Shown: one piece after another, positions 1 through 64,000 of the stretch
Position numbering within the stretch: position 1 is the stretch's first letter
Layout of the letters: each line of letters starts with the position of its first letter
Virus record (IMG/VR): IMGVR_UViG_3300035701_000008
Location: 32,001 to 96,000 of that record
DNA: 64,000 nt
From: a virus
Reading direction: 5' to 3' (one strand)
Notes under the pieces: generated by a model
What the model saw: the letters and a program-made list of their open reading frames with translations, nothing else
What the model was told of the DNA's origin: nothing
The model's database searches: none
Translations under genes and position numbers: made by a program

Positions 1-1
1 T

Positions 2-274
2 CTAGCACAAAGAAGACTTCTTATTGATTCATCTGCTATGCATATTGCTACAGCTCTACAATTACCAAGTCTTGTATGTTGGATAGGAACAAGCTCAAAG
101 GTGTTTGGTTATGATTTACATGCTAACCTACAAGCTAATGATCCAGACAAAGAACTAAACTTTGATCACCCATACTTACAGAAGCTTCCATTATTTGAAG
201 ACATTTCTAAATGTCCATACACAGAACTAGGAAGTATATTTAATAGTGAAGACATAATTAAAGCGTTGAAATAA
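2..274 (+). CDS. 5'-truncated glycosyltransferase, GT9/heptosyltransferase-like C-terminus
   Basis: Frame is open from base 2. LIDSSAMHIATALQLPSLVCW resembles the GT9 DSGxxHxAxAL motif. Confidence 0.6.
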   Translation, partial: LAQRRLLIDSSAMHIATALQLPSLVCWIGTSSKVFGYDLHANLQANDPDKELNFDHPYLQKLPLFEDISKCPYTELGSIFNSEDIIKALK

Positions 275-714
275 TGGCAGTATATTGGTTTACAGGACAG
301 CCTTCACATGGTAAGACAGTGTTGGCTAAATTATTGAAAGAAGAATTAGAAAAATCTGATAAAGTTTTTCATATAGATGGAGATGACTTACGTGCACTTA
401 CATTAAACTTAGACTTCTCTGAACAGGGAAGAATAGATAATGTTAAAGGTGCACAGAAGATAGCACACTATTTATATAATCAAAACTACACAGTGGTAGT
501 TTCTGTTATTGCTCCATACAGATGGCAGAGAGAAGAACTAAAAAGAATGCTTGGTGCTGATCTTGTAGAAATATATGTTCATACAACAGAACCAAGAGAA
601 AGAGATCATTTTAGTGTATTTAATTATGAACCTCCATTAGAGAAATTCATTGATATAGACACTACAGAAGATACACCACAAGAATCAATTGATAAAATTT
701 TAAATCTAATATAA
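274..714 (+). CDS. cysC: Adenylylsulfate (APS) kinase
   Basis: WFTGQPSHGKT P-loop, IDGDDLR, FSEQGRIDN, SVIAPY and YEPP motifs. Confidence 0.9.
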   Translation: MAVYWFTGQPSHGKTVLAKLLKEELEKSDKVFHIDGDDLRALTLNLDFSEQGRIDNVKGAQKIAHYLYNQNYTVVVSVIAPYRWQREELKRMLGADLVEIYVHTTEPRERDHFSVFNYEPPLEKFIDIDTTEDTPQESIDKILNLI

Positions 715-1115
715 TGAAATGGAATAAGAAAGTGCATGTACAGTCTTCCATGCAACCAAAAGGATCACAATATGCTATGTTTGTAGGAAGATGGCAACCT
801 TTACATAAAGGACATCAAGAACTATTTGAACAAGCTTTAGATGATGGTAAGAATGTTTTGATTTGTATCAGAGATGTAAAACCTGATGCAAAGAATCCTT
901 TCACAGCTAATCAGGTAAAGGATAACATTGAGAATCATTATGCTTTATTTGTAGACAACAATATAGTGAAGGTGATTATCATTCCAGACATATGCTCAAT
1001 TGAGTTTGGTAGAGGTGTTGGTTATGATATTATAGAACATATTCCTCCTACAGAGATAGCAGATATATCTGCTACAAAGATTAGAGAGCAAATGCGTAAA
1101 GATGGAAAGTTATGA
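714..1115 (+). CDS. HUP-fold nucleotidyltransferase (cytidylyltransferase-like)
   Basis: GRWQPLHKGH (HxGH) and ISATKIR motifs. Confidence 0.85.
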   Translation: MKWNKKVHVQSSMQPKGSQYAMFVGRWQPLHKGHQELFEQALDDGKNVLICIRDVKPDAKNPFTANQVKDNIENHYALFVDNNIVKVIIIPDICSIEFGRGVGYDIIEHIPPTEIADISATKIREQMRKDGKL

Positions 1116-1345
1116 GTTTAGTACAAATTAGATATAATACATTGTGTGATGATAATCATACATTCTGGAGAATCTTAATTGATAATGTTGAGCATACATG
1201 TGCTAATGTAGTGATCAATGTTCCAACACATACAACAAGAGATGATGTATGGGATAATGGAAGACAAGCTATGGTGAACAAACATCATTTAACATGTAAC
1301 CCAAACACAGTCACTTGGAAAGGTGATGTAGTAATACTTGAATAA
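1112..1345 (+). CDS. Hypothetical protein
   Basis: 77 aa ORF coupled to its neighbours. Confidence 0.7.
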   Translation: MSLVQIRYNTLCDDNHTFWRILIDNVEHTCANVVINVPTHTTRDDVWDNGRQAMVNKHHLTCNPNTVTWKGDVVILE

Positions 1346-1346
1346 T

Positions 1347-1553
1347 ATGGTAGTAGATAAAAAAAGACACATAGCAAAAACAATAAGCTATAGACTCTTA
1401 AGTACATTAATTGGCTTTACAATCATGTTACTTATAACAGGTTCTGTTAAGGTGGGTGCAGCATTTGGTGTGGCTGAACTAATATATAAACCTGTACAAT
1501 ACTACATACACGAAAGAGTGTGGTATAGATGGGTTAAGTATGGATTAAAATAG
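1347..1553 (+). CDS. DUF2061-like small membrane protein
   Basis: RHIAKTISYR...YYIHERVW pattern with two hydrophobic segments. ATG at 1347 preferred over TTG at 1338. Confidence 0.75.
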   Translation: MVVDKKRHIAKTISYRLLSTLIGFTIMLLITGSVKVGAAFGVAELIYKPVQYYIHERVWYRWVKYGLK

Positions 1554-1562
1554 TTTTAGGTT

Positions 1563-1577
1563 ATGCTATATTATGAA
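1563..1577. promoter_or_regulatory. Intergenic motif ATGCTATATTAT(G/C)AA, copy 1
   Basis: Also at 51868-51882 (inverted) and 59001-59015. Confidence 0.5.
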
Positions 1578-1720
1578 GATTATCTCATGTAGTCATTTCA
1601 TTATATGGAAATTAAGATTTATATTTGTTGTGTATAAATTGGTATAATGATTGCATCATTTACAATTATCTCTTTAAATTGTATATATGTTATAACAACA
1701 CCCAAACATTATTCTCCCTT

Positions 1721-2041
1721 ATGGAAAACGCATTTGAACAACAAGTAGAAAAAGAATTAAAAAACATGGATCAAAGACTACATGATCTAGAGGAGAAGAT
1801 GACTTCTATAGATGGAAAGCTAACGCAAGTTGTAGATGCTATATTAGGTAATGCACTAACAAAAACAGGGGGATTTGTTGCTGACTTAACTGAGCTGAAG
1901 GCTAAGATAAAAGATTTAGAAGATAAGATACAGAAGCAAGAAGAGTTCAAGAAGAGATTCACTTGGACCATAGGTATCATCATTGCAGTGGGAGCAATCA
2001 TACAATATATATCTGTTGTATATAAAAATGTAAAAGGATAA
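1721..2041 (+). CDS. Coiled-coil protein with C-terminal TM helix (lysis-associated)
   Basis: Probable start MENAFEQQ at 1721, heptad coiled coil, FTWTIGIIIAVGAII TM segment. Confidence 0.65.
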   Translation: MENAFEQQVEKELKNMDQRLHDLEEKMTSIDGKLTQVVDAILGNALTKTGGFVADLTELKAKIKDLEDKIQKQEEFKKRFTWTIGIIIAVGAIIQYISVVYKNVKG

Positions 2042-2048
2042 AATAAAA

Positions 2049-2222
2049 ATGAAAAGCTGGAAAACAACATTAATGGGTTTAATATTAGCTGCTATGATAG
2101 CTGTACAACCATTAACTTCGGATGAGGTAAATCTAGAAAAAGATTGGCCTAAATTTGTTTTAGCTATTGCTATTGCAATATTTGGATATTTCTCTAAAGA
2201 TCATGATGTAACAGGAAAGTAA
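2049..2222 (+). CDS. Holin-like protein (57 aa, two TM segments)
   Basis: Not in the ORF track. MKSWKTTLMGLILAAMIAVQ...FVLAIAIAIFGYFSKD, upstream of the endolysin. Confidence 0.7.
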   Translation: MKSWKTTLMGLILAAMIAVQPLTSDEVNLEKDWPKFVLAIAIAIFGYFSKDHDVTGK

Positions 2223-2537
2223 ATGATAAAATATTTAAAAGATCAGTACTTAGCGGTGATCATCACCGTTATTTTTATATTCTTTACACTAAACAATCAA
2301 AATAAGAATGATATTCTTATAGAGAAAACTAAAAAGTTAGAGAGTGATATATTAGTCCTTGAAGAGAAAGCTAAAGAGTCTACTACAATTATAGATAGCT
2401 TATCAAAGATAGATACAGTTATAGTTAATAGAATCAAAACCATAAAACAAAAAGAATATGTACAAATTAGGATTATTGATAGTTTGCCTACTAATAAGCT
2501 CCAAAGCTACTTCACAGATAGATACAAAGAAGAATGA
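2223..2537 (+). CDS. i-spanin-like protein
   Basis: N-terminal TM plus coiled coil, overlaps the next gene, lysis cassette position. Confidence 0.55.
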   Translation: MIKYLKDQYLAVIITVIFIFFTLNNQNKNDILIEKTKKLESDILVLEEKAKESTTIIDSLSKIDTVIVNRIKTIKQKEYVQIRIIDSLPTNKLQSYFTDRYKEE

Positions 2538-2934
2538 TTCTATTATCAAACTAAATGATAAAGTTGCTAGAAAAGTGATCACTGATCTTGTACGTTATGA
2601 TTTTGCTAAAGAGATTATCAAAGAACAAGAAGCAAGAATCAAAAACTTTGAGAAGAAGGAAATTGAATTTAAAAATCAAATAGATATAAAAGACTCTATT
2701 ATATTTTATCAAAAGAGCATCATTGATATCCATAAAGATATTATTAAAACTAAGAAGCCTTTAGAGATACATGGATATGTTGGTGTTCAATCAACACAGC
2801 TTACATTAAAAGAACCTACATTATATACAAACCTAATGATTGAGTTTACTAAGTTTAATGTAGGAGCTCAATATTTTATACAACCAAATAACCTACCAGG
2901 TTATAGTGTTATTCTAGAATATAATATATTTTAA
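2458..2934 (+). CDS. Spanin-like secreted protein with C-terminal beta strands
   Basis: Signal peptide, coiled coil, amphipathic strands ending YNIF. Confidence 0.5.
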   Translation: MYKLGLLIVCLLISSKATSQIDTKKNDSIIKLNDKVARKVITDLVRYDFAKEIIKEQEARIKNFEKKEIEFKNQIDIKDSIIFYQKSIIDIHKDIIKTKKPLEIHGYVGVQSTQLTLKEPTLYTNLMIEFTKFNVGAQYFIQPNNLPGYSVILEYNIF

Positions 2935-2945
2935 ACCAAACAATA

Positions 2946-3374
2946 ATGGTAACAAGTGCACAGTGCTTAAAGAAGTGGGGTGATCCTGCTATTACAACAA
3001 ACGAATTAAAATACATGACAGTTTGGGATGTACCAGCTCACTTAGAGATAGGTGTTATTCCAAAAAAACTATATTGTAACAAACAGATTGTTGCACCATT
3101 AATCAAAGCATTCACTAACCTAATAGATAGAAAATTAGTCAATGAACTAAAGACTTGGGATGGATGCTTCAATGTAAGAAAAAAAAGAGGATTGACAAGT
3201 ATGTCTTTACATTCTTGGGGAATAGCAATTGATGTTAATGCAGCATGGAATGGTTTACATAAAACTCCACAACTATCTGCAGGGTTTGTAAAATGTTTTA
3301 CAGATGCAGGATTTGATTGGGGAGGAACCTGGACTAGAAAAGATGGTATGCATTTCCAATTAAAAACTATATAA
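2946..3374 (+). CDS. Endolysin, M15 family peptidase
   Basis: SLHSWGIAIDVN (SxHxxGxAxD) and DGMHFQ zinc motifs. Confidence 0.9.
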   Translation: MVTSAQCLKKWGDPAITTNELKYMTVWDVPAHLEIGVIPKKLYCNKQIVAPLIKAFTNLIDRKLVNELKTWDGCFNVRKKRGLTSMSLHSWGIAIDVNAAWNGLHKTPQLSAGFVKCFTDAGFDWGGTWTRKDGMHFQLKTI

Positions 3375-3376
3375 TA

Positions 3377-3511
3377 ATGGCAAAACCAACCAACGCAGTA
3401 GAGAAAAGAGTTAAGATTAAAGTGAGCAGACCAGGTGTGCACGCTAAATCTAAAACATCTAAACTTAAATCTTCTAAGAAATACAAGAAGATTTATAATG
3501 GACAAGGATAA
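3377..3511 (+). CDS. Small basic protein (44 aa)
   Basis: Not in track. MAKPTNAVEKRVKIKVSRPGVHAKSKTSKLKSSKKYKKIYNGQG, TAATG-coupled to the next gene. Confidence 0.6.
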   Translation: MAKPTNAVEKRVKIKVSRPGVHAKSKTSKLKSSKKYKKIYNGQG

Positions 3512-3813
3512 TGGAAGTAATATATCAAGGAAATGTAGCTTTAGATGGAAGCACCAGAATAATATGTAACATTGGTACATTAGTAATTAATACAATTATT
3601 ATTAATAATCCTATTTCTAATTATGTATTTACACTTAATAGATACATGACTTCTTCTGGTATTTCACAAGTTTTATTATATACTTTTGAATTGAATGCAG
3701 AAGAAACTTTAAGAGATACACAAACTTATACATTAAACTTAAATAACTTCATAGAGCTATTATCTGATGTTCCTGGAACTACATTTTATATAAGTGCTAC
3801 AGAAATACAATGA
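3511..3813 (+). CDS. Hypothetical virion-type beta protein
   Basis: 100 aa, beta-rich, coupled to the fibre gene. Confidence 0.6.
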   Translation: MEVIYQGNVALDGSTRIICNIGTLVINTIIINNPISNYVFTLNRYMTSSGISQVLLYTFELNAEETLRDTQTYTLNLNNFIELLSDVPGTTFYISATEIQ

Positions 3814-4742
3814 TACAAGTATTAGATAAAGATGGGAATACTTCCACCGATGATGGTGGAGTTCTTATATATGATAAGTTTGGACATATAAAAAGAGTTA
3901 CTAGTGGAGGAAGTCCTACAGGACCTGCTGGTGGTGATCTTTCCGGAACCTATCCTAATCCAAATGTTGTATGGGCTAATGGACAACCAACATATGATCT
4001 TGTTTATTATCCTATACCTACAGGAACTATCAGTGATTATATAAGAGGAGATGGTTCCATAGCTGCATTTCCCACTATACCTTCAGGAACAGTTACATCA
4101 GTTGCTGCTCTTACATTAGGAACTACAGGAACAGATTTATCATCATCTGTAGCAACAGGAACAACAACTCCTGTAATAACATTAAATGTTCCAACAGCAT
4201 CAGCCACAAATAGAGGAGCATTAAGTGCTGCAGATTGGACTACGTTTAATAACAAACAAAATGCTTTAGGATATACACCTGTTAGGTTTATTATTAAAGA
4301 CCAAACTCAATATTCTACAGTAACAGGAACAGGAGAAACTTTACAAGGAACTTATTTTATAGCAGCAAATACTTTTTCTTCTAATGATGCAATAAAAATT
4401 ATTCCATTTTTAGCTGAAAAAACAGGAATATTAGGAACATGCACAATGAGAGTAAGAGTGGGATCTTCATCAGCATTTCTTAGTTCAAGTGTAATAGCAA
4501 CATATACTACAGGTATAACTGAACTATGGTGTATTATGCAACGATTAGGATTTACTTTAAGAGGTGGAAATATTAGAGGTATGCTATTTTCTTTATCAAG
4601 ACAATCAGATGTAATAGCCACTGCTGGTGCTATAAGTGTAGGTACTTTTAATCCTGCTGTTAATAATTGGTTTTTCACGTCATTACAGTTATCTGTTGGA
4701 ACAGACTCAATATTTCAATCTAATTTTGTAATGACAAACTAA
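3810..4742 (+). CDS. Tail fibre/spike-like protein
   Basis: AGGDLSGTYPNP and GTVTSV...DWTTFNNKQ shaft motifs, globular C-terminal domain. Confidence 0.7.
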   Translation: MIQVLDKDGNTSTDDGGVLIYDKFGHIKRVTSGGSPTGPAGGDLSGTYPNPNVVWANGQPTYDLVYYPIPTGTISDYIRGDGSIAAFPTIPSGTVTSVAALTLGTTGTDLSSSVATGTTTPVITLNVPTASATNRGALSAADWTTFNNKQNALGYTPVRFIIKDQTQYSTVTGTGETLQGTYFIAANTFSSNDAIKIIPFLAEKTGILGTCTMRVRVGSSSAFLSSSVIATYTTGITELWCIMQRLGFTLRGGNIRGMLFSLSRQSDVIATAGAISVGTFNPAVNNWFFTSLQLSVGTDSIFQSNFVMTN

Positions 4743-4909
4743 TGAAAACAGTAATAGACAAAGAGACAGGAAAAGTTTTATATTGTTTTTTTAACAATAT
4801 GGAAATTGCTGAAAATGAAATAATTATTGAAGCTATACCATTTGGTAATTATTATAATTTTCAAACAAAAGAATTTTATACAGTAATTGAAGAAGTTATT
4901 GAAGAATAA
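4742..4909 (+). CDS. Small acidic protein, possible fibre assembly chaperone (55 aa)
   Basis: Not in track. MKTVIDKETGKVLYCF..., coupled to the fibre gene. Confidence 0.55.
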   Translation: MKTVIDKETGKVLYCFFNNMEIAENEIIIEAIPFGNYYNFQTKEFYTVIEEVIEE

Positions 4910-4964
4910 CTTTTTTACTTATAAAACTTAATATACTAAATAACCAAGTAACAAATAATTATTA

Positions 4965-4972
4965 TATTTTTG
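4965..4972 (+). promoter_or_regulatory. Bacteroidota -7 promoter element
   Basis: TATTTTTG fits TAnnTTTG, about 20 nt before the 4994 ATG. Confidence 0.4.
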
Positions 4973-4993
4973 TTATTTTAAACATTAAATACA

Positions 4994-6001
4994 ATGGCTA
5001 TACCAAGTAAACAAATAGGATGGGGAACAGAATCAAACCTATTATGGCAAATTGCCAAACAATTACAATATTTAACACAAGTGGCAGGAAATGCTCCTAA
5101 AGGTCCATTCAAATATAATGCTAACGGAACAGGTATAGAACCTTGTTTATTTAGTAATACTTCTAGTGGTACTTATTCAACAATAGGTGGTGGATGTAGA
5201 AATACTGCTTCAGGGCAATGTTCTACAGTGGGAGGTGGTCAAAGTAATATAGCTTGTGGTGATTTGGCTACAATTGGTGGTGGTTATATTAACACTGCTT
5301 ATGGTAATTGTTCAACGATAGGTGGAGGTTTTAGCAATCTTACTGAAGGATGTTCATCTACCGTTGGTGGTGGTAATAATAATACTGCTTCTGGTTTTTA
5401 TACAACAGTTGGTGGAGGTTATAATAATTCAGTAATAATTGGTCGTTCAACAATTAGCGGAGGTTATAACAATACTGCCTCTAGTGATACAACAACAATA
5501 GGTGGTGGATTAGCTAATTCTACATCAGGTTCATACTCAACTGTTGGAGGTGGTAGATATAATATTTCAGGTGGTAGTGGTGCTACAATTAGTGGAGGTA
5601 GTGGGAATACTGCTTCAGGCAACTATTCAGTAATTAGTGGTGGTTGCTCAAACATTGCTTCCTATGGTCATTCAACAATAGGCGGAGGATATGGTAACGA
5701 AGCTAATGGTTATTGCTCGACTATTGGTGGAGGTAAAACAAATAATGCTTCAGGTGCACATTCAGTAATTAGTGGTGGTAGTGATAATGTTGCTGATGGA
5801 AATAGCTCTGCTATTTTAGGGGGTCGCAGTAATGACACTTATGGTTTTTCTTATGCAATGATTGTAGGTAATAGTATACAAGCAAATAGAGCTGATACAA
5901 CATTTGTAAATAACCTTTCAATTATGAATATCCCAACAACTCCTGTAGGTTTGCCAAGCGGTGCTGTATGGAATAGTGGAGGAATATTAACTATAGTTTA
6001 A
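4994..6001 (+). CDS. Gly-rich 14-aa-repeat beta-solenoid fibre/adhesin
   Basis: About 16 tandem STIGGGxxNxAxGx repeats (YadA-head-like) behind an N-terminal MAIPSKQIGW module. Confidence 0.75.
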   Translation: MAIPSKQIGWGTESNLLWQIAKQLQYLTQVAGNAPKGPFKYNANGTGIEPCLFSNTSSGTYSTIGGGCRNTASGQCSTVGGGQSNIACGDLATIGGGYINTAYGNCSTIGGGFSNLTEGCSSTVGGGNNNTASGFYTTVGGGYNNSVIIGRSTISGGYNNTASSDTTTIGGGLANSTSGSYSTVGGGRYNISGGSGATISGGSGNTASGNYSVISGGCSNIASYGHSTIGGGYGNEANGYCSTIGGGKTNNASGAHSVISGGSDNVADGNSSAILGGRSNDTYGFSYAMIVGNSIQANRADTTFVNNLSIMNIPTTPVGLPSGAVWNSGGILTIV

Positions 6002-6016
6002 TAAAAATATAAAGAA

Positions 6017-6154
6017 ATGGCAATACCATCAAAACAAATAGGTTGGAGTACACAAAGTAATCTCTTATGGTACATATCAAAAGAATTGGAAAGATTAACA
6101 TGTGTAATGGCTGGTGGCTGTACAACTACTACCACTACTACAACAGTAGCTTAA
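6017..6154 (+). CDS. Poly-Thr mini-protein (45 aa), paralog of the 4994 N-terminus
   Basis: Not in track. MAIPSKQIGWSTQSNLLWYISKELERLTCVMAGGCTTTTTTTTVA. Confidence 0.8.
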   Translation: MAIPSKQIGWSTQSNLLWYISKELERLTCVMAGGCTTTTTTTTVA

Positions 6155-6184
6155 AATAAAAACAAAAATAAAACCAACTACATT

Positions 6185-6790
6185 ATGAAAGATTTAAAAT
6201 TTATCCAGGAAAAATGGTTACCTTGTCCAGGATTTGAAACTTCTTATGAAGTTAGTAATTATGGAAAAGTTAGAAGTATTGATAGATATTGTTCTGGAAG
6301 AAGAGGTCTTATAAAAGGACAAATTATTCATTCTGATTTAAATCAAAAAGGATATCCACAATTAAGACTTTATAATAGTAATAAAAAGTATGTTAGAAAT
6401 CAACATAGATTAGTTGCTTTAGCTTTTATACCTAATCCTAATAACTTACCACAAGTAAATCATATAGATGGTAATAAACTAAACAATCATATATCAAATC
6501 TAGAATGGATTTCAAATTCTGATAACATGAGACATGCATATAAGTTAGGATTAAAATGTAGTAAAGGAGAAAATAATAGTAATTGTAAAATAACAGATAA
6601 TCAAGTAACCCAAATTAAACTTATATACAATAATGGAAAATCTTCTAAAGATATTTCTGAAGAACTAGGTATAAAATTACATATAGTTAGACAAATTATA
6701 AGTGGGAAATCTTGGAAGTCTAATAGAACACCTCTTATGAAAAGAGACGATAGATCAAAAACCAAAAAACCAATATTATGCGTGAATTAA
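6185..6790 (+). mobile_element. NUMOD4-HNH homing endonuclease, free-standing
   Basis: EKWLPCPGFE...YEVSNYGKVRS (NUMOD4) and HRLVA...VNHIDGNKLNN...NLEW (HNH). Confidence 0.9.
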
Positions 6791-7794
6791 AGTTTATACA
6801 AAGTTGCCCAAGCGATATTTATTACACATGGCAAGTAAACCTTTGGATGGAAAGCCTAAAAGAAATAGGACATAGCGATAAAGCTATTAATGTTATCTTT
6901 ATAGCTAAAGGGAGAGAGAATACAGATAAGTGGAAACAAATAGAAAATTTGTATCCAGAAGCAGAGTTTCATTACTATGCAGATGAAGATGATTTAAGTC
7001 GATTGTTAGGAATCTATATTCCTGTTCTACGTCCTTATGTTCTTTGGAAACATTTTAAGAAACATCCAGAGCTAAGTGAAAAAGCTATCTTCTATTGTGA
7101 TAGTGATATTCTATTTATGAAGGATTTTAATGTAGATAAGTTCTTAGAGGATGACATTAGTTACCTATCTGATACAAATAGCTACATCAATGCTAAATAT
7201 TTTGATAGTAAGATTAATCAAGTGCTTCCTGAGAAGCTAGAAGAATATAAGAATAGAGACATTCTTGCAGAAATTGCAAGTGTTGTAGGAATAAGCAGAG
7301 AAATCTGTGAAGCTAATAATGATCATTCAGGAGGAGCACAATATCTATTAAAGAATGTAGATGCAAACTTCTGGAGTAAGGTGATGAATGATTGTATTCT
7401 TATAAGAAGTTATTTACAAACAGTGAATAGAGAATTCTTTAAAGATGAAAATACAGGCTATCAAAGCTGGTGTGCAGATATGTGGGCTGTTCTTTGGAAC
7501 ATCTGGATGAGAGATCAAGAAACAAGAGTGGTCAAAGAATTAGCATTTGCTTGGGCTACAGATCCACTTATCAAATTAGAATCTCATACAATCTTTCATA
7601 ATGCAGGAATAGTTTCTGAAACAGGAAATGGCTATCCAGCTTTCTATAAAGGAAAATATCATATGGGAAGTGATCCAACAAAAGATCCTAACTTAGATGT
7701 TATTCTTAATGATGAGAAAACACAAAAGTATTGTACGTGGTTTTATGCCACTAAATTGAATGAAATTAAAAACAAATATAACCTAGACTATTAA
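6778..7794 (+). CDS. GT-A glycosyltransferase, putative protein O-glycosyltransferase (HPAT/SGT1-like)
   Basis: YYTWQ, YIPVLRPY, DxD (CDSD), GGAQY and WCADMWA motifs. Confidence 0.65.
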   Translation: MRELKFIQSCPSDIYYTWQVNLWMESLKEIGHSDKAINVIFIAKGRENTDKWKQIENLYPEAEFHYYADEDDLSRLLGIYIPVLRPYVLWKHFKKHPELSEKAIFYCDSDILFMKDFNVDKFLEDDISYLSDTNSYINAKYFDSKINQVLPEKLEEYKNRDILAEIASVVGISREICEANNDHSGGAQYLLKNVDANFWSKVMNDCILIRSYLQTVNREFFKDENTGYQSWCADMWAVLWNIWMRDQETRVVKELAFAWATDPLIKLESHTIFHNAGIVSETGNGYPAFYKGKYHMGSDPTKDPNLDVILNDEKTQKYCTWFYATKLNEIKNKYNLDY

Positions 7795-7812
7795 CCCTAA
7801 ATTAAAAAATAA

Positions 7813-8025
7813 ATGGGAAGCATTAATTCAAGACCTTTAAAGGCTTTTGTTCGCTACGATGGTAGCCACAGAATAGTTGCAGGAAGCTTAATCCTTAGAA
7901 AAAATAAGCCAAAAGTAGGTAAGTGGAAAGAAATAAATGCATATGAGTGCTGTTTCCTTAGTACCACTACCACTACAACTACAGTAGCACCAACAACTAG
8001 TACAACAACAACAGGACCATTATAA
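7813..8025 (+). CDS. Poly-Thr mini-protein
   Basis: LKAFVRYDGS module, then ECC, then STTTTTTTVAPTTSTTTT. Confidence 0.8.
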   Translation: MGSINSRPLKAFVRYDGSHRIVAGSLILRKNKPKVGKWKEINAYECCFLSTTTTTTTVAPTTSTTTTGPL

Positions 8026-8027
8026 TC

Positions 8028-8795
8028 ATGAGAAGCAATAATAATAATAAGCTTAAAGCTTTTGTACGTTTTGATGGTTCAGGACGTGTAGTGTCAAGTA
8101 GTTTAATTGTACAAGCATTTAAACCGAAGGTTGGTAATTGGAAAGAAATAGATGCTAAGGAGTGTTGTAATTATACATCCACCACCACATCTACTACCAC
8201 CATACAATCCACTAATTGGACTTTTGTTCCTGATCAACAATTAGTTTGGCCTATTGATCAAAATGGATATACATTATATGAAGGTGAATGGACAGCATTT
8301 GATGATGGACAAACAGTAGATTCATTTCCTTTTGTAGATGATTTTTACGCAACAGGTGTAGCTAGTACTACATTCATTATTGATACTAATGGAAGGGCTA
8401 TGGTTAATGTTAGTAATTGGGATTTATTTGGTAATGGGGGAGATTTATATATAGAACCTGGTACACCTCTTAATGATGGTGATACACAAAACTTTTGGTA
8501 TTTATCAAGTGGACCATCAACTAAATGGAAAAATAGTATATTAGTATATTGTGGACATTGCTGTGGAATTGGATTTGCAGAAAAACCATATTCTTATATA
8601 ATTAATGTATATAGAGATGATACATATCAATATTTAGAAACAAGAATTAAAACAGATAGTTCAATTTCTGGAGTACCTAATGGTGTGGTTGGTATTACTG
8701 GTGCAACAGGTGTTGCAACTGTACAATCACAAGTATGGAGAAGTGGATTATTAGGAGTAGATTGGGCATTATTAGGAAATGGTATAATAATATAA
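8028..8795 (+). CDS. Paralog of 7813 with Thr linker and C-terminal passenger domain
   Basis: LKAFVRFDGS module, ECC, TSTTTSTTT, then a beta-rich domain. Confidence 0.8.
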   Translation: MRSNNNNKLKAFVRFDGSGRVVSSSLIVQAFKPKVGNWKEIDAKECCNYTSTTTSTTTIQSTNWTFVPDQQLVWPIDQNGYTLYEGEWTAFDDGQTVDSFPFVDDFYATGVASTTFIIDTNGRAMVNVSNWDLFGNGGDLYIEPGTPLNDGDTQNFWYLSSGPSTKWKNSILVYCGHCCGIGFAEKPYSYIINVYRDDTYQYLETRIKTDSSISGVPNGVVGITGATGVATVQSQVWRSGLLGVDWALLGNGIII

Positions 8796-8810
8796 TATAA
8801 AATAAAAATC

Positions 8811-9230
8811 ATGGCATTAAAATCCCTATTTCCAGAAGAGATGATGGAAGGTAAAGGAGGAGCAACTGGTCTAACATTAGAGACTATTGCAGGGAAGTTA
8901 ACTTATTTTCACTTACAGGCACATCTCCTCCATTGGCAAACAACATCATATGCTCAACACCAAGCTCTTGGTGGATTATATGATTATGTGCATGATTTCA
9001 AAGATGGATTGATAGAGAAGATTATGGGATATACAGGTAAAAGACCTAACCCATATAAAATAGAACCTCTTACAAACTGTACAGCTGGTGAGTGTGTTAA
9101 TAATCTTCTATCTTTTGCTTCAGATTTGAAAGCGTATGGTGAGAAGAATGGTTATCATGATGTATGTAATCTAGCAGATTCATTATCTGGAGAAGCAGCT
9201 AAAGTGCGTTACTTACTAACATTGTCATAA
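8811..9230 (+). CDS. Ferritin/Dps-like protein
   Basis: HLLHWQTTSYAQHQALGGLYD...DGLIE metal-ligand pattern. Confidence 0.75.
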   Translation: MALKSLFPEEMMEGKGGATGLTLETIAGKLTYFHLQAHLLHWQTTSYAQHQALGGLYDYVHDFKDGLIEKIMGYTGKRPNPYKIEPLTNCTAGECVNNLLSFASDLKAYGEKNGYHDVCNLADSLSGEAAKVRYLLTLS

Positions 9231-9514
9231 TGGATATAAACAGAAAACATTTTCCTAAGGTGATGCAAGATAATGATGAGACATTTCTTGCACACTTAGA
9301 AGGTGTTATTTCTTCTGTTGATGAACTATGTAGCTTAGAGATAACAAAGAGCTTAGAATCATATAGATTCAGAATAGCATGTAGTCTTCCTAAGTATAAC
9401 AATATGGTGATTGAAGAAATATTGAAATTCTGTAATATGTTTAAAATAAGAATAAACATGAGTAAATCAATAAAGACAAGTTCAGTAATCAGTTTTGAAA
9501 TAACAATTAACTAA
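9230..9514 (+). CDS. Hypothetical protein
   Basis: 94 aa coupled ORF. Confidence 0.7.
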   Translation: MDINRKHFPKVMQDNDETFLAHLEGVISSVDELCSLEITKSLESYRFRIACSLPKYNNMVIEEILKFCNMFKIRINMSKSIKTSSVISFEITIN

Positions 9515-9515
9515 A

Positions 9516-9977
9516 ATGGTAAGACAACACGGTTTTGATACTAGATCTCCTGAATATCATAGAATGAGATATATATGTAAAAAGAATAAAATTTCTTTTG
9601 CAGAATATTATAATAATATAGAAAAGTATAATGTATATACTAGAAGAAAAAAACATTTACATTTAGAACAATATAGTGCTGAATATTATAAAACAATTTG
9701 GTTAAAAAAGAAATATAAAATAACCTTAGAAGAATATAATGAAATGTTAAATAAACAAAAAGGAGTTTGTGCAATTTGTGAAAATCCTGAAACAACTATT
9801 AATAAAAAAACAGGTGAGACTATTAATTTGGCTGTAGATCATGATCATTTAACAGGAAAAAACAGAGGACTTTTATGCACTTCTTGTAATAGAGGTTTAG
9901 GCTGTTTTAGAGATAGTGTTAAGTACTTAGATAATGCTAAAAAATATATAAGTAATCATAACAATAATCAAGTGTAA
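9516..9977 (+). mobile_element. Endonuclease VII-type HNH homing endonuclease
   Basis: CAIC...LAVDHDHLTGKNRGLLCTSCNRGLG. Confidence 0.85.
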
Positions 9978-10006
9978 TAACATTTGAAATAAATTTAGAA
10001 CAATAA
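9968..10006 (+). pseudogene. Relic 3' end of the 9230 gene
   Basis: Reads SSVITFEINLEQ* versus SSVISFEITIN* at the end of 9230..9514. Confidence 0.65.
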
Positions 10007-10992
10007 TGGCAACATTTATAAAAGCTGGATTTTGGGAGCAATTATGTAAACCTTGTACAGGATACAAAGGATGGCTTAATTTAACAAAGTTTGTACAGGA
10101 TACAGCTTCTGAAATAGTAGGTCCTCAAGGTCCTCAAGGAGTGCAAGGCCCACAAGGAATACAAGGAGTACAAGGAGATCAAGGAATACAAGGTGAAACA
10201 GGAGAACAAGGAACAGCAGGTAATTCTGTTACAATTCTTGGTTCATATGCAAATTTAGCAGCATTTAATGCTGGTGCAGGTTCTTTACCTGGAGCTAATA
10301 TAGGTGATGCATGGATTCTTTTATCTGATGGTAGCCTTATGACATGGAATGGCACAGCATGGTTTGATGCTGGAGATATAAAAGGTCCACAAGGTGATCA
10401 GGGAATTCAAGGAATACAGGGACCTCAAGGAGAACAGGGTATTCAGGGGGTACAAGGTATACAAGGACCTGTTGCTCCTTCTACTAGTTTGTTTGCTCAA
10501 ACAGCAAACTCAACACCTGTAACAGGAACTATAGTAGAAAGTACATTAATAGGTACAGGAGTAGGAAGTTTATCTGTTCCTGCAAATGGATTTCAAGTGG
10601 GGGATAGTTTTAGAGCTGTATTTGGTGGTGTTATGAATGCTGCAAATAACCAGACTATTAGAATTAAATTAAAAGCTGGTTCTGTTATTCTTTTAGATAG
10701 TGGTATACAAGATCTTGGAAGTAGTATTGTAGATGATGTATGGAGTTTAAATGTTGATTTTACAATCAGACAAGTTGGAGCTGCTACTGTAGCATCTATC
10801 GTATCATTAGGATCTTTTCATTACACAAAAACTAACAATGCTTCTGTTCAAGGATTTGGTTTTAATGTTGTAAACAATACAACATTCAATACAACAATTA
10901 GCAATACATTAAATTTCACTGTACAATGGGGATCTACTAGTGGTAGTAATTCTATTTATAGTGATATATTTATATTAAACAAAACGTACTAA
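10006..10992 (+). CDS. Collagen-repeat fibre protein
   Basis: Two (GxQ)n blocks and a globular C-terminal domain. Confidence 0.85.
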   Translation: MATFIKAGFWEQLCKPCTGYKGWLNLTKFVQDTASEIVGPQGPQGVQGPQGIQGVQGDQGIQGETGEQGTAGNSVTILGSYANLAAFNAGAGSLPGANIGDAWILLSDGSLMTWNGTAWFDAGDIKGPQGDQGIQGIQGPQGEQGIQGVQGIQGPVAPSTSLFAQTANSTPVTGTIVESTLIGTGVGSLSVPANGFQVGDSFRAVFGGVMNAANNQTIRIKLKAGSVILLDSGIQDLGSSIVDDVWSLNVDFTIRQVGAATVASIVSLGSFHYTKTNNASVQGFGFNVVNNTTFNTTISNTLNFTVQWGSTSGSNSIYSDIFILNKTY

Positions 10993-11057
10993 ATAAATTT
11001 GTTTATTACAAAAACATTATTTACTTTTACTGTTAATTTTTTAAAAACCAATTTATT

Positions 11058-11312
11058 ATGGCAACTTACAATCCTGCTAAAAAGTACACATGGACTCCTG
11101 AAGACACATTCACTATCTCAGGACAAGATTTCGGTCTAATTCTAAACACTGTTAGATCTTATTTATCATCAGAAGAAGCAGCACGCTTTCAATTGATGGT
11201 TAAAGCTAATGAAGTGGTTGAGAGATTAATGATAGAAGGTGTAGAAGCTGATATCATTAAGGAAGTCTCAGAAAATCCTACAGAAGCTCCTACAATGCAA
11301 GTTGTAGATTAA
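11058..11312 (+). CDS. Hypothetical protein
   Basis: 84 aa, downstream of a TACTTTTA promoter-like element at 11022-11029. Confidence 0.7.
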   Translation: MATYNPAKKYTWTPEDTFTISGQDFGLILNTVRSYLSSEEAARFQLMVKANEVVERLMIEGVEADIIKEVSENPTEAPTMQVVD

Positions 11313-11370
11313 CATTAACATACCTGTTGGGTGAAGAATAACAGGTGTTCCAGAACAAAAGCACTTCTCT

Positions 11371-11574
11371 ATGAGAATATACGAACCAAAGAATAGAATA
11401 GATGTTACAACACCCAAGGGAGATGGGATAATATGGCTTGTTACAGAATATGGACCAGAGACAGACACCATCTATACAATTATAATAGACAATACAGGTG
11501 AGATGTGGCAATACACTCACAAAGATATAATCGTTAAACCCAATATAACATTTAAACGCTATGGCAACAATTAA
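11371..11574 (+). CDS. Hypothetical protein
   Basis: 67 aa ORF. Confidence 0.65.
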   Translation: MRIYEPKNRIDVTTPKGDGIIWLVTEYGPETDTIYTIIIDNTGEMWQYTHKDIIVKPNITFKRYGNN

Positions 11575-11938
11575 AAAAGCACAATCTGGATCTAAATTAA
11601 AAAAAGACGAATTTAGATTAAAAGCTCTTAAGTTTGAAGAAACTAAAAAACAGAACGCTATAAACAATTCTAGAGAAGATGCTAAAAGAGCTGAAAAAAA
11701 TATAGAAAAAAGGCCTCGTTTAGAAGGTAAGAAAATGAAGAACGGTGGTTCTTTATCTGGACTTAAAGCCTCCAACAAAAGAGTTGGTCCTGTAGATCCT
11801 AAAGGAGCATTCACAAAGGTGCAAAAGAAAACATTAGCTGGTGCTAAAGGAAAAGCTTCTCTTACAAAAGATAAGCAACTTGGTGCTACAAAAATGGCTA
11901 AGACTGGTGCTAAAATGTCTAAAGGTAAAAAATGCTAA
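11561..11938 (+). CDS. Lys-rich basic protein
   Basis: KAQSG, KMKNGG and AKTGA motifs. Confidence 0.75.
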   Translation: MATIKKAQSGSKLKKDEFRLKALKFEETKKQNAINNSREDAKRAEKNIEKRPRLEGKKMKNGGSLSGLKASNKRVGPVDPKGAFTKVQKKTLAGAKGKASLTKDKQLGATKMAKTGAKMSKGKKC

Positions 11939-11941
11939 GTA

Positions 11942-12184
11942 ATGGCTACAGCTAAAAAGATTAGTTGCTGGAAAGGTTATGCTAAGAAAGGCACAAAGAA
12001 GAAAGGAAATAAGACAGTGAACAACTGTGTTAAAATCACGCCTAAAGCTAAAGATGGTAAGTGGATACAAAAAGCAATTAATCCTGCACATAAGGGATAT
12101 TGCACTCCTATGACCAAAGCTACATGCACTCCCAAACGTAAAGCTCTTGCTAAAACATTACGTAAAATATCTAAAAAGAAATAA
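11942..12184 (+). CDS. Lys-rich basic protein
   Basis: CWKGY...NNCVK module, AKDG, WIQKAI...ALAKTL module. Confidence 0.75.
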   Translation: MATAKKISCWKGYAKKGTKKKGNKTVNNCVKITPKAKDGKWIQKAINPAHKGYCTPMTKATCTPKRKALAKTLRKISKKK

Positions 12185-12186
12185 TT

Positions 12187-12486
12187 ATGTCTAAGTTAAA
12201 TCCTCAGAAAGCTACAGCATATGTAGGCCCTGGTGTATTACGTAAAGGTGGTAAAATTACTCCTGTTCCTAATGGTCCTCTTATTAAGAAGAAGGGCCCT
12301 TTTAAAGGAAGCACATTGAAAGCTGGTGGTATGATTAAACGTGCTGATGGTTCTATGTCAAGAAGAGGACTTTGGGATAATTTGAGAAGCAAAGCAGCTC
12401 AAAATAAAAAGACTGGTGCAAAACCTAAATCTCCTAGTAAAGCAATGTTGACTCAGGAGAAAAAAATAAAATCTAAAGGAAAATGA
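12187..12486 (+). CDS. Lys-rich basic protein
   Basis: LRKGG, LKAGG and GLWDNLR motifs. Confidence 0.75.
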   Translation: MSKLNPQKATAYVGPGVLRKGGKITPVPNGPLIKKKGPFKGSTLKAGGMIKRADGSMSRRGLWDNLRSKAAQNKKTGAKPKSPSKAMLTQEKKIKSKGK

Positions 12487-13106
12487 TATTAGATATTAGT
12501 AATGAACATAAACAAAAATACTTTTCTCAGAAAGAGAAAGGAGGAGTTATTTATAAAATTACTAATCAAATTGATGGTAAATTCTATATAGGAAGTACAA
12601 ACAATTTGATAAAAAGATATTACACTCATATTAACCACATAAGAACTAATAAATCTACATGTGTAAAACTGATTAGAGCAGTTAATAAACATGGAGAAGA
12701 TAACTTCACATTTGAAATTTTATGTGAATGTTCTACTGAAGAAATACTAAAGACTGAACAAAGTTACATAGATAGTTTAAATCCTACTTATAACATTGCT
12801 AAAATTGCTGGAAGTAATCTTGGAATTAAGAGAACAGAAGAAGTTAAACTTAAAAAATCTATATCTCAAAAAGAAAATTGGAAAGATGATGATTATAGAA
12901 GTAAACATTTAGAAAATTTATCAAAGAATTGGAAAAGTGGAGCTTCTCATAGAATGGCTAAGCTTACAGAAGAACAAGTAATTGAAATTAAAAAACAATT
13001 AGCAAGTGGTCTTTTACCTAAACAGGTAGCAGATAAACTTGAACTTAGTTATTACTCTATAAAAGATATTCATAGAGGAAAGACTTGGAAAAATATAAAC
13101 ATTTAA
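12483..13106 (+). mobile_element. GIY-YIG homing endonuclease
   Basis: GVIYKITN...FYIGST, NUMOD3-like segment, C-terminal HTH. Confidence 0.9.
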
Positions 13107-13118
13107 AACTAAGAAATA

Positions 13119-13388
13119 ATGGCAACACCAGCATGGACTAGATCTGAAGGAAAAGATCCAAAAGGAGGATTAAATAGAAAAGGAGTGGCTTCATATAGAA
13201 AAGCTAATCCTGGAAGTAAATTAAAAATGGCTGTTACAACAAAACCTTCCAAACTTAAACCTGGAAGTAAATCAGCTAATAGAAGAAAATCATTCTGTGC
13301 AAGAATGTCAGGAGTAAAAGGTCCTGCAAAGAAACCTAATGGAGAACCTACAAGAAAAACTCTTGCTCTTCGTAAATGGAATTGTTAA
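13119..13388 (+). CDS. Basic phage protein (DUF6321-like)
   Basis: PAWTRSEGKDPKGGLN...RRKSFCARM...LRKWNC. Confidence 0.75.
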   Translation: MATPAWTRSEGKDPKGGLNRKGVASYRKANPGSKLKMAVTTKPSKLKPGSKSANRRKSFCARMSGVKGPAKKPNGEPTRKTLALRKWNC

Positions 13389-13408
13389 CAATTAAACAAT
13401 AATATATT

Positions 13409-13891
13409 ATGGCAATTATGAAAAAACCTGCTAAAAAAATGCAAGCAGGAGGTTCTTTAAAACCTACATACAAAAACTTAGGACTTGCTAGATCTGCATC
13501 TAATAATGCAGCAGGTAGAGATACTAATACACCAGCTACTAAAAAGGATAGTCTTGATTATAAAAAAGGATTTGACATGGGTAAAGCTGGTAAAAAACCT
13601 AGTTCTCTTAGAGCTAAGTATGAAGGTAAAAATCAATATGAAGAAAAAGGGAGATGGGAAGGACAAAACTCTACAAAAACTAAAACTATGAAAAAAGCTA
13701 AAAATGGTAAATCATTTCCTGATTTAAACAAAGATGGAAAGATTACAAAAGCTGATATTCTTAAAGGACGTGGTGTTATAGCTAAGAAAGGTGCTACAGT
13801 TAAGAAAGCACAATATGGTGGAGCAACTGCTTCTATGGTGCCTATGAAATCTGGTGGCAAAATGACCAAATGCAAATACGGGTGTAACTAA
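13409..13891 (+). CDS. Lys-rich basic protein with EF-hand-like loop
   Basis: MQAGG, AKNG, AKKG, AQYGG, MKSGG and DLNKDGKITKAD. Confidence 0.75.
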   Translation: MAIMKKPAKKMQAGGSLKPTYKNLGLARSASNNAAGRDTNTPATKKDSLDYKKGFDMGKAGKKPSSLRAKYEGKNQYEEKGRWEGQNSTKTKTMKKAKNGKSFPDLNKDGKITKADILKGRGVIAKKGATVKKAQYGGATASMVPMKSGGKMTKCKYGCN

Positions 13892-14052
13892 TGACTTCTG
13901 GTAAAGCTAAAAAGAGTGGTAAGCCTAGAATGGCTCCTAAAGTGGGTATTCCTAAGAAGGATAAACCATTCTCACAGAATAAGTCTATGGATGATAAAAT
14001 CAGAAGAACTTCTGCTCAGCAACCAATGAAAAAGAAAAGTTTAGCAAAATAA
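13891..14052 (+). CDS. Small basic protein (53 aa)
   Basis: Not in track. MTSGKAKKSGKPRMAPKVG..., TAATG-coupled. Confidence 0.65.
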   Translation: MTSGKAKKSGKPRMAPKVGIPKKDKPFSQNKSMDDKIRRTSAQQPMKKKSLAK

Positions 14053-14053
14053 T

Positions 14054-14080
14054 AAAAGCCTCTATTAAGAGGCTTTTTTT
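14054..14080. terminator. Bidirectional intrinsic terminator
   Basis: AAAAGCCTCT-atta-AGAGGCTTTTTTT at the convergence of the two transcription blocks. Confidence 0.85.
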
Positions 14081-14696
14081 ATAATTGTTTTTTTAATTTA
14101 CTTCCCCAAGAGGATACATTTGAAGCATGTTCTAAATAATATCTCCATTCTTCTGGAATTTCATTTAAATACCAAGGAACATGCTTAATACAATAAGGTT
14201 TATCTAACCTAATTGCATTATAAGTGAATGGTGAGTTAGGTGGATATAATGCAAATGTAGTGTCTATATCAGCAATCCAACCATGTTCATTTTTATTAAC
14301 CCAGAACTTACTTTCCCAGTTTATTATATTCTGTCTAAGAGGTGTTTCAGGTAGATCTAAATCTAAAGAGAATCCTACCTTTATATTATCTTTTGCAATG
14401 TTTAACATTACATCTAGCCAATCATCTGGAACTCCTTCATAAGAACAATCTGAATCAGCTATTATAAAATAATCTGTTAAGTGTTGTTTTAAGTCATCTC
14501 CCCATACACTATGAGGACCTCCATTAACTTTAGAATATACAATCTCTACAGGACAAGTTTTGTAGTATTCTAACAATGGTGGGTATGTAGATTGTTGATC
14601 ATATATAATCACATCTATTCTACTCTCCTTAGATAGAAATTCTACTGTTTCTTTGAGTGTAGATAGGAGATTTCTATTTACTATTATTGCTTTCAT
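14079..14696 (-). CDS. GT2-like glycosyltransferase
   Basis: IIVNRN...IIYDQQSTYPPL, ADSD (DxD), ADIDTTFALY. Confidence 0.75.
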   Translation of the reverse strand: MKAIIVNRNLLSTLKETVEFLSKESRIDVIIYDQQSTYPPLLEYYKTCPVEIVYSKVNGGPHSVWGDDLKQHLTDYFIIADSDCSYEGVPDDWLDVMLNIAKDNIKVGFSLDLDLPETPLRQNIINWESKFWVNKNEHGWIADIDTTFALYPPNSPFTYNAIRLDKPYCIKHVPWYLNEIPEEWRYYLEHASNVSSWGSKLKKQL

Positions 14697-15447
14697 TAAG
14701 AAAATCTTTTAGCATTTGTGAGTAGTCTTTATTCCAATGAGGAATAAGTTGAACATTTCCTGTGGGAATCAAATCTTTTTTTCTTAAATCTTCTATATAG
14801 TCACTGTGTCTTTGTATAACATTAGGTCTATCAGGAGTATCTGTTCCAAGACCAGATTGATGATAACCTCTACCACCCCACATATAAAACCAAGAGGCTT
14901 CTGATTCAGGCATTTTTGCATCAACAACATATTGTCTACCTAGAGCATGTATCTTATTAACTAATGTCATATCACCTCCAGCATTTTGTATAGGACTTTT
15001 ACCTATTTGCTCCCAAACTTTTTTACTATATACAATACCTGAATTACCAAGACCCATTATTTTTGTTATCTCAGGCTCATTATAAAATACACCTGTTTCC
15101 CAATGAATAATATTTGTATCTTCTTTCCAAAACTTAGCTATATTAGATAGGTGATTTGGTAAAGCTACATCATCATCATCCCATACAGCTATTAATTCTC
15201 CAGAGCATTGTTCTATTGCAAAATTTTCTTTATCTCCTATAGTGGCAAATGTTCCATCTATATTATAAATCTTTATTTCTGGATGATTATACACTAACTT
15301 CTGTAGAGGGTAATCATTAACTATAATAAGTTCTTTCTTACCAGGATACTCTTGTTGGAGGAAACTTTGTATTGCTTCCTCCAGAGTATCTACTCTTCCA
15401 TAAGTAATACATTTTGCAGAAATCATAGGAAATTCTTTATTTTCCAT
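14674..15447 (-). CDS. GT2 family glycosyltransferase
   Basis: CITYGR...AIQSFLQQEY...LIIVND and WDDDD. Confidence 0.9.
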   Translation of the reverse strand: MENKEFPMISAKCITYGRVDTLEEAIQSFLQQEYPGKKELIIVNDYPLQKLVYNHPEIKIYNIDGTFATIGDKENFAIEQCSGELIAVWDDDDVALPNHLSNIAKFWKEDTNIIHWETGVFYNEPEITKIMGLGNSGIVYSKKVWEQIGKSPIQNAGGDMTLVNKIHALGRQYVVDAKMPESEASWFYMWGGRGYHQSGLGTDTPDRPNVIQRHSDYIEDLRKKDLIPTGNVQLIPHWNKDYSQMLKDFLNESNNSK

Positions 15448-15448
15448 A

Positions 15449-16075
15449 TTATAAATATTTAAAATTTGTTTTGTTTCTGTTTCTATTATTTAACATGGCA
15501 CTTAACGTACAAGGTTTCATATTAATACTTTCTGCAGCTTTTTTACAAGTATCAAATTTTTCACCAGTAACAATATTAATAACATATTTAGATGTATTGT
15601 TTCTATAGTTTTTATTTTTTCCTTTAGCTGCTAAAGATTTTTTAACTTTATCTTCTTCTGATAATTTTTTACCTTTATTTCCTTTAGAAATTTTATCTTT
15701 ATGTTCTTGAGTTAATGTTCTACCAATATTTTTAGCTCCACATTTTTTATTTATTTCTTTAGATGATCCAACTCTACCATCTCCTCCATTAGTATGGTTT
15801 ACTAAAATACCTGTTTGTAAATCTTCTCTACCATATAAAGAAATTAATCTTTGCTCTTCTAAAAAAGCTTCTTCTTTTGTACACTTATCAAGAACTATAT
15901 CAACTATAAAACCATATTTAGAAGATGTATTGTGCCAAAATTCACTACGACTTCTTAATCCTTTCCAATTAACAGCATTAGCTCTTTGATAATTATCAAA
16001 AGATAATAACCCTCCTACACCTATGTAAAAGGGTTGATTATTATCTTTTCTTATATGTACATAAACATAAGCCAT
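15449..16075 (-). mobile_element. GIY-YIG-like homing endonuclease with NUMOD3/NUMOD1
   Basis: AYVYVH...FYIGVG, LVNHTNGGDG, two NUMOD3-like repeats. Confidence 0.85.
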
Positions 16076-16076
16076 A

Positions 16077-16118
16077 TTATATTGTTATACATTTGCAACT
16101 AATGAAAGGATATTCCAT
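16077..16118 (-). pseudogene. Relic 5' end of the GT2 gene
   Basis: MEYPFISCKCITI* versus MENKEFPMISAKCITYGR. Confidence 0.75.
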
Positions 16119-16120
16119 AA

Positions 16121-16405
16121 TTACAGTATTTCTACTATATCAAATATAGAAACTAATAATACACTAGTATCACCTTTAGGAATAACTAACGATTTGCTTA
16201 ATGCTGCAGGATCTACAAACACACTAGCTCCTACAACAAGATCTGGATCTGTAATAGCTGTACCTACAGAATGCACTGTAAGACTAGACATCTTCTTAAT
16301 CATTTCTTTTTCTAAAGCTTCTTTTGTATTCTCATCTACAATAAGCTTACCTTCTTCTTTCTTTGGGAGTTCTAAATAAACTCTGTTTCCTAATAATTTA
16401 GCCAT
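16121..16405 (-). CDS. groES: GroES-like co-chaperonin
   Basis: LLGNRVYL...VHSVG...LVVGASV...LLVSIFDIV pattern. Confidence 0.65.
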   Translation of the reverse strand: MAKLLGNRVYLELPKKEEGKLIVDENTKEALEKEMIKKMSSLTVHSVGTAITDPDLVVGASVFVDPAALSKSLVIPKGDTSVLLVSIFDIVEIL

Positions 16406-16411
16406 GGTTAT

Positions 16412-16681
16412 TTATTTTTCTGTTTTTTTAAAAAATCTTTCAGCATCTGCTGCATTCAATATAATTTCTGATTGTACTGTTTCTCTAACAGTTTTATATC
16501 CTTTCATCTTATTAGTTCTAATATCAATGTCAGGTTGTTGTGTAACACGTTCATTGAAATCATCTAATATAACAATAAGACTTCCATCTTCATTAGTTAA
16601 GGATCTAATCACCTTGTTAATGTTTAAAGAGGCTTTATATTCCTTGTCAGCTATTACAGCTGTGTAAATAAATTGATTCAT
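16412..16681 (-). CDS. Hypothetical protein
   Basis: 89 aa ORF. Confidence 0.7.
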   Translation of the reverse strand: MNQFIYTAVIADKEYKASLNINKVIRSLTNEDGSLIVILDDFNERVTQQPDIDIRTNKMKGYKTVRETVQSEIILNAADAERFFKKTEK

Positions 16682-16686
16682 GTTGG

Positions 16687-16947
16687 TTATTTGTTAAGGG
16701 TTATTTCATCTAATATTTGATTGTACATACTCAAAGGCATATTACCAGATTGTCTATGTACTTCTTTTCCATCTTTTAGAAACACAATTGTAGGAAGACT
16801 TCTTACGCCATATTTTATAGCTGTTTCTCTATCTTTCTCTATGTCAATGTTGGTTATTCCTTCTACATCTTTTAATGTTTGAGCTAACACTCTACAAGGT
16901 CCACACCAACTTGCACTAAACTTAAGCACTTCTATACTATTTTCCAT
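16687..16947 (-). CDS. trxA: Thioredoxin
   Basis: WCGPC active site. Confidence 0.95.
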   Translation of the reverse strand: MENSIEVLKFSASWCGPCRVLAQTLKDVEGITNIDIEKDRETAIKYGVRSLPTIVFLKDGKEVHRQSGNMPLSMYNQILDEITLNK

Positions 16948-17587
16948 ATATATAATCTAATATTTTTCCAACTAATCCACTTCTGTGGTTAGCTTGTAGT
17001 TTAATCCATTTTATACCATCTATGTTTTTAGATAGTTCTATTGCAAAATCTAATCCTGTATAAGATTCATTTGTATCTCTTTGGGAATTGTCACCATTAA
17101 TAACTATTTTACCTGTAGTACCAAGTCTAGTTAGAATAGCTTCCATTTCTTTTTTAGTTAAGTTTTGAGCTTCTTCTACAATAAGAATATCATCTATAGT
17201 TTTACCTCTGATAAACTGTATAGGAAGAGCTTGTATCTTTCCATTCTTTACAAAATCATCCACTTTAATTCTATCTGTACATTTGTACAAGTTTTCAAGC
17301 AAAGCTTCCATATATGGATTAAACTTTTCTTTTAAATCTCCAGGAAGAAATCCTAAAGACTTACCCACTTCAATAGCACTTCTAGCTACTAGCACTTTGT
17401 CACATTGTTTAGTGTTCAGAAAATCTAATGCTGTAATAGCTCCCACTAATGATTTACCACTTCCTGCTCTTCCTGTAATAATAACAATTTGATTGTCTAT
17501 TATTAGTTCTTTAGCAAGTTTCTGTTCATCATTGAGAACTACATTATACTTAATCTCACTTTTTCTAGCTCTGTTAGGTTCTTTCAT
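16937..17587 (-). CDS. phoH: PhoH family protein
   Basis: GRAGSGKS, LGFLPGDLKEK, RGKT, EEAQN, TRLG...GDNSQ. Confidence 0.95.
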   Translation of the reverse strand: MKEPNRARKSEIKYNVVLNDEQKLAKELIIDNQIVIITGRAGSGKSLVGAITALDFLNTKQCDKVLVARSAIEVGKSLGFLPGDLKEKFNPYMEALLENLYKCTDRIKVDDFVKNGKIQALPIQFIRGKTIDDILIVEEAQNLTKKEMEAILTRLGTTGKIVINGDNSQRDTNESYTGLDFAIELSKNIDGIKWIKLQANHRSGLVGKILDYIYGK

Positions 17588-18026
17588 ATTTAGTTAATAA
17601 ATGGTTACGTCTTTTATTCACCTCTTCATATCTATACATATCATTTTCTACATTGCTATGTTCAAGAAGGGACAATAATACGATATTTTCTTCATCTAAA
17701 CAAGCTTCTGGATATTTTTCTTTTGGAAGAATATGATGGAAGTATGTAGACATAGCTTCACTACCAAGATAAACATCACTCACTTCTGACCTATGTGGTC
17801 TTTTGTTCCATACAGATAGAAAGAACTGCCTCATTTCCAAAAACTTACTAGGAGATTTGTCCAGTTTTTTCGATAATAAACTGGACTTTTGTATGGTTTT
17901 CCCACCACTAATCCCCTTTTTAGAGGTTAATGATGGGTTTACCCTACTTTGTTGCAATACTTTTCTAGGTTTATGCTGAAAGCAATATTCTCCATCAGAA
18001 TTCTTTCCACATGTTTTACACTTCAT
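17574..18026 (-). CDS. HNH-like nuclease with N-terminal Zn knuckle
   Basis: CKTC...CFQH and FHHILPK...ENIVLL..EH. Confidence 0.6.
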   Translation of the reverse strand: MKCKTCGKNSDGEYCFQHKPRKVLQQSRVNPSLTSKKGISGGKTIQKSSLLSKKLDKSPSKFLEMRQFFLSVWNKRPHRSEVSDVYLGSEAMSTYFHHILPKEKYPEACLDEENIVLLSLLEHSNVENDMYRYEEVNKRRNHLLTKYERT

Positions 18027-18355
18027 TACTTATCTGTAAAGTTTTTATTTAAATCATGTGATGATGGTCTTGGACCTAGTGGATCTGTAAAGCTACGATC
18101 AAATGGTTGTACACTAGATATAGGAATCTTACATTCAATTGGACCACCAAATGGAAAACTATTATATGGTGGTGTACAATCACAACTCTTATTCCATGGA
18201 GCATTTATCTTTTTACATCTAGGACATTCCCAAGCAAGTGAAGTTTCTTTAGGACATGTGCACATTTTTGGTGGTATTGTACTGTTCCAACTAAATGGCA
18301 TAATTTTATATCCTTGGCACTTAGTGCACATCTGAGGATGATCAAAACTAAGCAT
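18026..18355 (-). CDS. Cys-rich Zn-finger protein
   Basis: CTKC, CTC, WECPRC...APW...CDC. Confidence 0.6.
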   Translation of the reverse strand: MLSFDHPQMCTKCQGYKIMPFSWNSTIPPKMCTCPKETSLAWECPRCKKINAPWNKSCDCTPPYNSFPFGGPIECKIPISSVQPFDRSFTDPLGPRPSSHDLNKNFTDK

Positions 18356-18656
18356 TGTCTTTCACAAATTGACCGTTAATCATAACTCCTGTACGTTTAG
18401 CAATTACATTGTATGCACTATCTAAACATTCTGTCAAGCTCACTCCTTGCATTTCTGCTTGTATAATGATTGTAACTAGTATATCACCTAGAGCATCTAC
18501 TATCTCTTCATCATCACCCATAGCAATAGCAACCATAAGTTCTGTACATTCTTCCATGGTCTTACCAGCTTGTGCTATTGGTGTTCCTTTTAGAAAGATT
18601 CCTTTCTGTTCTGCCCAAGCTATAACAAGAGCTTCTAATTCATTGTAACTTTTCAT
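18348..18656 (-). CDS. MazG-like NTP pyrophosphohydrolase
   Basis: EECTEL...DALGDILV...AYNVIAKRTG. Confidence 0.85.
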   Translation of the reverse strand: MKSYNELEALVIAWAEQKGIFLKGTPIAQAGKTMEECTELMVAIAMGDDEEIVDALGDILVTIIIQAEMQGVSLTECLDSAYNVIAKRTGVMINGQFVKDNA

Positions 18657-18657
18657 A

Positions 18658-18852
18658 TTATTTTTTATTAATTATATTATTAAGCCTTTCAAACATATCT
18701 AAATTATCATTTAAAATAGGTTTAACTTCTTCTATTTCTACAGCATTTTTAATATGTTCTCTAACTTTTACTTTAGCTTGAGTTATATTTTCAGCTTCTA
18801 CCTTATACTTAAAAGTATTATTTTTAAGTTTACAATTAAAGTTATATATCAT
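18658..18852 (-). CDS. Hypothetical protein
   Basis: 64 aa ORF in operon. Confidence 0.6.
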   Translation of the reverse strand: MIYNFNCKLKNNTFKYKVEAENITQAKVKVREHIKNAVEIEEVKPILNDNLDMFERLNNIINKK

Positions 18853-18855
18853 AAT

Positions 18856-19044
18856 TTATTTTTCTAATTCTATTATACATCTTTTTAAATAATTAGCCAT
18901 GTCTAAACATTCTTCATATGAATGTTGTAACCAATCTTTAAGATCTAAATCAGTTCTTTCAAGTGTAGTATTATATTTCTTAATACCCACTTGAGATCTC
19001 TGTAATAGATCAGCTCTTACTGCTTCAACTATTTTATCTTCCAT
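18856..19044 (-). CDS. Conserved small phage protein
   Basis: GIKKYNTTL...WLQHSYEECLDMANY. Confidence 0.7.
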   Translation of the reverse strand: MEDKIVEAVRADLLQRSQVGIKKYNTTLERTDLDLKDWLQHSYEECLDMANYLKRCIIELEK

Positions 19045-20117
19045 TATATTTCATCAAATAAGTTAGTTGGTTCTGGAACTACTGCATCTTCTTCTACTTC
19101 CACTTCTTCTATAGGAAGATCAGTTTGATTGATTGCATTTACAATCTTTTCTTTTAACTCATCATAGAACTCTGGATTATCAAGTACAAGCTGTTTGAAT
19201 TCTTCAAGATCATACTTAGTTCCATCTACAGTCATAGTTTTACCATACTTACGTCCTAGTTCAAACTCATTAAGAAGACTCATCATCTCATCTAGTTTGT
19301 CTATACCTAAACCATACACTATTTCAAACTCTGATTTTCTATATGGAGGAGACATTTTGTTCTTGATAGCTTTTAGCTTAGTGATATTACCATAAGTTAC
19401 ATCACCATCTTTAGCTAAACTTCTACTCACCTCAATACGAACATCACTATAGAACTTAAGAGCATGTCCTCCTTGTGTTGTTGTAGGATTTCCAAACATA
19501 ACACCAATCTTCTCTCTATACTGACTAATCACTATTACACATACATTATGCTGTGATAGAGCCCCTTTTAGCTTTGGATAAGCATTACTGTTCAATAAAG
19601 CTTTTCTACCTATTGTACTATCCCCTACATCACCATCAAGCATCTTCTTAGGAATGAGCGATGAATCACTATCTATGATTACAAGATCAATCTCTCCTGT
19701 ATTAATCATTTCCATAGCAATGTTAAATCCTTCCTCACCACAAGATGGTTGAGAGATTAACATTTTAGTAGTGTCTACACCTAACTTCTTGAAATAGGAT
19801 TTATCAACAGCGTGCTCACCATCTATATATAGAACAGTTCCACCTTTCTTTTGACATTCAGCTGCAGCATGTCCACATATTGTAGATTTACCTGTGCCCT
19901 CCCAGCCCATAAGTTCATAGAGTTTCCCCTTTACAAATCCTCCTACACCAAGAGTGATATGATCAAACCCAATACTTCCTGTACTGATTACATCATAATC
20001 TCCTCCTGCTTTAGAATCTAATGCTAATATTGAACCAACACCATAAGTCTTGTTCAATTTGTCCATTGCTTCTTGAAACTTGCTATTAGTTTCTTTTGCC
20101 ACTGCTTTCTTTGCCAT
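19044..20117 (-). CDS. recA: RecA recombinase
   Basis: ISTGSIGFD..LGVGG, GWEGTGKST, GGHALKFYSDVR, KNKMSPP. Confidence 0.95.
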   Translation of the reverse strand: MAKKAVAKETNSKFQEAMDKLNKTYGVGSILALDSKAGGDYDVISTGSIGFDHITLGVGGFVKGKLYELMGWEGTGKSTICGHAAAECQKKGGTVLYIDGEHAVDKSYFKKLGVDTTKMLISQPSCGEEGFNIAMEMINTGEIDLVIIDSDSSLIPKKMLDGDVGDSTIGRKALLNSNAYPKLKGALSQHNVCVIVISQYREKIGVMFGNPTTTQGGHALKFYSDVRIEVSRSLAKDGDVTYGNITKLKAIKNKMSPPYRKSEFEIVYGLGIDKLDEMMSLLNEFELGRKYGKTMTVDGTKYDLEEFKQLVLDNPEFYDELKEKIVNAINQTDLPIEEVEVEEDAVVPEPTNLFDEI

Positions 20118-20138
20118 TATTTAATTGTTTTAATTGTT

Positions 20139-20146
20139 TAAAGATA
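20139..20146 (-). promoter_or_regulatory. Variant -7 element TATCTTTA before recA
   Basis: One mismatch to TAnnTTTG. Same variant at 34409-34416. Confidence 0.45.
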
Positions 20147-20162
20147 CTAAATTTTTGTTTAA

Positions 20163-20283
20163 TTGTCAAGTTTTATGTGTCATAAACTTGACAAAATGTT
20201 GTCTAATTGTGTATTATATAACACTTTATACTTATTGTTGGTGAATAACACTTATGTTCTGTTTGTTTTGGTGAAAAACACTT
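20163..20283. repeat. Palindrome plus 16-bp direct repeats
   Basis: Inverted repeat at 20163-20194. ttggtgaa(t/a)aacactt at 20238 and 20268. Confidence 0.6.
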
Positions 20284-20290
20284 TGAGGGT

Positions 20291-20316
20291 AAAAAAGCCC
20301 CAGATTTCTCTAGGGC
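20291..20316 (-). terminator. Intrinsic terminator
   Basis: GCCCTAG...CTGGGGC hairpin followed by U6 on the minus strand. Confidence 0.7.
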
Positions 20317-20350
20317 CTTCCCAACAATTAAAAAACAGAAACAGAACTCT

Positions 20351-20527
20351 TTACTCACTTGTTCTAAGTGTTGTATTTCCTTTCTCACGTTTATCAAATG
20401 GACAATGTCTACAATTATTATTACAACATTGTTTCTTTGTCTTTAATAGATACTCTTTAGTGAAATGGACTCTTCCATCTTCTAAATAATAATCTACATG
20501 TTCTACAAAATCTTTTCCATCACTCAT
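20351..20527 (-). CDS. Small Cys-rich protein (DUF5522-like, 58 aa)
   Basis: Not in track. DYYLEDGRVHFTKEYLL...CCNNNCRHCPF. Confidence 0.75.
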   Translation of the reverse strand: MSDGKDFVEHVDYYLEDGRVHFTKEYLLKTKKQCCNNNCRHCPFDKREKGNTTLRTSE

Positions 20528-20804
20528 CTCTATTCATTTTAGATTCATAAATGTAATATGTAATAATAGTTGGTTTAGCTCTAGATTTTTCTATAGCTTT
20601 TTCATAGAACAATTCAACCATTCCTTTTCTTTCTCTAAGTTTGTCTACTTGAAAACTACTATATAAACCAAGTTTATTACCATTTGTTTTAACTTTTTTT
20701 ATTTTTGAATTTGTTAATTTACTTCTTGCAGCTTCTTTAGTTATATTAAACATTTCTGCAATTTGTTCAACAGTGTAAAAAGTGTCTTTTTCAAATTTTG
20801 CCAT
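20520..20804 (-). CDS. HTH DNA-binding protein
   Basis: YTVEQIAEMFNITKEAARSKL. Confidence 0.65.
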   Translation of the reverse strand: MAKFEKDTFYTVEQIAEMFNITKEAARSKLTNSKIKKVKTNGNKLGLYSSFQVDKLRERKGMVELFYEKAIEKSRAKPTIITYYIYESKMNRDE

Positions 20805-21030
20805 TATTATACTGTTTTATAAGTTCTCTTTCATCCTCAAATGCATATCTGTATTTGACATCTTTGTATTCTTCCATTATAAAAGGATTCTGTAGCTTTC
20901 TCCAGAAGTTCTTATCATCTTTTGTTTCTACAGCAAGAATGATGTGACTATCGTTATATCCACAAACATATCCTTTATATTTTGGATGTACAACTAACAT
21001 GTTTTTAAACTGGTTGAATACTTTTTCCAT
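20791..21030 (-). CDS. Hypothetical protein
   Basis: 79 aa ORF. Confidence 0.65.
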   Translation of the reverse strand: MEKVFNQFKNMLVVHPKYKGYVCGYNDSHIILAVETKDDKNFWRKLQNPFIMEEYKDVKYRYAFEDERELIKQYNNGKI

Positions 21031-21343
21031 CTTTGTCTAAGTTAAGACTAGCAAGTCTATTTTCTAATTCATATTCCACCTTTAGAATGAAGTTGATTTT
21101 CTCTTCAAGCTCTTGATCAATAATCCTACCTACAAAAGGCATTAAGTCATAAAGATTTGTATACACTCTAGCCATTCCATATTTGGTTTTTATTTGACTA
21201 AATTGAAATCCTGGAATCTTTATAAGATCATTGAATATCTGATCTACATATGCAAGTACAGAAGGTTCATGAATGTCCATTCCATAATGGTCTTCTTCAA
21301 TATACTGTTTATACTTCTCGTTAAATTCTTCTGTTGTTCTCAT
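21005..21343 (-). CDS. Conserved phage protein
   Basis: QIKTKYGMARVY motif. ATG start MRTTEEF preferred. Confidence 0.65.
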   Translation of the reverse strand: MRTTEEFNEKYKQYIEEDHYGMDIHEPSVLAYVDQIFNDLIKIPGFQFSQIKTKYGMARVYTNLYDLMPFVGRIIDQELEEKINFILKVEYELENRLASLNLDKDGKSIQPV

Positions 21344-21364
21344 GTTTTTTAAATTATAGGGAGA

Positions 21365-21372
21365 CAAATATA
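21365..21372 (-). promoter_or_regulatory. Bacteroidota -7 promoter TATATTTG
   Basis: Consensus match lying in the loop of a 7-bp inverted repeat (21358-21384). Confidence 0.65.
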
Positions 21373-21392
21373 CATCATCTCCCTGATTATTC

Positions 21393-21686
21393 CTAATTAA
21401 TTTTCATCCATTTACCATTCCACACTGATTTTTCATCAAGTATCCATTCTCCTTTACATCCTCTAAGATTAACTGGAAAAGGTCTTAATCTTTCAGCTGT
21501 AGTTCTAGACCATCCATAGTTACCATCACTTATATATAGGCCATCATCTTCTTGTTTAGCAATAGCTCTACCATGTAAGTACATAGTTATTACACCATCA
21601 TTGAATCTAACTTCTGTATTTCTACATTTGAATCTTTTTCTGGCATTAAATGCATCATGTGCATCACTCGTTATCTGTCTCATCAA
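21393..21686 (-). CDS. Hypothetical protein
   Basis: 97 aa, LHGRAIA...GWSRTTAERL. Confidence 0.7.
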   Translation of the reverse strand: MMRQITSDAHDAFNARKRFKCRNTEVRFNDGVITMYLHGRAIAKQEDDGLYISDGNYGWSRTTAERLRPFPVNLRGCKGEWILDEKSVWNGKWMKIN

Positions 21687-22098
21687 TAAGTTCTTTAGGT
21701 GTTAATTTATTTTCTAACATTTCAAATGCAGCTTCTACAGCAAATAGCTCTGCTTCTTTTCTTGTAGAATATGGAGTAGATGGTGTATCATCTAAACTTT
21801 CTAATGTATCTATTCCTATTAAAAATTTCATTTTAGGAACATGAGGTTCTATTACAGAATGTATAGGAACAATATGTACATATAATCCATTCTCATCAAA
21901 TACATCTAATAACATTCTAGGATTAACATCAATCAATGTTCCTATCTTATCATCATCTACACCTTGCTCAAGCATAAAATCTTTAAATTCACTTGGCACT
22001 GATTCATCTTTAAATGAGTTAATCATTTCTTTTAGAAACCAATCTTTAACCACCTTTCCTGCTAGTGGATACTTCTCTATTAATTCAAGTCCTTTCAT
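21664..22098 (-). CDS. Hypothetical protein
   Basis: 144 aa ORF. Confidence 0.7.
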   Translation of the reverse strand: MKGLELIEKYPLAGKVVKDWFLKEMINSFKDESVPSEFKDFMLEQGVDDDKIGTLIDVNPRMLLDVFDENGLYVHIVPIHSVIEPHVPKMKFLIGIDTLESLDDTPSTPYSTRKEAELFAVEAAFEMLENKLTPKELIDETDNE

Positions 22099-22301
22099 GA
22101 GTTTACTTCTTTAAGTTTTACTAATTCTTTATGTTTATTCATCCACCAATCTCTCTCATAATCAAATTCATTAAGAGCATCTGTATTCTTAGCAGCATTA
22201 TATCTAATATCATACAATGCAGATATTACATCTGTAACTGCTGCCATTCTATCATCACCAAATTCAGCTACTAGCTTTTGGTATATTTCTTCGTTATACA
22301 T
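22095..22301 (-). CDS. Hypothetical protein
   Basis: 68 aa ORF. Confidence 0.65.
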   Translation of the reverse strand: MYNEEIYQKLVAEFGDDRMAAVTDVISALYDIRYNAAKNTDALNEFDYERDWWMNKHKELVKLKEVNS

Positions 22302-22857
22302 TTTCTTTTATTTTATCAATTTGTAATATTTCATTTGATTCATCGAATCCTTCCCACACCTCAAAATCATCACCAATAGTTATCTTAAGATCTATTCCAA
22401 GCTTTTCTTCCCAGAATTCTATAAGATCTTCTGATTTCTTGAAGATTCTGTATTGCAAAGATATCTCATCTTTGTTCAATCCATTCTTAACAATCTTAAT
22501 CACCTTTGGAAACATCTTTTGAAAGTCTTCAGATGTCTTAGAATATTTACCCTGTTTGATTAGTTGAAAATCATTCTTAAATCTTTCATTAAGCTGATAC
22601 ACCACTACAACAAATCCATCTTCATAATCATAGTCTTCTATAATAGTTTTAGTTCTTTCGTATTCACTATCAAGAAACTCTCTAAACTTATCAAGATCTT
22701 TAGGTTTGAATAATAGATAAATCGATCCTGCATATTGATCTTCTCTTCTATCATCCTTAATATATGCATTGATAAATCCATTAGCTCTAAGAGCATCTTT
22801 AGGCACCTTAATAGTGGGCACCATAAAGATACTAGTTAAATTCTTTCTAATCTCCAT
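22294..22857 (-). CDS. Conserved phage protein
   Basis: 187 aa, FINAYIKD...GKYSKTS. Confidence 0.7.
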   Translation of the reverse strand: MEIRKNLTSIFMVPTIKVPKDALRANGFINAYIKDDRREDQYAGSIYLLFKPKDLDKFREFLDSEYERTKTIIEDYDYEDGFVVVVYQLNERFKNDFQLIKQGKYSKTSEDFQKMFPKVIKIVKNGLNKDEISLQYRIFKKSEDLIEFWEEKLGIDLKITIGDDFEVWEGFDESNEILQIDKIKENV

Positions 22858-22860
22858 AGG

Positions 22861-23913
22861 TTATCCCTTAATGTTTACAATTCCATTAGATAAATAGTTT
22901 TTGTGGCTAATATTCCACGTGTTTGTTTCTCTACACCAAGTAAGAGCAGCAATTAATTCTTGTACACCAGGATAAGTTCTTCCTTTGTGTACAAATCCTT
23001 CATATGCATCATTCATATCAGATGTATCAAGAGTGTAAATTAATGGCTGATAATAGTTAGTGCTGTCACATACAATGAATTGTAAGAAATTCACTGTATA
23101 TCCATAATATTCACTCTCTGGATCATTTGCTATGTGTAACATTGCATGATAATATAAGTACGCTTGGATGTACGCTCTCCTGTACAAGTAATATTCTTCA
23201 TAGAAGTTTTCTACACTCCATGTACATTTAAGATCGTATGGTTGGATTGTTCTTTCTTTGTGATCAATCACCACTTTATCAAGCATACTCTTAAACTTAT
23301 GGCCATCTATTGTATATCCCTCCACTTGCATCTGATCTTTGACTTCATATCTAGAGCTGTTTAGAAGATTAACAATTGGTGCTGTTGTAGTGTTGATTCT
23401 AAGTTGTTCTACAATCTTCTCAGCAATAGATATCTCTGTAGTGTTAACCACTGTCAGATTCTTAGTTCTCACCTGTCTTATTTCATTGTAATATATCTCA
23501 GCATCACTTCCTACAAACTTAGTTATTACAGCTTCATATTTGATTTTGAATCCAGAATCTCTATATGCAGCTTCTAACAATTCATTCATAGGTGTTACCA
23601 CTACACCAGATTCATCTGTAGCATCTCTTGTATGTCTATACAATGCTTCAACAAAATCTAACATAAGTCCTGTTGGTGTAGAAGCACAAGATGACATATA
23701 GAACTTCTCATCAAATAAATGAGGTTCCATAAGTAGGGTTTCAACTATTCTACCCATATTAGCCGCAGCATTATCTTTATCTTCCACCTTCTCTCCAAGG
23801 AAGTATTTCTTGTAATACTTCTTTCTATCTTGTGAGAAATCTTTTAATGAACTAGAGCTGTCCATTGTCACTGCTCTGTATTGAGCTTCTGTTTTTGTTG
23901 TTCCTGTTATCAT
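22861..23913 (-). CDS. PD-(D/E)XK exonuclease (RecE/ExoVIII-like)
   Basis: SSSSLKDF, KSMLD...YDLKCT, QAYLY. Confidence 0.75.
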   Translation of the reverse strand: MITGTTKTEAQYRAVTMDSSSSLKDFSQDRKKYYKKYFLGEKVEDKDNAAANMGRIVETLLMEPHLFDEKFYMSSCASTPTGLMLDFVEALYRHTRDATDESGVVVTPMNELLEAAYRDSGFKIKYEAVITKFVGSDAEIYYNEIRQVRTKNLTVVNTTEISIAEKIVEQLRINTTTAPIVNLLNSSRYEVKDQMQVEGYTIDGHKFKSMLDKVVIDHKERTIQPYDLKCTWSVENFYEEYYLYRRAYIQAYLYYHAMLHIANDPESEYYGYTVNFLQFIVCDSTNYYQPLIYTLDTSDMNDAYEGFVHKGRTYPGVQELIAALTWCRETNTWNISHKNYLSNGIVNIKG

Positions 23914-23915
23914 AA

Positions 23916-24083
23916 TTATTTGTATATTAATATTGCACTGTATAGTGATAAAGATCCTTTTGGATCTTCTGTAGCTACTAAAGACATTGATAATACTGTT
24001 TTAACTATTTTATCGTCTATTAGTTTTTGTAACTCTCTATTTATTACAAATAGATGTTCGTTTTCCCATGTCCATGTATTCAT
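23916..24083 (-). CDS. Hypothetical protein (55 aa)
   Basis: Not in track. ATGA-coupled, fills the gap. Confidence 0.55.
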   Translation of the reverse strand: MNTWTWENEHLFVINRELQKLIDDKIVKTVLSMSLVATEDPKGSLSLYSAILIYK

Positions 24084-24310
24084 AATGTTTGTTTAAATGC
24101 TTCTATAATTTGTGGGTAAAGAGCTCTTACCTCCCTTGGTACTCTAGCAAAAAACCATCTCACCTCTAGTTCATATTCTTCTCCTCCACTAGATAATCCT
24201 TGTGGATGTATTAACCAGAAATAATGGTATTTACCTTCATGCTCTACATGTCCTTCATGCCACACCTCATTGAATGATGGTGTTTTGTTAATTGTAATTG
24301 CGTTAGTCAT
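24080..24310 (-). CDS. Hypothetical protein
   Basis: 76 aa ORF. Confidence 0.65.
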   Translation of the reverse strand: MTNAITINKTPSFNEVWHEGHVEHEGKYHYFWLIHPQGLSSGGEEYELEVRWFFARVPREVRALYPQIIEAFKQTL

Positions 24311-24716
24311 TTGTTGTTATTTTATTTACGAAACGATATAATAATTCAGTTAACATAATATCTTCCATCCATGGAGCAATATTACCTTTCATAGCCTTAA
24401 TAATATTATTAAGGTGATCATTTGACATATCAGCTATAGATTTATATGATAACTCTTGTTTACCATCTTTACCTCTATTGCCCCAATGTGCAGCACTTCT
24501 ATTGATCTGATGATCTTCTGATAGATATACAGTAGGACTAAGATCAACTAAATCTAGATCTTTACCTCCATAGCGTTGATAATTTGTTCCACCATCTACC
24601 ATTGTAACATTCTCACAACTACAAGTTTTATAATCATGTCCATGATAGGAAGTTAACACTTCTCCGCATTCTTTACATTGCACTCTATTGAGTATTATTT
24701 GTTCTAGTCCATTCAT
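24303..24716 (-). CDS. Zn-ribbon phage protein
   Basis: CKECGE...HDYKTCSC...VDGG. Confidence 0.7.
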   Translation of the reverse strand: MNGLEQIILNRVQCKECGEVLTSYHGHDYKTCSCENVTMVDGGTNYQRYGGKDLDLVDLSPTVYLSEDHQINRSAAHWGNRGKDGKQELSYKSIADMSNDHLNNIIKAMKGNIAPWMEDIMLTELLYRFVNKITTND

Positions 24717-24723
24717 AATTTAA

Positions 24724-25146
24724 TTATCTATCACATTCAACAAATGATTCTGGGTACTCTTTTAATGCTTCTAGATATCTTTCTATCCAAGGTATAAAAT
24801 GTTTATACATTCCCCAACCATTTGGGCTATTAAACTTTTCATAATGTTCTGGTCTAGCTTTCATATCTTCTAATCCTTTTTCTATAATAGAAATTATTTC
24901 ATTTGCTTTTACAGGATTAGCTTCTTCATACTTATACTCAGCATCATAATCATCTTCAGGAATATTATATCCTTCTTTTAATCTATGTGGTCTCCATAGA
25001 GCCTCATATATACCTGCTTCATCAGCCATATCTCCAAGATTATGTGTAATGTTTGCACTATACACTTCTTCTCTTCTTGGTTCAAATATTACACCACCAT
25101 CATAACTGACATGGTAATCTCTATATAATGTTACGTCTAAACTCAT
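24724..25146 (-). CDS. Conserved phage protein
   Basis: MSLDVTL, NITHNL, NSPNGWG. Confidence 0.7.
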   Translation of the reverse strand: MSLDVTLYRDYHVSYDGGVIFEPRREEVYSANITHNLGDMADEAGIYEALWRPHRLKEGYNIPEDDYDAEYKYEEANPVKANEIISIIEKGLEDMKARPEHYEKFNSPNGWGMYKHFIPWIERYLEALKEYPESFVECDR

Positions 25147-25532
25147 ATTGTTTTCTTTTTAGATTGTTTTTCTTTAAGCGTTTTCTTATCATGACATGTA
25201 GTACATAATACCTGTAGGTTATCTTGTTCACAGAACAGTCTCTCCACAAATAGTGGTAGGTCTTGTGCACAATTCAATGAACCTGCAGGTATAATGTGAT
25301 CTACATTAATATTCTTTTCAGTAGTCCAAGTTTTGCACTTCTTACATTGGTATTCGTACTTTTGTCTTTTACTAGGTCCTTTGTAATCTCTACGTGCATT
25401 TAACTTACACACTGATATAGGCTTCCACCATCTGCTCTTTTGTCTCAAAGCACTTCTTATGAAGCTCCAGAAGGCTGCCTCACTCATTGTTCCACTACAT
25501 CTTGTCTTTGGGACTAACACTCTCTTTGCCAT
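25143..25532 (-). CDS. HNH nuclease
   Basis: CKKC...VDHIIP...NLQVLCTTCHDKKT. Confidence 0.85.
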   Translation of the reverse strand: MAKRVLVPKTRCSGTMSEAAFWSFIRSALRQKSRWWKPISVCKLNARRDYKGPSKRQKYEYQCKKCKTWTTEKNINVDHIIPAGSLNCAQDLPLFVERLFCEQDNLQVLCTTCHDKKTLKEKQSKKKTI

Positions 25533-25555
25533 ATTGTTATAATTAAGTTATGTCG

Positions 25556-25563
25556 CAAATATA
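25556..25563 (-). promoter_or_regulatory. Bacteroidota -7 promoter TATATTTG
   Basis: Consensus match inside the inverted repeat 25551-25579. Confidence 0.65.
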
Positions 25564-25595
25564 GGAAATACTTGCGACAAAACTATAATTATTTA

Positions 25596-27119
25596 CTATT
25601 TAATCGTAACTATACGATTAACAATTTTAGCTTTCATCTCGCTAAGAGTGTTAACAATAGAGTTGATTTCTGAAGCTGATATAGCTGGCATATTGAATTC
25701 ATACTTTGTAGACTCAGTAGCAAATCCTTCTTTAGCTTTCTCTGCAAGAGATTCTAATTCACGAATAGCATATTCTTCATCCAATTGTAAGAAATCAAAG
25801 CTTCTATCATTCATAATCTGATCTGCTTCAGCAACAGTGGTAAGCATGAATGGAAGATATTCCCAACATCTACCTTTCTCTCTACCAATACCTACCACTT
25901 TCATAGGATTGTGAAGAGTCATAACAGTGGTATCACCACAAAGAACATAAGGAGCTGTATAACCTGCAAAGTGAAGACCTGCTGTAGCACAATCTTGTGT
26001 ACTCCAGTTACAATCTTCTTTAGGCATAGCTACAACTTGTCCTATACGGATATCAAATGTTCTAGACCAGTTGTCAGTAAATCTATTTTCTTCTCTATTA
26101 GGAAGATCTAGATATAATTCTGTCAACCCACCAATCTTTTGACCATGGTCTACATAAACAGTTTCTGTGTACTCATATTCTTCCACTTCTCCTGTTCCAT
26201 TACAATGTCCACAATCATGAGTATCTCCATCAAAATCTTCCCAATAACCATCACCATCACACTCTGGACATCTTGTGTCAGTGAATGTTTTATCTTCTTC
26301 TAATTTATCATCATGTACAAGTTTGTACTCTCCATCCTCTAAGAATATAGTGTATTGATCTGGATTCTTCTTCCATACAGCTTTCACCTTGTTGTAAGCA
26401 TTACTTACAAAATGTACAAGCTCAGGAGATCCATGTAATGTAACAACATTTCTAAGAGCTACAAAGAATCCTTGTTTAGTGATTTTGAACTTATTTTCTG
26501 TTAAGAATCTGTATAGTTCATTAGCCACTTCAGCTCTTGGATTAAGACAACACCACATGAAGAAGTTCTTATGTGCCATGAAATCATCATCTTCGTTAAG
26601 AGCTTGTTCAAAAGTTCTGTGATCAGCAAATTCATTTCCCACTCTATTCACTATCTCAATGAATTTCTCTACAAGTAATTGAGGCATACTTCTAGATGTT
26701 CCTTTTAGATAAACACTATTACCCTCTACAGTGAAATCATCAATGTCTGCAAGTAATTGAATTCCTTTGTGAAGAGCTTTGATTCTCTCTGCTTCAGCTT
26801 TGACTCTCTCTACATCTTCTACAACATCTTTACATCCTACAATAGCATGTATTTCATAAATAGTCTTTGCTTTTTGAACAGCAAAATAATCATCTTCTGT
26901 AGCACCAGGCTTACTGAAAATAGTTCCATCTGCTAACACTACAGTGAGTGTATCATTTACTAATTTAATAGCAAAATACGGTTTAGCATGACATTGTTGT
27001 TCTACAGGAACATCTTGTTCCATTAAGCTTTCTAGCTTGTTAGCTACCACTGTAGCAATTGCACTCTCTGCTGTTTCTTTGAACCAGTCTAACGATAAAA
27101 ATTTGTTTGTACTCATCAT
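25596..27119 (-). CDS. rIIB-like protein with DnaJ-type Zn finger
   Basis: ELYRFL...ITKQGFFVALRNV and CATAGLHFA motifs, directly downstream of rIIA-like gene. Confidence 0.7.
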   Translation of the reverse strand: MMSTNKFLSLDWFKETAESAIATVVANKLESLMEQDVPVEQQCHAKPYFAIKLVNDTLTVVLADGTIFSKPGATEDDYFAVQKAKTIYEIHAIVGCKDVVEDVERVKAEAERIKALHKGIQLLADIDDFTVEGNSVYLKGTSRSMPQLLVEKFIEIVNRVGNEFADHRTFEQALNEDDDFMAHKNFFMWCCLNPRAEVANELYRFLTENKFKITKQGFFVALRNVVTLHGSPELVHFVSNAYNKVKAVWKKNPDQYTIFLEDGEYKLVHDDKLEEDKTFTDTRCPECDGDGYWEDFDGDTHDCGHCNGTGEVEEYEYTETVYVDHGQKIGGLTELYLDLPNREENRFTDNWSRTFDIRIGQVVAMPKEDCNWSTQDCATAGLHFAGYTAPYVLCGDTTVMTLHNPMKVVGIGREKGRCWEYLPFMLTTVAEADQIMNDRSFDFLQLDEEYAIRELESLAEKAKEGFATESTKYEFNMPAISASEINSIVNTLSEMKAKIVNRIVTIK

Positions 27120-27144
27120 ATTTATTAATTAATTGTTACTTGTT

Positions 27145-27168
27145 AAATAAGGGGACATTTCTGTCCCC
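27145..27168 (-). terminator. Intrinsic terminator/hairpin
   Basis: GGGGACA/TGTCCCC stem with a U-rich tail on the minus strand. Confidence 0.6.
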
Positions 27169-27176
27169 ATGTTAAA

Positions 27177-29471
27177 TTATGCTAATTGGTCTATTGTTTC
27201 TTCTGTAAGCACTTCATCATTGATTTTGATGTTATAATGCTTTAAATCCACTCTGTGTTTGTAATACTTGAATAAATCAGTCATTACATTAATCATTGGA
27301 TCACCTTCATGGTAATAGCCCATTGATCTACATAAAGGATTTAAGAATTTAAGCTTATCTATAATATCTAACATCTCTAAATACTCTGGATATATAGCTG
27401 GATCAAATAACTTATTCTCATAAGCCACTTCTAACATTGCTTTTCTTATATCATCATTTGTTTGTATAAAATTCTTAGTTCTATACTCAGCTAATCTTTC
27501 TAGTTTATTATAAAGATCTATAGAGGTATGTTTGATTAATGTTCTTTTCTCAAATATATATCTATAATTAACCATCAGATCATTGATTAGTCCAGATGTT
27601 ACGATTCTTTTAAATGGTGTTGTTTTCCCTTCCATAAATTTGTCATAGGATATTAAATTGTGTATATCTAATTGCTCTACAATCTTTAGTTCTCTATCAG
27701 AAAATGTAATCACTTCCATCTTCTGTTTTTGCATAATTCCATAGAGAGCATCAAGTTTTGGTGCATCTTCATGTCTACCATACACTTTTAATCCTTTATG
27801 TCTATGAAGTTCTTCTAACTTGTATAATTGTGAGTCAAATTTACAATTTTTACCACTGTATCGCATTAAATCAACACCTTTTTTACAAACAATCTCTCCT
27901 TGAAGCTTTAGTCTTTTAGCAACACCTAATGCAGATTTAGTTATCTTTGCTTTTTTCTTGCTATCAACAAACTCTTGAGGAATATCATATTCATCAAGAT
28001 TGATGAAGTTTGATTCAACCATAGACATAATGTGTTGATACTCTTTAATAGCATCTCTCCATTTAGATCTTGGAAGTTTAGCAAGATTCAATAAATGATA
28101 ATATGTTTTAAGATTAAACTTAGAAGCCACTCCTAATTCCATAGGTTTGCCTCTCTTAACAAGAAAGTTGTAATCACTCTCTACACATGTAGCTCTTAAG
28201 TAATCCTTTTTGATTTGAGGAATTCTATCATTAAACACCCACACCTTACAACTTCCATTACATATAGATTCTAAATTATATCCCCATACATAATGTTTAT
28301 CTGCATCAGCCATTCTTTTATATCTCAATGAATATCTAGTAGGAAATGCATCTTGCAACATGTTTTGTTTGTGTTGCTTATACAAAGAAGGAAAGTTCAA
28401 AATCTTAACTCCTTCCAATACTGGAACAGTAGGTTTCACTGTGGCATATCTAATAAACTGATCAATGCTACGTTTGTTACCATCAGCCATTTCAATCATA
28501 TGTCCATTCTTCTCAAGATAGTTAATCATAGACTTAATATCATCACCATTGTTTACAGATTTGTTGTAAAATTCAACATACCAATTACCCACTTCACTAA
28601 GTTTACTCATGATGATTTTCTTAGCTTCTTGTGTATATCTCAATGATTCTCTGTTTGGTGTTGGATAGAGTCCATCACTCAATGAAAATCTAAGACCTAC
28701 AGGAAAATCAATTCTATCAATACCAAGCTTCTCAAAATCTAAAGGATAGTACACATTGTCTAAACAGATGTGTAAATATGGATCTGTAGATAGTTCAGAG
28801 AACTGAAAGTGTTCATGTCTACTAATAATAAAATCATTAACAATACTTCTATCATCTGGTACATCAAAATACACACTCTCGAAATAACAAAGTTGTTCTT
28901 TGATTTTCTTCTTGAACTGCCAAAGATCATTGTATTTAACAGGAATAATGATTTTTACACCATTAGCTTCTTCTGTCTCTTTTTCATATAAAAGATCAAT
29001 AGTGTTAGCATCTTCTCCTTCATACATCATATACTTACGTTCCATTCCATCTTTTCTACATACAAAATAAAACGAAGAAGAATAAGCTAATGGTGCCTTA
29101 AATCCGAGTCCCATCATACCTAACTCATTGTTACTCAACCGTTTAGTAGATTTACCATACTTACTAATAATGTTTCTTACATCATCTGCATCTAAGCCTA
29201 TACCAAAATCTTCTACACAAAACTCATAATTGTTATATGAAGCAGCTTTTAGTGAAACTACAATTGGTGTATCAACACCAGCTCTTCTATGGCTATCTAG
29301 TGCATTACTTGCACATTCTCTGATAGCAGAGCCTATATCATCAGAATATAAATTCTTACTTAACATCTGCATCAATATCTGTGCAGAATCTAAGTCTAGT
29401 GACATTCCAATTGATTCTTGTGATTGTCCTTCTTCTAGGACATTTGCTTCTGTCTGTTTTTCTAATATCAT
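27177..29471 (-). CDS. rIIA-like protein with GHKL/HSP90 ATPase domain
   Basis: LYSD...IRECASNALDSH, EDFGIGL, GMMGLGFKAP. Confidence 0.8.
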   Translation of the reverse strand: MILEKQTEANVLEEGQSQESIGMSLDLDSAQILMQMLSKNLYSDDIGSAIRECASNALDSHRRAGVDTPIVVSLKAASYNNYEFCVEDFGIGLDADDVRNIISKYGKSTKRLSNNELGMMGLGFKAPLAYSSSFYFVCRKDGMERKYMMYEGEDANTIDLLYEKETEEANGVKIIIPVKYNDLWQFKKKIKEQLCYFESVYFDVPDDRSIVNDFIISRHEHFQFSELSTDPYLHICLDNVYYPLDFEKLGIDRIDFPVGLRFSLSDGLYPTPNRESLRYTQEAKKIIMSKLSEVGNWYVEFYNKSVNNGDDIKSMINYLEKNGHMIEMADGNKRSIDQFIRYATVKPTVPVLEGVKILNFPSLYKQHKQNMLQDAFPTRYSLRYKRMADADKHYVWGYNLESICNGSCKVWVFNDRIPQIKKDYLRATCVESDYNFLVKRGKPMELGVASKFNLKTYYHLLNLAKLPRSKWRDAIKEYQHIMSMVESNFINLDEYDIPQEFVDSKKKAKITKSALGVAKRLKLQGEIVCKKGVDLMRYSGKNCKFDSQLYKLEELHRHKGLKVYGRHEDAPKLDALYGIMQKQKMEVITFSDRELKIVEQLDIHNLISYDKFMEGKTTPFKRIVTSGLINDLMVNYRYIFEKRTLIKHTSIDLYNKLERLAEYRTKNFIQTNDDIRKAMLEVAYENKLFDPAIYPEYLEMLDIIDKLKFLNPLCRSMGYYHEGDPMINVMTDLFKYYKHRVDLKHYNIKINDEVLTEETIDQLA

Positions 29472-29481
29472 TTCTCTAGTT

Positions 29482-29817
29482 TTAAATTATTTCTGTTCTC
29501 TTTACTAACCAAATCTGTCTACCACTAAGATCTACTGACACTCTAAGATTATGATCTTCAGGTGTAGGTATCCATGTTTTATACACTCTATTGTGAACTT
29601 TTCCTGCACCATCAGTATAAGAATGTGTTACCACTTGATTTTGTCTTGTTGTACATCTAAAGTTTGCAAGCAATGGTTGTTTTGTTTTCCAATGCATTTT
29701 AGTTTTACTCATTGTTGGTGGTGTTAACACCCTTAAATACTTGAAATAAGACTGACAAGATATCATTATCTCATCACCTACTTGTACATCTTCCACTTTA
29801 ATTAATACGTTTTCCAT
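29482..29817 (-). CDS. Hypothetical protein
   Basis: Start MENVLIK preferred. Confidence 0.65.
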   Translation of the reverse strand: MENVLIKVEDVQVGDEIMISCQSYFKYLRVLTPPTMSKTKMHWKTKQPLLANFRCTTRQNQVVTHSYTDGAGKVHNRVYKTWIPTPEDHNLRVSVDLSGRQIWLVKRTEII

Positions 29818-29827
29818 AATTTTAATT

Positions 29828-30547
29828 TTAAAAGGGCACATCTACAGGCAACCATTGCACTGTGAACCCATTGGTTTCTTCTAATAACACATCTACTTTA
29901 CTAAATACACCTTCTGTATCCCATTCGCTATTCTTATAAGCTGCAGATGCTGGATGACTAAGTTCAAACACATGAGCAAATATGCCTGTGTATTTTTTAT
30001 ACTTAGCTGCATCTTTGCCTAAGAATATAATTGGAACACCTAAGTGATTTATAATTTCCTCAAACAGATATTTGATAAATGGTTCCCATATTTCTAAATG
30101 AGAACCTGCTTTATTAATCTCTGTTGTTAGAGCTGCATTTAACATTAACACCCCTTGATCTGCTAAATAACTTACGTCTGGAGCTGGTGTGTAGTTTAGA
30201 TTTAATCCATTATAGAATTCTTTCTCCAAACCTCCATAAAACTGTTCTAGTGTAGGTTGTAATTTACCTGTAATAGAACAACCCATAAGTAATCCATCTG
30301 CAACTGGTGCATCGTTCTTAAGAGTGTGGTATGGACATAGTCCTACCATCACTGCTTTAATATCATCTAGTGGTGTTTCCAAGAAACATCTCCAAACATG
30401 CATAGATAGAGGAGCAACTCTTTTACCTCTCTTACTCTCTGCTTTTAGATATGCATATATCTTATCACATTCTTCACTCTCGATGAATGGTCTCATCCTA
30501 GATCTCCAAGATGGATGAAACTGATGTTTAAAGTTTTCCCAATTCAT
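29828..30547 (-). CDS. ung: Uracil-DNA glycosylase, family 1
   Basis: VGLCPYH (divergent GQDPYH), QGVLMLNAALT, SHPAS. Confidence 0.85.
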   Translation of the reverse strand: MNWENFKHQFHPSWRSRMRPFIESEECDKIYAYLKAESKRGKRVAPLSMHVWRCFLETPLDDIKAVMVGLCPYHTLKNDAPVADGLLMGCSITGKLQPTLEQFYGGLEKEFYNGLNLNYTPAPDVSYLADQGVLMLNAALTTEINKAGSHLEIWEPFIKYLFEEIINHLGVPIIFLGKDAAKYKKYTGIFAHVFELSHPASAAYKNSEWDTEGVFSKVDVLLEETNGFTVQWLPVDVPF

Positions 30548-30705
30548 AATGATAATGATATTTTTCTATGAAAGAATTTAGTTAATATTCCTTCTAGGTT
30601 TTCTACACTTATACATTCTATTTCATCTCTTCCAGCCATAAGCCATTCAATGTTCTCTTTAATCTGTTCTTCGAGTATTTCTAACTCATCATCTGTTACT
30701 CTCAT
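30544..30705 (-). CDS. Hypothetical protein (53 aa)
   Basis: Not in track. ATGA-coupled on both sides. Confidence 0.55.
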   Translation of the reverse strand: MRVTDDELEILEEQIKENIEWLMAGRDEIECISVENLEGILTKFFHRKISLSL

Positions 30706-30965
30706 AATCCTTGTTCTTTTTTATAGATTTCTAATAGCTCTTTTGTTGTTATCCATTTTCCTGAATCAAAATGATACCATTTATTTTTACCTTCATGATA
30801 GCCTAATCTATTTTCTGTTTTATTCATCCACTCTGCAAATCCAATAGCAAATTCATCTGCTATCAATACACATCTTATAGCTCTATCAAGACAATCTTCT
30901 TGTCCTAACTTCCATTGAACATTTGGATAGAATAATTGAATCAGTTTGTTTTCTTTTGTTGTCAT
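30702..30965 (-). CDS. Hypothetical protein
   Basis: 87 aa, ADEFAIGFAEW...KELLEIYKK module. Confidence 0.65.
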   Translation of the reverse strand: MTTKENKLIQLFYPNVQWKLGQEDCLDRAIRCVLIADEFAIGFAEWMNKTENRLGYHEGKNKWYHFDSGKWITTKELLEIYKKEQGL

Positions 30966-30968
30966 AGT

Positions 30969-31367
30969 TTAATATTCTAAAATTCCTGAATCTCTAATAG
31001 CTTCATAAAGCTCTTTCTTCTGTGGAGGAAATAACACTGTAGCATCAATCAGAGCTTCTAAATATCTCTTTCTAGTTGATATGTCTAATATGTTATTCAC
31101 CTTAAGTGCACTATCTATTCTATTTGATAGTTCTGTTATCACTGTAGCTCCTCTTTTGAAATGTTCTGCATCTTCCTCATCTCTCACTTCAATAAGTTTA
31201 CCTACATATCCTTCAATGTGTGGAATAGTTTGTTTAAGAGACTGTTTAGCTCTATGTGTAAACAAATTATTCTCATTCATTGTTTCGAATCTCTCCAATA
31301 ATGCAACAGAGAGGGATAAGCTCTCTATCACTATATCATTTAGTTCATCTGATGTTAATTTACTCAT
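30969..31367 (-). CDS. Hypothetical protein
   Basis: 132 aa ORF. Confidence 0.7.
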   Translation of the reverse strand: MSKLTSDELNDIVIESLSLSVALLERFETMNENNLFTHRAKQSLKQTIPHIEGYVGKLIEVRDEEDAEHFKRGATVITELSNRIDSALKVNNILDISTRKRYLEALIDATVLFPPQKKELYEAIRDSGILEY

Positions 31368-31432
31368 ATTTCTTATTTTTTATCTGTATTAGCATTTTTG
31401 TTGGGTTTACAGCTGTTTTTATTCTCTGTATT

Positions 31433-31594
31433 TTAAAATTCTCTTCCAAATATAAGTATTCCATTAGCATCTTTACGAACTGCAAAATGAAAATTTAAAA
31501 ATGGAATACGCAATAAAATTTGTCCGTATTCAAAACTTATACTTAATCCAATTTGTCTTTTAAAATAAACTGAAAATCTATATTCTCCTCCCAT
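31433..31594 (-). CDS. Hypothetical protein (53 aa)
   Basis: Not in track. MGGEYRFSVYF... Confidence 0.45.
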   Translation of the reverse strand: MGGEYRFSVYFKRQIGLSISFEYGQILLRIPFLNFHFAVRKDANGILIFGREF

Positions 31595-31597
31595 AAC

Positions 31598-31750
31598 TTA
31601 TTTATTTAAAGTTGTTACATTCACTACATTCACTTCTTTCTTCTTTCTAATCTTATCAAATGCTTTCCAATCAACACTAAATGTTCTTCCGTATTTATCA
31701 GTTAGTTTACCGTTATTCATTTGAATATTAGATGGGTTTCTTACTCTCAT
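31598..31750 (-). CDS. Hypothetical protein (50 aa)
   Basis: Not in track. ATGA-coupled to the primase gene. Confidence 0.45.
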   Translation of the reverse strand: MRVRNPSNIQMNNGKLTDKYGRTFSVDWKAFDKIRKKKEVNVVNVTTLNK

Positions 31751-32751
31751 ATTATATCTCTTTTAGTTAAATATTCTTCTATAACTTTTAATCCATGTGC
31801 TTTAGCAAGGTCACTCCAGTCTTTAATTCCTTCTTCTAGATATATCTTTGGTACATTACAATACTCAAACCCAAACTTATCAGTTATAAGCTGAGAATTC
31901 TTTACACCAGTCTCATCACTATCAAAGCTCAATATCTGTCTGTCTGAGTTCTCTTTTAGATATTCAATGTTCTCTTCAGAGAAACATCCCATACCCTCAT
32001 TCTGAACTGCACAACAACATGGATAGATCTTTTTCATCACCATGTAATCCTTCTTACTCTTATTGATGAAAGCAACATCACAATTTGTGATATCATCTAG
32101 TCCATCCATCATAGTGATAGGTACATTATTAGGCATCCACTTATTCTTCTTATCTGCATATGGTCTGTAGATTTTCCAATGTCCTTCATATAGATAACCA
32201 AATCTCAATTCAGAGTCCTTTATAGGAAACTTTTGTTTATTTAGATATACAGTGTCTATTGAATACACATTGTTAGCTCTAAGATCATCTATGTCCTGAT
32301 AATACATATTCCAATATGCTAGTTCTTCATTAGTAAACTTTCTTGTCTTCACTTGAATGAAAAACTCACGTTTAGATGTAGCAGTTGGTTGTGCATAATC
32401 AGAAACAATCCTCTCATAGTTTTTTGTAGAGGATGCAGATATAATCCCAAGATCAAAATCTCTATCAATCATCAACATTGCTTCACGCAATGATATATTG
32501 AAAAGCATCATGACAAAATCAAAACATCCACCTTTCTTACTAGAATCTCCAAAATCACAATATTTCAATGATCCTGCTCTATATCCTATAATGAATGAAG
32601 GATTCTTTTCATTTCTAAAGGGTGAATAAGTAACTACATTTATTTTCCAATTCTGATGTGGCATATAAAACTTATAAATATCATATTCAGATATTTTATT
32701 CAATATGCTATCAGGTGTCAAGTTGATTCTTTTTTTCCCTTGTATACTCAT
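31747..32751 (-). CDS. DNA primase (crAss-type)
   Basis: SPFRNEKNPSF...DFG, SKKD, TOPRIM FDSDETG, KDWSD. Start MSIQGKK preferred. Confidence 0.85.
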   Translation of the reverse strand: MSIQGKKRINLTPDSILNKISEYDIYKFYMPHQNWKINVVTYSPFRNEKNPSFIIGYRAGSLKYCDFGDSSKKGGCFDFVMMLFNISLREAMLMIDRDFDLGIISASSTKNYERIVSDYAQPTATSKREFFIQVKTRKFTNEELAYWNMYYQDIDDLRANNVYSIDTVYLNKQKFPIKDSELRFGYLYEGHWKIYRPYADKKNKWMPNNVPITMMDGLDDITNCDVAFINKSKKDYMVMKKIYPCCCAVQNEGMGCFSEENIEYLKENSDRQILSFDSDETGVKNSQLITDKFGFEYCNVPKIYLEEGIKDWSDLAKAHGLKVIEEYLTKRDII

Positions 32752-32763
32752 AGCTTTAAATAT

Positions 32764-32794
32764 AAAAAGCCTCATCAAATTAATGATGAGGCTT
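32764..32794 (-). terminator. Intrinsic terminator
   Basis: AAGCCTCATCA/TGATGAGGCTT stem with a U tract on the minus strand. Confidence 0.8.
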
Positions 32795-32813
32795 CTTACA
32801 GAATTAACAATTA

Positions 32814-33683
32814 TTAATAATCATCCCCATCATCAGAAATAAATGCATCAGAAGCAACTAAGTTATCATCTGCATTATAATCCTGAAGATCTTTAAATGT
32901 ATAATAGTCTTTACAACCATATTCACCTATAACATTCACTACGAATTTCTCGTGTGCTTTCAAATCTTTAGGTTTCTTGTTTTTAAGAGAGTCTTGTGTT
33001 TTTCTGTTTCCATAATCAACAAGTCTAAATTGTTTCAAAGCATAACCACCCAAGAAGGCTTTGTTATATATTCCTTGATATTCTTTAGATTCTCCATCTC
33101 TTTCTTTAACAATCACTGTTGCTAAAGCTACAACAGATTTAGCCCATTCTCCACCAACTTGATCTCTAAGGTCTTTTACATTACCTCTCATCAACTTCTT
33201 CCATTCTAATTGTAGAACAGTGTCTGCATCACGATAATCAAGATCAGCTAACCATGTTCTCATGAAGTTGTAAAGATCTTCTTCTCCTGTATATGCCACT
33301 CTGAAATCTCTTCCTTTAGTAAACCATTCAGCAAGATTATTTTCATCATCTGCCCAAGAACACATACCAATAGAATTGATATATTGTTTCTTAGTACCAT
33401 CTTTGTTCTCTCTTTCCTTATCTTCTAAGAAAAAGCTCACTTTAAACTTGTCTTCTTGATTAACTCTCTGTAACCAAAAATCAACACGTAGATAGCTATT
33501 ACCATCTTTAGTCTCACCTAAATACTCAGCAGCTTTGCTGTCTTCTTTAAGCTCCATACCAAGCTTGTCTTTAAACTCTTCTAGTGTTGGATTAATTGCA
33601 ATCACGTTAGCCTCGAAGAGGCCTACTTTCTTTCCAAAGTCTCCACTTCCTGTGTTTTCTCTCTTTTTTCCTCCGATGTTCAT
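32814..33683 (-). CDS. Putative ssDNA-binding protein
   Basis: Lies between the AAA ATPase and primase, acidic tail DDGDDY. Confidence 0.5.
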   Translation of the reverse strand: MNIGGKKRENTGSGDFGKKVGLFEANVIAINPTLEEFKDKLGMELKEDSKAAEYLGETKDGNSYLRVDFWLQRVNQEDKFKVSFFLEDKERENKDGTKKQYINSIGMCSWADDENNLAEWFTKGRDFRVAYTGEEDLYNFMRTWLADLDYRDADTVLQLEWKKLMRGNVKDLRDQVGGEWAKSVVALATVIVKERDGESKEYQGIYNKAFLGGYALKQFRLVDYGNRKTQDSLKNKKPKDLKAHEKFVVNVIGEYGCKDYYTFKDLQDYNADDNLVASDAFISDDGDDY

Positions 33684-33701
33684 AATTTTAATTTATTTAG
33701 T

Positions 33702-34373
33702 TTATTTATAATAATTTGTTAAGTTGTCTACTACCAATTGTAAATTGTTTGGTATTTTGGTTTCTGCGAACATTCCATCAGGACTTTTAGCTGGTATTTT
33801 TCTATAACGATTAGTTACAAGTTGATAGTTAGCTGTTCCATCTTTGTTCTCTTCTACAAGTGTGTATAAACACACAGTTAACAGTCCTTCTAATAACACT
33901 TGATTGTCAATTAGCTTACCTGCTGTCTTAATTTTATATCCTATAACATCTTGTCCATCCATCACTTCTTCTGGATGTGTAAGATAGAATACAGTGATAT
34001 CTTCTCTTAGTTGTCTAGCTGTTCTAAATAGATCCACCATGTCTTTAGCCATAACACTAAATTTAGTAAATCCTACCTCTGTAGCTTTTGCCACCATATT
34101 GAATCCCATAATGTAATTAGAGTCTTCAATGATGATGTTCTTGATGTGAGGAGCTTTGTCTGAAATAGTTTTTAATAATCTACTGATTTCATTTGCATCT
34201 TCAATTTCCTTGTAATTTTTGTTTTCAGCATTGTAAAGTTTTTCAGATCCTTTGAAAGGAAGCTCTTTCTTTGCAACATTAATAATGTACGTTTCTTCTG
34301 GATTTAGATGTTTGATGCTGGTTGATTTACCAGTTCCCGTAGCACCTACAATCCCTACTAGCTTTGAACTCAT
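33702..34373 (-). CDS. AAA_24/Sak4-like P-loop ATPase
   Basis: GATGTGKST, IIIED, KTAGKLID, AKSP. Confidence 0.8.
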   Translation of the reverse strand: MSSKLVGIVGATGTGKSTSIKHLNPEETYIINVAKKELPFKGSEKLYNAENKNYKEIEDANEISRLLKTISDKAPHIKNIIIEDSNYIMGFNMVAKATEVGFTKFSVMAKDMVDLFRTARQLREDITVFYLTHPEEVMDGQDVIGYKIKTAGKLIDNQVLLEGLLTVCLYTLVEENKDGTANYQLVTNRYRKIPAKSPDGMFAETKIPNNLQLVVDNLTNYYK

Positions 34374-34433
34374 AGTTTTTAATTTATTTAGTTATTTAAT
34401 TTATTCTATAAAGATACGAAATAATCTTTTTGA

Positions 34434-35507
34434 TTACAAGTATTTTATTTTGTTTTTATTAATACTCTCTAAGCTTTTTTTGAGCCAATTCTGTTGGAAT
34501 GTTTCATTACTAACAAAAATATGTATGTTAGAATGTTCTGTATCATCTAATAATGATCTACCTATCATTTGTTCAAGGTTTTCTCCATTACTATTAATGG
34601 CTGTAATAAGAATATTAGAAAGATTAGGAAATGTAACACCTGCAGATGCTTTCTTAATAAGACAAAGTTTATTTATATCACCATCTTGAAATGATTTTAA
34701 TACAGAGTCATCTTTACTTTTACTATTAAACATGGGAAGTTTGTATTTCTCTCCTGTTTTCTCACTAGAACTAAACAATATGAATCTTTCATTAGGATTA
34801 GACTTTATCCAATTACTAACTGCATTAAATAAAGAATCTGTAGAATTGATAAATCTCATTCTTTCCAGAGCAGCAAACATTTTTTGTTGTCCATTAGTAT
34901 TAATAATTCTATTACCAAGTCTATTACATTCTTTCTTTTCTGTAGATTTCCATTTTTTAGTTTTACCATATTCTACAATAGAAGAAGAATCTAAATCATA
35001 CTGATGAACAAATATACTAAAATCACTAACAATACCATCTTCAATTGCTTGTTCCGTACTATAATTAACAATCATTTTCATTCCTGAATATAATTTTATA
35101 TTAGAAAGAGTTTCTTGATTGTATGTACCAGAAGCAAATATTACATGTTTATTATTTTTAGCTATTTCTCCTGCTATTGGTAATTGATTCTCTTCTCCAA
35201 GCAAATGAGCTTCATCAAATATATAATATGATGCTTTTACACTCTTCATTTTTTCTAAAGACATAAATGTAGAGAATATAAACTCTGGATGATAATCAAT
35301 CAATTCACATTCCTTTTCCCAAGAATTTTTGATATCTATATTGGGATAGGCTAAGAATATTAACGGGGCATCTTCTAAAGAATGTTTTCTAATAGATTCT
35401 AAAATCATTCTTGTTTTTCCACTTCTAACAGAAGATAATACAATTCCTTTACAATTAGCATTTACAATTGTATTTATTATTCCTTTTTGTATTTCATCTT
35501 TTGTCAT
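34434..35507 (-). CDS. Superfamily 2 helicase-like protein
   Basis: RSGKT, DEAH, SGT and QMIGRS motifs. Confidence 0.85.
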   Translation of the reverse strand: MTKDEIQKGIINTIVNANCKGIVLSSVRSGKTRMILESIRKHSLEDAPLIFLAYPNIDIKNSWEKECELIDYHPEFIFSTFMSLEKMKSVKASYYIFDEAHLLGEENQLPIAGEIAKNNKHVIFASGTYNQETLSNIKLYSGMKMIVNYSTEQAIEDGIVSDFSIFVHQYDLDSSSIVEYGKTKKWKSTEKKECNRLGNRIINTNGQQKMFAALERMRFINSTDSLFNAVSNWIKSNPNERFILFSSSEKTGEKYKLPMFNSKSKDDSVLKSFQDGDINKLCLIKKASAGVTFPNLSNILITAINSNGENLEQMIGRSLLDDTEHSNIHIFVSNETFQQNWLKKSLESINKNKIKYL

Positions 35508-35521
35508 TATATTTTAATTTG

Positions 35522-36586
35522 TTATCTTAAAAACCAACTTTTATTAACAACTGATTCATAATCTGCATCAGTCATATCTTTTTTCCTATTTAATTCCTTG
35601 AACATTCCTATTTGGCCAAAGAAACCAAGACCAATTCTTACATCATCTTCTCCATAGCTATTCTTGATTAGTCTTAAGCTTCTGAAATACTTAGCACCAT
35701 ATTGATCTTTTAGTTTATCTAGGTCATATCCACTAGGATCTGCCACTTTATATCTCATAGGATCAAATAAGGCCATTACAACATCAGCATCATTCTGTGT
35801 GCTAGAGCTATCTGCAAAATCTTCTAGTTGAGGTTCAACATCACCATTCTTTATCCTAGATGGATTAGAAATACTTCTGTTAAACTGAGAGACCACTACA
35901 GGACTATATCCATAGAAATCTCTAGCATATCTGAGTTCATCAGACATCTTATCAATAGCATCTTTCTTTGTAGGTTGAGCTGTTGTTGTTTTTAGAAGAC
36001 CAATGTGATCTACAACCACCATAGTGATTTGTGTTGGATCATTAGGAACATATATTTTGTTCCATTGGTCCATTTGTTCTATAGATCCATTATCAAGAGC
36101 ATAAGCTTTTAGTTCTTTAGCTATACCTACAGGATTCTCTGGACCATCTATGATGGTAACTATTTCACTAAGCTGATCTACATAATCTTTATAATATAAG
36201 AAAAGATCATGTTCATCTTTAGTCATCTTTTCATTCCAACCAAGAAGCTTACCTACAGGAATAATGATTCCCTGGTCTAGAAATATTTTACGAGATACCC
36301 ATTTAGCCATCTTGTATGTTCTACTTCTCTCCATAGATCTATACCACACCTTCACTTTAATCCCTGAAGCAATTCCTTCTTTAGAAAGAGCCCAATCAAC
36401 AGGATTAAGAACAAAAGCATCATCAATAAAGCTTGTCTTACCTGAACCAGTGTTACCACCTATCAAATAATACATACCCTTACGAATACCTACATATCTA
36501 GTCAAGCGATCAAAGCCCATTGGTATCCCTCTATTGAAGTCACCTAGACCTTTCTCAACTTCTGCATTTAATAGTTCAAAACTCAT
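35522..36586 (-). CDS. dnaB: DnaB-like replicative helicase
   Basis: GNTGSGKT, SME, VDHIGL, SQFNR, DADVV, KNSYG. Start MSFELL. Confidence 0.85.
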   Translation of the reverse strand: MSFELLNAEVEKGLGDFNRGIPMGFDRLTRYVGIRKGMYYLIGGNTGSGKTSFIDDAFVLNPVDWALSKEGIASGIKVKVWYRSMERSRTYKMAKWVSRKIFLDQGIIIPVGKLLGWNEKMTKDEHDLFLYYKDYVDQLSEIVTIIDGPENPVGIAKELKAYALDNGSIEQMDQWNKIYVPNDPTQITMVVVDHIGLLKTTTAQPTKKDAIDKMSDELRYARDFYGYSPVVVSQFNRSISNPSRIKNGDVEPQLEDFADSSSTQNDADVVMALFDPMRYKVADPSGYDLDKLKDQYGAKYFRSLRLIKNSYGEDDVRIGLGFFGQIGMFKELNRKKDMTDADYESVVNKSWFLR

Positions 36587-36704
36587 AGTTTTACTATTTT
36601 CCAGCCATACTTTGACCAATTTTTTAAATAAGCTCCATACGAACAATACGAAGTTTTATTCAATCTTCTCTCGTAGATTGTAATAATATCATTTTCTTTT
36701 GCTG

Positions 36705-36902
36705 TCATAATTTTTCTATTTCATTTTTAACTTCTTGCCAAAATGGTTTCATCACTTCGTAACAGTTTTCTGATATTTCTTTTACCGCTATTAAAGCAAA
36801 TTCTTTAGATATTTCATAGCCTACATGCCATAAAAGACTATCTTCTATTGGAACTTCTCTAAATTTAAGTATAAGTTCCTCTGCTTTTTGTTTACTATTC
36901 AT
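36705..36902 (-). CDS. Hypothetical protein
   Basis: KQKAEEL...ALIAVKEI...FWQEVKNEIEKL. Confidence 0.7.
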   Translation of the reverse strand: MNSKQKAEELILKFREVPIEDSLLWHVGYEISKEFALIAVKEISENCYEVMKPFWQEVKNEIEKL

Positions 36903-36905
36903 AAT

Positions 36906-37535
36906 CTATATATCTGTACCTCCTGTTGGTTTTTGTGGTGCTACATTCACTGTAGATCCATCATTAATTAATTCAATATAAGCTTCGAAAGCTCTTTGGT
37001 TTAGATAGGTGACACTGTTTTGCATGAATGTCATTCTATTACTATTGGTATCAACAGAACTTTCTTTCTTCTGCAAGAGTTCATATTCAAGAGCAGATAT
37101 GAGCTGTTGAGCTGTATATTCTCCTTCTAAAAGGATTTTATCAAACTTAAGTCTACATTCATCCTTACCCTTTCTAATAGCTCTGGTACCTTTAAATGTT
37201 TTACCCTTATACTCAAATCCATCAGTGCCTGGATAGTTCTTCCACCATTCTTCAAAATCTGTTGTGGCAGGCTTTCTCTTTATTAGTTTTCCTGTGCTTT
37301 TAGCATTCATGAATTCTAACAAATCTTTGCCTAATGTTGTGAGCTTTTCATCATTATTGGTTATCAATGCTTTTCTTATCAAAGACTGATAGACAGAACT
37401 AATTCTCATACTTCCCTCACATAGTGGAGAAACATCATATTGTTCTTCTATCAGCTTTAATAAGAATATTACATCTAAATTATAACCTCTCTTGATGAGC
37501 TCTTCGAACTGTTCTGGTGTTACTGTTAGCTTCAT
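36906..37535 (-). CDS. Putative replication initiator/helicase loader
   Basis: FEEWWKNYP...NSVTYLNQ, near the helicase. Confidence 0.5.
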   Translation of the reverse strand: MKLTVTPEQFEELIKRGYNLDVIFLLKLIEEQYDVSPLCEGSMRISSVYQSLIRKALITNNDEKLTTLGKDLLEFMNAKSTGKLIKRKPATTDFEEWWKNYPGTDGFEYKGKTFKGTRAIRKGKDECRLKFDKILLEGEYTAQQLISALEYELLQKKESSVDTNSNRMTFMQNSVTYLNQRAFEAYIELINDGSTVNVAPQKPTGGTDI

Positions 37536-37692
37536 CTGTTGTTATTGGTTTTACTATTTTAATAATTGCAGGAAGTCTATTCTTAGCTTCTTGCTTCTCT
37601 TCCCATTCATGCCATGAGTTAACAATATCTCGTTCTCTTTCCATAGCATAAATATGATCGTTGGGATATTCCCAGTCTTCATACCAATTCAT
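37480..37692 (-). CDS. Hypothetical protein
   Basis: 70 aa ORF. Confidence 0.55.
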   Translation of the reverse strand: MNWYEDWEYPNDHIYAMERERDIVNSWHEWEEKQEAKNRLPAIIKIVKPITTDEANSNTRTVRRAHQERL

Positions 37693-37934
37693 TATGAAAC
37701 AGTTTTTCTAGGTCTTCCAACAGGTCTTTTCTCAATATTTGCATATTCAGAAAGAGTTAGTTTTTTCTTTCTTTTAGGTTTTTGTTTAGTAAAAGAAGTG
37801 TATGTCACCTTTCTAGCTTCATGTTTTGGTTTAACTTCTTCTTCCTCTTTATTTTCATGTGCACTCTTAGCTGCAACATACAGCATTACAAGTGATATAA
37901 TGAAAATAGATCCAATAGCGATGTATAAATTCAT
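37692..37934 (-). CDS. Membrane-anchored protein with AT-hook-like tail
   Basis: N-terminal TM, C-terminal RPVGRPRK. Confidence 0.65.
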   Translation of the reverse strand: MNLYIAIGSIFIISLVMLYVAAKSAHENKEEEEVKPKHEARKVTYTSFTKQKPKRKKKLTLSEYANIEKRPVGRPRKTVS

Positions 37935-37939
37935 AATTT

Positions 37940-38197
37940 CTAAGATTTAATTCTTAAACCGAACTGTAAATCAAACCATCCAAATGTTTCTTCAGCTCTT
38001 GATTTGTTAAATTTAAATATTTTCTTTAATAGAGGCATAGCATATGCTTTAAATTCCTCATGTTGTTTTTGAGTCATGGTCCAATTGAAGTACCACATGT
38101 CATCATCTAGTGTGTCCACTAGTCTTTTACCTACCATATCAAGTTGATACTCGATGAGGTGTCTGGTAATGTTAGCTCTGTTCACTTTAGCTTTCAT
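37940..38197 (-). CDS. Hypothetical protein
   Basis: 85 aa ORF. Confidence 0.7.
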   Translation of the reverse strand: MKAKVNRANITRHLIEYQLDMVGKRLVDTLDDDMWYFNWTMTQKQHEEFKAYAMPLLKKIFKFNKSRAEETFGWFDLQFGLRIKS

Positions 38198-40164
38198 TAG
38201 AATAAATTTAATTGATTAGGTATAAACACTGTTTTAATTCTTTTTCCTTCAGTCTGAATCTTCAAGACTAATCTATTAGCTTTCTCAATGTAATAATCAT
38301 AATTTACATTATCAGTGCTACTGTTCTTAGGTAGAAAGTTACAAACTTTACACACCCATTCACCAGCTTCTATCTGACTGATTGCTGCAGCTCTGGTTTG
38401 ACATTCTGGATTTTTGATTTTGAATATCTTGTCTCCTTCATTAGATACATAATACCGTATGAGTTTATCATACACTGTTTTCTTACCAGTTGATCTATTA
38501 GTTCCTTCATAATGGAAACTTCTTGTAGCTTTTTGTCTTAAGCAAAAATCGTACAGATTAGTATGATTTCTGATAGTCTCATCAACAGGTACACCATCAA
38601 CAAAATAACGCTCAAGAGCAATAGGAACAATCCTCGCACTCTTGTTTTTATGTAACTCAAAATCTGTGAGGAAATCACCTTTCTTTTTAATTTCTCCATT
38701 GGTCATAATTGCTAAATAATCATTGACAGTACTAAATATAATCTTTGAGTAGTCTGTTCTCTCCAATTCATATTGTGTAATGTCACACCACCATGCATTG
38801 ATTTCATGCATCAAGGGAATCATGTCTTTTTTAATCCTGATAGTTACACCATCTGTATTTGCAGAGATCACATGTATGCCATTCAATTCATATCTTTCAA
38901 TAAGCATCATTAAGCTAAGTTCACCTGTAATTGTAGTGAACATAGTTAATTGCCTATCATATATCCATGATTGCATATCAGATGATTTACCATATACAGA
39001 GTTAACTGCAAGTTTAAGAGCACCAACAATTCCTTTAATCTTCTTATCTTTCTTTGCAAGAGGTTTAAGCTCCAATCTTTTCTCAAACATCTGTTTGTAT
39101 CCCCTAAGGAATTCTTTGCCTAAATGAGCAGGAAACTTACCATTATTGATGATGATGGCAGGATAGTAAGAACTGACATCCCAATCTATTATCTCGTACT
39201 CTTCATCAGCTTCAAACACCTTAGGTGTATTCTCTGTATGAAGACCACCTTTCATAAAAGAATACACATTTCCATAGAAATCTATATGCTCTTTGAAATC
39301 ATCTTGCAGACCAAGCTGCATTTTATTAATTTTCTTTAAGAACTCTTTAAGTTGAGGTGTTTGGAACATTACATATTTAGCAATGCAATTCTTTACATCA
39401 ATGCTTTTTCTGAAATATCCTTTCTTAGGAAGTTCTCTGTATGTAATTCCTTTCTCTGAACAATAATACTTCTTAATCATTTCATCCCCTATCTTAGAGT
39501 CTGAATAGTTCATACAAGGGATACCAAATTCAGCTTCAATATCTTGTCTCAGCTCTATTTGATTATTCCCTTTATACAGTGGATGATCTGTATCACCCAT
39601 AGTTATCTTGTAGAATTCATAAGTTGCATCTACATCATTATAACAATAGTCAATGGTCATTTCCACTTCTTCTTTTGTCATATTAGTTTTGGTATGATGT
39701 ATAGGCATTTCTTCTATATTCTCAAGATCCATTTCAAACTCTAGTCTCTTCAGACTCACCATTCGATTTTTATTGTTGTAATGATGAATAGTAAAAAGAT
39801 CTAATTGCTTAAGAGATAATTCATGCTCTCTGTATTCAGGAAATACATCATAGTTAGCATCATGAATAACATCTGCAGCTTTCTGTGCTATTTTTGCACA
39901 TATTTCTAAGTTAGTTAGTTCATGCCAATTGTCATGATTTCTAAAGATCCACTCAACAACTTGACTATCAAAGCGTAGATTATTATACCCCACCCAATAA
40001 GCATCAGAATTGTCTTCTGTATATCTAACAAAAGCATCAAGTTGATTCTTCCATTTAGACACTTGAAAGCTCTTACCAGCTTTACCAGGTACCATACATA
40101 CAACTAAGAATAGTTCTTGCATGGTTTCTATGTCGTAACATATAATAGGCTCACATGTTTTCAT
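38197..40164 (-). CDS. polB: Family B DNA polymerase
   Basis: Exonuclease YDIET, YNNLRFD, YCYND. Polymerase DVSSYYP, KLAVNSVYG, NTDG. Confidence 0.95.
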   Translation of the reverse strand: MKTCEPIICYDIETMQELFLVVCMVPGKAGKSFQVSKWKNQLDAFVRYTEDNSDAYWVGYNNLRFDSQVVEWIFRNHDNWHELTNLEICAKIAQKAADVIHDANYDVFPEYREHELSLKQLDLFTIHHYNNKNRMVSLKRLEFEMDLENIEEMPIHHTKTNMTKEEVEMTIDYCYNDVDATYEFYKITMGDTDHPLYKGNNQIELRQDIEAEFGIPCMNYSDSKIGDEMIKKYYCSEKGITYRELPKKGYFRKSIDVKNCIAKYVMFQTPQLKEFLKKINKMQLGLQDDFKEHIDFYGNVYSFMKGGLHTENTPKVFEADEEYEIIDWDVSSYYPAIIINNGKFPAHLGKEFLRGYKQMFEKRLELKPLAKKDKKIKGIVGALKLAVNSVYGKSSDMQSWIYDRQLTMFTTITGELSLMMLIERYELNGIHVISANTDGVTIRIKKDMIPLMHEINAWWCDITQYELERTDYSKIIFSTVNDYLAIMTNGEIKKKGDFLTDFELHKNKSARIVPIALERYFVDGVPVDETIRNHTNLYDFCLRQKATRSFHYEGTNRSTGKKTVYDKLIRYYVSNEGDKIFKIKNPECQTRAAAISQIEAGEWVCKVCNFLPKNSSTDNVNYDYYIEKANRLVLKIQTEGKRIKTVFIPNQLNLF

Positions 40165-40169
40165 AGTTT

Positions 40170-40502
40170 TTAAACTTTTTTAATAAACTCAATAACTTTT
40201 TCACACATTTTAGATGCAGAATAATCTCTATGTTCTGTTATTTCTGAATAAAGAAAATCTAATATTCGATCTTGTTCTGATCTAATTCCTTGATTGAGTA
40301 CATCAATTGATGATGTTGAAAGTGCATTAAGAAGGATCTTTTCCATATGATTACTTTTTTTTTCTTCCCATTTAGCACCATCTATAAAATGTTCTTCACA
40401 TTCTTTTAATACAATTTCCCAATCATCTCCTTCAAAGTCATCATATGGATAACTTTCAATTGCATATTCTTTAGCAACTTTTTCAATTGTTTTTTGTCTC
40501 AT
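40170..40502 (-). CDS. Hypothetical protein
   Basis: TIEKVAKEY...FIDGAKW module. Confidence 0.7.
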   Translation of the reverse strand: MRQKTIEKVAKEYAIESYPYDDFEGDDWEIVLKECEEHFIDGAKWEEKKSNHMEKILLNALSTSSIDVLNQGIRSEQDRILDFLYSEITEHRDYSASKMCEKVIEFIKKV

Positions 40503-40699
40503 TATTTATTTGTTTTTTTTTTATGTTCTTTCCAATCTAATATAAATCCTATTGCTACAATGATATTCATACCAAATGAGGCTATGATTTCTGTTATGTC
40601 TTCATAGATGTTAATAGATAGGTGGATATGTCCTACAACCCAAAAGGGCATAGCAAGATTATTCGATATCCACCTAACTAAATAATTTATAAACTTCAT
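40502..40699 (-). CDS. Small membrane protein
   Basis: Two hydrophobic segments. ATG lies 6 nt after the -7 element, so it may be leaderless. Confidence 0.6.
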   Translation of the reverse strand: MKFINYLVRWISNNLAMPFWVVGHIHLSINIYEDITEIIASFGMNIIVAIGFILDWKEHKKKTNK

Positions 40700-40705
40700 A
40701 GTTTG

Positions 40706-40713
40706 CAAAGATA
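40706..40713 (-). promoter_or_regulatory. Bacteroidota -7 promoter TATCTTTG
   Basis: Consensus match within the inverted repeat 40703-40735. Confidence 0.65.
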
Positions 40714-40743
40714 ATTAAAAATATTATTCTTGCAATAACAAAA

Positions 40744-41211
40744 TTAGTTATTGTAATAATATCTTACATGGTCTGGATATATCACCACTCTGCTTGGTGT
40801 TCCAGTGAATGATATAGATGATACAGGCACCTCAATACCTATTTCTGCAGGTTGTTGTGGTGCTTCATCCCATATTTTTGAGAATTCTTCCACTGTTAGT
40901 TCTTCTTTACCAACAATTTCTTCACATATATCTTTAAGAACAACTTCTTCTTTTTCATTAAGAGTCCATTCTAATGGAAGTTGTGAAGCCATAGTTGGTT
41001 TTAATCTTGGTTTATAAGTTCTTCTTTTTGGACCATTATAACCATTCTTAATCTTTCTTGTCATTTTAGAAATCTTCCAAATTTTTGCATAAATCCCTGC
41101 AATAGGTCTATTCCATTGTTTAGATAAATCATCTGCAATAATAGAAAGAGGAATTCCTTTTCTGATGTGTTGTTTAATCTCACTAATTTCTTTTGTTGTG
41201 TACAGTTTCAT
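40744..41211 (-). CDS. Hypothetical protein, HTH-like N-terminus
   Basis: 155 aa ORF. Confidence 0.65.
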   Translation of the reverse strand: MKLYTTKEISEIKQHIRKGIPLSIIADDLSKQWNRPIAGIYAKIWKISKMTRKIKNGYNGPKRRTYKPRLKPTMASQLPLEWTLNEKEEVVLKDICEEIVGKEELTVEEFSKIWDEAPQQPAEIGIEVPVSSISFTGTPSRVVIYPDHVRYYYNN

Positions 41212-41236
41212 AATTTTAAAATTTAATTGTTTATAT

Positions 41237-41662
41237 TTATTCTTGTTCTAATTCATCATCAATAAGAGATAGCACTATTCTACCATCATATGTAACTATT
41301 GTAAATTCATCATCATCATCGTCTTTTATTTCAATATCAACATAACCATCAAGTTCTCTTAATATGTAATTGATATCATCCAATGTGATGTCTCTAAGTT
41401 CATCTGATTCAGGTCCATCATCCCACCAAGCTATTTCATCATGTTCAGCAAGCACATCATCATCTTCATCAATGATTGCTAACCTCACAGGAGCTCCATG
41501 TTTAGACATAAATGCATCAGAGTCTTCTGGTATCTCTTCAAGCTCAAAGAGCTCTATATAAGGCTCTATTACACCAACAGATATTCTGTTAATAAAAAGC
41601 ATACCTTCCTCTAATTCAAGAGGAAGATAGCTTGTAAATGATATTTCAGCTGGATACCACAT
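41237..41662 (-). CDS. Acidic hypothetical protein
   Basis: 141 aa, D/E-rich. Confidence 0.7.
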   Translation of the reverse strand: MWYPAEISFTSYLPLELEEGMLFINRISVGVIEPYIELFELEEIPEDSDAFMSKHGAPVRLAIIDEDDDVLAEHDEIAWWDDGPESDELRDITLDDINYILRELDGYVDIEIKDDDDDEFTIVTYDGRIVLSLIDDELEQE

Positions 41663-42018
41663 TAGAATAGTTTTCTAGGTGCTGGTTCACATATTTGGTA
41701 TGTAGAGTTAGAGCTAGATAGTCTTAATAGAATATGAAGATGTTCAGCTTCTAGATAGTCTAGTTTAGTTTTTTCTATTAAACCAATAATTTCTATACCA
41801 TTACCTGTGTCCACTAATTGCATAGCAATAGCTTTCTTCATTTTATCATCCCATCCATCATCATCACTAAAATATAATGTATGAACTGTTGCATTTGGTG
41901 CAGCACTGAGTTTGTGATAATCATATTCATGAACATTATTAATGTAGATTTCTTCTCTGTATAACACCTCACTTGTGTTATCAATCATTTCTTGTATTGA
42001 TTTTGCTAGTTTTCCCAT
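41662..42018 (-). CDS. Hypothetical protein
   Basis: 118 aa ORF. Confidence 0.7.
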   Translation of the reverse strand: MGKLAKSIQEMIDNTSEVLYREEIYINNVHEYDYHKLSAAPNATVHTLYFSDDDGWDDKMKKAIAMQLVDTGNGIEIIGLIEKTKLDYLEAEHLHILLRLSSSNSTYQICEPAPRKLF

Positions 42019-42019
42019 A

Positions 42020-42142
42020 TTAGTTATTGTTTACAGGTTTAGGTGTACATACATGACCATCACTCCATTTGATTCCTGGAGGTGGTGTTGTTTCTGGTGA
42101 GCTGTATTTACAACCACACTCACTACATATAAATTTATTCAT
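42020..42142 (-). CDS. Mini Zn-ribbon protein (40 aa)
   Basis: Not in track. MNKFICSECG...GHVC. Confidence 0.5.
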   Translation of the reverse strand: MNKFICSECGCKYSSPETTPPPGIKWSDGHVCTPKPVNNN

Positions 42143-42443
42143 CAGATGATTTGTTTACAAGGTTTAACGCTTTTTGATGTCCTTCTACAGCATCTTCATA
42201 AGATGTGTATCTATCCATATATTGATCATGTTCTCCACCAAATATCATAGTTTCCCATAATAGAGGAATATTATTATCTCTTGGCCAAGCATGATCTAAT
42301 CCAAGAAACACTGTTGATATAAATACATCACCAACATTATCTTGTTTAACCACTCTTTTTTCTTGATTCTCTTCTAACCAATCACCACAATCAACAACAG
42401 GTGATTGTACAGGTTTGTTGTTCTCGTCTAATATATACCACAT
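42135..42443 (-). CDS. Conserved phage protein
   Basis: ISTVFLGLDH...WETMIFGG...RYTS..A..GH. Confidence 0.75.
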   Translation of the reverse strand: MWYILDENNKPVQSPVVDCGDWLEENQEKRVVKQDNVGDVFISTVFLGLDHAWPRDNNIPLLWETMIFGGEHDQYMDRYTSYEDAVEGHQKALNLVNKSSDE

Positions 42444-42445
42444 AA

Positions 42446-42751
42446 TTATTGAAATAAACTTGCAGGTGCTCCTACGTTATACATTAACATTAAATAAAAT
42501 CTTATACAATGGACATTTATATCATCAGCTCTGCTGTATGATTCACTTAAATTGTTATCCACTATAGCTTGAGCAAAATGCCCACCTGGACAACCTACAT
42601 CCCATTTAGTGCATAATACACTAGTTCCAATATCAATAATGTGTTCTTTTTCAAGCAACATTAATGCTTGTGGAATATACTTATTTGCATTTTTGTTGAA
42701 ATAGTCAGAAACCAATGTTCTGACTATTTTTTGTTGTTCTTCTGGATTCAT
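42446..42751 (-). CDS. Hypothetical protein
   Basis: PGGHFAQAIVDNNL...RAD motif. Confidence 0.7.
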   Translation of the reverse strand: MNPEEQQKIVRTLVSDYFNKNANKYIPQALMLLEKEHIIDIGTSVLCTKWDVGCPGGHFAQAIVDNNLSESYSRADDINVHCIRFYLMLMYNVGAPASLFQ

Positions 42752-42782
42752 ATTTGTTTTGTTAAATTTTTATATTTTATGA

Positions 42783-43088
42783 TTAATAGCCTGCAAGTTT
42801 AGATATTGCACCTTCTTGATTCAATAAGAATACAAGATTACTTTCTTCTTTTGGTGTGAGAGACTTAATAGCAGACATAAGTGATATTCTACTATATGTA
42901 ACATCTTCTCCATACACATTTGTAACATTATCTGCTATTTCTAGCAGCTCTGATACATTAAAATTGTTTACAGGATCACCATTGTTGTCCTGCCATTTTC
43001 CGTTGATAATTTGCATGTTTTCTTTATTTTTTAGTCTATACTTGAATAATATTTCCTTCTGTATTGTGAACTCTTGCACGTTGTGCAA
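42783..43088 (-). CDS. Hypothetical protein
   Basis: ORF with uncertain start, possibly MQIINGKW. Confidence 0.6.
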   Translation of the reverse strand: MHNVQEFTIQKEILFKYRLKNKENMQIINGKWQDNNGDPVNNFNVSELLEIADNVTNVYGEDVTYSRISLMSAIKSLTPKEESNLVFLLNQEGAISKLAGY

Positions 43089-43145
43089 CTGCTCACTAAA
43101 ATTGATAATATTAATATTACCAATAGAGTTTTGTTTTTCTTCATT

Positions 43146-43418
43146 TTATTTGTTTTTAAATAGTTGTAAAGTTTCTTTTAATAAATCTAATTGTTCAATA
43201 TTAGTATTACCAAATTTATATTGCTGAATAATAGTTTGTGTAAAGTTCAATACTTCTTCCTCACTATAACCTTGTTGTTCCTTTTCTAATTCTTTGACTT
43301 GTTCAAGAATATTATTTCTTTTAACCCAATAGTTTGCTCTATTAATTAACATAGAATCAAATTCTATGTCTAAATTAAGTAATTGTTCTGATAACCATTC
43401 TACTGCTGTTTGTTTCAT
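43146..43418 (-). CDS. Hypothetical protein (MKQTAVEWL type)
   Basis: Start at 43418. Shares YSEEEVLN...FKNK with the upstream gene. Confidence 0.65.
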   Translation of the reverse strand: MKQTAVEWLSEQLLNLDIEFDSMLINRANYWVKRNNILEQVKELEKEQQGYSEEEVLNFTQTIIQQYKFGNTNIEQLDLLKETLQLFKNK

Positions 43419-43419
43419 T

Positions 43420-43713
43420 TTATTTGTTTTTAAATTGTTCAAACCATTTTTTAGCTTGTGTTACACTTCCATCACAATCAGCTATTATATTTAACACTTC
43501 TTCCTCACTATAACTTCTTTCTTGTTGAGCTAACCAATAACCATCAATAAAACATTTTTTATACATCCATTTATTTTCAGAGTATGGTGCTATGTTTTCT
43601 TGAATATAATTTTCAGCAACTTCTTCAAGAGTTGTTTCTTGTTTAGATACTAAAGCAGTACTACCTCTTGTAACAGGGTTGTTTTGGTCTATTTGTTTAA
43701 TTGTTTCTTTCAT
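43420..43713 (-). CDS. Hypothetical protein
   Basis: TLEEVAE...FIDGYW and YSEEEVLN...FKNK modules. Confidence 0.65.
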   Translation of the reverse strand: MKETIKQIDQNNPVTRGSTALVSKQETTLEEVAENYIQENIAPYSENKWMYKKCFIDGYWLAQQERSYSEEEVLNIIADCDGSVTQAKKWFEQFKNK

Positions 43714-43715
43714 AT

Positions 43716-43790
43716 TATAATGTGATTTTATAGTTAAATTGTCAGGATAAACCTGATATATAGTATATAAATGATACTATAATGTGATTT
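43716..43790. repeat. 13-bp direct repeat flanking two palindromes
   Basis: tataatgtgattt at 43716 and 43778, enclosing tcagg..cctga and atagtat..atactat. Confidence 0.55.
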
Positions 43791-43792
43791 AT

Positions 43793-43823
43793 AAAAGAAT
43801 AAGGGCTCCACAACAGAGCCCTT
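43793..43823 (-). terminator. Intrinsic terminator
   Basis: AAGGGCTC/GAGCCCTT stem with U-rich tail. Confidence 0.75.
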
Positions 43824-43835
43824 CAATTCCCCTCC

Positions 43836-43982
43836 TTAATAACCCAACTGTTGTAGTTGGTCTATATTGGCTTCTACAATATACACACTTTGTGCTATTG
43901 TACATGTAAATGCAATTGACATTGCAAATGCTAATTTTCTGAAATGCCAGAAATCTACTGGACTTAAACTGATTGTTTTCAT
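43836..43982 (-). CDS. Small hydrophobic protein (48 aa)
   Basis: Not in track. MKTISLSPVDFWHFRKLAFAMSIAFTCTIAQSVYIVEANIDQLQQLGY, lying between two terminators. Confidence 0.6.
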   Translation of the reverse strand: MKTISLSPVDFWHFRKLAFAMSIAFTCTIAQSVYIVEANIDQLQQLGY

Positions 43983-44012
43983 TGTTATTTAGTTATTAAG
44001 GAATTACAAAAT

Positions 44013-44041
44013 AAAAAAGCCTCTAGGCAAGTAGAGGCTTT
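44013..44041 (-). terminator. Intrinsic terminator ending the ncRNA block
   Basis: AAAGCCTCTA..TAGAGGCTTT hairpin followed by U6. Confidence 0.85.
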
Positions 44042-44045
44042 AGTC

Positions 44046-44226
44046 GAGAGTTTATTCATTGCAACTCACAAGTGTTCCCTATCCACAGAGACCATAGATT
44101 ACAAGTTTAATGTGGATGTAATACCACGATTATTGAGATTGGCACTAGTAAAACCCAAACCATAAAGTACTCAACTCCTTCTCTGCGTGGAAAGGACTTA
44201 ACATTCATGAGAAGCCAAATTTCTCT
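44046..44226 (-). ncRNA. About 180-nt rod-shaped structured RNA, 6S-like candidate
   Basis: Nested long-range pairings with a central open region, no ORF, located between tmRNA and a terminator. Confidence 0.5.
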
Positions 44227-44267
44227 AATGTCTGTTGCTGTACATATTTGACATCAAGCAACTGCTG

Positions 44268-44589
44268 TGGAGGTGGGGAGAGTCGAACTCCCGTCCAAAC
44301 TACTTTCATTAATACAATTTATACAGCTTATGGGGTCAAGCTCAGCTCAACGATTCCACCACTCTGTTTAATCTTACTACAGAGAAGAATAATTAATTTA
44401 GGCTGCTACAGCAACTTCTTCTCTAATTAAAGAGAATACTCTGTTCATGTTAGCTACTACTTGTGCGTTATCTCCTAGAGACACTACACGACTTGTGTTT
44501 TTGCCATTTAATCTATTCACCTTAGTTTACAGTTATCTCTCTGGCTGATTGTACTAACTATTGGTAACCTGTCAAATCCAGTCACCCCC
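44268..44589 (-). ncRNA. ssrA: tmRNA
   Basis: 5' GGGGGUGACUGGAUUUGAC. Acceptor stem with G3-U wobble pairs to CACCUCC-A. T-arm GGGAG-UUCGACU-CUCCC. Tag frame 44505-44398 ends VAVAA*. Confidence 0.93.
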
Positions 44590-44815
44590 ATTATGTTTTG
44601 TATCACTCTAGTGAGTTTAAAACTGACTACACTGATATGAAACATAATATGCATAATATAGGTAAGTTCAATGATACGCAGCACATACATTGACTATTTA
44701 AACTGATGTGTGGCGCTTATAGTCCCCAGTGATTATACAAAATTATAACCAAGTCACTTACTGTCCTTCAAGAGAGTATCCTAATAATACTCCAAGTTAT
44801 AATTTAATATCTCTG

Positions 44816-44823
44816 CAAATATA
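44816..44823 (-). promoter_or_regulatory. Bacteroidota -7 promoter for the ncRNA block
   Basis: TATATTTG within the hairpin 44808-44836. Confidence 0.65.
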
Positions 44824-44859
44824 ATTTACAGGGATAAATAAAACAAACAAAACAATCAA

Positions 44860-46254
44860 TTATATTTTAATCTCTTGTTCACCTACACCTTCTGTATAGC
44901 TGTACACTCTGTCTTCACAAGTCACCTTAATCTGTTTACCACCTGTAGCAAGACATAAATCTCTCAATTCATCATTAAATTCTATCAATGATACAGCATT
45001 CACCTTATAAGGGAATTCATCTGTATTGATTCTATCTTGACCATCGTTCAAAATTAATATCTCTGGTTTCTCATGTGATAGGTCAATATCAAGATTACAT
45101 AATCTACCACTAGATATCTCATCAGAAATACGTTCAACCATAGCAGCAACAGCTGTTTCTCCACCATTAGGTTCATTAGAGAATGTTTGCCAAAATTTAA
45201 TTACATCCTCTTTGTTCTTAATGTGTTGAAATTCTAATTGGTCTGGATCATGAACAAAATAACTAAAGAACACCTCAGCTTCTCCCTTCATTACATACCT
45301 GAATCTGTCTATTAATATAGCATTCACCCAAGTTTGTTTACTATCCTCCCACATAGAACCAGAGAAATCTAGAATGATGATGATCTTTTGAATCTGTTCT
45401 TTTCTATCAACTGGTACATTAACTGTCAAATCTTTAGTTAAGAACTTAGTTCTGAAGTTAGGGAACATCTTTTGATAAAGATCCATCATATGCATTTGAG
45501 CATAGTCTCTCATAATCATCTTAGAATACTCATCAGAATTAGCCACTATCTTTTCAGATATTTCCTTTTCCACTTTGAACTCACTACCAAACTTACCAAC
45601 AAGAGACAAATGGTTCATAATCTCCATCTTTTTATCTCTACTTCTATCATTTAGTTCTAGTTGTTCATTGATGTCTGGATCAGCATATATTTTTCTGTCA
45701 AAATCTAATCCTTTCTTGAGATCTAGCTCATCATCTTCTTGTCTTTCACCATCTGAGTCTTCATTCTTACTTGCTAATTTCAAATAAATAGCAACAGCTT
45801 GTTCAAGAGGTGTAAATCCAGGAATGTATTGCCCATAGATAGAATCAATCAATGGTTTCTTTCTATCATATTGTGCTCTATCTTTATCAGTGAGTGAATC
45901 AACATCTAGATATTTATCATCCAGATAATTAGGTTCTTCGATCATCTTGAAATAACATGCACGTGCTAACTCTTTGATCATATCAATACTCTCTTGACTC
46001 TTGACATATCTAAGTTTCTTCTTTATCTCAGTGGATGTTGGTGTAATGTAATTAACTGGATCTTTAACAAATAAGTTGCTATCATCATCCTCATCAACCT
46101 CTTTAATAAATGAATATGTAGACCAGCTATTTTTAGACCAACTACCACCACCATACTTACTCTTCCAACTTCCTACACTCTTTTTGGGAGTGTAGGTTGG
46201 AGTATAATAATCACCATAGTAATCATCATCAATGTTATCAAATAATGTTCTCAT
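44860..46254 (-). CDS. VWA-domain protein (MoxR partner)
   Basis: MIDAS DFSGS, GGET, LNDG. Confidence 0.85.
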   Translation of the reverse strand: MRTLFDNIDDDYYGDYYTPTYTPKKSVGSWKSKYGGGSWSKNSWSTYSFIKEVDEDDDSNLFVKDPVNYITPTSTEIKKKLRYVKSQESIDMIKELARACYFKMIEEPNYLDDKYLDVDSLTDKDRAQYDRKKPLIDSIYGQYIPGFTPLEQAVAIYLKLASKNEDSDGERQEDDELDLKKGLDFDRKIYADPDINEQLELNDRSRDKKMEIMNHLSLVGKFGSEFKVEKEISEKIVANSDEYSKMIMRDYAQMHMMDLYQKMFPNFRTKFLTKDLTVNVPVDRKEQIQKIIIILDFSGSMWEDSKQTWVNAILIDRFRYVMKGEAEVFFSYFVHDPDQLEFQHIKNKEDVIKFWQTFSNEPNGGETAVAAMVERISDEISSGRLCNLDIDLSHEKPEILILNDGQDRINTDEFPYKVNAVSLIEFNDELRDLCLATGGKQIKVTCEDRVYSYTEGVGEQEIKI

Positions 46255-47564
46255 TAGATAAATGCATTTATGGTTAGATTTTTATCAAATTTGGTTTTAG
46301 CTTGTGTAGCACTCTTAACTAATTGTGAATGTATGTGTGCTATATCATCACCTACAGTGAGGCCTTTGATGTCTGTAAGTTGTTTGTTAAGATCACCAAT
46401 TGCATCTTTGTACATCTTCTCATCCTCTCTTGTTACCAATGGTAGGTGATTTAGTGTCTCAATACTATAAGTGATAGCTGCAGATAAGTCTCTAAACTTA
46501 ATTGTAGCTTCGAACTTCTTAATCACTTCAGCAATCAATGCTGGTTTCTTAGCAAACTCTGCAATGAAACCTAATGAATCTGGACCACATTGATCATACA
46601 CTGAATAAGCTGTTACAGCTACACGTGGACTAATTGTAATACCATTCTTAGCATACTCTTGTAACAAGTATGGAATCACTGGATCTACATTATCTACACC
46701 AAACTTACTTTCTAGTAATCTGTTATAGGATATTTCTGTGTAGTTATCCCATACAACATTCAATTCTAAAGGAAATCTCTCCATCAATGCTTTTAATGAC
46801 ATATTCTTAGAGAATTCATCACGAGTTCTATTTGTACAACAAATGATGAACTTAGTAGCAATAGGAAATATCTGTGTACCATTTCTGAATACACCTGATG
46901 ATAAAATATCCTTCAATTGCTCTAGAATAAAATCTGGTGCATCGAACAACTCTTCGAACACTACATATTCATGGTTCATGAAAGAATTCTCTACAAGATA
47001 TTCTATCTTACCTGTTTTCTCGAATGTTGGTATATCAAGACCACCAAACAATCTGTCTGTTGTCATACCTGTACCCATTGTAATAATGTAAGGAGTGATT
47101 CCTTTAGATTGAAGAAAATCAAGTGTTATTTCTGATTTTCCATGACCCCCTGCGCCATATAAAACTACATTCTTACCTGTTTGAAATCCTACATTAAGAA
47201 TGTTAACTGTTTTGTCCATAAATACGAACTTCTCTGATACTGGATTTGCTTTTGCTGATCTCTTTGCTGTTGTTTTCATTTTTCTTTCTGTTATTAGGTT
47301 GTTGTTTAATTTAATTTGTTCTAAAATTTCTTCGATTATTATTTCTTCTTCTTTGAGAATACATTGTGATGGTCTAAATGTCCAATCATTTATACGAAAT
47401 TGTTGGTTAGATTCAATACTACTATTACATCCATCAGGAACATCTTGTCCCATGAAACGATCCATTTTATTGTAACTATTCCAATGTTTTGGTACATGAG
47501 CAATAGTATCCCAAAGACCATCTCTTTTGAATTCTTCCTCTGTCTTAAATCTATATTTACTCAT
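46254..47564 (-). CDS. MoxR/RavA-like AAA+ ATPase
   Basis: GAGGHGKS, RLFGG, VVFEE, CTN, ALMERF. Confidence 0.85.
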   Translation of the reverse strand: MSKYRFKTEEEFKRDGLWDTIAHVPKHWNSYNKMDRFMGQDVPDGCNSSIESNQQFRINDWTFRPSQCILKEEEIIIEEILEQIKLNNNLITERKMKTTAKRSAKANPVSEKFVFMDKTVNILNVGFQTGKNVVLYGAGGHGKSEITLDFLQSKGITPYIITMGTGMTTDRLFGGLDIPTFEKTGKIEYLVENSFMNHEYVVFEELFDAPDFILEQLKDILSSGVFRNGTQIFPIATKFIICCTNRTRDEFSKNMSLKALMERFPLELNVVWDNYTEISYNRLLESKFGVDNVDPVIPYLLQEYAKNGITISPRVAVTAYSVYDQCGPDSLGFIAEFAKKPALIAEVIKKFEATIKFRDLSAAITYSIETLNHLPLVTREDEKMYKDAIGDLNKQLTDIKGLTVGDDIAHIHSQLVKSATQAKTKFDKNLTINAFI

Positions 47565-47575
47565 AGCTTTTATAT

Positions 47576-47602
47576 AAAAAGAGAGCCATTACAGCTCTCT
47601 TA
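47576..47602 (-). terminator. Intrinsic terminator
   Basis: AGAGAGC/GCTCTCT stem with U tract. Confidence 0.7.
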
Positions 47603-47606
47603 TTAA

Positions 47607-48044
47607 TTAGTCTTCATCTTCTTCAATTCTTCTTCTGATGAATTCATCTAATGCATCTTTGATCTCTTTAGGAAGATCTTCTCCATTGATAGTGGAAACA
47701 TCATGACCCATAGATTTAATCTTATCTAATAGTTCACCAGCACCACCACCAATCTTAAGTTCTGCATATTGACGCATTGCATTTTCTTCCATTTCTTCTA
47801 TCCTACTTTTAAGATAGAATCCTGCAAGGATAACCAATTGAGAATAACTATACTCATTCAATGCAGCTTCTACAAGCTTGCTTGTTTGACAGTCTAGTAT
47901 TTTCTCATTCACTGTGTCCACTTTAAGATTAAAGATAATATCTTTGGTCTTATCGTTTAACTCATCTAAATAGGCTTGATTTACGCCTAAAGCTTTGTTG
48001 ATCTTTGTTTCTTCGTGATCAAATGTAAAAATTGTTGCATTCAT
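47607..48044 (-). CDS. Hypothetical protein
   Basis: 145 aa ORF. Confidence 0.7.
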   Translation of the reverse strand: MNATIFTFDHEETKINKALGVNQAYLDELNDKTKDIIFNLKVDTVNEKILDCQTSKLVEAALNEYSYSQLVILAGFYLKSRIEEMEENAMRQYAELKIGGGAGELLDKIKSMGHDVSTINGEDLPKEIKDALDEFIRRRIEEDED

Positions 48045-48208
48045 GTTATTAAGGATTTATTGTTCTATTGTTTGTCTTGTATTTATTATCTTTTCTCTTA
48101 TAATTCCTTTTCTGAAATTATATAACACTTCAATTATCAACCTTCTAGCTTTAATTGCTTTAAATCTATCTGTTGATCCTACCAATGTACCTTTATACAC
48201 CCTACGTC

Positions 48209-48439
48209 TCATATCAATTTAATAACAGCTAGTATTATATCAATTACTATGATTGCAGAAAAACAAAATACAAGAATCCTATTTGTTTTAGACAAATGTT
48301 CATTATGTTTTTCTAGCAGTTCTACTCTTAGTTCTTTTAGACTAATAAGTCTATCAGATGTTTCTAAGCATCTCTGTTGAGCTTCTATCAATTTTGTTAG
48401 TTGATCGAATGTTTCTTCAATTCCTCTTTGTTTTTGCAT
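48209..48439 (-). CDS. Coiled-coil protein with C-terminal TM
   Basis: 76 aa ORF. Confidence 0.65.
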   Translation of the reverse strand: MQKQRGIEETFDQLTKLIEAQQRCLETSDRLISLKELRVELLEKHNEHLSKTNRILVFCFSAIIVIDIILAVIKLI

Positions 48440-48450
48440 ATTATTTTATA

Positions 48451-48615
48451 TTAGTTTTTACTTATCATCATACCAATAAGAATTGGTAATACTAAAGGAC
48501 TGAACACAAGACATACATAATGTCTAAACTCTAGATCATCTATATGCTTATAAGACTCAATAAAAATTCCTACCATAACTAAATATGATAGGAATATATA
48601 TAATGTGATTATCAT
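48451..48615 (-). CDS. Small membrane protein (54 aa)
   Basis: Not in track. Two hydrophobic segments. Confidence 0.55.
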   Translation of the reverse strand: MIITLYIFLSYLVMVGIFIESYKHIDDLEFRHYVCLVFSPLVLPILIGMMISKN

Positions 48616-48803
48616 AATCCAATAAGATCATCAAAACAACTCTCTAACAAATCTGTTAGCTTTTGTCTCTCGTGTAACAATACATCTATTTGTTCTTCTA
48701 TCTCATGGATGTTTGTGTCATCATGAGCATCTCTAAGGCTATCTAATGAATGTATTTCATTTTTGATAACTTGTAACCTCTGTTCAATAATTTCTGTTTT
48801 CAT
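48612..48803 (-). CDS. Hypothetical coiled-coil protein
   Basis: 63 aa ORF. Confidence 0.65.
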   Translation of the reverse strand: MKTEIIEQRLQVIKNEIHSLDSLRDAHDDTNIHEIEEQIDVLLHERQKLTDLLESCFDDLIGL

Positions 48804-48817
48804 TGTTATATTTGTTA

Positions 48818-49021
48818 TTAAGAATTAAAATTGTTATCAAGATCATTTCCAATTATAGCACTTGGTATCCAACCAAATGTCATCATAAAGAATAACATTG
48901 CACCATGTGTCATGCATTGTTTGTACGTTACATCAGATAATAAATATCCAATAAGACCGAAAGACATCCATGTAAGGAGTAGTGAAGCTATTACAGCTAA
49001 CATAATTTTTGTTGATTTCAT
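48818..49021 (-). CDS. Small membrane protein
   Basis: Two TM segments. Confidence 0.65.
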   Translation of the reverse strand: MKSTKIMLAVIASLLLTWMSFGLIGYLLSDVTYKQCMTHGAMLFFMMTFGWIPSAIIGNDLDNNFNS

Positions 49022-49037
49022 AATTATTAAGGATTTG

Positions 49038-49247
49038 TTATTTTATATAAATACTACAATGACTGAATTCTTGTTCTTTTATAATCCAGTCAACATCTAT
49101 TACTGAACAATTATGAATTACACCTTTATGTGTAACATCAAAATTGTTATCTCCTTTAACTGGAAGTGCAGGTAATAGTATTTCTAATTGATCTATTTCA
49201 GGAAATTCACCTCCCATATCTATTAAGAAGCATTTGATTAAATTCAT
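49038..49247 (-). CDS. Hypothetical protein
   Basis: 69 aa ORF. Confidence 0.6.
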   Translation of the reverse strand: MNLIKCFLIDMGGEFPEIDQLEILLPALPVKGDNNFDVTHKGVIHNCSVIDVDWIIKEQEFSHCSIYIK

Positions 49248-49275
49248 TTTGTTTGTTATTAAGGAGTTTAATTAA

Positions 49276-49602
49276 TTATTGAACAACATTAAAATGTATT
49301 CTTTTAGGAAATATCCCATCAAATACAAATTTAGTTACATTACATAACCACACAGGAGTAAATCCTAAATGATAAATGCATCCATTTGGTGGTGTTTGTA
49401 TTATTCTTTTAAGAGTTTCAAATCCATCAGGACATTCTTTGTCTGTTGATAGATCTATTGACACTGTGTCACCATTGTTTGATAGATGGTCTAATAATGT
49501 ATCAGCACCACCAACCATTTGTAATTCTGCTTTTGTTCCTGTCCATTCTGGTAAATCTATATACCAATTGTTGTTTTCTTTGTTAAAACGGTAATTCTTC
49601 AT
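49276..49602 (-). CDS. Conserved phage protein
   Basis: WYIDLPEW..LQMVGGADTLLD...WLCNVTKFVF. Confidence 0.75.
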   Translation of the reverse strand: MKNYRFNKENNNWYIDLPEWTGTKAELQMVGGADTLLDHLSNNGDTVSIDLSTDKECPDGFETLKRIIQTPPNGCIYHLGFTPVWLCNVTKFVFDGIFPKRIHFNVVQ

Positions 49603-49786
49603 CTGTTTGTCTGTATTTATTATTTAATATTTCGTCTGCCATTTCTATAATCTCAAACTCTTGTTGTTGCACTGTATCCAAGAGTTCAAGACATAGATTG
49701 TATTGTCCTAGATAATATTCCCAATTGCTTGCATTATCTTTTAGATAGTTAAGCTCTTCTAGCTTTGATTGTAATATTTCTAACAT
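49583..49786 (-). CDS. Hypothetical protein, paralog of 50887..51027
   Basis: KLEEL...EYYLGQ...LELL. Confidence 0.65.
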   Translation of the reverse strand: MLEILQSKLEELNYLKDNASNWEYYLGQYNLCLELLDTVQQQEFEIIEMADEILNNKYRQTDEELPF

Positions 49787-50229
49787 GATTGTGTATTTAA
49801 TTCAGAGATTCTTCTCTGCCATATTTCTCTAAATCCTTCTATTTCATCAGATGTAAACCACATGCTGTCTGTATGTAATACATTCTTACCAACCCACCAA
49901 GAATAATGATAATGCTTGTTATACATATCACTAATCTCTTCATGTTTGTACATAGCAAGATCACTATTATGCATAGACCATTCATCAATATACCAATCTT
50001 CATCATCATGATAACTTTCATAATAATCATCATCATCATAATAATAAGTTTGTGGACTATATTGATCAAACACTGTTTCTTCAAGAATGTAATAGTTATC
50101 TATACCATCATAGTTAATAAGATCATCTAAGAACTTATCAGCATCTTCTCTATTGAGAAACATCTTTCTATTGTGCGAAGCATAATAATCATCTGTATAA
50201 TGTCTCCAATGTGCTGTAAATATCTTCAT
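49780..50229 (-). CDS. Asp/Tyr-rich protein
   Basis: 149 aa with a YYYDDDDYY tract. Confidence 0.65.
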   Translation of the reverse strand: MKIFTAHWRHYTDDYYASHNRKMFLNREDADKFLDDLINYDGIDNYYILEETVFDQYSPQTYYYDDDDYYESYHDDEDWYIDEWSMHNSDLAMYKHEEISDMYNKHYHYSWWVGKNVLHTDSMWFTSDEIEGFREIWQRRISELNTQSC

Positions 50230-50239
50230 AATACGTTGT

Positions 50240-50353
50240 TTAAAAATGACTACCTAATGCAGCATCAATTTGATTATTAATATGTCTTTGTTCCCAAATG
50301 GTAAGCTCATCATATGCTTTACCATAATACCTCTGTGCAAATTCTTCTTCCAT
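50240..50353 (-). CDS. Hypothetical protein (37 aa)
   Basis: Not in track. MEEEFAQRYYGKAYDELT... Confidence 0.5.
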   Translation of the reverse strand: MEEEFAQRYYGKAYDELTIWEQRHINNQIDAALGSHF

Positions 50354-50639
50354 AATATATATGTATTTGATTTGTGTTTTACACCTAAAACTTTATTATC
50401 TCTGTATCACTATTGAAAAGTTGGATACTTGACCATAATTTGTATATATGGAAAGAAACTGGTGTCCTCAACATCTTGGAAGGTTATTGAGTTTTTTATG
50501 AGAGCTTGATTTCCTCTCTTGTGTTATGTTAGCCTAACAGAACCTCTTTCTCCACACCTAATCCTTGGATTATACAGTGGCTGGTTGTTAACACAATGTA
50601 AATGTGAAAGAATATTCTCTACATTGTGTACTAGTATTA

Positions 50640-50873
50640 TTAATCACACCAACTTCTAGAACAAGAAGGACATGATGTTATGTGTGAACCAGAAGACATT
50701 TTAAATGCATCATCCTCTCCATATCTATCAACTAACATTTCTCCTAGTGTTTCAAGTTTACCATATTTATCATCTCTAACCCAATTATACATGTGATTAC
50801 ATGATTTATATGCGAATAGAGGAACTTTGTTGGTTTCACAATATATTCTCTGATTGTCGTAGTGTATATCCAT
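50640..50873 (-). CDS. Cys-containing hypothetical protein
   Basis: 77 aa, CPSCSRSWCD. Confidence 0.65.
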   Translation of the reverse strand: MDIHYDNQRIYCETNKVPLFAYKSCNHMYNWVRDDKYGKLETLGEMLVDRYGEDDAFKMSSGSHITSCPSCSRSWCD

Positions 50874-50886
50874 TGTTATAATGTAT

Positions 50887-51027
50887 TTAAAAAGAATTGT
50901 TATCTATATATGATAATAGTTCAAGAACAATATCTCGTTGTCCTAAGAAGTATTCATAATCTAGTATATTATCACTAAGTAATATATTATCTATTTCTTT
51001 AAGCTTGTTATGTAACCATGTCTTCAT
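50887..51027 (-). CDS. Hypothetical protein, paralog of 49583
   Basis: MKTWLHNKLKEI...EYFLGQ...LELL. Confidence 0.6.
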   Translation of the reverse strand: MKTWLHNKLKEIDNILLSDNILDYEYFLGQRDIVLELLSYIDNNSF

Positions 51028-51107
51028 GAATGCTATATTTATTGCTTTGTTTATTGTTATTTGTGTTTGTTCTTGATTGATGTTTATGCTAATGAGGTGT
51101 ACGCTAC

Positions 51108-51235
51108 AACATATATATACACCCAAAAAGTTTTTTTCTCCCTCGTAAAAAGTTTTATTACATATATATATAGGTATAAACTTTTCCACTAGGAAGAAAT
51201 AAACTTTTTTCCACTCCTATATATATAGGAAGGAT
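51108..51235. repeat. AT-rich repeat region, candidate origin
   Basis: Three (TA)n tracts, aaaaagtttt twice, ataaactttt(tt)ccact twice. Confidence 0.4.
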
Positions 51236-51255
51236 GAATATAGATTTATATACGT

Positions 51256-51282
51256 AAAAAAAAAGGCTCGTTAGAGCCTTTT
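51256..51282 (-). terminator. Intrinsic terminator
   Basis: AAAAGGCTC/GAGCCTTTT stem with U9 on the minus strand. Confidence 0.85.
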
Positions 51283-51284
51283 CA

Positions 51285-51638
51285 TTAACCTAAATCATTG
51301 TATTCTTCTACTGAAGCTTTAGCTTCAGGCTTGAAGTTCTCAATAGTCATAGATTCAAGCGTAATTTCATTACGTTTCAATCCTATTAACTTCTTAAATG
51401 TAATGTAACTTACCATAGCAAGTTTACCATCATCATTAGTATCAAGTTTTAAGCTTTCAATACCACCATCTTCTAAAGCAGTAAAGAAGCTTTCATCATT
51501 GCTGATAAATACTTTACCATCATAATTAAATCTACGATAGAATTGTCCTTCCATTTTTGTACCTGTTGCGTAAGGTAATAATCCACTAATTGTTTGAATC
51601 CCTAAGATGTCTTTTGCATTCACTGTTTGAATAGCCAT
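51285..51638 (-). CDS. Hypothetical protein, first gene of the leftward block
   Basis: 117 aa ORF with its own terminator. Confidence 0.75.
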   Translation of the reverse strand: MAIQTVNAKDILGIQTISGLLPYATGTKMEGQFYRRFNYDGKVFISNDESFFTALEDGGIESLKLDTNDDGKLAMVSYITFKKLIGLKRNEITLESMTIENFKPEAKASVEEYNDLG

Positions 51639-51798
51639 AATTTCTGTTTTTTAATTGTTTAATGGGGGAGCACCCCGCTCACCCAAACATAGGTGGGGTA
51701 GTTGATTGGAAGTGGTCTCACATCCCACATACACAATGGGTTTCCAAATTTTGAAAAAAAATTTTAAAAAAGTTTTGGCTGGTATGTATTTTATGCAT

Positions 51799-51806
51799 TA
51801 CCTTTG
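51799..51806 (+). promoter_or_regulatory. Bacteroidota promoter TACCTTTG with -33 TTTG
   Basis: TTTG at 51774-51777, 21-nt spacer. Confidence 0.55.
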
Positions 51807-51931
51807 GTGGGTGGGTGGGTATGTCTATATAAGTATATGTTATCTGTATACATCTATAGAGAAAGTTTTCATAATATAGCATAGGTATTAAATATTTTAT
51901 CTATATATGTATTTTATATATCTTTATTGTA

Positions 51932-51939
51932 TATCTTTG
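51932..51939 (+). promoter_or_regulatory. Bacteroidota -7 promoter TATCTTTG
   Basis: Consensus match 26 nt before the 51966 ATG. Confidence 0.6.
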
Positions 51940-51965
51940 TCATATGATTAGATAAAAACTACATT

Positions 51966-52355
51966 ATGATTATACAAAAACTTAAAAGATCTATTGATAC
52001 AGACATAGAATTAGCTGAGAAATATTATAGTTTATTATCAGCTGTTAACTCTCTTAAACTAACAGAGAGAGAAATACAACTCATAGCTTTTACATCTATT
52101 AAAGGGAATATTACATATGCTAATGTTAGAGAGGAGTTTTGTAATAAGTATAATAGTACATCTCCTTCTATTAACAACATTATATCAAAGCTTAAGAAGA
52201 TAGGTATATTCATCAAGGAGAATGGTAAGGTGAAAGTTAATCCAATTATATCAATTGATTTCACAAAAGATTTAACGTTAGAAATAAAACTAGTACATGG
52301 AGAAACCACCATCAATGTCAGTAAAGGAGTGGATAATAAAAAGGATGTCAATTAA
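51966..52355 (+). CDS. Winged-HTH-like protein
   Basis: LTEREIQLI...SINNIISKLKKIG. Confidence 0.6.
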   Translation: MIIQKLKRSIDTDIELAEKYYSLLSAVNSLKLTEREIQLIAFTSIKGNITYANVREEFCNKYNSTSPSINNIISKLKKIGIFIKENGKVKVNPIISIDFTKDLTLEIKLVHGETTINVSKGVDNKKDVN

Positions 52356-52686
52356 TATGGTGATATCTGAGAAGGTGATTGAGCAAGTGGTTAATCATCA
52401 GTTTGATTCTGCCAATGATGCTCTCACATCAAATGATACATTAGAGATATCTGGGTTTGGGAAGTTTTTGTTTAATAAGAAGAAAGCTCAGTTACATTAT
52501 GAGAAGCTTCTTAAGATAAAGAAAGCTTATGAGAACATGTTAGAGGATCCATCTATTACAGATAAGAAAAGACATTCTACAGAGATGAGAATGTTGACAG
52601 TGACAAATGATTTAAGAATATTAAAACCAAAAATAAATGAAGCTAACACAGATATACGAGGGATGGAAGAATCATCTTCTTCCTGA
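52297..52686 (+). CDS. HU/IHF-like DNA-binding protein
   Basis: LEISGFGKF motif, position upstream of terminase as in crAss-like phages. Confidence 0.65.
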   Translation: MEKPPSMSVKEWIIKRMSINMVISEKVIEQVVNHQFDSANDALTSNDTLEISGFGKFLFNKKKAQLHYEKLLKIKKAYENMLEDPSITDKKRHSTEMRMLTVTNDLRILKPKINEANTDIRGMEESSSS

Positions 52687-52909
52687 AGAGAGAACAAAAG
52701 CTTTCATTGAACATGTAAGCTCAGAAAGAATTAGTATATGTGAAGCATGTGATAAGCATTCTTCTAAACATTCTACAATAAGACCAGATGCACATTGTGT
52801 AGAATGTGGATGCACGCTTTCAGCTAAAACAAAATGTTTAACATGTGAATGCCCATTGAAGAAATGGTTAGCACAACCAATACCAATAGAAGATGTTAAA
52901 ACTACGTAA
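52637..52909 (+). CDS. Cys-rich Zn-binding protein
   Basis: CEAC, CVECGC, KTKC...CPLKKW. Confidence 0.7.
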   Translation: MKLTQIYEGWKNHLLPEERTKAFIEHVSSERISICEACDKHSSKHSTIRPDAHCVECGCTLSAKTKCLTCECPLKKWLAQPIPIEDVKTT

Positions 52910-53177
52910 GATACCATTAGGACCATTCATTGAAATGCTTCAAGACCTATGGGAGAATGGGGCTGATTTTATTGATTTATCAGGTGAGCAAAGCAATGAT
53001 AATGATCCATTAGCAAGAGACACAATACAGATAACAGTGAAGCCTGAATATTTATCTAATGAGGAGGAGGATGTAATAGAGCTTATACAAGAAGTGGAAT
53101 TAGATTATTCTAATGATGATATACCAAGCACTATTAGAAAGACATTATCTGATGATGACATAAATGAATTAATATAA
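52893..53177 (+). CDS. Acidic hypothetical protein
   Basis: 94 aa ORF. Confidence 0.7.
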   Translation: MLKLRKIPLGPFIEMLQDLWENGADFIDLSGEQSNDNDPLARDTIQITVKPEYLSNEEEDVIELIQEVELDYSNDDIPSTIRKTLSDDDINELI

Positions 53178-53446
53178 TGGCAAAACCAAACTATTATCGT
53201 CAAATTATACAGACATTAGGAAGATTGTATAAAGCCCATCCCTTCTATAATATGGGACAACATATATCTACAGCAGTGGATGGTTCTGAGTTATGGGGAG
53301 TGTCAGATAAAGAACTATTTCTTTCCTTACAGAAATATGAAGCAAACCTAGAGATGGATGTCAATCATAATGAAGAAGAAATAGAAGCCATTATAAAAGA
53401 TGGCATGAATTTGGAAAGAACATTATTTGAAGAGGAGGAAGATTAA
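53177..53446 (+). CDS. Hypothetical protein
   Basis: 89 aa ORF. Confidence 0.7.
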   Translation: MAKPNYYRQIIQTLGRLYKAHPFYNMGQHISTAVDGSELWGVSDKELFLSLQKYEANLEMDVNHNEEEIEAIIKDGMNLERTLFEEEED

Positions 53447-53472
53447 TAACACAATATAATACCAACTACATA

Positions 53473-54024
53473 ATGATAATTGTAAATAAACTTTACAGAA
53501 AAAATTTCAATCAATACAATGTAGAAGATTGGAAGTATATATTCTCAATATATGCATTAAGAGATAGATACAACTTTACAGAAGAAGAATTTTTAGCTGC
53601 TGAATTAATAGATAAAGTTGAGATGATGAAAAAAATGGATGATAATCTTTTTGTAAAAGGAACCATCGATATTGATTCACTACATAAAAACGAATCAGTG
53701 TTTGCACCATGTCCAGAAGATGAAGGATGTAAAGTGATTCAAGATTTTTTAGAGGATGAAGATGTAAAAGATAAAAATCCATCTAAATATGAGATACCAG
53801 CATGTGATCCAGAAAATAGTTGTGATGTAATACAAGATTTTTTAGAAGAAGATGGTATAGATAAATTTGCTATATTTCGTAATATTCAAAGTGACTACTA
53901 TAGTGAGATTTATCAATGCCAAAATAGAATAGAAGAATGTAAAAAGAAAATCAGAGCAGAGATACAAGATATACAAGTGTATAGACAAAAATTGGATGAA
54001 GCATTTAACCAATATATAGAATAA
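53473..54024 (+). CDS. Hypothetical protein with internal tandem repeat
   Basis: C-x5-C-xVIQDFLE occurs twice. Confidence 0.7.
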   Translation: MIIVNKLYRKNFNQYNVEDWKYIFSIYALRDRYNFTEEEFLAAELIDKVEMMKKMDDNLFVKGTIDIDSLHKNESVFAPCPEDEGCKVIQDFLEDEDVKDKNPSKYEIPACDPENSCDVIQDFLEEDGIDKFAIFRNIQSDYYSEIYQCQNRIEECKKKIRAEIQDIQVYRQKLDEAFNQYIE

Positions 54025-54356
54025 TGGCAATAAAGAAAACTACATACATAAATACAGAACTTGATTGGGCTGAAGAACAATTATCAAGCTGGAAGCAATA
54101 CGTTGATGCTAATCCCTTACATACATTAGAGGATAGAATCAAATGGAAGGAAACTAAAGCTGGTGGTGCTATGCCTATGGTGATAGCAAGCATTGAAGCT
54201 CAGGGTAAGTTTGTACAAGAGACAATGAAAAACTATCTAGCTCTCCTTGAACAAGTGGAAAAGCTTAGAGAGAAAGAAGAAGCAAAGGTGGTTCCTGTTA
54301 GAGGTGGTGCTGAGCTTGGATCTATGGCAGAAGATTTTTTAAAAGGTAGAAGATGA
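54024..54356 (+). CDS. Possible terminase small subunit
   Basis: Helical protein ending VRGG, ATGA-coupled to terL. Confidence 0.45.
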   Translation: MAIKKTTYINTELDWAEEQLSSWKQYVDANPLHTLEDRIKWKETKAGGAMPMVIASIEAQGKFVQETMKNYLALLEQVEKLREKEEAKVVPVRGGAELGSMAEDFLKGRR

Positions 54357-56380
54357 TAGATGGTTTACAAAGTATTGACTACAAAGACTGGTTCATTAAC
54401 CAAAAGAGAGTTCCACAAAAAGATTCAGAGGAATATAGGGAGTTCTATGCTTTTCATAAACAACTATGTATTGATGGCTGTACAATGGGAGGAGTTTATA
54501 TCAATCCTTTTCTATATTGGCATTTAAACTTCTGGAATACAGAGGTGGATACAATAGATGAGAGAGGAAGGATTAATCAGAAATATGCTAATCCATATCT
54601 ACGTGATAACGAATGGATTATAACAAACGAAATAGATAGAGCACATATAGAAAAGAAAGGCCTAGTTATACTAGGCATTAGACGTTTAGCTAAGTCAGTA
54701 ATTGAGAGCTCTTACATAGGTCATGGGGCAACGTTTGATGAAAACTCCCAGAACATTATTGCAGGATTGAATGCTCCCGATATAAAGCTTATTACAGATA
54801 AGATTGACAAAGGATTAAACTTCTTACCTGAAGCCTGGAGATGGCAGAGGGTAGAAGACAATTGGAAAAACCAAGTTACATTAGGGATCAAGACAAAAGC
54901 AGGAGAGAGAATCCCCTTTTCTCAGATCCTTATTCGTAACTTAGATGGTGGTAACAATGAAGAAGCTATTGCAGGTACAAAACCTAGAAGGCTTATCATT
55001 GATGAGATAGGTAAGGGTAATTTTCTCAGAGGATTACAAGCTGCAACACCAGGTTTCACCACACCATTTGGATGGGGATGTAGCCCTATACTTACAGGTA
55101 CAGGTGGAGATATGCAGAACTTCATGGATGCAAAAAGCTTAATGTTTGATGTACAGAATTTTAACTTCCTAGAATACAATAGTGTAAAGGATGATCAAAG
55201 AATCCATGGACTATTCATCTCCCATAAATATAGAATGGAAGCTAAAGAAGAATCTTCATTAGGAGCTTTTTTAGAACAACCAGCAGAATCAGAACTGCAT
55301 AATGTAAAAATGCTAGTCTCTAATGAAGAGAAAGCAGATAAGATTACAAATGACAATCTTGAAAGATTAAAGAAAGCTGGTGATAGACTAGCTTATTTAA
55401 AAGAGAAAATGTATTATCCACAAGAGGTGGATGATATATTCTTGAATGAAGATACAAACATATTTGATATAGAAGCATCTAAACGTCAGAAGACTAGACT
55501 ATTAGCACAAGAAAGAACAGGTACACCTGTTATTTTATTTGATGATGGTGATGGTGTTAAACATGAGTTTACAGATAAACTTCCTATATCAAACTTCCCA
55601 CTTAAGAATAGTGATAACAAAGATGCTCCTGTAGTGATATATGAGTTTCCAGTTGAAAGTCCTCCATATGGATTATATGTAGCAGGTATTGACCCTTATA
55701 GACAGGGTAAGTCTGCTTATAGTTCGTCTTTAGGATCTGTGTATATATACAAACGTATGCACGCAATATCTGGAGAGAAGTATCAAGATATGTTTGTAGC
55801 TAGTTATTGTGCTAGACCAGACAAGAAAGAAACATGGGAAGAACAAGCTCGCTATCTAATTAAGTATTACAATGCTAGAGCACTATGTGAGAATGATGAA
55901 ATCTCTTTTATTGATTACATGATAGCTAAAGGAGATAGCCACTACCTTGAGAGACAACCAGATTGGTTAAAAGAAATAGTTCCAAACACCACTGTTAGAA
56001 GAGACTTTGGAATACATAGATCTTCTGAGAAAATACGAGACTTCTTACATGGATGTCTTAAGAAATATACAGAAGAAGTTATACATACAGAGAAGGATGA
56101 TAATGGAAACATTAAGTCTGAGATAAAGGGTATGGCTAAGATATTTGATCCTGTTCTACTTGAAGAAATGATTCAGTATAATGAACAGGGTAACTTTGAT
56201 AGAATTATTGCAGCAGAGCTTGCAATAGCTCTAGCAATGAAACTAGATCCCATTATGGGAAAAATAGGGGGAGAGCAAGATGTAAGAATACAATCAATGT
56301 TCAAGAAGAACAAAAAGAATAGACTGTTTACAGAAAGCAGAACAATGTTTAACACACCAAAAAATAAATTGTTTACATAA
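54353..56380 (+). CDS. terL: Terminase large subunit
   Basis: IRRLAKS (Walker A-like), IIDEIG, GTGG, nuclease AGIDPY...NFDR. Confidence 0.9.
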   Translation: MIDGLQSIDYKDWFINQKRVPQKDSEEYREFYAFHKQLCIDGCTMGGVYINPFLYWHLNFWNTEVDTIDERGRINQKYANPYLRDNEWIITNEIDRAHIEKKGLVILGIRRLAKSVIESSYIGHGATFDENSQNIIAGLNAPDIKLITDKIDKGLNFLPEAWRWQRVEDNWKNQVTLGIKTKAGERIPFSQILIRNLDGGNNEEAIAGTKPRRLIIDEIGKGNFLRGLQAATPGFTTPFGWGCSPILTGTGGDMQNFMDAKSLMFDVQNFNFLEYNSVKDDQRIHGLFISHKYRMEAKEESSLGAFLEQPAESELHNVKMLVSNEEKADKITNDNLERLKKAGDRLAYLKEKMYYPQEVDDIFLNEDTNIFDIEASKRQKTRLLAQERTGTPVILFDDGDGVKHEFTDKLPISNFPLKNSDNKDAPVVIYEFPVESPPYGLYVAGIDPYRQGKSAYSSSLGSVYIYKRMHAISGEKYQDMFVASYCARPDKKETWEEQARYLIKYYNARALCENDEISFIDYMIAKGDSHYLERQPDWLKEIVPNTTVRRDFGIHRSSEKIRDFLHGCLKKYTEEVIHTEKDDNGNIKSEIKGMAKIFDPVLLEEMIQYNEQGNFDRIIAAELAIALAMKLDPIMGKIGGEQDVRIQSMFKKNKKNRLFTESRTMFNTPKNKLFT

Positions 56381-58965
56381 TGGCAATAATTAGATATACA
56401 AAAGATGCTACCATCAGGTATGCATATTTAAACATCTTCCCTGATCAATTCAAAACTGAGAAAGAAAAGCAAGATGAGAGTTGGATCAAGAATACAATGG
56501 ATTATTTCTCAAACAAAGCATACGCTGAGTATATAAAGAATAGAGATACATTTGTTCCTAATTATGATCTTATGAAAGGAATCCTTCGTATGGAAGATTT
56601 CTATCAAGAACCAGAGGTGAGAAGCTTTACAGATGTTCTTACATCTGATCTTGAGCTTCCTGCTTATGTAAAAATGTATTCAATTATCACCACTCCTGTA
56701 AATGAGTTAGTTGGAGAAATATCTAAAAGACCTGATACATTTAGAGTGAAAGCTTTTGATGATGATAGTAAATCAGAAGAACTTCAATTTAAAACTGATA
56801 CATTACAACAATATGTAATTAGTCAAGTTAAACAACAGCTTGCTCAAAAAGCAGCAATGGAAGGAGAAGAAATTGATGATGAGCAATTACAACAAATGAC
56901 AATGGAACAGGTTAAAGATGAGCTAGATAGCTATACATCTGTTGCAGAGAAATGGGCTAACCATATTCTTACATGTCAAAAAGCTGAGTTCAATCTTAAA
57001 GAAAAAAGTGAAGATGCATTTAGAGATATGTTAATATCTGCTAGACAGTTCTATCACATATATGAAGACAATAGCAAACTTGGATTTAACATTGAAGTGG
57101 CTAACCCAAAGAACACTTGGTTCCTCACTACACCAGATAGAAAATGGATTTCAGATCCAACAGGTAGAGCACAAGGAGCATATGCTGCTGGTACTGTACA
57201 AGTTATGGAACTTTCAGAAATTATTGAAAGCATACCAGATCTTACAAAAGAAGAGATAGACCACTTACGTAGTTCTTTGCAGGATTATGGATTAATCAAT
57301 GTACGTGAATCAAATCTTGGTAATCCAGATGCTGTTCCAGGACAAGACTCTGTAATGTATGATACATTTGATCCATTAGTTCTTCAGACAAGAATGATCA
57401 TTGAATCAGAAATGAAAGAAAACAATGATGGGCTAAAAGACTTCTTAGGCTTAACTAATAATGTAAGCTCATTTGGATATAAGTATGTAGTGGTAAGAAC
57501 CTATTGGATATCTAAAAGAAAAATAGGTAAGTTAATCTTTATAGATGAGATGGGTAATGAGCAATCAATACTTGTTAGTGATGATTACAAATCAGGAACT
57601 ATACCTACACAACAATCATTAGAATGGGGATGGATTAACGAATGGTATCAAGGAACAAAGATTGGTCCAGACATCTATCATATAAAACCATTCAAGTTAT
57701 TAAATTATTGTCCTATTATAGGAACAACATATGAGGTGAAGAATACAGAAGCAAGAAGCTTAGTAGATCTTATGAAACCTTTTCAAGTGCTATACAATGT
57801 TTGTATGAACCAGCTTTACAAACTACTTGAGAAAGAAGTGGGTAAAGTGCAACTTATGTCATTAAGACATATTCCTATTCCTAAAGATGGAGATGCACAA
57901 GATGCTCTTGATATATGGGAAATGGAAGCACGTAACAGAGGAGTGGTGTTTATTGATGACTCTCCTGAGAACATGAAGAGTCCTAGTTCATTTAATCAAT
58001 TTACAGCTCTTGATCTTACACGTACACAGGAGATACAATCTAGATATACATTAGCTCAACAAGTTAAAGCTGAATGTTGGGAACTTGTAGGTATGTCTAA
58101 ACAACGTATGGGATCTATTTCTGCCTCTGAAAGTGCAACAGGTACTAACACTGCTATGCAACAAAGTTATTCTCAAACAGAGCCTTTATTTGTTGCCCAT
58201 GAATATGTTATGGGACAATTATATCAAGCTATCATAGATGCTGCTTTATATGTAGAATCATCCAAACCACAATCTACATTATCATATATTACATCTGAAG
58301 GACAATCTGCATTTGTACAAGTGAATGGATCAGATCTCAAATTCAGAGATTTAAAAGTGTTCCTTACTAATAGACCAGAAGATACACAGATGTTTAATGA
58401 ACTTAGACAGCTTTCTCAAGCTATTATTCAAAATGGTGGCACACTTTATGATGTAATAGAATTGTATTCTACTAAGTCTCAAAGAGAACTTAAGAAAGTG
58501 TTCAAAGATCTTAGAGACAGACAAATTGCTCAACAAGAACAAGCTCAACAACTTGAACAACAAAAACTTCAACAGCAACAAGAAGCTCAACAAGCACAGT
58601 TACAACAAGCTATTCAAATGAAGCAAGCTGATCAAGCTCACGATGATTACCAAAAAGAACTTGATAGATTGTCTAAAAAAGAAATTGCAATCATTCAAGC
58701 TACAGGATTTGGTAAGGTGGAAAGTGAAGATGTTAATGATAATACCATCCCTGATGTATTAGAAGTTAGTAGACTAGCCAATGACCAAGATAAAGTTACA
58801 AAAGACTATGGCTTAAAGATGGCTGATATTCAATCTAAGAATAAACAAGCTAGTGATAAATTCTCTATAGAAAAAGAAAAATTACAAGTGGCTAGAGAGA
58901 ATATGGCAAACGATCTTGCTGTTGCAAAAGAGAATGCTAAGGGCAGAAATAACAAAAAAGGTTAA
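56380..58965 (+). CDS. Portal protein
   Basis: 861 aa directly after terL, Q-rich C-terminal coiled coil. Confidence 0.85.
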   Translation: MAIIRYTKDATIRYAYLNIFPDQFKTEKEKQDESWIKNTMDYFSNKAYAEYIKNRDTFVPNYDLMKGILRMEDFYQEPEVRSFTDVLTSDLELPAYVKMYSIITTPVNELVGEISKRPDTFRVKAFDDDSKSEELQFKTDTLQQYVISQVKQQLAQKAAMEGEEIDDEQLQQMTMEQVKDELDSYTSVAEKWANHILTCQKAEFNLKEKSEDAFRDMLISARQFYHIYEDNSKLGFNIEVANPKNTWFLTTPDRKWISDPTGRAQGAYAAGTVQVMELSEIIESIPDLTKEEIDHLRSSLQDYGLINVRESNLGNPDAVPGQDSVMYDTFDPLVLQTRMIIESEMKENNDGLKDFLGLTNNVSSFGYKYVVVRTYWISKRKIGKLIFIDEMGNEQSILVSDDYKSGTIPTQQSLEWGWINEWYQGTKIGPDIYHIKPFKLLNYCPIIGTTYEVKNTEARSLVDLMKPFQVLYNVCMNQLYKLLEKEVGKVQLMSLRHIPIPKDGDAQDALDIWEMEARNRGVVFIDDSPENMKSPSSFNQFTALDLTRTQEIQSRYTLAQQVKAECWELVGMSKQRMGSISASESATGTNTAMQQSYSQTEPLFVAHEYVMGQLYQAIIDAALYVESSKPQSTLSYITSEGQSAFVQVNGSDLKFRDLKVFLTNRPEDTQMFNELRQLSQAIIQNGGTLYDVIELYSTKSQRELKKVFKDLRDRQIAQQEQAQQLEQQKLQQQQEAQQAQLQQAIQMKQADQAHDDYQKELDRLSKKEIAIIQATGFGKVESEDVNDNTIPDVLEVSRLANDQDKVTKDYGLKMADIQSKNKQASDKFSIEKEKLQVARENMANDLAVAKENAKGRNNKKG

Positions 58966-58971
58966 AAAACT

Positions 58972-58989
58972 TCTCCTCGAAAGAGGAGA
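58972..58989. other. GAAA-tetraloop hairpin after the portal gene
   Basis: TCTCCTC-GAAA-GAGGAGA. Confidence 0.6.
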
Positions 58990-59107
58990 TAAAAATATTA
59001 ATGCTATATTATCAAGAAAAACAGATCACATTGATACATAAGTCTTTGATATTAGAAACTCTTATTATACTTTTACAGAAATAAACCAAACATAAATACA
59101 ACTACAT

Positions 59108-60358
59108 ATGGCTGATAATTTAGATAACTTTAGTATCCAAGGTACTATGGAAATGGGAATGGGTAATCAAGAATTACTACAAGGGTTATTTGAACCTGAA
59201 ACAGCATCATCTAATCCAGAAGATGTCACTCCAATTATTAAAGATGCTGATGCTCCTGATGCTCCTGCAGCACCAGAAGTAAAAAAAGGTAAGGATATTA
59301 TTCCTCCTAAAAGCGTTGATGGTAAAACAGATGAAGAGAAAGCAGAAGGACAATCTATGATTGCTGATTTCTTAAGTGATGATGATGATGATGAAGATGA
59401 TGACAACACTCCTGCTCCAGCAAAACCTGCAAAAGCTCCAGAAGCTAATGCTGATGATGATGATGAACCACAAGGTACACAATTCACTGCTCTTGCAAAT
59501 GATCTTTATAAATTAGGTGTTTTCACATCTGATGATGAAGATGATCAAGAACCAGTAAACACTGCAGAAGAATTTTTAGAAAGATTTAATGAAGAAAAGA
59601 AAAAAGGTGCTAGTGAGATAGTACAAAACTTCATAGGACAATTTGGAGAAGACTATCAAGAAGCATTTGATGCCATATTTGTAAAAGGAGTTAATCCAAA
59701 AGATTACTTCACTACATATAACCAAGTAGTTGGATTTGCTGAGATGGATCTTGAAGATGAGGATAATCAAGTTAGAGTGATGAAACAAGCTTTGACTAAT
59801 CAAGGATTTGATCCAGAAGATGTAGAGACAGAAATTGAAAGATTAAAGAATTATGGTGATCTTGAAAATGTAGCTGCTAAACATCACAAAGTGTTAGTTA
59901 AAAAAGAAGCTGCTAAGTTGCAAGACTTAGAAGCTAAATCTGAAGCTGATTTAAGACAAAAAGCTCAAGTCAGAAATCAATATATAAATAACGTGCAAAC
60001 CATCTTAAATGATAAGGTGAAAGCAAAAGAGTTTGATGGTATTCCTATCAATCCAAAATTAGCAACAGAACTACAAGACTTCTTATTAGTAGATAAATGG
60101 AAAACTCCTACAGGAGAAACCTTAACTGATTTTGATCGTGCTATTTTGGATCTTAAAAGACCAGAGAATCATGCACAGAAAGTTAAAATAGGACTTCTTT
60201 TAAAGATGTTAGAAAAAGATCCTACATTATCAACTATACAAAGAACAGGCGTTACAAAGAAATCTAACGAACTGTTTGGAGAAGTTGCAAGACAAGTAAC
60301 AAAGGCTAAAACGCCTGGAGCTACAGGTGGTGCTAATTCAAAATCATGGTTCTTATAA
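59108..60358 (+). CDS. Acidic scaffold-like head protein
   Basis: Between portal and MCP, D/E/P-rich N-terminal half. Confidence 0.6.
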   Translation: MADNLDNFSIQGTMEMGMGNQELLQGLFEPETASSNPEDVTPIIKDADAPDAPAAPEVKKGKDIIPPKSVDGKTDEEKAEGQSMIADFLSDDDDDEDDDNTPAPAKPAKAPEANADDDDEPQGTQFTALANDLYKLGVFTSDDEDDQEPVNTAEEFLERFNEEKKKGASEIVQNFIGQFGEDYQEAFDAIFVKGVNPKDYFTTYNQVVGFAEMDLEDEDNQVRVMKQALTNQGFDPEDVETEIERLKNYGDLENVAAKHHKVLVKKEAAKLQDLEAKSEADLRQKAQVRNQYINNVQTILNDKVKAKEFDGIPINPKLATELQDFLLVDKWKTPTGETLTDFDRAILDLKRPENHAQKVKIGLLLKMLEKDPTLSTIQRTGVTKKSNELFGEVARQVTKAKTPGATGGANSKSWFL

Positions 60359-60393
60359 CAAAATAAATAATTAATTAATCAAAACGAATAACA

Positions 60394-61956
60394 ATGGCAA
60401 TTCAAACAATTCCTGGGTTAACTGGTTTTACTTATGCTCGTGTAGCGTCTATGGACAAACGTGCAGTAGGAAAACTAACAGACTCTAACCACTTAGAGAG
60501 TTTTCACTCTACTGAGCCTGCAGACTATGACAAGAAAATCATTTCTTTATATACACAGAGCTCGCTTTACAGTAATGACTTCTTAGACATGATCAACAAA
60601 AGCACACCTTATTACATTGATAATAATAGTGATGCATGGAAATGGCAAATAGCAGTTCCTTACAAATTCCCAAAAATTATTGACATTCCTGCTTCTACAG
60701 AAACTTTAATCAGTCAAAGTAAAACAGGTATTGATGGTCAAGAATTTCAATTAGTATTAGATACTAATGAGTTCTCTAAAAATGCTATCATCTCTGTAGG
60801 TACACGTCAATATGGTCCACGTTTCTATGTGATCAAAGATCCAGTGCCTTGGAACATGGGATTCTTGTATACATTTACATTAGTAACAGACAATCCTAAA
60901 GTAGATTTTGTTAATCCTGTATTCTTGCAATATGGTGTTGAACTAGAATTAGTTGATGCTGCTATTGGTGAATTTGATCAAGACTTATTAGGTCTTCCAA
61001 GATTGGGTGAGCAAATCACAATGTTTGAATCATTAGGTTCTGCATATGGATATGAGCACAAAATCACAGAATGGGCTGATGACAAAATGATGAGAGATGC
61101 TTCAGGTAAACCTCTTGACATTTTAGTGTATGCTCCACAAAGACGTAACCAATTACCACTTACACGTAATGATGTTAAATGGGAACCGTTTATTGAATTC
61201 TGGATGCGTAAATCTATGATTGAATTGAAAGTTAAACGTATGATCTGGGCTAAACCAGGTACAGTTAAAACTAATGGTTCTAAACAAGAATTGAAACGTA
61301 CATCTGCTGGTGTTTACCACAGAATGAGAAACAATGGTAACTTAGTACAATATAACAGAGGTGAATTCTCTGCTAACTTAATCCGTTCAGTATTTGGAGA
61401 CTTGTTCTACAGAAGAGTGGATGTGAAAGACCGTTCAGTTAAAATGTATACTAATGAAGCTGGATTCGATGTATTCCAACAAGCTTTGAAAACAGATGCA
61501 TTAAATTCAGGTCTTACATTCATGGCTGATTCTGGAAACAGATATTTGCAAGGTGAAGGACAACACATCACTTACAACTTTGCATTTGATGCAATGGTTA
61601 CACGTGAGACTGGTAGAGTTGAATTGATTCACTTGAAAGAATTAGATTTACCACAATCAAACTTAGAGTTTGGACAAAACAAAAAATCTACTCCAGTATT
61701 TATGGTGTTTGATGTTTCTCCAATGTCTGATGGTTCAATGGTAAATAACATTAGAGAAGTGAGAATGAAAGGTGCTCCTTCTATGACATGGGGATATATT
61801 GATGGTACAAGACACCACTTAGGTTTTGCTAAATCTCAAGGAATGTCTTCTGCTAACAAATTCCCAGGATACGAAATCTGGATGAAAGACAGATGTGATG
61901 TATTTATTGAAGATTTGTCTAGAACTGTGTTGATCGAGGAAATCCCACAATTCTAA
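60394..61956 (+). CDS. Major capsid protein (crAss-type)
   Basis: 520 aa, position after portal and scaffold, strongly biased codons. Confidence 0.85.
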   Translation: MAIQTIPGLTGFTYARVASMDKRAVGKLTDSNHLESFHSTEPADYDKKIISLYTQSSLYSNDFLDMINKSTPYYIDNNSDAWKWQIAVPYKFPKIIDIPASTETLISQSKTGIDGQEFQLVLDTNEFSKNAIISVGTRQYGPRFYVIKDPVPWNMGFLYTFTLVTDNPKVDFVNPVFLQYGVELELVDAAIGEFDQDLLGLPRLGEQITMFESLGSAYGYEHKITEWADDKMMRDASGKPLDILVYAPQRRNQLPLTRNDVKWEPFIEFWMRKSMIELKVKRMIWAKPGTVKTNGSKQELKRTSAGVYHRMRNNGNLVQYNRGEFSANLIRSVFGDLFYRRVDVKDRSVKMYTNEAGFDVFQQALKTDALNSGLTFMADSGNRYLQGEGQHITYNFAFDAMVTRETGRVELIHLKELDLPQSNLEFGQNKKSTPVFMVFDVSPMSDGSMVNNIREVRMKGAPSMTWGYIDGTRHHLGFAKSQGMSSANKFPGYEIWMKDRCDVFIEDLSRTVLIEEIPQF

Positions 61957-61968
61957 TAATAAAATTCC

Positions 61969-62015
61969 GAGAAGATTCCCCTCACCTCCTCTCCCTCCTA
62001 GAGGGGATGATTCTC
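61969..62015 (+). ncRNA. Hairpin with anti-SD-like CU loop
   Basis: TCCCCTC/GAGGGGA stem, loop ACCTCCTCTCCCTCCTA. Confidence 0.45.
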
Positions 62016-62040
62016 AAACACTAGACTTCATGTCTGTGTA

Positions 62041-62097
62041 TAGAGTGTTGAAATGGATAGTATCCAGGTTCAGGTTCCTTCGGTGGGACCACTCTAC
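62041..62097 (+). ncRNA. Truncated tRNA-like element
   Basis: 7-bp TAGAGTG/CACTCTA stem, T-arm-like GTTCC-TTCGGT-GGGAC, one middle arm. Confidence 0.45.
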
Positions 62098-62101
62098 AAA
62101 T

Positions 62102-62175
62102 CGTGTGGTAGAGCAGTTGGTTAGCTTGCAAGACTCATAATCTTGAGGTCGTTGGTTCGAGTCCAACCCACGCAA
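62102..62175 (+). tRNA. tRNA-Met(CAT), initiator-like acceptor stem
   Basis: Cloverleaf with CAAGA-CTCATAA-TCTTG anticodon arm and GTTGG-TTCGAGT-CCAAC T-arm. C1:A72 mismatch, CCA not encoded. Confidence 0.92.
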
Positions 62176-62209
62176 CAAATTAAACCAAATTATTAAATTT
62201 AACTACATT

Positions 62210-63181
62210 ATGGGTAAAACAGGCAAAATTTCTACTATTAAGAGAGACTATTCAGAAAATTCTCAACAACAAACAATGGATAGTGGACTATCACAAAAAG
62301 GAATGACAAGAATCCCTGGAACAGGTGTATTCAAATATCCTTATAAAGAATTGGATGGAAAGTACAGAACAGGCTTAGATGAGAATGCTACGTACATTAA
62401 AAGAATCCAAGATCCTTTAGAAAAAGAATTAGAGATTGAAAGAGTAAAAAATCTTAGAGCAAAACTTGAGAATGAAATAGGAGATATTGATTTAGGACCT
62501 CGTTCTAATTTTTGGAACTATGGACTATCAACTTCTACAGATGATCAAACACACGTTCAATCAGTTAAACTATTAGATGGTGATAACTATTTTGATCTAT
62601 CAAATGCTTTTCAAGAAATAGCTTTTTCATGGTTGAGAGTACATCCAACTATTGCTAGTTCATATCAAGCATGGGAAAGAGGTGAATTTCCAGCAGATAC
62701 ACAATTCTATGTTGTAGATGATGAGATAGAAAATGCTGTAATCTACAAGAAAAAACAATTGATTAACAAAGCTATTGTTAAGTTTGATTCTATGTCTCCT
62801 GAGAAGAAGAAAAAAGTTGCAAGACTTTTAGGTCTTCCAGTAACAGAAGAAACAAAAGAAGAAGTGGTTTACAACTTAGTAGATAATGTATTGAAACAAA
62901 CAGAATTCAAGAATGGTAAATATTCAGGATTGAGTCCAGTTGAAGTGTTCAATAGATTTGCAGATATGAAAGAAGCTTTACTCCATATAAAAGATTTAGT
63001 AAAACAAGCTGTAGCACATTCAGTATATAGAATCAAACCAAACGGTAAGGTTTATGAAGGTGAGTTTGAAATAGCTAAAGATGAAGATGATTTAATTAAA
63101 TTCCTTGCTGATGATGATAACCAAGATGAGTTATTAGTATTAGAAGGAAAATTAAAAACTAAAAAACTAGCTGCTATTTAG
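62210..63181 (+). CDS. Conserved structural-region protein downstream of MCP
   Basis: 323 aa, position after the capsid gene. Confidence 0.7.
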   Translation: MGKTGKISTIKRDYSENSQQQTMDSGLSQKGMTRIPGTGVFKYPYKELDGKYRTGLDENATYIKRIQDPLEKELEIERVKNLRAKLENEIGDIDLGPRSNFWNYGLSTSTDDQTHVQSVKLLDGDNYFDLSNAFQEIAFSWLRVHPTIASSYQAWERGEFPADTQFYVVDDEIENAVIYKKKQLINKAIVKFDSMSPEKKKKVARLLGLPVTEETKEEVVYNLVDNVLKQTEFKNGKYSGLSPVEVFNRFADMKEALLHIKDLVKQAVAHSVYRIKPNGKVYEGEFEIAKDEDDLIKFLADDDNQDELLVLEGKLKTKKLAAI

Positions 63182-63192
63182 TAGCTAGTTTT
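63163..63192 (+). terminator. Intrinsic terminator
   Basis: AAAACTAGCTGCTA..TAGTAGCTAGTTTT. Confidence 0.75.
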
Positions 63193-63208
63193 AAAAATAT
63201 AAAAGCAT

Positions 63209-63457
63209 ATGATAACGTATGTAGTTATTAATTCAGGAAATAAAGTAAGAAAATGTTTCTTAGATGATAAAAAAGTAAATATAAAAAATGTAACACCAGT
63301 GGCTACATTAAATGAAAAAACTAATAAAATTATCTGGCTTGATGAAACATTTAAGAATAAAGAAATTAATACTCCTGTAATTGCTATTAATTTCAATAAA
63401 AAACTAACAATAGATGACCCAAAAGGTATTTTTTGTATAGGGCATTTAAATAAATAA
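63209..63457 (+). CDS. Hypothetical inserted gene
   Basis: 82 aa, very AT-rich, flanked by a duplicated start region. Confidence 0.55.
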   Translation: MITYVVINSGNKVRKCFLDDKKVNIKNVTPVATLNEKTNKIIWLDETFKNKEINTPVIAINFNKKLTIDDPKGIFCIGHLNK

Positions 63458-63463
63458 AAACAT

Positions 63464-64000
63464 ATGATACCAGTAGATAGTTTATTATATAAGATCGATC
63501 AGAAACTAAATAAACTATCAACTAATGAGCACCAACAGATTCAATTAGAAGACAAAATCTTAGCTTTGAATGAGGCTCAGATAAAGTTGATAAAGCAAAA
63601 GATTGATGGTATTAGTACTTCTAGTCAATTAGGGCAAGATTCATTTAAGAAACGTTATGAAGACTTACAGAGTCTTATATTAGATTATAATCATCAACCA
63701 TTGCCACTAGTATTAGAAGATCTTAATTTAAATCAATGGTCTGCTAATGTTCATGATCTTACGCCACAATATATGTTCTATGTAGATTCATATGTTTTAG
63801 CTGATAAAGGAAGATGTAAGGATAGAAGAATATGGATTAATAGAGATCTTGCAAAGCATGGTGATCTTCAGTTTATATTAAACAACGATCATTACAAACC
63901 AAGCTTTGAATACCAAGAAACATTTAATGTTCTTGCTTCTGATAAAATCTCTATATTCACTGATGGGACGTTCACTCCTAATAATATACAGATAATGTAC
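63464..64000 (+). CDS. 3'-truncated head-tail ring/tail tubular-like protein
   Basis: MIPVDSLLYKIDQKLNKL...ALNEAQ, runs off the end of the window. Confidence 0.6.
   Translation, partial: MIPVDSLLYKIDQKLNKLSTNEHQQIQLEDKILALNEAQIKLIKQKIDGISTSSQLGQDSFKKRYEDLQSLILDYNHQPLPLVLEDLNLNQWSANVHDLTPQYMFYVDSYVLADKGRCKDRRIWINRDLAKHGDLQFILNNDHYKPSFEYQETFNVLASDKISIFTDGTFTPNNIQIMY

Follow-up and report, generated by a model that had tools for sequence, protein, structure and literature searches.

Poly-threonine proteins and a candidate protein O-glycosyltransferase in a crAss-like phage

We propose that the glycosyltransferase (GT) encoded at 6778..7794 of the 64-kb window (the whole stretch of phage DNA that was analysed) probably acts in the cytoplasm as a protein O-glycosyltransferase and adds sugars to the poly-Thr tracts of virion proteins. 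An earlier note on this DNA had suggested that the phage O-glycosylates such tracts, and comparison of sequences argues strongly for it, through conservation among relatives, pairing across lineages, reverse sampling and negative controls. The locus belongs to a 113.6-kb crAss-like phage genome, in which a Crass-type major capsid protein (PF23898, Crass_capsid, E 9e-29) and a muzzle protein (PF25731, crAss_MUZ, E 4e-34) are present, both matches lying over their cut-offs. A megablast search found no match to the region among cultured phages.

Architecture of the locus and its threonine tracts

The ORFs that the earlier note placed in the locus are all present, and the genes described in this section lie on the + strand. 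The ORF at 4994..6001 encodes a 335-aa module-A protein in which a 'MAIPSKQIGW...' adaptor precedes a Gly/Asn-rich, beta-helix-like repeat domain, without a Thr tract. Its UspA1_rep and LbR_Ice_bind repeat matches are both sub-threshold, and its paralogue, a fibre-like protein of 291 aa, is encoded just upstream of the window. The N-terminus of the 335-aa protein has a further paralogue (32 aa at 69% identity) in the product of 6017..6154, a 45-aa module-A stub consisting of the adaptor, C..GGC, T8-VA and a stop, which we regard as a putative minimal glycan-carrier protein. Downstream of the GT gene, 7813..8025 encodes a 70-aa module-B1 stub (a 47-aa beta adaptor, an invariant ECC, S-T7-VAP-TTSTTTT-GPL and a stop), and 8028..8795 encodes a 255-aa module-B2 protein, in which the B1 adaptor and ECC are joined by a short Thr/Ser linker (TSTTTSTTT) to a C-terminal domain of roughly 190 aa. 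The module-B1 stub and the N-terminus of the module-B2 protein are paralogues, with 64% identity over 47 aa. The predicted model of the module-B2 protein has a mean pLDDT of 50, with low confidence outside the adaptor, whose residues 8-46 (pLDDT about 92) form three strands and a short helix. All three tract-bearing ORFs read as they had been described.

The module-A stub and the GT gene are separated by a single homing endonuclease, as the earlier note had recognised, encoded at 6185..6790 (Pfam NUMOD4 E 1e-13, HNH_3 E 2e-8; phrog_59 E 1e-51) and overlapping the start of the GT gene by 13 nt. This HNH/NUMOD4 gene is a mobile insertion outside the system; in most relatives about 30 nt lie between the end of the stub and the GT start. 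Further downstream, 10006..10992 encodes a module-C collagen-like fibre protein ('MATFIKAGFW...'; Pfam Collagen E 1.5e-10; tail-fibre PHROGs). Since a relative, L052, joins the module-C adaptor to a poly-Thr linker (6009-6485), this protein falls into the same modular family of virion-surface proteins.

In a six-frame scan of the window, tracts of at least six Thr or Ser residues occur only in the ORFs 6017..6154, 7813..8025 and 8028..8795. A T7 run is expected about 1e-9 times per position at ordinary Thr frequency, and therefore the clustering of the tracts is far beyond chance. The tracts mix their codons (ACT 0.41, ACA 0.42, ACC 0.15), and the longest run of one codon averages 2.5 in tracts that average 7.8. 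Both the mixed codons and the preference for protein-level selection over slippage had been put forward in the earlier note, and they hold: the mixture rules out slippage as the origin of the tracts, which, as judged from their codons, are selected at the protein level.

The poly-Thr ORFs share a plan, in which a conserved N-terminal adaptor is followed by Cys residues, (T7-[V/A/I]AP)n, and then either a stop or varied C-terminal domains. The stubs, in which the stop follows the tract, measure 45-91 aa, and their lengths among relatives change in steps of 10 aa. That cysteines precede the tracts, another point of the earlier note, is true throughout family B, where C46 and C47 are invariant, but it is not universal in family A. 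The dN/dS of the stubs (0.20 in family A, 0.10 in family B) indicates purifying selection on the adaptors; together with the 10-aa length steps and the intact ends, it rules out that the stubs are pseudogenes or fragments. The whole genome holds ten poly-Thr ORFs, i.e. seven beyond the three described, most of these outside the window. All ten lie in the late + strand module, and the crAss muzzle protein and proteins with lectin-like domains are among them.

The glycosyltransferase and its relatives

The 338-aa GT, encoded on the + strand, belongs to the family phrog_4417. All five GT-A motifs that had been pointed out in it are there (YYTWQ, YIPVLRP, DSD, GGAQY, WCADMWA), and the fold is backed by an AF2 model (pLDDT 97, pTM 0.94) with 175 PDB matches at E <= 1e-3, the top ones all GT-A enzymes with the Rossmann-like alpha/beta/alpha, nucleotide-binding fold. 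The closest solved folds, by VIA Z, are LgtC (14.1), Skp1 alpha-galactosyltransferase (14.0), glycogenin (13.9), UGGT (13.3) and GlyE (12.3), the last of which glycosylates a serine-rich-repeat adhesin. The fold search that the earlier note had advised thus places retaining enzymes of the GT8 clan nearest, with no DNA-glycosyltransferase family or fold among the matches. Within the DxD motif, D108 and D110 are invariant across 67 homologues of 30-86% identity, and so are Q229, H274 and K291, which, judging from GT8 motifs rather than from a residue-level superposition, may be the counterparts of catalytic residues in LgtC and glycogenin. No membrane segment is predicted in the model.

The comparison with the GT8 clan (LgtC, glycogenin, Skp1 alpha-galactosyltransferase and GlyE, the last from the pneumococcal pathway for a serine-rich-repeat protein) has two sides. 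There are Z scores of 12-14 over 210-240 residues and an invariant DxD, and several enzymes of the clan use protein-linked acceptors; however, identity is 7-12%, the rmsd is 3.4-4.5 A, the phage protein has about 80 extra residues, and there is no Glyco_transf_8 match. The Pfam scan of the GT gave no family at E <= 0.1, Glyco_transf_8 (PF01501) included, PF01501 is not among the Pfam families listed for the 67 family members, and a sequence search of PDB chains with the GT returned nothing meaningful. The likeness to CAZy GT8, as read from the predicted model, is structural only. A fold of this kind does not by itself tell which acceptor the GT uses.

The label 'HPAT/SGT1-like', which the earlier note had given the enzyme, fares less well. 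HPAT (GT95, PF23452) and SGT1/SERGT1 (GT96), which are peptidyl O-glycosyltransferases of plants and algae, O-glycosylate extended segments rich in hydroxy amino acids, and the phage GT presumably does likewise; in plants, the enzymes sit in the Golgi membrane and act on Hyp or Ser. The PF23452 profile, with a cut-off of 23.9 bits, finds nothing in the whole genome at E <= 10 and matches 3 of the 67 family members, all below threshold (best E 0.012); ten distant members scanned singly gave no HPAT match. The language-model neighbours of the GT are enriched in clusters labelled PF23452: the 30 nearest named clusters of the atlas include 22 in which part of the members carry this family. A remote relationship to the PF23452 family is thus possible, and kinship with plant HPAT/SGT1 is weakly suggested by these sequence comparisons, the nearest folds being of the GT8 type.

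PBCV-1 A64R (Z 10.9) and the GT8-like GTs of giant viruses, which also appear among the BFVD matches, are structurally related to the phage enzyme. They are cytoplasmic GT-A enzymes that glycosylate the viruses' own capsids, but they come from eukaryotic giant viruses, and in PBCV-1 the glycans are attached to the capsid protein by N-linkage, not carried on poly-Thr tags. The phage GT family itself is large (2,681 matches at 90% clustering, 773 representatives at 50% clustering, 77 cultured phage genomes), and some of its members are fusions with GT2, GT6, DXD-sugar-binding or methyltransferase domains. No experimental evidence for phrog_4417 was found in the literature searched.

Other sugar-related genes are present in the genome. 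Two adjacent GT2-family genes on the - strand (14079..15447, comprising 14079-14696 and 14674-15447; Pfam Glycos_transf_2 E 1.3e-5 and 6.3e-12) are candidate glycan extenders. The claim of a GT9 gene was rejected, as the GT9-like ORF has a sub-threshold match of 12.6 bits and no sequence relative in the PDB. There is a genuine sulfotransferase gene, and nothing links the GT2, GT9-like or sulfotransferase genes to the Thr tracts. Priming enzymes of the GtfA/B type (GT1/4 family) are absent from the genome.

Pairing of enzyme and tract across phages

Among 62 crAss-like relatives, with GT identity down to 50%, 59 have poly-Thr ORFs on the strand of the GT, and none has them on the opposite strand. 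One locus, L047, was considered as an exception and rejected, for its genome has three T7-coding tracts elsewhere on the GT strand. At 43 of 58 loci the GT has a poly-Thr ORF no more than 150 nt upstream, the neighbours there being orthologous stubs of 45-57 aa, and at 29 of 54 it has one no more than 150 nt downstream. Because these crAss-like loci are related to each other, the 59 of 62 should be read as conservation and not as independent co-occurrence.

Poly-Thr proteins also adjoin a GT homologue in eight of nine distant phage lineages, so that the co-occurrence check proposed in the earlier note comes out in favour of the pairing; in the distant GT carrier Lactobacillus phage SAC12B, no poly-Thr ORF lies within 6 kb. 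Across unrelated phages, the tags sit on capsid, tail and fibre proteins, and the cultured carriers of the GT include Lactococcus phage 1706, Enterococcus phage phiFL1A and Chryseobacterium phage MA9V-3. In siphophages, both the capsid protein and the major tail protein have a matching C-terminal tag, such as T9-10-HHD in Lactococcus phage 1706 and T8-9-SHV in R9.1, and the GT gene of phiFL1A and 1706 is directly 3' of the major tail protein gene. Genes of the GT2 and GT1/4 families are missing from phiFL1A, 1706 and R9.1, and so the phrog_4417-family GT is their sole recognisable GT.

The pairing was also approached from the side of the tract. In 80 IMG/VR loci chosen solely by a Thr9-coding DNA pattern, a GT of 28-35% identity to the 6778..7794 protein was found five times, against a baseline of 77 in 50,697 phage records (at most 0.15%), and in all five it immediately follows the tract-bearing gene in the same orientation. 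In the other 75 loci there is no GT of family phrog_4417 within the stretch analysed, and therefore poly-Thr tracts exist without this GT nearby too. Conversely, homologues of the 1706 tail protein in five phages all lack the tag, and the GT HMM detects none of these five tag-less records and all five known carriers. In Lactococcus phage P078, a relative of 1706, the C-termini of the capsid and tail proteins bear an Ig-like domain at the position where 1706 has its poly-Thr-HHD tag. The two share that position, but the Ig-like decoration is a folded domain, and the poly-Thr tag is of low complexity, enzyme-dependent and presumably glycosylated.

Proposed function, alternatives and significance

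Under our proposal, a soluble, late-expressed GT would move a sugar from a nucleotide sugar, aided by a DxD-bound metal, to hydroxyl groups of the poly-Thr tracts in the phage's own virion-associated proteins, probably with Thr as the acceptor. The presumed acceptor is laid out as T7 blocks with [V/A/I]-A-P spacers at a strict 10-residue period. It occurs in three settings: as the linker from a docking adaptor (modules A, B and C) to beta-helix, lectin-like or Cys-rich C-terminal domains; as C-terminal tails; and as the sole content of the 45-91-aa stubs, which would be minimal glycan-bearing bristles. We infer that the enzyme primes the glycan rather than extending it, and by analogy with the GT8 clan the linkage of the added sugar would be alpha (retaining). 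Gene position and fibre-like paralogues suggest that the module A and B proteins are in the virion. The expected product is a mucin-like glycan layer on tail or capsid appendages, which would be stiff, hydrated and protease-resistant.

It is conceivable, and we consider it unlikely, that the tracts are glycosylated but that the GT only extends a glycan begun by a host enzyme or a GT2/GT9-like phage gene, as the GT8 enzymes GlyE and GlyD do when serine-rich-repeat proteins are glycosylated. Glycan-extending GT8 enzymes (LgtC, GlyE) are among the closest folds, the genome has other GT candidates, and homologues are fused to other GT domains; however, glycogenin and Skp1 alpha-galactosyltransferase, whose folds are equally close, use protein-linked acceptors, across lineages the tags track the phrog_4417-type GT and not GT2 genes, and phiFL1A, 1706 and R9.1 keep their tags with that GT as the sole recognisable one. 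It is less likely still that the tracts are unmodified flexible linkers or tails near a GT that targets host envelope polysaccharide, LPS or phage DNA bases, their proximity reflecting a shared variable accessory region. Thr/Pro-rich linkers are common among modular extracellular proteins, some phages have GTs for DNA hypermodification and O-antigen conversion, and 94% of the sampled poly-Thr loci are without this GT nearby. Against this, the pairing recurs across unrelated genome architectures and, in small siphophages, inside the conserved module for head-tail morphogenesis, the tail-protein homologues of GT-less phages have no tag, and neither a membrane segment in the GT model nor a DNA-glycosyltransferase match was found.

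The stubs have also some features of glycocin- or RiPP-like glycosylated peptide precursors, with an N-terminal leader and a Cys/Thr-rich core, that would be freed at lysis and not be in virions: their 45-91 aa comprise a conserved N-terminal and a Cys/Thr-rich C-terminal part, they are under purifying selection, and a modifying enzyme is adjacent. We find this very improbable, since the same N-terminal modules also begin large proteins of the beta-helix, collagen-like and lectin-like kinds that are typical of phage fibres, no protease, transporter or cyclase partner was seen nearby, and capsid and tail-tube proteins bear the tags in other lineages.

If the GT is a protein O-glycosyltransferase, as we prefer to think, it is tempting to go further, tentatively, and to see in the stub genes dedicated glycan-carrier 'bristles'. 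A 35-47-aa adaptor would plug into the crAss-like virion and show only a (T7-xAP)n stalk; its invariant CC could lock a multimer by disulfides; the strict spacing of 10 residues would serve the transferase as its unit of recognition or measurement; and a mucin-like glyco-coat would be made thicker or thinner by the number of repeats, 1-4.

To our knowledge, glycosylation of tailed-phage particles has been demonstrated experimentally only for some mycobacteriophages, whose enzymes are different ones. In Che8 and its relatives, phage GTs covalently glycosylate the phage's own capsid proteins and so form a glycan shield (Freeman et al. 2023, Cell Host Microbe 31:1216, as described in the citing papers PMC11256854, PMC13313380 and PMC12582341). 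Phage-encoded GTs are likewise present here (6778..7794 and the GT2 genes). Unlike the mycobacteriophage system, the present one belongs to another host phylum and other phage lineages, and it has a separate, unannotated family, phrog_4417, beside its presumed substrates, in which the acceptor would be a tag of pure poly-Thr that repeats with the T7-xAP period.

The GT family is very large and unannotated, and it offers a simple acceptor tag that can be read from sequence. If our proposal is true, virions with a glycan coat would be common, both among the crAss-like phages of aquatic Bacteroidota and among the lactococcal, enterococcal, staphylococcal and lactobacillal phages of dairy and therapy research, with consequences for adsorption, stability, immune recognition and the stickiness of the particles. 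The GT and its tag would also make a compact pair for O-glycosylation in the bacterial cytoplasm, and many small 'hypothetical' ORFs that gene callers often overlook would gain a function. If, in addition, the stubs are bristles, they would constitute a genetically minimal, enzyme-written phage surface layer, interchangeable with Ig-like decoration domains.

Genomic setting of the poly-Thr genes

The window covers positions 32001–96000 of a genome of 113,586 bp, which has direct terminal repeats and a GC content of about 31%. Pfam searches detect a Crassvirus major capsid protein at 60394–61956 (E 9e-29) and a P22-like portal in the window, and the gene of the crAss muzzle protein just beyond it. 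By these sequence matches, the phage is assigned to the crAss-like group.

The ORFs named in the earlier note all exist at their coordinates, and the Thr tracts of 6017–6154, 7813–8025, and 8028–8795 are confirmed; a six-frame search of the whole window for runs of at least six Thr or Ser residues finds these three only. The two short ORFs, 6017–6154 and 7813–8025, are "stubs", in which an N-terminal adaptor (module A and module B, respectively) is followed by a poly-Thr tract and a stop codon; both are paralogous to the N-termini of their larger neighbours. The gene between the module-A stub and the glycosyltransferase (GT) ORF (6778–7794, + strand) is indeed a homing endonuclease gene, of the HNH/NUMOD4 type (6185–6790, + strand), which overlaps the start of the GT by 13 nt. 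The corresponding stub–GT interval is only about 30 nt in most relatives. In several relatives, gaps of 0.4–1.6 kb separate the GT from module-B stubs, and these are perhaps other mobile insertions.

The variable fibre region holds three nuclease genes within 7 kb, two of them homing-type: besides the HNH gene, a GIY-YIG homing endonuclease gene (12483–13106) and an endonuclease VII gene (9516–9977) lie on the + strand among the fibre genes. Immediately downstream of the poly-Thr genes, the late module encodes a DUF5856 protein (8811–9230, + strand; phrog_858, "starvation-inducible transcriptional regulator"). The − strand encodes a MoxR-type AAA+ ATPase (bpMoxR, E 4e-13) with an unannotated 464-residue partner (44860–47564) and, apart from this pair, a 764-residue GHKL-ATPase-domain protein in the replication module (27177–29471).

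Genome-wide there are ten poly-Thr ORFs, the muzzle protein being one of them; all belong to the late + strand module and none to the − strand replication module. In some, the Thr linker is followed by a Fib_succ_major domain (E 1e-40) or by a weak, below-cut-off match to Lcl_C. A 224-residue late protein (genome 101859–102533; 5859–6533 of the downstream stretch L072) carries a Thr/Ser tract of about 58 residues with a long alternating Ser–Thr run, different in flavour from the T7-xAP repeats described below.

Architecture of the poly-Thr proteins

Across 62 related IMG/VR loci we find 160 poly-Thr ORFs (138 unique sequences), every one on the same strand as the GT. They share a common plan: a conserved N-terminal adaptor, usually one or two Cys residues, T7 blocks, and then either a stop codon or a varied C-terminal domain. 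The adaptors are of three types, module A ("MAIPSRQIGW..."), module B ("...LKAFVRFDGSGR...ECC"), and module C ("MPTFIKAGFW..."). The T7 blocks are spaced by VAP, AAP, or IAP, with a period of 10 residues in 87 cases and 11 in 18. Stubs with module A have 45–57 residues, and those with module B 55–91, in steps of 10 residues.

The Cys-Cys pair immediately ahead of the Thr repeats, as encoded in the window at 7813–8795, is invariant in all 39 aligned module-B proteins. This arrangement resembles the interchain disulfide knot in which collagen III helices end. In the structural model of the 255-residue protein, the adaptor has a confidently predicted fold of three short strands and a helix bearing the Cys-Cys pair, the remainder being modelled at low confidence.

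Are the stubs real genes? The dN/dS of their adaptors is 0.10 in the module-B family and 0.20 in the module-A family, comparable to the long forms; these values are approximate since dS is near saturation, but they are still clearly well below 1. Given this constraint, the stubs are real genes. As the earlier note had it, the tract codons are mixed, and the Thr tracts are therefore not products of slippage, an origin that is thereby ruled out.

The glycosyltransferase and its relatives

The motifs that had been quoted for the GT are all present in its 338-residue product. It has no Pfam match, and its sole PHROG match is phrog_4417 (E 9e-54), of unassigned function. The family has 2,681 matches in a database clustered at 90% and 773 representatives at 50% clustering; homologues occur in 77 cultured phage records, every one annotated as hypothetical, and some homologues carry a fused domain of the GT2, GT6, DXD-sugar-binding, or methyltransferase type. 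In an alignment of 67 sequences, D108, D110, Y80, Y136, Q229, F257, H274, and K291 are invariant.

The best matches of the AlphaFold2 model (pLDDT 97, pTM 0.94) in a Foldseek search of the PDB are glycogenin, UGGT, WbbM, and alpha-1,3-GalT. Exhaustive structural alignment gives Z scores of 14.1 for LgtC, 14.0 for the Skp1 alpha-galactosyltransferase, 13.9 for glycogenin, 13.3 for UGGT, 12.3 for GlyE, and 10.9 for PBCV-1 A64R. Among viral predicted structures, the closest are uncharacterised phage proteins, followed by GT8-like giant-virus enzymes. Given the conserved residues, the model, and the structural matches, the product is a GT-A glycosyltransferase resembling the retaining GT8 clan; at the sequence level, it is not a GT8 member.

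The earlier note had called the enzyme HPAT/SGT1-like. Clusters partly labelled PF23452 are overrepresented among its language-model neighbours, and 3 of 67 relatives give sub-threshold matches to this profile. Against this, PF23452 fails to detect the GT itself; nor does it match any of ten further relatives. The label is therefore tenuous.

Pairing with poly-Thr tracts and proposed function

The co-occurrence suggested as a check is borne out: in 59 of the 62 crAss-like loci, the strand of the GT also encodes a poly-Thr protein. Such an ORF lies at most 150 nt upstream of the GT in 43 of 58 loci and at most 150 nt downstream in 29 of 54, and in the clearest apparent exception T7-coding tracts occur elsewhere on the same strand. 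In eight of nine distant cultured phages (Chryseobacterium MA9V-3, Enterococcus phiFL1A and vipetofem, Lactococcus 1706, Lacticaseibacillus R9.1, Staphylococcus DH5, Arcanobacterium TPWB06, and Lactobacillus Iacchus), a GT homologue also stands beside poly-Thr proteins; only SAC12B has none within 6 kb of it. In the siphophages, capsid-type and major tail proteins both terminate in matching tags, and phiFL1A and 1706 have their GT gene immediately after the major tail protein gene.

Sampling in reverse, 5 of 80 viral loci picked only by a Thr9-coding DNA pattern encode the GT (28–35% identity to the product of 6778–7794), against a background of at most 0.15% of phage genomes. In all five, the gene immediately upstream of the GT encodes a large multi-domain protein that contains poly-Thr linkers. 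In 1706, the tag T9-10-HHD forms the C-terminus of both the capsid protein and the major tail protein. This tail protein has homologues in Gordonia, Arthrobacter, Microbacterium, Lactococcus P078, and a faecal phage, none of which bears the tag, and the GT profile matches none of these five records, versus all five known carriers. At the position of the tag, the capsid and tail proteins of P078 both carry one C-terminal Ig-like domain, which looks like a swap of two kinds of surface decoration.

The earlier note had proposed a phage mucin-like O-glycosylation system. Its core, O-glycosylation directed at poly-Thr, is supported by conservation, the spread over lineages, reverse sampling, and the negative control, and we consider it likely that the 6778–7794 locus is such a system; the HPAT/SGT1 part is what remains weak. 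We propose that the GT would be synthesised together with the late proteins, bind a nucleotide sugar via its DxD-metal site, and, in the cytoplasm, move the sugar onto the hydroxyl groups of Thr residues in the T7-xAP repeats, either ahead of assembly or in its course. An alpha linkage would be expected from the analogy with GT8 enzymes. As a likely outcome, fibres and appendages would bear a glycan brush that is stiff, hydrated, and resistant to proteases, with a role comparable to that of Ig-like decoration domains.

Genes of the GT2 and GT1/4 families are absent from phiFL1A, 1706, and R9.1, so the GT arguably primes rather than only extends. Further elaboration in the present phage is possible, the candidates being two GT2 genes (14079–15447, − strand), a sub-threshold GT9-like ORF of 314 residues starting just upstream of the window (genome 31331–32275; 2231–3175 of the upstream stretch L194), and, also just upstream, a bona fide sulfotransferase (Sulfotransfer_3, E 2e-16; genome 30573–31394, L194 1474–2295). 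Upstream of the latter two lie a 108-residue protein ending in T7-VLV and a 291-residue beta-helix fibre paralogue.

For mycobacteriophages such as Che8, glycosylation of the virion by phage-encoded enzymes has been described (Freeman et al. 2023, as cited in PMC11256854, PMC13313380, and PMC12582341). Our literature search found nothing on this GT family, phage poly-Thr tags, or glycosylation in crAss-like phages. Unlike the mycobacteriophage case, the system proposed here, in crAss-like and many other phages, would combine a separate enzyme family with a well-defined acceptor tag and with stubs as minimal carriers.

Follow-up and report, generated by a model that had tools for sequence, protein, structure and literature searches.

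The window analysed here is a 64,000-nucleotide stretch, bases 32001-96000 of a 113,586-bp IMG/VR virus record that has direct terminal repeats and is rated complete. Within it, ARAGORN called a single tmRNA (44267-44589, minus strand). Rfam matched RF00023 at 44265-44589 over the full model (positions 1-374), at 83.8 bits (gathering score 47; E-value 5e-31). The 322-nt tmRNA with a G3-U acceptor that was described in the initial annotation is therefore called by both programs. A search with Rfam at a permissive threshold between 43700 and 44900 returned the tmRNA as the one match and nothing else. The only tRNA gene in the window is a tRNA-Met (CAU) at 62102-62176 on the plus strand. The features of the locus are the following:

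46254-47564, minus strand: gene of a MoxR-like AAA+ ATPase (PF20030, E 4e-13), upstream of the tmRNA unit
44860-46254, minus strand: gene of a 464-residue protein with no assigned family, after the MoxR-like ATPase gene and directly upstream of the tmRNA unit
44268-44589, minus strand: one-piece tmRNA gene of 322 nt, position 1 at 44589 (ARAGORN, Rfam, covariation)
44583-44589 with 44269-44275, minus strand: acceptor stem of 7 pairs, GGGGGUG with CACCUCC, 100% paired
44564-44571, 44548-44557 and 44544-44547, minus strand: 5' strands of helix H2, with partners at 44296-44303, 44309-44318 and 44324-44327
44518-44543, minus strand: motif CAGAGAGAUAACUG-U-AAACUAAGGUG, at the position of PK1 in ordinary tmRNAs; phage-specific
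44506-44510, minus strand: upstream pentamer UAAAU, with U at -5 and A at -4; frame-setting by context conservation
44503-44505, minus strand: resume codon GGC (Gly), assigned by comparison with hosts and relatives
44401-44505, minus strand: tag reading frame of 35 codons, then stop codon UAA at 44398-44400
44469-44483, minus strand: hairpin in the tag frame, codons 8-13, UGUCUC-UAG-GAGAUA (helix 6)
44425-44463, minus strand: conserved core QVVANMNRVFSLI, tag residues 15-27, defined by conservation; predicted helical
44452-44454, minus strand: GCU, the resume codon chosen by ARAGORN (rejected)
44362-44384, minus strand: post-stop hairpin CUCUGU...ACAGAG (helix 7), 100% paired, 2 pairs changed on both sides
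44336-44350, minus strand: second hairpin of the reduced 3' domain, UUGAGC-UGA-GCUUGA (helix 8), 85.9% paired
44276-44292, minus strand: T arm GGGAG / CUCCC with loop UUCGACU, 100% paired, 3 pairs changed on both sides
44016-44041, minus strand: terminator-like hairpin and T run, 226 nt past the tmRNA 3' end

The hairpin and T run probably end the transcription unit, and the tmRNA is probably cut from a longer transcript, which includes a conserved non-coding stretch (44042-44267, minus strand) between the tmRNA 3' end and the terminator. This stretch is free of ORFs and gave no match in Rfam. In 19 other tmRNA loci its first 100-140 nt recur with 79-99% identity, 0 to ~600 nt downstream of the tmRNA. 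Upstream of the tmRNA, 44590-44760 (minus strand) is 85-96% conserved in 18 other loci, at a varying distance from the tmRNA, and a promoter-like TTGAAG-18-TATAAT is present at 44771-44742 (minus strand) within the conserved upstream stretch. The small ORFs downstream of the window tmRNA matched no family. A partner gene was sought by clustering the 1,598 ORFs that lie up to 5 kb away from 111 tmRNA loci of the family described below. The commonest protein family was found at just 20 of the 111 loci, so no partner gene accompanies the tmRNA.

The phage DNA polymerase (38197-40164, minus strand) shares no more than 35% identity with its counterpart in any isolated phage, which makes this a phage without a cultured close relative. 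Its hosts are probably flavobacteria. It had been remarked earlier that no smpB is seen in the window; this holds for the complete 113,586-bp phage genome, which has no match to SmpB (PF01668) at E <= 1. The SmpB of the host would thus be required.

The expected tRNA-like features of the molecule are present. The G3-U pair, a mark of alanine acceptors, is formed by G 44587 and U 44271, and is G-U in 23 of 23 close relatives. The discriminator base is A at 44268. Only the first C of the CCA end is encoded by the gene, and in host genes, likewise, CCA is mostly unencoded. An anticodon arm is absent and the long helix H2 takes its place. A two-piece (permuted) tmRNA was considered and rejected, since the gene is colinear from 5' GGGG to 3' CUCCA and RF04321 gave only 16.8 bits.

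The secondary structure was drawn on 23 close relatives (alignment A3); L008, whose tmRNA gene is 332 nt by Rfam, and L013 were left out of the counts. It consists of the acceptor stem, three H2 segments, a hairpin at the PK1 position, the in-frame hairpin, two post-stop hairpins and the T arm. In these relatives 96.5% of the cells of the drawn structure are paired, against 38-47% when the partners are slid. There are 19 pairs with changes on both sides, a number matched by none of 500 shuffles. The tmRNA is under structural selection. Three of the both-sided changes are in the acceptor stem and 9 in H2 (helices 2-4), which is 98.7-100% paired. In the in-frame hairpin one pair is UA in 13 relatives and GC in 10, and another is CG in 22 and GC in 1. 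Helix 8 has one-sided G-U changes only.

At the PK1 position a CAG/CUG hairpin of 3-4 bp is all that can be drawn, and the invariance of this region makes covariation uninformative there. The fourth pair of this hairpin is A-U, G-C or C-G in FpV4, Calle and L096. A second PK1 stem and a pseudoknot in the 3' domain were sought by eye and with RNAalifold, and no consistent pairing was found. The invariant motif at the PK1 position (44518-44543) contains AGGUGA, which we take to be complementary to the conserved 3' end of 16S rRNA. PK2-PK4 are absent: between the stop codon and H2 there are ~70 nt, which form two hairpins (helices 7 and 8), and most of the PK2-PK4 region of the model is empty for the window in the Rfam alignment. 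Because the pseudoknots of E. coli tmRNA can be replaced without loss of activity (PMC2481249), their absence is no argument against function.

BLAST found relatives of the tmRNA in the FpV4 group (Flavobacterium phages), in the Cellulophaga phages Calle_1 and phi38:1 and in the crAss-like Cellulophaga phage phi14:2. In an alignment of the tmRNAs of isolated phages the mean identity is 61%, yet a block CAGC.CAGAGAGAUAACUG..AAACUAAGGUGAA, followed by UAAAY-GGM, is invariant. The PK1-region motif is thus unchanged in four otherwise diverged phage tmRNAs. A scan of IMG/VR showed the motif block in at least 119 viral contigs, versus 1 of 185,579 bacterial and archaeal species genomes (one genome per species). 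The sole match among the species genomes lies on a 4.9-kb contig of a Flavobacteriales MAG. No further tmRNA in this MAG passed the cut-off, so the contig is probably phage DNA that was binned with it. The motif is absent from the tmRNAs of Flavobacteriales hosts.

Two markers define the family, and the window carries both. These are CAGAGAGAUAACUG N1-6 AAACUAAGGUG, 12-14 nt before the resume codon, and a tag 24-49 residues long that contains the core Q-[IV]-x-A-N-M-x-x-V and ends in A-A. Against RF00023 the phage genes score ~58-87 bits (58.2 bits for the FpV4 gene; L001, KT876724, 3001-3415), whereas host genes score 110-181 bits. The family is common to unrelated lineages, namely Fipvunavirus, Callevirus, the crAss-like phage and the lineage of the window. 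Judged by its sequence, the tmRNA is a member of a phage-only family.

Several other viral tmRNA genes were encountered during the survey. In L011 (2766-2989) and L114 (1524-1739), group I introns (RF00028, 96.4 and 94.1 bits, respectively) interrupt tmRNA genes with tags of 35-37 residues; the break in L011 is in the T loop. Two-piece (permuted) tmRNAs in L006, L007, L009, L010, L014, L016, L020, L021, L012 and L018 begin with the 22-mer that forms the 5' end of the window tmRNA, and most of their tags are GEQVE[ML]AMAA. L012 and L018 have a GGC frame of ~37 residues (GTQIKSVKAG...YAMAA), for which ARAGORN reports unrelated tags; long tags occur, it follows, in permuted phage tmRNAs too. The 268-kb viral contig L017 contains a one-piece tmRNA (from 632, minus strand) whose PK1 region is different and whose 21-residue frame, GNVLNNMAACGLFREEASVVA, has NNM...F.EE...V.A features in common with the long-tag family.

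Following UUAAAU, the frame from GGC (44505-44503) reads GKNTSRVVSLGDNAQVVANMNRVFSLIREEVAVAA, up to the stop codon at 44400-44398. It is an internal frame without a start codon and ends in VAVAA, then UAA. It had been described as a third of the molecule, which is correct (108 of 322 nt). When the 105 nt were shuffled, 7% of the shuffles lacked an in-frame stop. As the frame is open in 79 of 79 relatives as well, its openness is not a matter of chance.

From among the matches listed in the IMG/VR motif scan, 112 full genes were taken, which gave 79 distinct tag frames. In these 79 relatives, all from among the matches listed, frame 0 is open for 24-49 codons from the resume codon (median 35), and the median run before a stop is 6 codons in frame 1 and 11 codons in frame 2. 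The same 79 of the matches listed have TAAAT (58), TAAAC (12) or TAATT (9) as the pentamer before the resume codon, which is itself GGC (42), GGA (23) or GAC (14). The resume codon is separated from an invariant Ala-Asn-Met by 15, 18, 24, 27, 30, 36, 39 or 51 nt, a multiple of 3 in 78 of 78 genes among the matches listed. Indels that keep to multiples of 3 are not expected of an untranslated stretch.

For comparison with hosts we went from the phage motif, by way of the one Flavobacteriales MAG contig, to 81 genomes of that order, 76 of which have a tmRNA above the cut-off. ARAGORN was run on 30 host loci and called 29 tmRNAs of 392-406 nt with tags of 9-10 aa (GENNYALAA, GNNDYAMAA, DNNNSYALAA and similar). 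In 28 of the 29 it placed the resume codon at GGN or GAC, and nearly all contexts are such as UUUAAAU-GGC, UAUAAAC-GGC, UUUAAUU-GGC and AAUAAUU-GAC. UUAAAU-GGC in the window matches these contexts and the later candidate sites do not, which favours GGC 44505. In E. coli the frame is set by the five nucleotides ahead of the resume codon, most of all by the A at -4, and U85/A86 have a role in this (PMC2481249). In the window, U at -5 and A at -4 likewise precede GGC. Both the hosts and the 79 relatives therefore support GGC 44505, put forward in the initial annotation as an inferred resume codon, and with it the length of 35 residues. That the tag is unusually long is true in relation to hosts (9-10 aa), but not within the phage family, where 35 residues is the median of a range of 24-49 aa among the matches listed; the unrelated mycobacteriophage Bxz1 has a tag of 25 aa, so that a long tag is not unique to this family.

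The tag peptide was compared in an alignment of 76 distinct tags (A2). The tags start as in hosts, with G or D and then K or N. Then comes the core Q-[IV]-x-A-N-M-x-x-V-[FHY]-[SN]-[LI]-[LI], in which Q and M never vary over the 76 tags and A, N and V reach a conservation of at least 90%. After a variable linker the tags end, again as in hosts, in E-[VL]-x-[VMLI]-A-A. Of 79 tags among the matches listed, 72 end in AA and 61 have E at -6. The window tag is built in this way, from a start of the G-K/N-N type, a conserved, predicted amphipathic helix and the hydrophobic end E-V-A-V-A-A; its core reads QVVANMNRV at residues 15-23 and its last four residues are AVAA.

The conserved residues are written in varying codons. 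Among the matches listed, the core Q is CAA in 73 and CAG in 5, the N is AAC in 50 and AAT in 28, the V is GTA in 42, GTT in 30 and GTG in 5, and four codons are used for A. One core L/I position has seven codons, including both leucine codon families. This variation in synonymous codons shows that selection acts on the peptide and not on the RNA sequence. Constraint differs along the tag, with a pN/pS of 0.68 in codons 1-17 vs 0.37 in codons 18-35 within the subfamily of the window; codons 1-17 are weakly constrained as protein and also hold the covarying hairpin. AlphaFold2, given the 76-tag alignment, predicted a helix over residues 10-34 (pLDDT ~90 for 11-30), which for a free peptide is a propensity only. 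The prediction agrees with the earlier suggestion that the extra segment is possibly helical. A look-up of the tag in the ESM Atlas gave no lead (best score 0.84, unnamed clusters).

Three other readings of the locus were weighed, all of which fit the conservation data poorly. Translation might resume at a later codon, GCU 44454 (18 residues) or GAU 44472 after UAGGA (24 residues), so that the tag would be of normal or intermediate length and the part upstream would be structured RNA only. ARAGORN does choose GCU 44454, in the window both sites are preceded by U at -5 and A at -4, and the covarying hairpin and the pN/pS of 0.68 in codons 1-17 also point in this direction. We rejected the 18-residue tag of ARAGORN, ANMNRVFSLIREEVAVAA, which is in the same frame, as a heuristic call. 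The called start shifts between relatives (ANM in the window, ANAQ in L005, AQIE in Calle and GSSV in phi14:2, with FpV4 missed), and each call follows a chance UAG-NN-GCN. The UAGUA context before GCU is lost in relatives (UUGAA in FpV4, UCGAA in L005), and the UAGGA site is itself part of the hairpin. The frame from the conserved GGN is retained in subfamilies that lack the hairpin insert. The eight length classes between GGN and ANM, all multiples of 3, and the host resume context, which aligns to UAAAU-GGC and to neither later site, make a later start improbable.

In another reading the tag is unimportant and the tmRNA blocks quality control, by soaking up host SmpB or displacing the host tmRNA. 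A phage without SmpB must use that of its host, and the tmRNA of phage DS6A, which is reduced to the tRNA-like domain, was proposed to titrate SmpB (PMC4131195). However, such an RNA would not keep a frame of 24-49 codons open in 79 distinct relatives among the matches listed, nor conserve amino acids through synonymous codon changes, and we consider this as improbable as a later start. Competition with the host tmRNA can nevertheless take place alongside tagging. Finally, tmRNA genes often serve as integration sites for phages, which then carry pieces of them (PMC9004378, PMC11590407), so that the gene might be a piece of host ssrA, either the remnant of an att site or a recent capture without a function of its own. 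This is very improbable, as the gene is of full length, scores 84 bits where host genes score 110-181, and has its motif in at least 119 viral contigs against a single species genome out of 185,579. Moreover, it is common to phages as unrelated as Fipvunavirus, Callevirus and the crAss-like phage.

The closest cellular counterpart is the chromosomal SsrA of Flavobacteriales (RF00023). The tRNA-like consensus is common to the two, with GGGG..GAC.UGG.UUUGAC at the 5' end and GGACG.GGGUUCGA.UCCC.CC..CUCCAC at the 3' end. They are also alike in the G3-U pair, the mostly unencoded CCA, the context UAAAU-GGC or UAAUU-GAC, the G or D at the start of the tag and its A-A end. Host SsrA is 392-406 nt long and has a tag of 9-10 residues, whereas the window tmRNA has 322 nt and 35 residues. 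The phage frame is ~26 codons (~78 nt) longer, the conserved core included, and the sequence at the PK1 position is different and invariant. From the stop codon to H2 the phage tmRNA has ~70 nt and the host ~200 nt, the latter a rough estimate from the host length and a median resume position of 98. The Rfam score of the window (84 bits) is below the host range of 110-181 bits.

The isolated flavobacterial phages of the FpV4 group (KT876724) and Calle_1, phi38:1 and phi14:2 belong to the same family as the window, with an identical PK1-region motif, resume context and core. Read from GGN, their tags have 35, 30 and 38 residues. Their tmRNAs show an overall identity of just ~61-78% and, at 359-469 nt, are less reduced. 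The tags that ARAGORN reports for them are too short (22 and 11 residues), and the FpV4 gene goes undetected. The records KT876724, KC821612, KC821614 and KC821624 either lack an annotation of the tmRNA gene or place small 'hypothetical protein' ORFs across it. The record of Calle_1 does annotate a tmRNA, and the Calle tmRNA has been counted, not analysed (PMC8776804).

Phage tmRNAs as such were found in 402 of 18,146 phage genomes (PMC9004378). Bxz1 is among the mycobacteriophage tmRNAs listed on the tmRNA Website, where Bacillus phage G is also found (PMC4131195). In our re-run the Bxz1 tmRNA was one-piece, with 73.9 bits and a 25-residue tag, ATDTDATVTDAEIEAFFAEEAAALV. This tag resembles that of the window in its acidic, amphipathic middle and hydrophobic end. 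It differs in being of unrelated sequence and from another host phylum; its first residue is Ala, it ends in ALV and the ANM core is absent. The Bxz1 tmRNA sits in a tRNA cluster, whereas the window tmRNA has no tRNA nearby. Mycoplasma tmRNA also has an unusually long tag, read mainly by Lon, a precedent for a lengthened tag that accompanies a change of reading protease (PMC8403727). It differs in being a cellular gene of a lineage without ClpXP, with no sequence likeness to the phage tmRNA. Among the papers searched, none described a long, conserved tag in flavobacterial phages.

We consider it likely, with a probability of about 0.7, that the locus encodes a working, phage-only, one-piece tmRNA that resumes at GGC 44505, with the A-A end as a degradation signal and the helix as a docking site. 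The sequence has every element that host AlaRS, SmpB and the ribosome would need to read it, together with a long frame under selection as protein. The tmRNA would be excised from the longer transcript, given its CCA end and charged with alanine by host enzymes, and would then enter stalled ribosomes with host SmpB and EF-Tu. Translation would resume at GGC 44505, and Ala plus 35 residues would be appended to the unfinished protein. The hydrophobic A-A end would stay the C-terminal degradation signal. The helical core may serve as a docking site through which an adaptor, protease or other partner, from host or phage, sets the fate of the rescued proteins, or its rate. Meanwhile the tmRNA would keep ribosomes free.

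If these predictions from sequence are right, the phage probably sets the fate of unfinished proteins through the tag. The tag might redirect proteins to another adaptor or protease, or the tmRNA might compete with host trans-translation. A bolder and more tentative version, possible but on balance doubtful, is that the core docking peptide hands all products of stalled ribosomes during infection to a partner of the phage's choosing, such as a different protease (Lon or FtsH, for example), a phage factor or a sequestration site. Were the docking reading true, one possible use would be the clearing or neutralising of products made by host defence nucleases that cut mRNA or tRNA, and the long tags of the Bxz1 type in mycobacteriophages would be a convergent solution.

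The tag of tmRNA is in textbooks a short, simple degradation signal, and phage tmRNAs have, to our knowledge, been treated so far as spare copies of the host gene. The family described here occupies at least 119 contigs and at least four unrelated phage lineages, with a tag that is three to five times as long as in hosts. A peptide motif that hardly varies across a phage-only family argues that the peptide itself is selected, and not the release of ribosomes alone. In practice, these tags are mis-called or missed by ARAGORN, and the gene is left without annotation in several GenBank records. Cultured models exist in FpV4 on Flavobacterium psychrophilum and in Calle or phi38:1 on Cellulophaga. 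The family therefore offers a testable handle on how phages use ribosome rescue, through the reader of the motif and the fate of the tagged proteins.
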